DNA of 26,618 nt. It comes from Octopus sinensis (Eukaryota). Under the pieces are notes generated by a model, which worked only from the letters and a program-made list of their open reading frames with translations, had not been told where the DNA came from and searched no databases. The stretch lies in contig NW_021834717.1 in NCBI RefSeq assembly GCF_006345805.1, positions 1 through 26,618 of the forward strand, written 5' to 3'. Made by a program: the position numbers and the translations under genes. Below are positions 1 to 26,618 of the stretch, piece by piece (the stretch's first letter is position 1; the number at the start of each line of letters is the position of its first letter).

Positions 1-303
1 AAACACAGCTAGATCTCATAATGCAGGGAAACAACTGCATAATTAAGTACCTGCGCCCCTGGAGAACTACGTTGCGTGGAAACAATAGCAGTGATTAAAA
101 AATAAATGTCTAAGCGTACCCCTTCTAATTGGCTCTAATTTTTTCAGTTACCTATTCACACACGACAGATGCCCAAACGCAAACCTGGAAACACACATAA
201 TGCTACTAATGGACAGCACAAAGTAAATCTGAAGGTGGACGTGCTTTATACTGTACTCTACTACGTTCTTAACAGAATATACCTTAACTATATATAATTA
301 AGT

Positions 304-669
304 GGAGGCGCAATGGCCCAGTGGTTAGAGCTGCGGACTTGCGGTTTCAATTCCCAGACCGGGGGTTGTGAGTGTTTATTAAGCGAAAACACCTAAATCT
401 CTACGATGCTCCGGCAGGGGGTGGTGGCAAACCCTGCTGTTTTCTTTCACCACAACTTTCTCTCAAACTTTCTTCCTGTTTCTGTTGTACCTGTATTTCA
501 AAGGGCCAGCCTTGCCACATTCTGTGTCACGTTGAATCTCCCTGAGAGCTACGTTAAGGGTACACGTGTCTGTGGGGTGCTCAGCCACTTACAAGTTGAT
601 TTCACGAGCAAGCTGTTCTGTTGATCGGATCAACTAGAACCTTCGTCGTCGTAACCGATGGAGTGCCAC
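304..669 (+). mobile_element. tRNA-derived SINE (family A), near full length
   Basis: Starts GGAGGCGCAATGGCCCAGTGGTTAGAG (A box) followed by GGTTTCAATTCCC (B-box-like). The tRNA head looks shortened between the boxes. Ends CGTCGTCGTAACCGATGGAGTGCCAC. I recall this family from octopus genomes (unverified). Confidence 0.75.
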
Positions 670-915
670 GGTTTATAATTAATATAGACAGCAGTTAGCA
701 ATGTTTCACCAAAAAGGAGAATTACAAATGTCACTAAACGTTATTAGGATGTTAGAAAACACCTACATTGCTAGAAATAAGAGCTAAACTGCTCTAATGT
801 TGTAGTTAATGCACATGAATGGAAGCATATACACTAACAGGGAGCATAATCATCCGAAAATTGCTGATTGAGAATTCATCATACTGACATCAGTTTTGGC
901 AATCTCCGTTGCTTC

Positions 916-992
916 ATATATATATACATTATGTATGTATGTATGTATGTATGTATGTATGTATGTATGTATGTATGTATGTATGTATGTAT

Positions 993-1038
<46 letters not shown>

Positions 1039-1077
1039 ATATATATATATATATATATATACACATACATACACATA
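916..1077. repeat. (TATG)n + (TA)n compound microsatellite abutting a SINE head
   Basis: Read directly; explains ORFs 850-1169. Confidence 0.95.
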
Positions 1078-1228
1078 CCGACGGATTTCTTCCAATTTCT
1101 GTCTACCAAATCTACTCGCAAGGTTTTACTCAGCTCGAACAAAAGATAGTTGCACAAAATGCCACGCACAGATTGAACCCGGAATTGTGTGGTTGGGAAG
1201 CGAAATTCTTACCACATAGCCACACCTA
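1078..1228 (-). mobile_element. tRNA-derived SINE (family B), 5' half only, decayed
   Basis: Reverse complement GGTGTGGCTATGTGGTAAGAATTTCGCTTCCCAACCACACAATTCCGGGTTCAAT... matches the heads of copies at 6247-6646, 8353-8740 and 15831-16468. Confidence 0.8.
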
Positions 1229-1273
1229 TATATGTAGTATTATATCTAATGGTAGGTGATACAGGATATGAAA

Positions 1274-1438
1274 TATTCTTTTCTACTCTAGGCACAAGGC
1301 CCTAAATTTTTGGGGAAAGGTCCAGTCGATTAGATCGATCCCAGTACACAACTAGTACTTAATTTATCAACCCCGAAAGGATGAAAGGCAAAGTCGACCT
1401 CGGCGGAATTTGAACTCAGAACGTAATGACAGACGAAA
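1274..1438 (-). mobile_element. SINE family C, 3' monomer fragment
   Basis: Reverse complement contains ACGTTCTGAGTTCAAATTCCGCCGAGGTCGACTTTGCCTTTCATCCTTTCGGGG...CCTTGTGCCTAGAGTAGAAAAG, as in 4072-4476. Confidence 0.85.
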
Positions 1439-2741
1439 CATGATATTAAATATTATGATTTATCACATTATTCGTGTTAGAATATTATGTGGTATATATA
1501 TAGTAGCGTATGGTATATTATATATGGTTTTATTTATTGTGGTTATACTATAGTATATTATATGATATATAACAATATATGTTATACTATATATGATATG
1601 ATATATGTTATTGTTATGATATAATATGTGATAATTTACGTGTTATCGAATATCACATGATTAAAAGTACGGCATACCGCGTAAGTTACCTTGAAAGAGC
1701 ATATTTTGTCGTCTCTTAGTTTTACAAAGGAGAGAACTCGAAGTATGAGCGAGCGGATGTCAAAATCACTTATACCGTATCTTTAAATTATATGCAAAAT
1801 TTATTTAAGACGTTTCTAGTGAAATATATTGATATATATGAGGATATGCGACTGACAAATCACAGTGAAGTAGAAATGTGCTTCTGACTTTCTCACCGTC
1901 ACCATTTTTCATCTGTGACTAATATAATTTTGCTTTTGAACACGGTATGCTCATAAATATTATTCCCGAACAAATAGCTTGCTTTTTCGCGATGGATTTG
2001 CATTTAGTATGATAAACAGATGCTTATTTCACTCTGATACTACATCTTGTTGCAGATAACGTATTTTTATTCAGCCGGCTGGTTAACCGCGACATCAGCG
2101 ATTTTTCAATCACTATTTTCATATACGATTAGCAACGGATATTGACTTAGCGTGCGGTTGCAATGAGTATATGCTACCGGCAAACCGCAGCGAGGCAGAA
2201 ACGCGCGTCTGGTATTCTCACCACTGCTGCTGGTCGATTTCCATCGGTGATTGATACGTTGGTGTTTTAAACACAGCACGCCCATAATTGATATTATCTC
2301 CGAACTAATATCGCAGCCAATTTGCTTTTTCATGAAGAATCTGCTTTTAGTATGAAACATAGACAGCTATTTGAACGTTATGCTAATTCTGTTGTATATA
2401 ACGGAGACACACAGACACAGACACACAGACACACATATATATTCATTAATGCAATCCTTCATATCTTAACTTTGTGTAACTCTTTGAAGTCTATCTGAAT
2501 TCGTTATAAATATTTGCATAAATAGAAATTTCATGACGTTATCTGACTCGCAAAGGATGTACACATCATTTCGTTTCAAAATATCTTTACTTTGTGTAAT
2601 GCTGATGCACCAGTTATCTTCAGGTCTTCACATAATTCATTAACCAATATATTTTTCAATGTCAGTTATTTTGCTTCACCAGGTTCTGGATGACAAAGTT
2701 AACGATCTATCAAAAACAAAAACAAAAAAGCAATATTTTGC

Positions 2742-2826
2742 TTATATAATTCTTCTTTACATATATATATATATATAATTCTTCTTATAAAATTTCTTAT
2801 ATAATTCTTCTTTACATATAATTATA

Positions 2827-2875
<49 letters not shown>

Positions 2876-2910
2876 CTTCTATATATTTCTTATATAATTC
2901 TTCTTCACAT
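2742..2910. repeat. Degenerate minisatellite: TATAATTCTTCTT units interleaved with (TA)n
   Basis: About five copies of ATAATTCTTCT visible. Confidence 0.8.
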
Positions 2911-3054
2911 ATCCCCCGAAACGACCCCTGTTTTATTTTTCCCTTTCACCCACCGCATCCACGCAATTTTCCGGTTTCCCTGTTTTATCTCTTTACTATA
3001 TTTTTTATTCCTGCATTTTTCTACTCCATTTTTACCTTATACAGTTATTATGCA

Positions 3055-3055
<1 letters not shown>

Positions 3056-3109
<54 letters not shown>

Positions 3110-3163
3110 TATTATTATTATTTGTTGTTATTGTTGTTATTATTATTATTGTTGTTGTTGTTG

Positions 3164-3195
<32 letters not shown>

Positions 3196-3214
3196 CTTAT
3201 CATTATTATTATTG

Positions 3215-3246
<32 letters not shown>

Positions 3247-3266
3247 TATTATTATTATTATTGTTG

Positions 3267-3328
<62 letters not shown>
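3056..3328. repeat. (TTA)n/(TTG)n microsatellite
   Basis: Read directly; explains the poly-L/I ORF 3050-3343. Confidence 0.97.
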
Positions 3329-3330
<2 letters not shown>

Positions 3331-3400
3331 AATAAATGACTGATAACGACGTTATCATCTATATATATGATAACGTCATATATATATAATTAAAAATACA

Positions 3401-3579
3401 CATTTTTGGGGAGAGAGCCAGTCGATTAGACCGACCTCAGTACGTAAATGGTACTTAATTTATCGACCCATAAAGGATAAAAGGCAAAGTCGACCTCGGC
3501 GGAACTCAGAACATAGCGGTAGACAAACTACCGCTAAGCAGTTCGCCCGGCGTGCTAACAATTCTGCCAGCTCGCCGCC
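3401..3579 (-). mobile_element. SINE family C, monomeric copy with tRNA head
   Basis: Reverse complement begins GGCGGCGAGCTGGCAGAATTGTTAGCACGCCGGGCGAA and carries the CCGAGGTCGACTTTGCCTTT core. Confidence 0.85.
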
Positions 3580-3583
3580 CTGT

Positions 3584-3948
3584 TTCTTTTCTATTCTAGG
3601 CACAAGACCCGACATTTTTGGGGAGGGGGTCAGTCGATTAGATCGATCCCAAAAGAATGAAAGACAAAGTCGACCTCGGCGTAATTTGAACTTAGAACGT
3701 AAAGACAGACGAAATACCTATTTCTTTACCACCCACAAGGGGCTAAACATAGAGGCTACAAACAAGGACAGACAAAGGGATTAAGTCGATTACATCGACG
3801 CCAGTGCATAACTGGTACTTAATCTATCGACCCTGAAAGGATGAAAGGTAAAGTCGACCTCGGCGGAATTTGAACTCAGAACGTAACGGCAGACGAAATA
3901 CCGCTAAGCATTTCGCCCGGGTGCTAAAGTTTCTGCCAGCTCACTGCC

Positions 3949-3950
<2 letters not shown>
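3584..3950 (-). mobile_element. SINE family C, dimeric copy
   Basis: Reverse complement of the 4072-4476 copy over almost its whole length, with a deletion of about 32 bp at 3650/3651. Confidence 0.9.
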
Positions 3951-3983
<33 letters not shown>

Positions 3984-4071
3984 CAAACGATGGATATGAA
4001 TACATAGACTCAAATGCACAGCTTAATGTATCAGAATTCCAGACCAGTTAGTTCAGTAGTATATTCACGAG

Positions 4072-4476
4072 AAGGCGGCGAGCTGGCAGAAACGATAGCA
4101 CGCCGGGCGAAATGCTTAGCGGTATTTCTTCTGCCGTTACGTTCTGAGTTCAAATTCCGCCGAGGTCGACTTTGCCTTTCATCCTTTCGGGGTCGATTAA
4201 ATAAGTACCAGTTACGCACTGGGGTCGATGTAATCGACTTAATCCCTTTGTCTGTCCTTGTTTGTCGTCTCTGTGTTTAGCCCCTTGTGGGTAGTAAAGA
4301 AATAGAAATAGGTATTTCGTCTGTCTTTACGTTCTAAGTTCGAATTACGCTGAGGTCGACTTTGCCTTTCATCCCTTCGGCGTCGATAAATTAACTACCA
4401 GTTGCGTACTGGGATTTATCTAATCGACTGGCCCCTTCTCCCAAAATTTCGGGCCTTGTGCCTAGAGAAGAAAAGA
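4072..4476 (+). mobile_element. SINE family C, dimeric copy
   Basis: Head AAGGCGGCGAGCTGGCAGAAACGATAGCAC. Two internal copies of GTTCT(G/A)AGTTC(A/G)AATT(C/A)CGC(C/T)GAGGTCGACTTTGCCTTTCATCC. Tail GGGCCTTGTGCCTAGAGAAGAAAAG. Confidence 0.9.
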
Positions 4477-4624
4477 CTAGTATATCCATTCGGCTATTGC
4501 ATGCAAATATATTCTCGAGGTATACTTATGTTTAAATCCCTCTACAAAATATAATTACTCTGCGAAGGCGTTGTTGGTAGATTTATCAGGGATCAGAGAA
4601 GATCCCTTACGACATTTGGTTGCA

Positions 4625-4760
4625 GACCGTAACTTTCTGAGTTGAAATCACAGAAAAGTAAACTTTCTTTTTCACTCTGCTGAGGTTTATAAAACGAGCT
4701 TGATTTGAGTTTACGGGTCAGTCTAATCTATTAAACTCATCCCACAATTTTTGACTTGGA
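4625..4760 (+). mobile_element. Highly decayed family C-like SINE fragment
   Basis: TTCTGAGTTGAAATC...CTTTCTTTTCA...ATAAAA...TAATCTATTAAACTCATCCCACAATTTTTG aligns by eye to the family C monomer. Confidence 0.45.
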
Positions 4761-4882
4761 GGTTCACCGTTCCAAAAGAAGAATTATTTCATGTTCTCAA
4801 AATTTCTAAATTCTTATGACGTTAACAACAAACGATGCTCGCTGGTAAGAATAAAGTTTCTAAAATAGAGAAATCTGAAGAA

Positions 4883-4945
4883 TTGCTTTGGTTCAATGGT
4901 AGAACGCTAGTCATGTTTACAGATCAAGGTTCCATTCTCCCACAC
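4883..4945 (+). other. Decayed tRNA-like head (A box TGGTTCAATGG, B-box-like GGTTCCATTCT); SINE relic or tRNA pseudogene
   Basis: Box-like motifs at tRNA spacing; no complete cloverleaf. Confidence 0.3.
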
Positions 4946-5344
4946 GCAGCCTTAAACCATTTCCTATTCGAATGCCTTTTTCTAAACCTAGTATAAACAC
5001 ACTATTATTTATAGGTTTATCTGCTTCGAGATTCACCGTTCCCCACCCCCATAAACTATTTTATATTTTTCGATGAGTATTTTGCTGCACGTAATAAACT
5101 GTGAGGCAAATCCCACGAGGCAATGCTGTTTTCTGTTAACGGTAAAAGACAATTTACTTCCTTTTATTCCAAAGTCTTAATGTAGAAAAGGAATTTTATA
5201 AACGTCAGAACAATCTATCTTCATTCAGTTAAAACACAAGTCTTTTATTCCCGGTGAGAGAGAAAGCAATCATTTGTGTTTCTTGCGGAGCTACTGGGCA
5301 ATCATCTTGTCACACATTTGGGTTGGTTATAGCACAGTGTAATT

Positions 5345-5750
5345 TATATTGTGTTATATATACATACATAGATGCCTGTACACATACTTAGACGCATACA
5401 TGCATACATACATAGATAAATGTATACATACATACATGCAAACATAAACACATACATACAAACATAGATGCATGCACACATACATACATGCATACATCTA
5501 TAGATGCATACATGTATACATTTATATAAACACATACGTGCATAAATACAAGCACACACTTAAATACATACAAACTTGCCTACGTAAAACATGCAAATAT
5601 ATATACACGCATACATAATACATAAATACATTCATGCATACATGCATAAATGCGTACACATACGTATATATACATTCAGGCATACATACATACGTACGTA
5701 CATACTTACATACTTGCATACTTACATCTGCGTACATGTATACATATATG
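5345..5750. repeat. Degenerate (CATA/TACA)n low-complexity tract
   Basis: Read directly. Confidence 0.9.
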
Positions 5751-6004
5751 ATTGAATAAAAGTGCAAACAGGCCACCAACTGGTATCAGGTCAGGGTATG
5801 ACATTTATGCATTTACAAAACCTGAGGGTAGAAATGAACGTTACAGGAGAATGGTTCCGTTGAAGAATGTTTAAAATGCTTTGTGATTCATGCTGGAATA
5901 CTCCCGGAACGGTTATAAGGTATTTCCCATTATTGATATTAGATTGTAGGGAAAGTAGGTCGTCGTACCTAAAATCCAAAGATGGATGAAAAAAAAAGGA
6001 AGAG

Positions 6005-6245
6005 ACATACATGTATACACACAAACACACACGCACACTTATATATACATACACATGTATATGGACACACCTACATACATACATACATACATACATACAT
6101 ACATACATACATACATACATACATACATACATACATACAATCGTACGTACATATACGTATATGCATACATGCATACATACATATATAAATACATACATGA
6201 ATACATACATATCAGCATACATATGTATGTATATATGTATCTATC
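6005..6245. repeat. (CA)/(CATA)n microsatellite
   Basis: Read directly. Confidence 0.95.
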
Positions 6246-6246
6246 T

Positions 6247-6646
6247 ATTCTTTTATTCTTTTATTTGTTTCAGTCATTTGATTGCAGCCATGTTGGAGCA
6301 CCGCCTACTTAGTCGAACAAAGTCACCCAGGACCTATTCTTTGTAAGCCTAGTACTTATTCTCTTTGGCCGAACCACTATGTTACGGGTACGTAAACACA
6401 CCAACATCGGTTGTCAAGCGATGGTGGGGGATAAACACAGACACACACACACACACACATACACACACACACACACATACACACACATATATGATGGGCT
6501 TCTTACAGTTTCCGTTTACGAAATCCACTCACAAGGCTTCGGTCGGCTCGAGGCTATAGTAGAAGACACTTGTCCAAGTTGCCACGCAGTGGGACTGAAT
6601 CCGGAACCATGTGAGTTGTAAGCAAGCTACTTACCATACAGCCACT
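6247..6646 (-). mobile_element. tRNA-derived SINE family B, full length, with internal (TG)n
   Basis: Reverse complement head GTGGCTGTATGGTAAGTAGCTTGCTTACAACTCACATGGTTCCGGATTCAGTCCC; tail GGCGGTGCTCCAACATGGCTGCAATCAAATGACTGAAACAAATAAAAGAATAAAAG. Confidence 0.88.
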
Positions 6647-6695
6647 ATATATATATATATATATATATATTAATATATATATATAATATATATTA

Positions 6696-6727
<32 letters not shown>

Positions 6728-6788
6728 TATGTGTGTGTGTGTGTGATGCATACATTCATATATATATGTATGTACGTATGCATGTTTG

Positions 6789-6822
<34 letters not shown>

Positions 6823-6900
6823 TATATATGTTATAATTATATATGTATATGTATGTAAATACATACTTATATTTACATATGTGTTATGCATGCATGTGTG
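6647..6900. repeat. (TA)n/(TG)n/(TATG)n compound microsatellite
   Basis: Read directly. Confidence 0.93.
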
Positions 6901-7299
6901 TGAAAGTTATCCTTTTGTCACTTCAAGTTTCTCGCCGGACTGGTGTTCATCAAATGGCACATATATATGGAGGCTGTTTTCAATGCAAACAGAAGTATTT
7001 TTGGCGTTTGATATGTGAAAGTAAACGTCTGGTTACTTTTTCTTGTTTACTTTCGCTCGTTTCATAAGGTCCCATGTCACTGCTTTATTGTGTTCCATAG
7101 ACTTTATATTCTCAGCATTTTAATGTCATCTTCGTTTTATTGTTTAAAGTTTCGGCTTATTTAGGTAATATATGGTATTTCACAGCAATGCACAGCTGGC
7201 AGTACATTGGTTAATTCGTGAGAGATATGTTGCGTTCGTTGATTGATCTGTTTCAATATATAATGCTACATAATTTCGTTTACCTAACATGAAATTACA

Positions 7300-7773
7300 T
7301 GCAAATATGTATGCGCATGTATACACACGCAAACATTCACTCACGTATATATACATATTTATGCATAAGCACATATATATAAATATATATAAATATCTAC
7401 AATTGTAGTAATTAATAAAAAATCTCTCATCTTCCATCTTCCGTCTTTTATTTCCGCCTTTCATATATATATATACATACATACATATGTATGTATATAT
7501 ATAAATATATATAATATATATATTTACATAAATGTACACACACACATATATATGTATACGTATATGTATGCATACATATATGTATATATATATACATGTA
7601 TATGTACATATACATGTACATATATATATGTATGCATGTATATATGCATATATATGTGTATATTTATATATACATATATATATATGTATACATATCTAGA
7701 TATATGTACCTATATACATGTATATATATATGTATACATATATATATGCACATATATGTATATATATAATATA

Positions 7774-7804
<31 letters not shown>

Positions 7805-7805
7805 A
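7300..7805. repeat. Degenerate TA/CATA low-complexity tract
   Basis: Read directly. Confidence 0.85.
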
Positions 7806-8290
7806 GTACTGGTAATGGTACTGGTAATAGCTTTAGCTCGCTCTGATACTGAGTTGAGATGATGCCTTTTAGTATCTCAAAATTTAATATACAATTATTC
7901 ATAATTGTAGTGTCCTACGCTGATGAGAAAAGAAGTTGGGTAAGGTAGAATTATCTAATTCTTATGCTTCCTAAAACTTGATTTCGAACGTACGTCGTAG
8001 GTGACTTAAATGTGTATGATAGATTGCCGTCATTTCATTCTCTCTTACCTGTCTGTGTTTGCCTTTCAAGTGCTGTGTTTTACTGAGATCTCCCTTTTAG
8101 TAGAAAGAATAGCTATAACCTCTTTGACTGCTATTTCTAAATTCGTGTGTGTGGTGAGGCAATTCGTGCTAAACCCTTAATTGCTTAGTATTACTTAAAT
8201 TTTCCTCGAATGAGGCTTTTACATGCCGAAATCTACTTGGTGTAATTAATAATTATTCCAAATTAATTAATTTCACCCTTTATTGTTACT
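7806..8290 (+). mobile_element. Probable solo PLE terminal repeat (pLTR) between two (TA)n tracts
   Basis: Unique-looking block of about 480 bp bounded by (TA)n on both sides and containing a decayed hammerhead at 7914-8001. Boundaries inferred. Confidence 0.5.
7914..8001 (+). ncRNA. Degenerate type I hammerhead ribozyme motif
   Basis: CCTAC-G-CTGATGA; stem II GAAA/TTTC with internal hairpin AGAATTA-TC-TAATTCT; GAA (one A short of GAAA); palindrome ACGTACGT; GTC triplet; GTAGG. Confidence 0.65.
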
Positions 8291-8352
8291 TATATATATA
8301 TATATACATATATATATATACATACATGCATACATGTATATGTACATGTATA

Positions 8353-8740
8353 TTATCTTTTATCTTTCATTTGTTTCAGTCATTAGACTGCGCCCATGCT
8401 GGGGCATCTTCTTGAGGAATTTTAGTCGAAAGAATCGACCCCAGTTATTATTGTTTTGTAGAGCCTAGTACTTAGTCTATCGGTTTCTTCTTCCGAACCG
8501 CTAAGTTACGGGGACGTAAACACACCAACACCATTTGGTGGGGGAGAAGCACATACACAAAGATACACACACATACATTTATATACGACGGGCTTCTTTC
8601 ACTTTCCGCCTACCAAATCCACTTACAAGGCTTTAATTGGCCCGAGGGTATAGTAGAAGGCAGTTGCCCAAGGTGCCACGCAGTGGGCTCGAACCCAGAA
8701 CCATATGTTTGGGAAGCAAACTTCGTACCACACAACCTCA
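8353..8740 (-). mobile_element. tRNA-derived SINE family B, full length
   Basis: Same head and tail as 6247-6646 and 15831-16468, with a short internal TG/TA spacer. Confidence 0.85.
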
Positions 8741-9396
8741 TACATATATAAGTATGTTTGTGTGTGTGTGTGTGTGTGTTGCTGGCGAGTAATTTGCTCG
8801 GAGGTTTGATGTGAGACGATGTGTTGAAACGAAAACAATTTTATCTAAATAGAATCATATTTGTCATTAAAAGCAACACGCAATTATGCATACACATACA
8901 CACACAACTTACATACACGTACACATATACCTACGTACGCTTATACACATGCACTCATTCATATACACACATACACCTATACACACACGCACACACACAC
9001 ACACACACACTATTATATTCCCATTTAATCAATCATTTTGTAAGATTCCTATACATCTTTAAATATCAAAACCTTTTGTCTTACATCTCTTACAAGGTCA
9101 CCAGTACTCTAATTCACTGTATCTCTTAGAAGACAGTTGAAATTTTATTTTCTCTCTCTTTCAATCTAATCTTTCACCTCCGCACATATACACACACAAC
9201 TGACTCCCTTTCTGCTTCACTAATCTTCGTACTCTCTCACACACACACTTTCACGCACACAAACGGACACGCACATAATACACTCACAACCTCTATAATG
9301 GTGATAATATCAACCATGCCATCTTTTATCAATTCTTGATACTTTTGTGTATATATGACCGTATGCTATACAGATATATGGGTAGAAGTGTAAATG

Positions 9397-9508
<112 letters not shown>

Positions 9509-9836
9509 TACGTGCGTATGTCCATCAAATTATTCAACTAGATACTGTTGTTGTGATAGCGTTAGTATTTTACAATGAGTTCGTTGAAGTGCAGCCCATA
9601 CTTACTTTTTGGCCGTCTCCCCCCCGCCCCTTACACTATATTCTCACCTCGTCGACGCTTTTTCAGACTTCGATGTTATTTTCCATCCCATCCTTTTAAC
9701 AATGTTTACAATGGAAGCAAAGTTTGTGACCTCATTCAGATCCTGGCGGGAGACGTGGCTGAACGTCTGCAGGGGGGTTCTCTAATTTTACATTTCCACT
9801 AAAACATTGATAATGTGTTTGGTATATTACCTATAA

Positions 9837-10102
9837 AACACACACACACACACACACACATGCACACACACACACATGCACACACACACACATGCACACA
9901 CGCACAAACACACACACACACTGATACACATGCATAATACATTCATGCGTACATACATACATACATACATACATACATACATACATACATACATACATAC
10001 ATACATACATACGTACATACATACATTTATATATGCGTTATAGTTATACTTTCATTATCATTTTGCCGCAATATATATTAAGTGTGATTACAACTGTTTT
10101 TG

Positions 10103-10166
<64 letters not shown>

Positions 10167-10214
10167 ATCTATCTACTATCTAAATGTCTGCCTGCTCGTC
10201 TGTTGTCTATATAT

Positions 10215-10265
<51 letters not shown>

Positions 10266-10337
10266 TATATATATTATATATATAATATATATATATATAT
10301 ATGTGTGTGTGGTGTGTGTGTGTGTGTGTGTGTGTGT
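9837..10337. repeat. Compound CA, CATA, TATC, TA and TG microsatellites with a short spacer
   Basis: Read directly. Confidence 0.9.
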
Positions 10338-10514
10338 ATTTACCTTCGAAACGTGGAGTAGATAAAACAGGGTACAACTGACGAATGGAATGTTCTTTAT
10401 GTCACCCGTCTCGTTTCTCTGTTTTGTTTTCGTTTGTTATAAGCTTATAAAATATCATTATTATTATTTAAAGAATTGACACTCGCCACCGCTTCTCAAT
10501 TTCATCACAGAAAA

Positions 10515-10518
10515 CATA

Positions 10519-10581
<63 letters not shown>

Positions 10582-10591
10582 TATGTATATA

Positions 10592-10637
<46 letters not shown>

Positions 10638-10706
10638 TATGTATATATACATACATACATACATACATATACATACATAATATATATGGGGGGATATATA
10701 ATATAT

Positions 10707-10765
<59 letters not shown>

Positions 10766-10770
10766 TATAT

Positions 10771-10802
<32 letters not shown>

Positions 10803-10806
10803 ATGT
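10515..10806. repeat. (TA)n/(CATA)n tract
   Basis: Read directly. Confidence 0.93.
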
Positions 10807-10807
10807 G

Positions 10808-11008
10808 TGACCTCGTGAGTACCGCCAACGATTTTTTTTCCTCTGTCTTCCTTTCTCGGAATCTTTTCTTCTCCTATATTCCGAAGAGAGCTCCGCTTGA
10901 AACGTTAAACCCTCCTTCTTCCCTTCTTTCCTGAGCGTCCAATAATACTTTATTTGTTCCACGTCGTCGCGTTGCTGTGTTTTTTTGTGTTTTCTTGTTT
11001 GGATTAAC
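10808..11008 (+). mobile_element. Solo PLE pLTR fragment flanked by (TA)n
   Basis: Resembles the 3' end of the PLE at 20154-21340 (GAGC..GCTYGAAACGTTAAA...CTGAGCG..A.TAATAC...TTTGTT); (TA)n on both sides. Confidence 0.7.
10877..10910 (+). ncRNA. Degenerate minimal type I hammerhead motif
   Basis: CCGAAGA (U4 to C); stem II GAGC-TCC-GCTT; GAAA-CGTT; AAAC. Core and stem I are damaged. Confidence 0.55.
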
Positions 11009-11093
11009 TATATATATATATATATTATATTATACATATATATATATAAGTAAATAAATAGAGTTGAACGAAGATGTTATTAAAATTCTTTTA

Positions 11094-11176
11094 CTTTCGA
11101 CATATGTTTCGAAGACAACATTGGTTTTATTCCAAAGGAATAAACGGTGTAAAATGCAATCTTCTCATCAGGAAAG
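11094..11176 (-). ncRNA. Type I hammerhead ribozyme, intact core (left arm)
   Basis: Reverse complement: CTTTC-CTGATGA-GAAGA...TCTTC-GAAA-CATATGTC-GAAAG. Confidence 0.88.
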
Positions 11177-11369
11177 AAAGAGAGCCTACCTCAACAACAA
11201 GACAGTATAACAATTACGATGACTGCCTAAATGATAAATAGAACATTATTAAGTATTTAATAACGTCAAATCTACTAACAGTTTTTTAAATACTTAATAA
11301 CGTTCTGTTTATCATGTAGGCAGTTATCGTAATTGTTATAATGTCTTGTTGTTGAGATAGGCTCCCTTT

Positions 11370-11452
11370 CTTTCCTGATGAGAAGATTGCATTTAACACT
11401 GTTCATTCCTTTGGAATAAAACCAATGTTGTCTTCGAAACATATGTCGAAAG
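11370..11452 (+). ncRNA. Type I hammerhead ribozyme, intact core (right arm)
   Basis: Stem I CTTTC(11370-74)/GAAAG(11448-52); CTGATGA 11375-81; stem II GAAGA/TCTTC; GAAA 11436-39; palindromic ACATATGT; GUC triplet 11445-47. Confidence 0.9.
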
Positions 11453-11616
11453 TAAAAGAATTTTAATAACATCTTCCTTCAACTCCATTTATTTACTTAT
11501 ACTACACAAATTACTACACATTAACCCGGAGTTTCTACCTTTGAATAGGTCGCTTCATCCGTGTTACTTGAGTGAATTTTGCTACCCTGGAAACTGTTTA
11601 TTGAATTTTCCATGTT

Positions 11617-11658
11617 AACGGTAAACAAAGCATAATTCATTCATCCATTTATATATAT

Positions 11659-11741
<83 letters not shown>

Positions 11742-11816
11742 GTATGTATATATGTATATTATTTATATTAAGAGCATTACTATACATAAACGGTAAACAA
11801 AGCAATTCATTCATCC

Positions 11817-11881
<65 letters not shown>

Positions 11882-11920
11882 TATAGGTATATTATTATAT
11901 AAGAGCATTACTATACATAA
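11617..11920 (+). repeat. Local tandem duplication (units 11617-11788 and 11789-11920), each containing a (TA)n tract
   Basis: AACGGTAAACAAAGC...TTCATTCATCCATTTATATA and AAGAGCATTACTATACATAA each occur twice. Confidence 0.85.
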
Positions 11921-12552
11921 ATGCCTCATGCTAGGAGGGACTCTTAATGTCAAAACTACTATAATAAACACATTGAATCGAACGCAAGGGAATGCAACTC
12001 TCGAAGCAAGCTTTTTAAAAACAGATTCAGCTGCAGATCATATGATTTCATAATTAGTGCAGAAAAGGCACTTTTTAATCGTCAGTGCATGTATAATCAA
12101 GACACATAAAAATGAACAAAAAATTCAACATACCAGACCAACAACAAATGTATCCAGCATAGTACATATAATTGTTCACACTTGTATATCTATCTAATAG
12201 GCAGGCTTTTCGAATTGCATCTCGGTACTCGTGTTAATTCAGAATAAAATTCAGCTCTGAATATATTCCGGTTAAATTTACAATTTAAAGATGGGATTAA
12301 ATCTTTATAAGATGTTATCAAGTATTTAGCTTGAAAAGAGTCACAAGCGAAAAATTTATTAATTATTCCCTTTAAATATATGTATTATATTTAGGGCATT
12401 ATTATATATAAATGCCTCACGCCAGGAGTGACTCTTAAAGTCAAAACTACCATAATAAACACATTGTACCAAAAGCGAGAGAATGCAACTCTCGAAAGAT
12501 TTAGCGGCAGTTCATATGATTTCATAATTAGTGCACAAAATGCACTTTTTAA
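11905..12552 (+). repeat. Diverged direct repeat pair, 11905-12078 and 12396-12552
   Basis: Shared AAATGCCTCA..., GACTCTTAA.GTCAAAACTAC.ATAATAAACACATTG, GAATGCAACTCTCGAA and CATATGATTTCATAATTAGTGCA; a gap of about 17 bp in copy 2. Confidence 0.85.
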
Positions 12553-12564
12553 AAGGGAATAGTC

Positions 12565-12818
12565 ATGGAAGATCATTGTGGAACAATCCAGGAAATTATT
12601 TACGAAGTGGAAATAAGCACAGACAAGAGCAGTGGATTCCATTTTAAAGGGAGGATTTGTGCACACAGGGTGTGTCTGCGAAATTCACCCCCAAGGTGTT
12701 AGCGGAGCAGTATTAGCAACTCCGCATGAAAATTGTTCAGAACATACTGGACTGTGCGAACTACGACCCAGACGTCATGAAGGCAACCATCACTGGTGAT
12801 GAGAAATGGTTTTATGGT
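12565..12818 (+). pseudogene. mariner (Tc1/mariner) transposase relic, with frameshifts and one stop
   Basis: From 12651: EDLCTQGVSAKFTPKVLAEQY*QLRMKIVQNILDCANYDPDVMKATITGDEKWFYG. ITGDEKW carries the first catalytic Asp and SAKFTPKVL is the WVPHEL-equivalent linker. The upstream TIQEIIYEVEIS resembles the helix-turn-helix. Confidence 0.85.
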
Positions 12819-13086
12819 CTCTGCTCGTTGGGTTCGGCCATCTTGCGTGAAAACAAAAATCTTATGAACGTCTGTATTCTTGGAGTAACTGAAGGAAACT
12901 GACGCGGCCCTTCCCAAACAAAGGATTTTACCCATACAGCATTACTTTTTGGCAGGAAAAAGATAAAATCAGATACCTTTTGAATACACAGAAATACACG
13001 CACATATGTGTTCATAGAGGCACGTCTGTGTGTTTATGTATACAAACACATGATTTCGTCGCTTGATAACAATGAGATAATTGCGT

Positions 13087-13129
<43 letters not shown>

Positions 13130-13433
13130 GTGCGAGTGGAATGTTCGTTTGTGTATTTGGTTAGTTAGCTGGTCGGTTGGTCGGTTGGCTAGTTGCTGAT
13201 TGAAAAACCGAATGACTGGAGCAGGGAGAAGTTACAGAATACCTTTTCAAAGTCTGTTGAAATAGTAGTAGTAGTAGTAGTGTTGGTAAATGTAGTTTTA
13301 GTAGTAGAAAATGGAAAAAAAAGGTGGAGAGAAAAGAAATAAGGAGTAGATGAGGGAAGAGAGAAAAATGGTCGAAGTAGGGGAGGGATAAGAAGAGAAA
13401 GAAAGAAAAGAAGTAGTAGTCGACGAAGAAGGG

Positions 13434-13549
13434 GCAGCAGCAGCAGCAGAAGAAGAAGAAGAAGAAGAAGAAGAAGAAGAAGAAGAAGAAGAAGAAGAAG
13501 AAGAAGAAGAAGAAGAAGAAGAAGAAGAAGAAGAAGAAGAAGAAGAAGA
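13434..13549. repeat. (GCA)n(GAA)n microsatellite
   Basis: Read directly; explains the poly-F and poly-S ORFs. Confidence 0.97.
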
Positions 13550-13930
13550 CAACAAACCCCAATAACTGAAACAATTTCCTTTGTGAAATTGTGAATTTCC
13601 TTCCAATTTAAATGAGACGCGGCTTTTGGTGAAATCCCTTTTGGCTTCTAGAATGGTGATGATGTTTGCCCTCGCAGAGAATATTGGCAATTTTGTGGCG
13701 CACTTTGTTGTTGGTAGTATGGGTGATAGTATGGCAGTGTTGGTGGTAGTGGTGTTGTTTATGATGGTTGCAGTGATGGTAGGATGGTGGTGGTGGTGGT
13801 TATGTTAGTGATGAATAAGGAAAATGAATATACGTCTATATTTATCGTCGTCGTGGCTATCTCTTGCAGTCAAGAATGATTGCCTCCTGCCTCCCTTGTC
13901 CTTTGAATCTATGTAGCCATGAAAGGATTA

Positions 13931-13993
<63 letters not shown>

Positions 13994-13995
<2 letters not shown>

Positions 13996-14127
13996 CTCTC
14001 CTTTTACGATCCCTTTTGATCGAAACTCCCCCTTCCCCCCCTTTTTTTTTCTAACCCTTCAAAAGAAAAGCTCTACCTTGTAATTTGTTCTATCTGTGTG
14101 CAGCCCTGTGTGGCTAATAAAGAAACA
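13994..14127 (+). mobile_element. Short 3'-end copy of the Tx1/L1-type LINE
   Basis: CTCTCCTTTTACGATCCCTTTTGATCG...TTGTAATTTGTTCTATCTGTGTGCAGCCCTGTGTGGCTAATAAAGAAA, nearly identical to the end of 14321-15136. Confidence 0.9.
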
Positions 14128-14135
14128 TATCTATG

Positions 14136-14190
<55 letters not shown>

Positions 14191-14191
14191 G

Positions 14192-14242
<51 letters not shown>

Positions 14243-14243
14243 A

Positions 14244-14320
<77 letters not shown>

Positions 14321-14321
<1 letters not shown>

Positions 14322-15136
14322 CTGCACGCAATCGTGCAGTGTCCAGCAATTTCCCACCTGTGGGCTTATGTCGAACGACTGCTGTCACGTGTTGGACGTG
14401 TCGGTTTATCAGCCGAGTCTATCGTTAATATCGTCACGCCTCCTTCGTTCAAACGGGAAGGAAGAGCTATTTTTATCATACTTGTGGCTATGGCGAAAGA
14501 ATGTATCTGGTGGACGCGTCTGAAAGGATTAGAGACAAACACTTTCCTCTCTGGTCAATCTCTCATCAACTTCTTCAAGTATCACTTGAAGAAAAAAGTG
14601 AGAGTAGAGAGGCAAGTTTTGTCTAGTGAATGTTTTAAAAAAAGATGGGTGAATGTAGCAAGGATGGCACGTATGAATGACGAAGCCACCTTGACTATGA
14701 TTCTATGAACCGTAAAAATTAATACAGAGAGTTGCTTACTTGCAAAAAAAAAAAAAAAAAAAGAAATATAACATGTGACTTCATTGACCGAGGTTACCGT
14801 GGTCTTTTCCGTAGGCTTTTCTTTCCACGGGTAAACCTCACCTGTCCCCCCCTTTACACTTCATATTGACATTTCTGTGATAACGATCCCTATTGATCAA
14901 TTTTTTCCTCTCCCCCTTTTTTTTTTTAACCCCCCCTTTTTTTTTGTCCTCTTTCTCTCCTTTTACGATCCCTTTTGATCGACACCCCCTTTTTTATTTT
15001 ATTTTTATTTTATTTTTTTTTCTTCTTCTTTTTTTTTTTTTTATTTTATTTTTATTTTTTTTAAACCTTCAAAGAAAAGCTCTCCTTGTAATTTGTTCTA
15101 TCTGTGTGCAGCCCTGTGTGGCTAATAAAAAGAAAA
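14321..15136 (+). mobile_element. 5'-truncated Tx1/L1-clade non-LTR retrotransposon (ORF2 C-terminus plus 3' UTR)
   Basis: Coding remnant, 3' UTR with hairpins and pyrimidine tracts, AATAAA followed by a short A tail; both ends lie in (TATC)n. Confidence 0.82.
14322..14708 (+). pseudogene. C-terminal 128 aa of a Tx1/L1-type ORF2, downstream half of the CCHC zinc-binding region
   Basis: LHAIVQCPAISHLWAYVERLL...ILVAMAKECIWWTRLKG...CFKKRWVNV: the HxxxxCxxxxxLW and AKxxIWxxR patterns typical of L1/Tx1 ORF2 C-termini. The frame is open to the stop. Confidence 0.8.
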
Positions 15137-15192
15137 TATCTATCTATCTATCTTCTATATATTATCTATCTATCTATCTATCTCTATCTATC

Positions 15193-15230
<38 letters not shown>

Positions 15231-15830
15231 ATCATCTATCCATGTATACATGTGTATAAATATGTAGCCAATATCTAGATAAGTAATCTCTACAAAACTT
15301 AAATCCACAAACACGTTCTCTTTTACTAGAAAGGGCAACTCAGAATAATGAGACTAACAAACAAGCATAACAAATATGTATTGCCATCATCAGCTGCCGA
15401 ACGGATATCACTATGGTTTCGACACCTGGACAGTACCATTGAATCCGGTAGTGTGATATGTGTCAAAAACACAAACGCTGTCTGAAGGCAAAAATAATCA
15501 GCAGGAATGAATCATTACCTTTGTATGTTCGTTATACCAACACCTGCGTATTACTTCAAGCAACGTAATAAAGTAAACAACTAGAATTAACTTATAGTTG
15601 CAAACCAGTACCTACTCCCAAAAAGGACATTGTGATTCTAAAATTATTATTCAAAGGAATACGCGTACTAAACATAATAAGCAAACAGAAAACTATTCAA
15701 CCTCCAGTACTCGACATGATAAGATCAACCCAAGGAACAGTAAATCAGGAATTAAAACATATAGATTATGCAACGAATATAGAGTGTTAGGTTGGATACC
15801 CAAAACAAAGGAAAACTACTAAAAGCTAAC

Positions 15831-16468
15831 AGGCGCAGCTGTATGGTAAGAAGCTTGCTTCCCAACCACATGGTTCCGGGCTTAGTCCCACTGTGTGGCA
15901 CCTTGGGCAAGTATCTTCTACTGTAGCCTCGGATCAACCAAGTCCTTGTGAGTGGATTTAGTAGATGGGAACTGAAATAAGCCCATCGAATGCATACATG
16001 CATACATACATACATACATACATGCATACATACATACATACATACGTACATGCATACATACATACATACATACATGCATACATACATACATACATACATA
16101 CATACGTACATGCCTACATACATACATACATACATACATACATACATACATACATACATACTACATACATGCATACATACATACATACATACATACATAC
16201 ATACATGCATACATACATGCATACATACATACATACATATGTGTGTGTGTTTGTGTCTGTGTTTGTTCCTCGCCACCGATCGACAACCGGTGTCGGTGTG
16301 CTAACGTCCCCGTAATTTAGCGATTCGGCGAAACAGACCGATAGAACAAATACTAGTCTTAAAAAGGAAATAAGTCCTCGAGTCGATTCATTCGACTAAA
16401 AATTCCTCAAGGCGGTGCCCCAGCATGGCCGCAGTCGAATGACTGAAACAAGTAAAAGATATAAAAAA
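15831..16468 (+). mobile_element. tRNA-derived SINE family B, full length, with expanded internal (CATA)n
   Basis: Head AGGCGCAGCTGTATGGTAAGAAGCTTGCTTCCCAACCACATGGTTCCGGG; about 270 bp of microsatellite; tail GGCGGTGCCCCAGCATGGCCGCAGTCGAATGACTGAAACAAGTAAAAG. Confidence 0.88.
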
Positions 16469-16633
16469 TGCAAGATAACAGCATAACCAATAACCGACGT
16501 ATTCGAAGAATGTACAAAGAAAATATCAAGCATAGGCCATATATGTTCAATATCCTCAAATAAATTAACCGAATAGATTGCTAATTAAAAGTAAAAAATA
16601 ACAAAATAAAAATAAAATGGAATTAGTATTGAT

Positions 16634-16691
<58 letters not shown>

Positions 16692-16839
16692 CAAAAGCAA
16701 TAAGATTCAAGTTAATTTAAATGAATTTACTTGAATATGGTACCTAACTTAGATGCACCAAAAAAAACACTATACTGTTTTAACAATACAGTAATGTGGG
16801 GTGATTAAAGCGAGAAAGAAGCAACAAGAATGGATAGGT

Positions 16840-16931
16840 TTTTAGTACAATCGTTTCAATACAAGGACAGGCTTTATTAAAAGTTGTAAAAATTACAGCA
16901 TATAAACGTGTCCCGTACTCATCAGCTAAAA
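16840..16931 (-). ncRNA. Type I hammerhead ribozyme in the sense 3' pLTR
   Basis: Reverse complement: TTTTAG-CTGATGA-GTACGGGACA...TGTCCTTGTAT(T)-GAAA-CGATTGTA-CTAAAA, with one extra T before GAAA. Confidence 0.75.
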
Positions 16932-18377
16932 TACATGTGAGTTCTCTAGACATCCTAGTGGTTGAGGCTATACTCATGAAGTAATGTAGATAATTAGTAA
17001 CATAAACAGATTTCCAAAGTTCATTAAAGTTCTTTAAAGATGATGTACAGTCTTATCACAGAATTTTAAAAAAGTTCTAATAGCATCACAGAGAAGGTGA
17101 CCTAATCAATAGAGCACATATGAATTTCCAGAGATATGATGAGGGATTACATACTCACACAGAAGACAAATTTATCCATTGTTAATCACAACGAGGTGGG
17201 TCTCAATTCCTGCTTATTAGCATTACAGAGAGGGTGAATTAATCCTTTGTATAGATGCACAATTTCCATGGTGTAGATGTAAGTTTCCCGAGAAATGAAG
17301 AGGAATTTCATATTCACAGGCGATAAATTATCAATGGTTGAACACAATGAGGTAGGTATCAAAACTTGTTATATGATTAGGTATTTGCTGCATTAATCAC
17401 ATTACTGCTATTTACAAGAGGCTGTAGCTATTAACTTTTAAAAGCTAAAGGCTGAAGGGCTTTCTAGAGGGCAAGAATAGAAAGGAAGGGAATAGAAGAA
17501 AAGAGAGAAAATAAAGGAGGAGGGAGCAAAAAGGGGGGGGGGAAAGGGGACTAAAAGAGAGAGAAAGGAAAAGAGATAAGAAGAAGAAACAAAAAAGAGA
17601 AAGAGAAAGAAATGGGAAAGAAGGGAAAAATAAAAATAAAAAAGAGGGTTCTAGTTATACAGACGAATTAGTAGACGGCAAGTCTGGTTTTAATTTACAG
17701 GCATCTAGGAACTAGAGAGAATATTATTCTTGGCCAGTAAAACAGCTAATTTATTGCTGTTGAAATCAGCTATGAATTTAAAGAGAATCTAAAGAATAAC
17801 ACAGTCAGGGGTTTAGGGGTCAGATGCTAAAATCAAAGAAAATACATTAGGAAAATCTAAGTATAATCTTATCAAAAAGTCAATAAAACTTACTTATTTA
17901 ATTTATTCATTTTATTGTCTTAAGGAGTTGCCGTTATTATTCATACATTGACGGACTACAGGTCAAATCTTAGAAGATCATTTACAAGGTGTTAGGGGAT
18001 TGTCTATCATAATGAAGATAATCATATTATCACCGAGGGGGTAGCCTATTTATTTAATTTTGAAATAGAATTATTATGGGGCTTAGTACTCATTTTATTT
18101 TATTAGAGTTATGCTACTTAAATTAGATTAAGTTAGGAATTAAAATTAAAATTACAATTAAAATTAAAATTAAGAATTTAAAAATTATGAGTTTGAAATT
18201 AAATAAAGCCTCAATTAAGCAGTGTATAAGTACTATTCATTTCCCTGTTCTCAAAAAACTGATGCAGATATAAGGAAAAAGATAACTGTAGTGTGAGAAC
18301 TCTTAGTTATCTACTTAAAGCAGTGCTATACTAGTAAAATCAAGTTATATCTATCTATCTAGTTACGGATATTCTAA

Positions 18378-19463
18378 TCATTTAAAATATTTTAAAGTCT
18401 TCAATTTAGCGTGGACACAACTTGACCTAGTTCGATATGATTATTCAATAAGTTACTATGTTTTCTATGCTTTAGAATTTCATACGTCTCCATGGAGCAT
18501 AGTTGGCAACCAACCCTACTATTTTTATACGGAATTGCTCTCCTAACTATTCCCAATTAAGGTATAATTTTTTTTATTATTTTTGAGTTCCCAAATTTTG
18601 TTTGAAAAGTGTGGTGGTACCAGCTTTATGACGTAATTTAAAAGACGAGATGTGATTTCTAACTCTGGCTAGAAAATTAATGTACATCCAACGTAAAGAT
18701 ATTTGTTATTCTCCGTGGATATGGTACATTTATAGATACATTATTTTCCCCACATAGACCAGGTTGCCGGGCATTTGATTTTATTCTACACTTACACACA
18801 GGAGGAGCAACTTCAGGCTTTGGATTATTCTTGGGTAGATGTCTTAGGTTCCTATTATTTTGATTATCATTTCTATAGTTGGTGCTGATATCTAAAGTAT
18901 TGCTATTATTTATTGATCCTTCAGCTTCATTATTTAGGTTTAAAGTCCTACCATGATTTCTTATATTATTGGTAATGTTACTATTATTGTTAGTCTTTTT
19001 ATCAGACTGCATATTGCTGTTATAAATATCACTGATATTTTCATTCTCCTTATTTTCTCCATTAGCCTTATATCTATTATTTCTATTATTAACATTATTA
19101 CTTCTATTAATATCGGCATTGTTATTATTACTATTAATGTTAATGTTATTAGTCATTCTGTGGTTACTAATTTCACCTATGTTTTGATAGTTACATTGTT
19201 GTTTTTATTGTTGGTAGCATTATTATAATTGCTATTGGTATTCATGCTGATATTATTATTTTTATTTCTATCTTTCCTGGCTAGTTTAATGTTTTTATTA
19301 TTAATCTTAGCTATTAAAGTGGACATATTTGGGAGGGTTGAATAAGAAATCCTAACTGTTTTCCTAGATATAATTCTATGATATCTATGAGAGATAGGGA
19401 AATTTTTTTCCAGAATTACTTTGAATTTGTTCTGTATATCCGATTGTATCGCACAGTTGAAAG
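18378..19463 (-). pseudogene. PLE ORF 3' part: RT thumb/linker, Asn-rich tract and GIY-YIG endonuclease, broken by 1-nt frameshifts
   Basis: PFNCAIQSDIQNKFKVILEKNFPISHRYHRIISRKTVRISYSTLPNMSTLIAKINNKNI, then an N-rich tract, then CKCRIKSN..QPGLCGENNV/YKCTISTENNKYLYVGCT...RVRNHISSFK...KIWELK...W.IVRRAIPYKNSRVGCQLCSMETYEI...CVHAKLKTLKYFK*. Confidence 0.85.
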
Positions 19464-19548
19464 GGAAATCTGTTTATGTTACTTAATTATCTACATTACT
19501 TCATGAGTATAGCCTCAACCACTAGGATGTCTAGAGAACTCACATGTA

Positions 19549-19639
19549 TTTTAGCTGATGAGTACGGGACACGTTTATATGCTGTAATTTTTACAACTTT
19601 TAATAAAGCCTGTCCTTGTATGAAACGATTGTACTAAAA
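19549..19639 (+). ncRNA. Type I hammerhead ribozyme in the inverted 5' pLTR copy
   Basis: Stem I TTTTAG(19549-54)/CTAAAA(19634-39); CTGATGA 19555-61; stem II GTACGGGACA/TGTCCTTGTAT; GAAA 19622-25; AC-GATT-GT; GUA triplet 19631-33. Confidence 0.85.
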
Positions 19640-19672
19640 ACCTATCCATTCTTGTTGCTTCTTTCTCGCGTA

Positions 19673-19703
<31 letters not shown>

Positions 19704-20245
19704 ATAATATATACACATAAATAATGAAGGCAAAACAAAAAGTAACTAAATAAAGCAAATAACTAATAAACTGTCCTAACTACAAAGAGACTTGATAATC
19801 AGTTATTAATTAAACGGTAAACATGTTCGCTACCTGGGAACAACTCAAACTACATCTATATTATAGAATAAACAAATACACAACGAATTTAAACCAACGT
19901 CTACAACTAGGAACTAGAAACGTTTAAAACTTTTAAAACAAATATATTCTAACGAAACTATTCTACACATAAGAAAGCGCCACGTGCTGAGGAGAAATTA
20001 ACGGAAAACCATTTTTATGTATTTAACATATCGCTGCCAAAGATTAGATGATCGTTATCTGTCATCAGGCGTCGGAAGTGTCATTGTACTCTATAGTGAA
20101 TAACAACCACCCAGCGTATATATTTAATACATATACACACATATATATATATAACGGGAAGCTTTATGAAAATAAACAAAACGAGGCAGGTGAAAACAAA
20201 CGAACAATTGTATTAGTATGGCGCTCAGAAATATAATAAAACAAG

Positions 20246-20284
20246 TCTTTAACGTTTCGAGCCTACGCTCTTCAAGCAGAAAGA
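20246..20284 (-). ncRNA. Degenerate minimal type I hammerhead motif
   Basis: Reverse complement: TCTTT-CTGCTTGA(core damaged)-A-GAGC-GTAG-GCTC-GAAA-CGTT-AAAGA. Stems I and II are perfect. Confidence 0.65.
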
Positions 20285-21105
20285 TACACAGAGAGAGAAA
20301 ACACAGAAAGAAGGAGAGAAAAAAATGCGTGCAGTAGCTAACGAATCAACATGGCGATCTGATTTCGGCCAGAGGTCAAAGATCAAAACAGAGACGCGAG
20401 AGCGAAATAAGGGGATATAATAGGGTTGATAAATGGGTTGAGGGACCAGCTAAAAGTGCGTGGGAGGGGTCTGGATGTGTGTGTGTATAGGGTTGGTGTA
20501 TGTATTAGTATGTATAAGGGGGTGTGGTGTGGTGTGTGGGTGTAGAATATTAGTGCGTAAGATTGGTCCTGGACGTGCGTATGTATGGGGTTGTGTGTAT
20601 GTATTAGTATGTATTAGTATGTATTAGTACGTATTGGTATGTATAGGTGTGTGTGTGTGTTGTGTGAGAGAGTATAAGTGCGTATGCGGGGTCTGGACGT
20701 GTGTATGTATAGGTTGGTTTAAGTATTAATATACTGGTATGTATTAGTATGTATTAGTTGGTGTGTGTATTAGTATGGCACATCATATGTGATGTGATGT
20801 GTAAAGTCATGTGGTGTAGTGAGGAGAAGAGGGGGAGGGGGAGAGAAGGCGGAGGGAAGAATAGGAGGAGGAGAGGAAGAAGAGGAGGAGGAGAAGGGGG
20901 AAGAGGAGAGGATGGGGGAGAAGGAAGGGGAGGAGGGGGATGAAGGAGGAAAGAGGAGAGAGGGGGAGAGAGGAGGGAGAGCAGAGGGAAAGGGGAAGAG
21001 GGAGGGAGAGAGGGAAGAAAGGGAAGGGGAGTAGGGTGAAAGGATGAAGGACTGAAAAAAGTAGGGGTCGGGGGAGAAGGGATAGGTGAGGAGGGGGGAG
21101 GGGGG

Positions 21106-21339
21106 TTAGATGAGGAGGGGGGGAGATTTGAGACCAAATGGGCGTATAAAGCGAAGAGAGAAGATTAATAATTCCTGTTCACGGCGCAAACGGGAATCCT
21201 GATGGCCTCTGTGTAAGGACAAACCGAACACAGATAGGTGTTGCAAGTGAGTGACCGTGGAGCGGAAATGGCGTGAGAACCGTGTGTCGTTCGCAAGGTG
21301 GATGTCACGAGGTGGTTCCGCGAACCGGTCAGCCAAGCG
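21106..21339 (-). pseudogene. C-terminal half of a Penelope-type GIY-YIG endonuclease
   Basis: RLADRFAEPPRDIHLANDTRFSRHFRS...LQHLSVFGLSLHRGHQDSRLRREQELLIFSL..IRPFGLKS matches the PLE pattern RLxxRFxEH.RDI...V..HF...H...L.V.GL...R...EQ.LIF.L....P.GLN. Confidence 0.85.
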
Positions 21340-21622
21340 ACATATATATATACATACACACATACACATATATATGCCATATATACCGATATGCACATAT
21401 ATATATTATGCAGACATGTGTAGAAGTGAACTTAATATATACAGTGAATATGTTTTCCTTAATATCCACCACAACTGCTACCAGCCCATCCACCACCACT
21501 ACCACCGCTACTCCCACCACCACCGCCAATTTAAGCACTATCGTCTCGAACATTTCTTTAGATCTCAAGATAAGTATTACTCCCATAAAACCAAAATGAG
21601 GAGGCTGTATATTTATTCGTAG

Positions 21623-21698
21623 GAATTCCAGATCATCCCAGCATTTTAATAAGTCGAATTATAAGGAGGATCTCCTATTTATGCTCAAATTTGAGGAG
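21623..21698 (+). CDS. Candidate internal coding exon 1 of an unidentified gene (NSRSSQHFNKSNYKEDLLFMLKFEE)
   Basis: TTTATTCGTAG|G acceptor and GAG|GTATTT donor; open frame, phase 2 to 0. No homology recognised. Confidence 0.35.
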
Positions 21699-21852
21699 GT
21701 ATTTTCCATGGATTTGTGGCCCATTACAATGAGCACATGTAAATACCATAACGCCTTTTAATATGCATGATGTTAGTGTTAGTTATTAGTGTCTAGAAAA
21801 CATTGCACACAATATGAGAAAAATTCATACATCTATGCGACTTCTATTGCAG

Positions 21853-21928
21853 TCACTCTTGAAACGTCTGAAATCAATCCATCTGTTCCCCGAGGGATTA
21901 TATAATTTCAAGGCTGTGGTTTATAAAG
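21853..21928 (+). CDS. Candidate exon 2 (SLLKRLKSIHLFPEGLYNFKAVVYK)
   Basis: CTTCTATTGCAG| acceptor and AAG|GTGAGA donor; only one frame is open, phase 0 to 1. Confidence 0.4.
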
Positions 21929-22030
21929 GTGAGACTCATTCTCCTTAAAGGTATGTACGAAGACCATGGTAACGATTCACAACCAACAACAACTTCAATT
22001 CAAAGTTATTCAACATATACGGTTTATCAG

Positions 22031-22078
22031 ATCACATAACCAGAAATCTACTCCGTTCTGTCCCCCATTTCGTCTTAG
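22031..22078 (+). CDS. Candidate exon 3 (DHITRNLLRSVPHFVL)
   Basis: TTTATCAG| acceptor and TAG|GTAAGT donor; phase 1 to 1. Confidence 0.38.
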
Positions 22079-22415
22079 GTAAGTAATCCTCTCAGCATAA
22101 CACAAAGCACACTCAACAATGTCATTCTTTATTAACGTAGTGAAAATAAACTCAGCAATTTTTTCAATCGGAGAAACTGCACGTATTCTCCTATCCATCC
22201 AAACCTCTTAACAGGAAGACTGAACTTTTATATTGCTGTCATCTACGGAGTTCACTGCTTATTAATTTGAAGTCATTAGTTGACTTTTACTAAAATTTTT
22301 ACCGAAATTTTACTGAAATCCAGCATAATCATTCTTATATAGTGCGTTAGAGTTCATTATTTACATTATTTACATTTGACGGATATTTGTCCTCATCTTG
22401 TTTGTTGTTAACACA

Positions 22416-22489
22416 CGGGCATATGGCATAGTGGTTAAGAGCGTGGGCTACTAACCCCAAGATTCCGAGTTCGATTCCAGGCAGTGACC
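22416..22489 (+). promoter_or_regulatory. tRNA-derived head with Pol III type 2 internal promoter
   Basis: A box TGGCATAGTGG (22424-34), B box GAGTTCGATTCC (22467-78), anticodon-like hairpin TGGG-CTACTAAC-CCCA. Confidence 0.8.
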
Positions 22490-22520
<31 letters not shown>

Positions 22521-22978
22521 GAGTTTGACAAGCTCAGAAAGAGTTTGACAAGCGAAAGAGTTTGACAAGCTCAGACAAGCGAAAGAGTTTGACAAGCTCA
22601 GAAAATATAAAGACCTACTCATTGAAATTGAGAAAATGTGGCATCTCAAGGCGGTTACAATACCAGTGATCGTAGGAGCACTAGGAATGATCAAGAAGGG
22701 AACCGAAAATTATATGAGAATGATCCCTGGCTTACCATCCCTGCAAGAAGTGCAAAAGATTGTCTTAACTGGTACATTACACGTATTGAGAAGAGCATTG
22801 TCGATGTGAGAACTGTTGCTTCTCATGCATTTTAATTTACTTTAAAAAAAAAAAAAAAGTGAACGAACTACTGAGTTTGGTTTAATAGGCCTACCAATAT
22901 ACACTATGAGTTTCTTTGCCCTAGGAGTCGGGAAGACCCTCGGCAAGAAAGGGAAGAAATTTGAAAGAGAAAAAAAAA

Positions 22979-22979
<1 letters not shown>
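22521..22979 (+). mobile_element. 5'-truncated R4/Dong-type (RLE-encoding) non-LTR retrotransposon inserted in (TAA)n
   Basis: RLE C-terminal coding remnant, 3' UTR and A-rich end, with (TAA)n on both sides (22490-22520 and 22980-23027). Confidence 0.8.
22582..22809 (+). pseudogene. C-terminal 75 aa of a restriction-like endonuclease domain (missed by the ORF track)
   Basis: KEFDKLRKYKDLLIEIEKMWHLKAVTIPVIVGALGMIKKGTENYMRMIPGLPSLQEVQKIVLTGTLHVLRRALSM*, with the KxxKYxDL...W....PVIVGALG and QK..L.GT...LRR motifs. Confidence 0.87.
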
Positions 22980-23014
<35 letters not shown>

Positions 23015-23085
23015 TCAATAATAATAACAACAACAACATCGAAAAATACCTTAGGAATGAGAACCTGGGTTTGAAATTTCCCCAA

Positions 23086-23131
23086 GACACCTGATGAAGG
23101 CTGGAGGGTATATCAGCCGAAACGTTGTGTT
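23086..23131 (+). ncRNA. Minimal type I hammerhead ribozyme
   Basis: Stem I GACAC/GTGTT; CTGATGA 23091-97; extra A; stem II GGCTG/CAGCC; GAAA 23119-22; palindromic ACGT; GUU triplet; predicted cut after 23126. Confidence 0.85.
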
Positions 23132-23469
23132 AACAACAAACAAGATGAGGACAAATATCCGTCAAATGTAAATAATGTACATAATTCCTCATTTCTTAAA
23201 TATAGAACTGTATGGCGTTAGAGTTGTTTCTCATTCAACTGTTGCTAAGCACCATCTAAAAGCCATACAGCTACTATTTCCTTCATATAACCGGAATCAA
23301 TTAAAATGAACAAACTTCACGTACCCTTCTGTCGTCCTTGTATAAAATTCAGGGTTGCCTCACCATTTTGTACTCACATTACTGAACAATCACGCTTGAT
23401 TTCTATGTCTGCAAAACTTTGAATATAGCAGGCTTCAGTTACAAATAGTTGCAACAACCCCACCAACTT

Positions 23470-23571
23470 ATCAATCTCCATCTCTTTTCTCTATCTATCC
23501 ATCCATCCATCTATCCATCGATCTGTCTGTCTCTCTATCCATCCATCCATCCATCCATCCATCCATCCATC

Positions 23572-23657
<86 letters not shown>

Positions 23658-23701
23658 ATATCTATCTATCTATCTATCTATCTATCTACCTACCTACCTA
23701 C

Positions 23702-23796
<95 letters not shown>

Positions 23797-23812
23797 CCTG
23801 TCTGTCTGTCTA

Positions 23813-23890
<78 letters not shown>

Positions 23891-23959
23891 ATCTATCTAT
23901 CTTTCTATCTATCTATCTATCTACCTACGTACCTACCTACCTACCTACCTATCTATCTA

Positions 23960-23996
<37 letters not shown>

Positions 23997-24000
23997 ATAT
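23470..24000. repeat. Compound (TCCA)n/(TCTA)n/(CCTA)n/(TCTG)n array
   Basis: Read directly; explains ORF 23449-24147. Confidence 0.96.
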
Positions 24001-24312
24001 CTATTTACTAATCAAACGTCTCTGTGTTGTATATGCTTTGTGTGTGTACGCGCGTGCACGCACGTGTATGCGTTTCTATATCTCTTACTTCATTTCAGGG
24101 CGCCCCCTTCAAGAATCTCACACAGTTATATCGAACCTGACACTTAATCGTGAACCGATATTAAGGATCCTGCAAGGAACATAGAACAAAGTCTAGTTGG
24201 ACATCGACAAAATGATGTCCAAAGAATATTCTGTAAGAATTCCCCAGTTCCAATCTTTTGTATAAAATTGGAAGAGATTACAACACAGCGTAATTCGCCT
24301 TGACGAGGCGAA

Positions 24313-24552
24313 TGTGTGCGTGTGCGTGTGCGTGTGCGTGTGCGTGTGCGTGTGTGTGCGTGTGTGTGTGTGTGTGTGTGTGCGTATTATATGTGTGTAC
24401 GCACTTGTTTATGCACAAGCATAAAAATAATAACGTTAACAGCAACAGTAACAAGTATAACAACATGAACAAAATGTATGTAAAAGATATTTTCTTATAT
24501 ATTTCGTGAACAAACTTAAACAATGAGGCGACAATCATCCTCATCATCATCC

Positions 24553-24588
<36 letters not shown>

Positions 24589-24622
24589 CAACCACCACCA
24601 CCACCACCACCACCACCACCAC

Positions 24623-24653
<31 letters not shown>

Positions 24654-24670
24654 GTCGTCGTCGTCGTCTT
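24313..24670. repeat. (GTGTGC)n/(GT)n and (CAT)n(CAC)n(CGT)n microsatellites
   Basis: Read directly; explains the poly-D/S/P/M ORFs. Confidence 0.9.
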
Positions 24671-24760
24671 CTTCTTTTCCTTCCTCCTCCTTCTCCGCCC
24701 ACTCTTTTCTTCTCATTATTAAGTTTACTAACAAAAATAACAATATTACTAAAAATAACA

Positions 24761-25069
24761 CACACACACACACACACACACCAATATATACATAAAAGAT
24801 GCATATATGGGTTTACATATACACATTCATTCAGTTACACATACATACATTATACACACACATATATATGGATGGGCATGTATGTACGTATACGCAAGCG
24901 TATAAGTGCGTGTCTTTGTAAGTATATACATACATATATCTGTATATATATGTATGTGTATATAGTGTGTATATAGGTGGGTAGTAAGTAGATAATACAT
25001 ATATGCACGCATAATGTGTAAACCTGTCTACCATCAATGTCATTTTCTCTATACGCATACATTCGCAGA

Positions 25070-25125
<56 letters not shown>

Positions 25126-25580
25126 CACACACACACACACACACACACATTATATATATACATACATATACATATATATACATATACACACACACAATAT
25201 ATAGTTTCCACACGCATATATACGTATACATATGTAACCACATGCATAGATTCAAATATATGCTCATGAATATGTGCGGCGCACACACATACTTACATAT
25301 ATATACATACGTACATATGTACATACATACATACATACATACATACATACATACATACATACATACATACATACATACATACATACATACATACAAGCAT
25401 ATACACACACATATATATAAATATGTATATATACATATATACACGACGCGCACACATATTTATCCAGAGTGAGAGAGAGGGAGAGAGAGAGGGAGAGAGA
25501 GAGAGAGAGGGAGAGAGAGTGAGAGAGAGAGAGAGGGAGTGAGAGAAAGTGAGAGAGAGAATGAGAGAGAAAGTGAGAGG
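24761..25580. repeat. CA/TA/CATA low-complexity tract followed by (GA)n
   Basis: Read directly. Confidence 0.9.
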
Positions 25581-25839
25581 TGTGTGTATAATTATGTAAT
25601 ACCGCTACTTACCTACAAGTTAGCTAAACTTAATAAGAAAGTTAGTCAAGTGTTACTAACCCGAAATATTCGCAGTGACCCAGAGGTCAGCTGAGACGAA
25701 AAAAGGTTTCTCCTCGTAAGACTGTTACGTGCTTTGAATCTACAAATATTCATTATGATTCAATTACGCCTTAAATACAGTGAACACTTGTGGTGTCACT
25801 AAGGTGTAGAGATATACATACATTAAATACACATAGAAA

Positions 25840-25895
25840 CACACACACATATATATGTATAAATATGCGCGCATATATACACATATATGTACATG

Positions 25896-25942
<47 letters not shown>

Positions 25943-25945
25943 TAC

Positions 25946-26002
<57 letters not shown>

Positions 26003-26220
26003 AATGCAAACATACATCTGTATATATAGACATTTTTTGTGTGTATGCATATATGCATAAATATTCATAACTAGGGATATGTGTGTAAGGATACATATAT
26101 ATGTATAGGTGTGTTTATTGTATATATATATATATATATATATATGATGTATATATATGTATATATTTATACACATATACACACAAACATATATACCCGC
26201 TTATATACTGTGTGCGTATG
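25840..26220. repeat. (TA)n-rich tract
   Basis: Read directly. Confidence 0.9.
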
Positions 26221-26618
26221 TATGCAAACATAATACAGTGCTGCCTAGCTGCCATAAAGCTATTTCTTCCAAGTAGTTTCGATACGCGACTGAATAAATT
26301 ACGTTCTCCACTATGAACTGCAGTTTTTGCTAATGCAAAAATTACTCTTTTTACCTCATAAAATTATGATATTTATTTTTAACATCCATCAAAAATGGAA
26401 GATTAATTGTTCTGTCTATGAAATATGGACGCGAAATAACTCTACTTCCGGAAAATTTCATCAGAGAAAACAACAAAGTTTCTTAACGTTGTTTTCTTTG
26501 TGGTTTACATAATCTGAATTAGAAAGTTATTTCATCTCCAAGTTTTACTCGAATAAGAGCTTTTAAACGCAAAATATTAATGTTGTAAGAAAAAATAAGT
26601 TCCCTAAAACTTTGTAAT

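What the first reader, a model, noticed from the sequence alone, without database searches (positions are those of the whole stretch)
22356..23185. tRNA-headed SINE carrying a hammerhead ribozyme, with an inverted terminal arm that starts at the predicted cleavage site
Seen: a Pol III tRNA head (A and B boxes), (TAA)n, a minimal type I HHR (23086-23131) and a tail. A 60-bp inverted copy of that tail (59/60) sits directly in front of the tRNA head, and it corresponds to the sequence from 23126/23127, within 1 nt of the predicted self-cleavage site. With the LINE insert removed, there is no TTTT Pol III terminator between the head and the ribozyme. Known: Penelope-like elements carry minimal type I HHRs with palindromic stem III in their pLTRs and often have inverted 5' pLTR copies, whereas classical SINEs borrow LINE tails. 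Inference: this is a chimeric non-autonomous element, Pol III-transcribed but ribozyme-processed and mobilised by PLE machinery. I cannot confirm whether it has been described.
Basis: partly seen in the sequence, partly recalled or inferred. Interest (0 to 1): 0.85.

Follow-up and report, generated by a model that had tools for sequence, protein, structure and literature searches.

The report
Octopus tRNA-headed SINE with hammerhead tail
This is a young copy of a short, non-autonomous jumping element from an octopus-type genome that begins like a tRNA gene and ends with a small self-cutting RNA motif and tail typical of Penelope-type retroelements. It is a real and neat example, but a variation on kinds of element already described.

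Summary
The window holds a 60-nt inverted repeat (59/60), a tRNA-like head with A and B boxes, a (TAA)n tract split by nested retroposon fragments, and a minimal type I hammerhead with its predicted cut at 23126/7.

I add three features: an 11-bp target-site duplication (22344-54 and 23215-25), a 29-nt extra "tail" at the right end only, and true element limits of 22355-23214.

Related copies were recovered from Octopus bimaculoides proteins and from Logan read assemblies. They carry the same head and the same hammerhead/tail module in the same order in at least four other loci, so the SINE family is real and not a chance juxtaposition.

Four of six informative loci have an inverted partial copy next to the direct copy. 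The 3' ends fall into tailed and tail-less classes. Both are signatures of Penelope-like element (PLE) integration.

The special claim fails as a rule. Inverted copies end at four different places in four loci, and only the window's lies at the cut site.

Ribozyme activity, Pol III transcription and the autonomous PLE partner remain untested.

Closest precedents are the schistosome Sm-alpha/Sj-alpha SINE-like elements, PLE minimal hammerheads and non-LTR retrozymes. My verdict is a new member of a known kind, of moderate interest.

The parts
22344..22354 (.). Left copy of the target-site duplication, GCGTTAGAGTT
   Evidence: Exact 11-nt repeat of 23215-23225 directly flanking the element.
22355..22355 (.). 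Single C between the TSD and the arm (filler or 1 templated nt)
   Evidence: It does not pair with 23186.
22356..22415 (-). Inverted partial copy (arm), the reverse complement of 23126-23185. It ends in two perfect 9-mers, GTAAATAAT GTAAATAAT (tail-less type of 3' end).
   Evidence: 59/60. The mismatch at 22361 matches the A found in 8/8 tail-less ends of relatives.
22417..22489 (+). tRNA-derived head with A box 22424-34 and B box 22468-78. 22416 is a 1-nt junction base.
   Evidence: The same head is found in L015 (twice), L022, L020 (B-box part) and L010 (first 11 nt).
22490..22520 (+). Left part of the expanded internal (TAA)n
   Evidence: Relatives have only 2-3 units here.
22521..22858 (+). 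Nested 5'-truncated LINE-type 3' end. It starts with short tandem repeats, then carries an 86-codon open frame (22549-22806, stop 22807-09), a 3' UTR and A15 (22844-58).
   Evidence: It is absent from other copies of the SINE. The LINE assignment rests on the C-terminal ORF plus poly(A) architecture; no family was assigned.
22859..22979 (+). Second nested A-tailed fragment of unknown family
   Evidence: D3. Absent from other copies.
22980..23040 (+). Right part of (TAA)n and a degenerate TAA/CAA linker
23041..23085 (+). Body upstream of the ribozyme (AAAAATACCTTAGGAATGAGAACC...GAAATTTCCCCAA), conserved in all relatives
23086..23131 (+). Minimal type I hammerhead: helix I 23086-90/23127-31; CUGAUGA 23091-97; bulged A 23098; helix II 23099-23104/23113-18; GAAA 23119-22; ACGU 23122-25; H17 = U 23126. 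Predicted cut at 23126/23127.
   Evidence: The features match the min-HHR description in PMC4209133. Its sequence equals the majority consensus of the relatives.
23127..23185 (+). Post-cleavage segment up to the proximal 3' end, with 9-mers GTAAATAAT (23168-76) and GTACATAAT (23177-85)
   Evidence: Tail-less relatives end here (L009, L015 direct, and P0024, P0033, P0041, P0045, P0080).
23186..23214 (+). 'Tail': a 29-nt extension present only at the right end (TCCTCATTTCTTAAATATAGAACTGTATG)
   Evidence: It is conserved in tailed relatives (L012 both copies, L010 inverted, L020, L023, P0001, P0012, P0014, P0025). It matches the PLE tail described in PMC8557442 and PMC11167929.
23215..23225 (.). 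Right copy of the target-site duplication, GCGTTAGAGTT

Best explanation
**What it is**

The window holds a recently inserted copy of a tRNA-derived SINE family from an octopus-type genome. The ancestral unit is about 235-265 nt. It has four parts in order:
- a tRNA-like head with internal Pol III A and B boxes;
- a short TAA linker;
- a roughly 45-nt body;

That 3' module contains a minimal type I hammerhead, about 59 nt after the cut site, and then a roughly 29-nt tail.

**How it most likely works (inferred)**
- Pol III transcribes from the head through the module, which has no internal T4 stop.
- A PLE reverse transcriptase/GIY-YIG endonuclease, supplied in trans, recognises the 3' module.
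- The enzyme cuts both target strands with an 11-bp stagger and primes cDNA from both 3' ends, as shown in vitro for the Anolis PLE.
- The bottom strand started at the distal site (23214) and copied the whole SINE RNA to its 5' end (22416/7).
- The top strand started at the proximal site (equivalent to 23185) and stopped after 60 nt.
- The two cDNAs were joined head to head.

This accounts for the 60-nt inverted arm, the tail at one end only, and the TSD.

**Role of the hammerhead**

The hammerhead travels as part of the borrowed PLE module. Its core is intact in the family consensus and in this young copy. Cleavage would detach the head from the priming sites, so full-length copies must come from uncleaved RNA.

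**The cut-site coincidence**

The match between the arm's inner end and the cut site is either chance or an occasional run-off on a cleaved RNA. It is not a rule.

**Later events**

The internal (TAA)n expanded after insertion and received two nested retroposon fragments.
For: **Shown**
- Anatomy.
- Minimal-hammerhead features (bulged base after A9, G10.1-C11.1 pair, ACGU palindrome, long helix II, 5-bp helix I) match PMC4209133.
- The family exists. P0001 from O. bimaculoides is 85% identical, and 19 close plus about 100 more distant ORFs turned up among 1.84 billion representatives.
- Head plus module occur in the same order in L015 (two copies), L022, L020 and L010. Both are also fused in the gene model XP_052825882.1.
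- An inverted copy lies next to the direct copy in the window, L010, L012 and L015, that is, in 4 of 6 loci with upstream sequence.
- There are two classes of 3' end, about 25-29 nt apart. These match the PLE tail and the two RT start sites of PMC8557442 and PMC11167929.
- The window arm and its direct copy are 98% identical, against 75-82% in the other loci, and the TSD is perfect. This is a young insertion.
- A distant relative (L014) shows an inverted copy plus three tandem 129-nt hammerhead units, another PLE-type arrangement.

**Inferred**
- Pol III transcription.
- Trans-mobilisation by a PLE.
- The order of the priming events.
Against: - No autonomous PLE with this hammerhead and tail was retrieved. 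There is no PLE coding sequence in the window or in any fetched locus.
- The head scores poorly with tRNA models.
- Rfam's hammerhead models do not report the motif.
- Published minimal PLE hammerheads cleave weakly and only as dimers or with protein help. Activity here is unknown.
- Only about seven independent related loci could be read, all short contigs from unnamed samples.
- Copy number in the genome is unknown.
Confidence: 0.75

Rival explanations
1. The 60-nt arm is a run-off cDNA made on the 3' product of hammerhead self-cleavage, so its inner end marks in-vivo cleavage at 23126/7.
For: - The arm's inner end (22415 pairing with 23126) lies within 1 nt of the predicted cut.
- The cut-site rule agrees with the experimentally mapped Anolis PLE site.
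- A cleaved 3' fragment would still carry both priming sites.
Against: - The other inverted copies end 13 nt downstream (L010), 33 nt upstream (L012) and near the 5' end of the head (L015).
- In the distant relative L014, the junction lies in helix II.
- A hit within +-1 nt has a chance probability of about 1.3% for a single junction, and about 5% for at least one hit among the four junctions read.
- The boundary is ambiguous by 1-4 nt, because CG at 22416-17 can also be aligned with 23123-24.
- RNA-seq of the Anolis PLE showed no reads ending at the cut site, and cleavage was dispensable for insertion in vitro.
Confidence: 0.2
2. Chance juxtaposition. An ordinary tRNA-SINE ending in (TAA)n landed inside or next to an older PLE fragment that already had inverted ends.
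For: - The (TAA)n between head and module could pass for a SINE tail.
- Two loci (L012, L023) carry the module with no head found.
Against: - Head and module are contiguous, with only about 15 nt between them and the same order and spacing, in L015 (two copies), L022 and L020.
- The TSD brackets the whole unit.
Confidence: 0.03
3. A MITE or TIR DNA transposon, with 60-bp terminal inverted repeats and an 11-bp TSD (Mutator-like).
For: Long near-perfect inverted ends and a TSD of a length seen in MULEs.
Against: - The ends are asymmetric: 29 extra nt lie between the right repeat and the TSD.
- Relatives have arms of very different lengths, or none.
- Relatives also occur in head-to-tail tandems.
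Confidence: 0.02
4. The SINE is moved by an ordinary LINE. The hammerhead-like motif is a non-functional relic, and the inverted copies arise by twin priming.
For: - No PLE partner was found.
- Octopus genomes are rich in RTE, CR1 and Dong-R4 LINEs.
- Most old copies have a decayed core.
Against: - Twin priming inverts the 5' part of one copy. Here the 3' end is duplicated in inverted orientation.
- The dimorphism of 3' ends and the min-HHR with all accessory features are PLE hallmarks.
- There is no poly(A) or LINE-type microsatellite at the 3' end.
Confidence: 0.08

Closest known systems
Sm-alpha / Sj-alpha SINE-like retroposons of Schistosoma (Ferbeyre et al. 1998; Laha et al. 2000; as described in PMC2770079 and PMC6765202)
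   Same: A tRNA-derived head (tRNA-Gln in Sm-alpha) with a Pol III promoter, followed by a type I hammerhead. High-copy and non-autonomous.
   Different: - The schistosome ribozyme is a canonical, efficient hammerhead, and the elements are often in tandem arrays. Here the motif is the minimal PLE type with a 2-bp palindromic helix III.
- Copies here are dispersed and carry PLE insertion signatures (inverted copy, tail).
- Different phylum. Sequence relatedness was not tested.
Minimal hammerheads in pseudo-LTRs of Penelope-like elements (Cervera & de la Pena 2014, PMC4209133; Lunse et al. 2017; Frangieh et al. 2024, PMC11167929)
   Same: - The same motif architecture: bulge after A9, G10.1-C11.1, ACGU, and a cut after GAAACGUH.
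- Priming sites tens of nt downstream of the cut.
- A tail of about 30 nt, inverted 5'-truncated copies, and paired motifs on opposite strands 100-700 bp apart.
   Different: No RT/GIY-YIG ORF. The 5' part is a tRNA-like Pol III head instead of PLE sequence.
Non-LTR retrozymes of animals (Cervera & de la Pena 2020, PMC7229834; Li et al. 2026 bioRxiv 10.64898/2026.07.22.740005)
   Same: Non-autonomous, hammerhead-bearing, and proposed to be derivatives of PLE pseudo-LTRs moved by PLE enzymes. The distant relatives in L014 are tandem 129-nt units of this type.
   Different: Retrozymes are defined as tandem repeats of roughly 170-400 nt with canonical type I motifs that yield circular RNAs, and no tRNA head is described. 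The window copy is a single dispersed unit with one ribozyme.
Octopus tRNA-derived SINEs OK, OR1 and OR2 (Ohshima & Okada 1994; SINEBase)
   Same: tRNA-derived SINEs of octopus. From memory, the head resembles tRNA-Arg ('R' families). This is a lead only.
   Different: OR2 is reported as a CORE-SINE, and no CORE-like segment is seen here. Identity with OR1 or OK cannot be excluded. I found no report of a hammerhead in them.

Membership tests
tRNA-derived SINE (SINE2) | Internal Pol III A and B boxes at tRNA-like spacing in the 5' head | tested here: met
   TGGCATAGTGG at 22424-34 and (A)GTTCGATTCC at 22468-78, 45 nt start to start.
tRNA-derived SINE (SINE2) | Head recognisable as tRNA by trained models | tested here: inconclusive
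   Rfam tRNA gives 14.5 bits (threshold 29, E = 9.1). ARAGORN finds none. Degenerate heads are usual in SINEs.
tRNA-derived SINE (SINE2) | Dispersed copies sharing the same head-body-tail order, flanked by TSDs | tested here: met
   Copies in L015 (two), L022, L020 and L010. 11-bp TSD in the window.
tRNA-derived SINE (SINE2) | 3' part shared with an autonomous partner element | not testable with these tools
   No octopus genome or PLE/LINE library was reachable. DNA scans and look-ups were exhausted.
tRNA-derived SINE (SINE2) | Transcription by RNA polymerase III | not testable with these tools
   Needs an experiment. There is no T4 stop inside the ancestral unit.
Hammerhead ribozyme, minimal type I (PLE type) | Conserved boxes CUGANGA and GAAA, with U16.1-H17 before the cut | tested here: met
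   23091-97, 23119-22 and U23125-U23126. Unique in the window, 0.01 expected.
Hammerhead ribozyme, minimal type I (PLE type) | Helices I and II formed by flanking sequence | tested here: met
   Both are in the MFE fold, -13.6 kcal/mol, z = -2.0.
Hammerhead ribozyme, minimal type I (PLE type) | Accessory traits of PLE min-HHRs: unpaired base between A9 and G10.1, G10.1-C11.1 pair, palindromic 15.2-16.2 | tested here: met
   A23098; G23099-C23118; ACGU at 23122-25. Compared with PMC4209133.
Hammerhead ribozyme, minimal type I (PLE type) | Score above threshold with the Rfam hammerhead covariance models | tested here: not met
   No hammerhead match at gathering score, nor at E <= 10. This is expected for motifs lacking a helix III hairpin, but it is still a failed test.
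Hammerhead ribozyme, minimal type I (PLE type) | Self-cleavage | not testable with these tools
   Needs in vitro or in vivo assays.
PLE-dependent non-autonomous element | Inverted 5'-truncated copy abutting the 5' end of the insertion | tested here: met
   Window, L010, L012 and L015. Feature as described in PMC8557442.
PLE-dependent non-autonomous element | Optional 30-40-bp tail at one end, giving two alternative 3' ends | tested here: met
   29-nt tail at 23186-23214 at the right end only. Relatives are tailed or tail-less. Compare PMC11167929.
PLE-dependent non-autonomous element | Sequence identity of the module to the pseudo-LTR of an RT/GIY-YIG-encoding PLE of the same genome | not tested
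   No partner could be fetched. tblastn with Poseidon_Ac found nothing in the held DNA.
Non-LTR retrozyme | Head-to-tail tandem repeats, each with a hammerhead, able to give unit-length circles | tested here: not met
   There is a single ribozyme in the window element. Tandem units are seen only in the distant relative L014.
TIR DNA transposon / MITE | Symmetric terminal inverted repeats directly abutting the TSD in all copies | tested here: not met
   29 nt separate the right repeat from the TSD. Arm lengths differ or arms are absent in relatives.

The most novel reading that the evidence does not exclude
**First part.** In this young insertion, the 60-nt inverted arm is a run-off cDNA of the 3' product of hammerhead cleavage. 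That would make it a genomic footprint of in-vivo ribozyme cutting during PLE-type retrotransposition.

**Second part.** Tail-less 3' ends are made by telomerase-like reiterative copying of a 9-nt template (GUAAAUAAU) by the PLE reverse transcriptase at its internal start site. The second 9-mer has A at its fourth base in 8 of 8 tail-less ends, including the window arm. It has C in 8 of 12 tailed ends (Fisher p = 0.0014).
Probability: 0.15. Interest if true: 0.7.

Novelty: new member of a known kind. Interest (0 to 1): 0.4.

Why it matters
SINEs are normally described as parasites of LINEs. A tRNA-headed SINE family that instead carries the ribozyme and priming module of Penelope-like elements would show that PLEs also support Pol III-driven SINEs.

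- Octopus genomes are unusually SINE-rich, and most SINE families there are unclassified.
- Such a family, with many dated copies, gives a natural data set on three open points of PLE biology: whether the hammerhead cuts in vivo, where reverse transcription starts, and how inverted copies form. These are currently known from one in vitro system.
- The practical value is modest: better annotation of cephalopod repeats and of exonised copies in gene models.

Tried and rejected
- **Rfam**, all families, at gathering score and at E <= 10: no hammerhead, and only a weak tRNA match.
- **ARAGORN** on the window and on the loci: nothing.
- **Self-comparison** of the window: no second copy of head or module.
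- **Exact-protein look-ups** of window ORFs: not on record. P0001 is also not on record.
- **Exact DNA pattern scans** of the metagenome, genome and viral collections:
  - The tail 22-mer found nothing.
  - The hammerhead pattern hit only GC-rich metagenome and Paenibacillus DNA. Only L001 was read, and it is unrelated to the element.
- **Protein search with the reverse-complement head plus arm peptide:** no candidate. The window's head/arm junction is therefore not a recurrent, inherited junction in that database.
- **Profile search with 19 relatives:** only 13 hits, with no new named species.
- **P0016 locus:** the gene spans 132 kb, so no DNA was returned.
- **P0042 and P0086** from the representative search are false positives (a repeat protein and an EGF-like protein).
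- **tblastn with the Anolis Poseidon_Ac protein** against the window and loci: nothing.
- **L014:** the RT ORF in this locus looks by eye like a LINE (RTE-like) rather than a PLE. The Pfam scan of it failed, so this rests on reading the translation alone.
- **Supplement of PMC8557442:** not held. The Lunse 2017 and Ferbeyre 1998 papers are not held either.
- **Ideas considered and dropped:** MITE, chance juxtaposition, and an arm that extends into a helix III hairpin. GTTG...CAAC pairs, but it cannot close on A15.1-U16.1.
Full report
**1. What is in the sequence**

Reading 21900-23600 and the repeat finder confirm a 60-nt inverted repeat, 22356-22415 against 23126-23185, with 59 of 60 positions complementary.

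The right arm begins at T23126. Just upstream lies a hammerhead-like motif:
- CTGATGA at 23091-97;
- an unpaired A at 23098;
- a 5-6-bp helix II (23099-23104 with 23113-18);
- GAAA at 23119-22;
- the palindrome ACGT at 23122-25;
- U at 23126.

The five bases before the core (23086-90) pair with the five after 23126. The core pattern occurs once in the window, against 0.01 expected. Helices I and II are both in the minimum-energy fold, with z = -2.0 against shuffles.

Applying the rule "cut after GAAAC-G-U-H" places the cut at 23126/7. The hammerhead of the Anolis PLE Poseidon_Ac is cut at the same position, after GAAACGTC, 26 nt past its start codon.

Right of the left arm there is a tRNA-like segment. 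Its A box (22424-34) and B box (22468-78) have the spacing of a tRNA gene. Trained models barely recognise it: Rfam tRNA gives 14.5 bits, and ARAGORN finds nothing.

Rfam reports no hammerhead family even at E <= 10. This is expected for motifs without a helix III hairpin, but it is still a failed test.

Three things were not in the finding:
- The unit is flanked by a perfect 11-bp direct repeat, GCGTTAGAGTT (22344-54 and 23215-25).
- The right end runs 29 nt beyond the inverted repeat (23186-23214) before the duplication. The left arm abuts the duplication with one extra C.
- The stretch 22521-22979 is made of two A-tailed retroposon fragments. The first has an 86-codon C-terminal ORF, a stop and A15. 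Both sit inside an expanded (TAA)n.

With those fragments removed there is no TTTT anywhere between the head and the 3' end.

**2. Where the window comes from and whether the element is a family**

The window is extremely rich in microsatellites and SINE-like repeats.

The frame that stays open through the ribozyme and tail (23075-23218) found one protein in the 5.8-billion-cluster database. It is an uncharacterised 51-aa ORF of Octopus bimaculoides, 85% identical.

An exhaustive phmmer scan of 1.84 billion representatives gave 120 hits. About 19 are close relatives. Their consensus is (G)MRTQVRNFPKTPDEGWRVYQPKRCVNNKQDEDKYPSNVNNV... About 100 belong to a more distant family...QTPEEGRRTYRPKRCGNNNKDEDNSPKTLNDKNHQASSQKFRQ, which is often repeated every 43 residues.

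One close relative is the N-terminus of a RefSeq model. XP_052825882.1, "dystrobrevin beta isoform X1" of O. bimaculoides, starts MPMGIWHSG-EGWRVYQPKCCVNNKQDEDKYPS. GIWHSG is the translation of the head (GGCATATGGCATAGTGG), and the rest is the ribozyme and tail. Its DNA could not be fetched because the gene spans 132 kb.

The other close relatives come from Logan assemblies of runs SRR11869384 to SRR11869394. I could read seven independent loci.

**3. Head and ribozyme tail belong together**

I mapped the three parts of the window element onto these loci with blastn, MAFFT and an nhmmer profile.
- **L015** has two nearly full copies head to head. Each has head, about 15 nt of TAA-like linker, body, hammerhead and a 3' end.
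- **L022** has head (cut by the contig start), linker, body and hammerhead.
- **L020** has the B-box part of the head followed by body, hammerhead and tail.
- **L010** has the first 11 nt of the head (GGGCATATGGC), an AT-rich stretch, then body, hammerhead and 3' end.
- **L009** starts in the (AAT)n linker.
- **L012 and L023** carry the body, hammerhead and tail, with no head found.

So the head and the hammerhead/tail module are one element, about 235-265 nt in its ancestral form. The "chance juxtaposition" rival is rejected.

The majority consensus of the relatives over the ribozyme is identical to the window copy. Most other copies have lost core positions, often at CpG sites. This is what is expected of a family whose source copies keep an intact core and whose dispersed copies decay.

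**4. [quoted passage not shown]

Craig et al. (PMC8557442) describe PLE insertions as 5'-truncated and often preceded by an inverted 5'-truncated copy. They also have a 30-40-bp "tail" present at only one end.

Frangieh et al. (PMC11167929) showed three things for the Anolis PLE protein. It cuts and extends both DNA strands. Reverse transcription starts at two adjacent internal sites downstream of the hammerhead. The tail is the stretch between those sites.

The SINE shows all of this:
- Four of the six loci with enough upstream sequence have an inverted copy next to the direct one: the window, L010, L012 and L015 have one, and L020 and L023 do not.
- The 3' ends fall into two classes. Tail-less ends stop right after two 9-mers (...GTAAATAAT GTAAATAAT). 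Tailed ends continue for about 25-29 nt (...TCCTCATTTCTTAAATATAGAACT...).
- In the window, the direct copy is tailed and the inverted arm is tail-less. This is exactly the "tail at one end" picture.

The geometry fits priming from both 3' ends of an 11-bp staggered cut:
- The top-strand end ...GCGTTAGAGTT-3' is followed by the cDNA-sense arm.
- The bottom-strand end is followed by the complement of the full SINE.
- The two cDNAs meet at 22415-22417, one base from tRNA position +1.

The minimal hammerhead also carries every accessory trait that Cervera and de la Pena list for PLE motifs. They also noted pairs of such motifs on opposite strands 100-700 bp apart.

The distant family adds a further PLE-type arrangement. 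L014 carries an inverted copy followed by three tandem 129-nt units, each with a CTGAAGA...GAAACGTTG core (only the second unit matched the strict pattern CTGANGA-N(8-45)-GAAAC; the third reads CAAAAC where GAAAC is expected). The inverted/direct junction lies in helix II at a CCGG microhomology.

Between the two families, the fourth pair of helix II differs on both sides: U-A in octopus and C-G in the other family. That is consistent with the helix being kept. Within families, however, the variation is explained by CpG decay, so I do not count it as proof.

**5. The claim about the cleavage site**

In profile coordinates the cut lies between 168 and 169. The inner ends of the inverted copies are:
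- 168 in the window;
- 181 in L010, followed by 17 nt of unrelated filler before the head;
- 135 in L012, inside the CUGAUGA box;
- about 4 in L015, which is almost full length.

The boundary therefore varies, as expected for 5' truncation.

A single junction falling within +-1 nt of the cut has a chance probability of about 1.3%. The chance of at least one such hit among the four junctions read is about 5%.

The window boundary is itself uncertain by 1-4 nt, because CG at 22416-17 can also be aligned to 23123-24 with a 1-nt gap.

It remains possible that this particular arm was copied from a cleaved RNA. I put that at about 0.2.

One point from the anatomy bears on "ribozyme-processed". Both 3' ends lie downstream of the cut, so cleavage separates the Pol III head from the part that is primed. 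Full-length SINE copies must therefore derive from uncleaved RNA, and cleaved RNA can only give headless fragments. The ribozyme is thus more likely a passenger of the borrowed PLE module, or a recognition structure, than a maturation device for the SINE. In the Anolis system cleavage needed the protein and was dispensable for insertion.

**6. An unexpected detail**

The one mismatch between the arms (22361 against 23180) is not random.

The fourth base of the second 9-mer is A in all 8 tail-less ends: the window arm, L009, L015 direct, P0024, P0033, P0041, P0045 and P0080. It is C in 8 of 12 tailed ends (Fisher p = 0.0014). Part of this count is inferred from protein sequences.

Tail-less ends thus finish with a perfect repeat of the preceding 9-mer GTAAATAAT. 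Some copies have three units (P0009/L012, P0082, P0092/L023).

This would fit reiterative copying or slippage at the internal start site by an RT related to telomerase. The sample is small, and subfamily structure is an alternative.

**7. Comparison with what is known**

tRNA-derived, Pol III-type SINE-like elements with a hammerhead have been known since 1998 in schistosomes. Sm-alpha is derived from tRNA-Gln, and Sj-alpha is its counterpart. Those carry a canonical, efficient ribozyme and are often tandem.

Minimal hammerheads are a hallmark of PLE pseudo-LTRs. Animal non-LTR retrozymes have recently been argued to be non-autonomous derivatives of PLEs.

I found no paper describing a hammerhead in an octopus SINE, or a tRNA-headed SINE with a PLE tail. 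Octopus vulgaris is reported to have 893 recently active "unclassified SINE" families and 30 recently active Penelope families.

I could not consult Repbase, Dfam or SINEBase. The classical octopus SINEs OK, OR1 and OR2 may include this family. OR2 is a CORE-SINE and looks different.

**8. Verdict**

The SINE with a hammerhead and the PLE-type mobilisation are supported by anatomy and by independent copies. The cleavage-site-defined arm is not supported as a rule.
- Ribozyme activity, Pol III transcription and the partner PLE are untested.

I classify it as a new member of a known kind, with moderate interest (0.4). Confidence in the main explanation is 0.75.

Noticed in passing
window 16859-16996 and 19484-19621: A 138-nt inverted repeat, 100% complementary, with arms 2487 nt apart (I4). 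It looks like a very young TIR DNA transposon or a palindromic assembly feature. The ORF between the arms (18677-19156) is low-complexity and N-rich.
   Followed up: no
window 11045-11263 and 11283-11501: 219-nt arms, 94% complementary, separated by only 19 nt (I1). This is a long hairpin or foldback/MITE-like element.
   Followed up: no
window 1274-1438, 3718-3920, 4103-4305, 4315-4479; and 6493-6642, 8583-8734, 15838-15987: At least two other short interspersed repeat families occur in several copies and orientations (I2, I3, I7, I13; spurious ORFs). The window is a dense mosaic of SINE-like repeats and microsatellites.
   Followed up: no
P0016 = XP_052825882.1 (O. bimaculoides, GCA_001194135.2): The first 33 residues of the 'dystrobrevin beta isoform X1' model are the translation of this SINE's head fused to its hammerhead/tail. 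An exonised SINE copy appears to supply the predicted N-terminus.
   Followed up: partly
L014:10090-10520 (ENA ERZ21867824, contig ctg122172l) and about 100 proteins: - A distant relative of the module forms 129-nt head-to-tail units with an inverted copy in front.
- More than 30 ORFs of this family start with ...ANGIRTGDPRGF. This back-translates to the reverse complement of a tRNA T-arm/B box (GGTTCGAATCC), at a fixed distance upstream of the hammerhead.
- So an oppositely oriented tRNA-like piece seems to be a fixed neighbour there. The organism is unknown.
   Followed up: partly
window 22350-22356; L009:175-185: After tail-less ends the next bases are GAAC(T) in the window arm, in L009 and in P0033 (3 of 8). 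These are the same as the last conserved bases of the full tail (...ATAGAACT). This may reflect a jump from the distal to the proximal start site, or microhomology with the target. It is unexplained.
   Followed up: partly
L001-L008: The pattern CCTGATGANGGCTGGAGG-N(5-9)-CAGCNGAAA also occurs in four Paenibacillus genomes and four metagenome contigs. Only L001 was read, and it is GC-rich and unrelated to the octopus element. It may be a bacterial hammerhead or a coding coincidence.
   Followed up: no
L012, L013, L014, L020, L021: The gene calls on these eukaryotic contigs do not translate to the listed proteins with table 11. In L012 a TGA is read as W, and in L014 table 4 leaves only the terminal stop in the neighbouring RT ORF (3162-5564), against 8 with the standard code. 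L020/L021 were not checked. This looks like an artefact of automatic code choice, not biology.
   Followed up: partly
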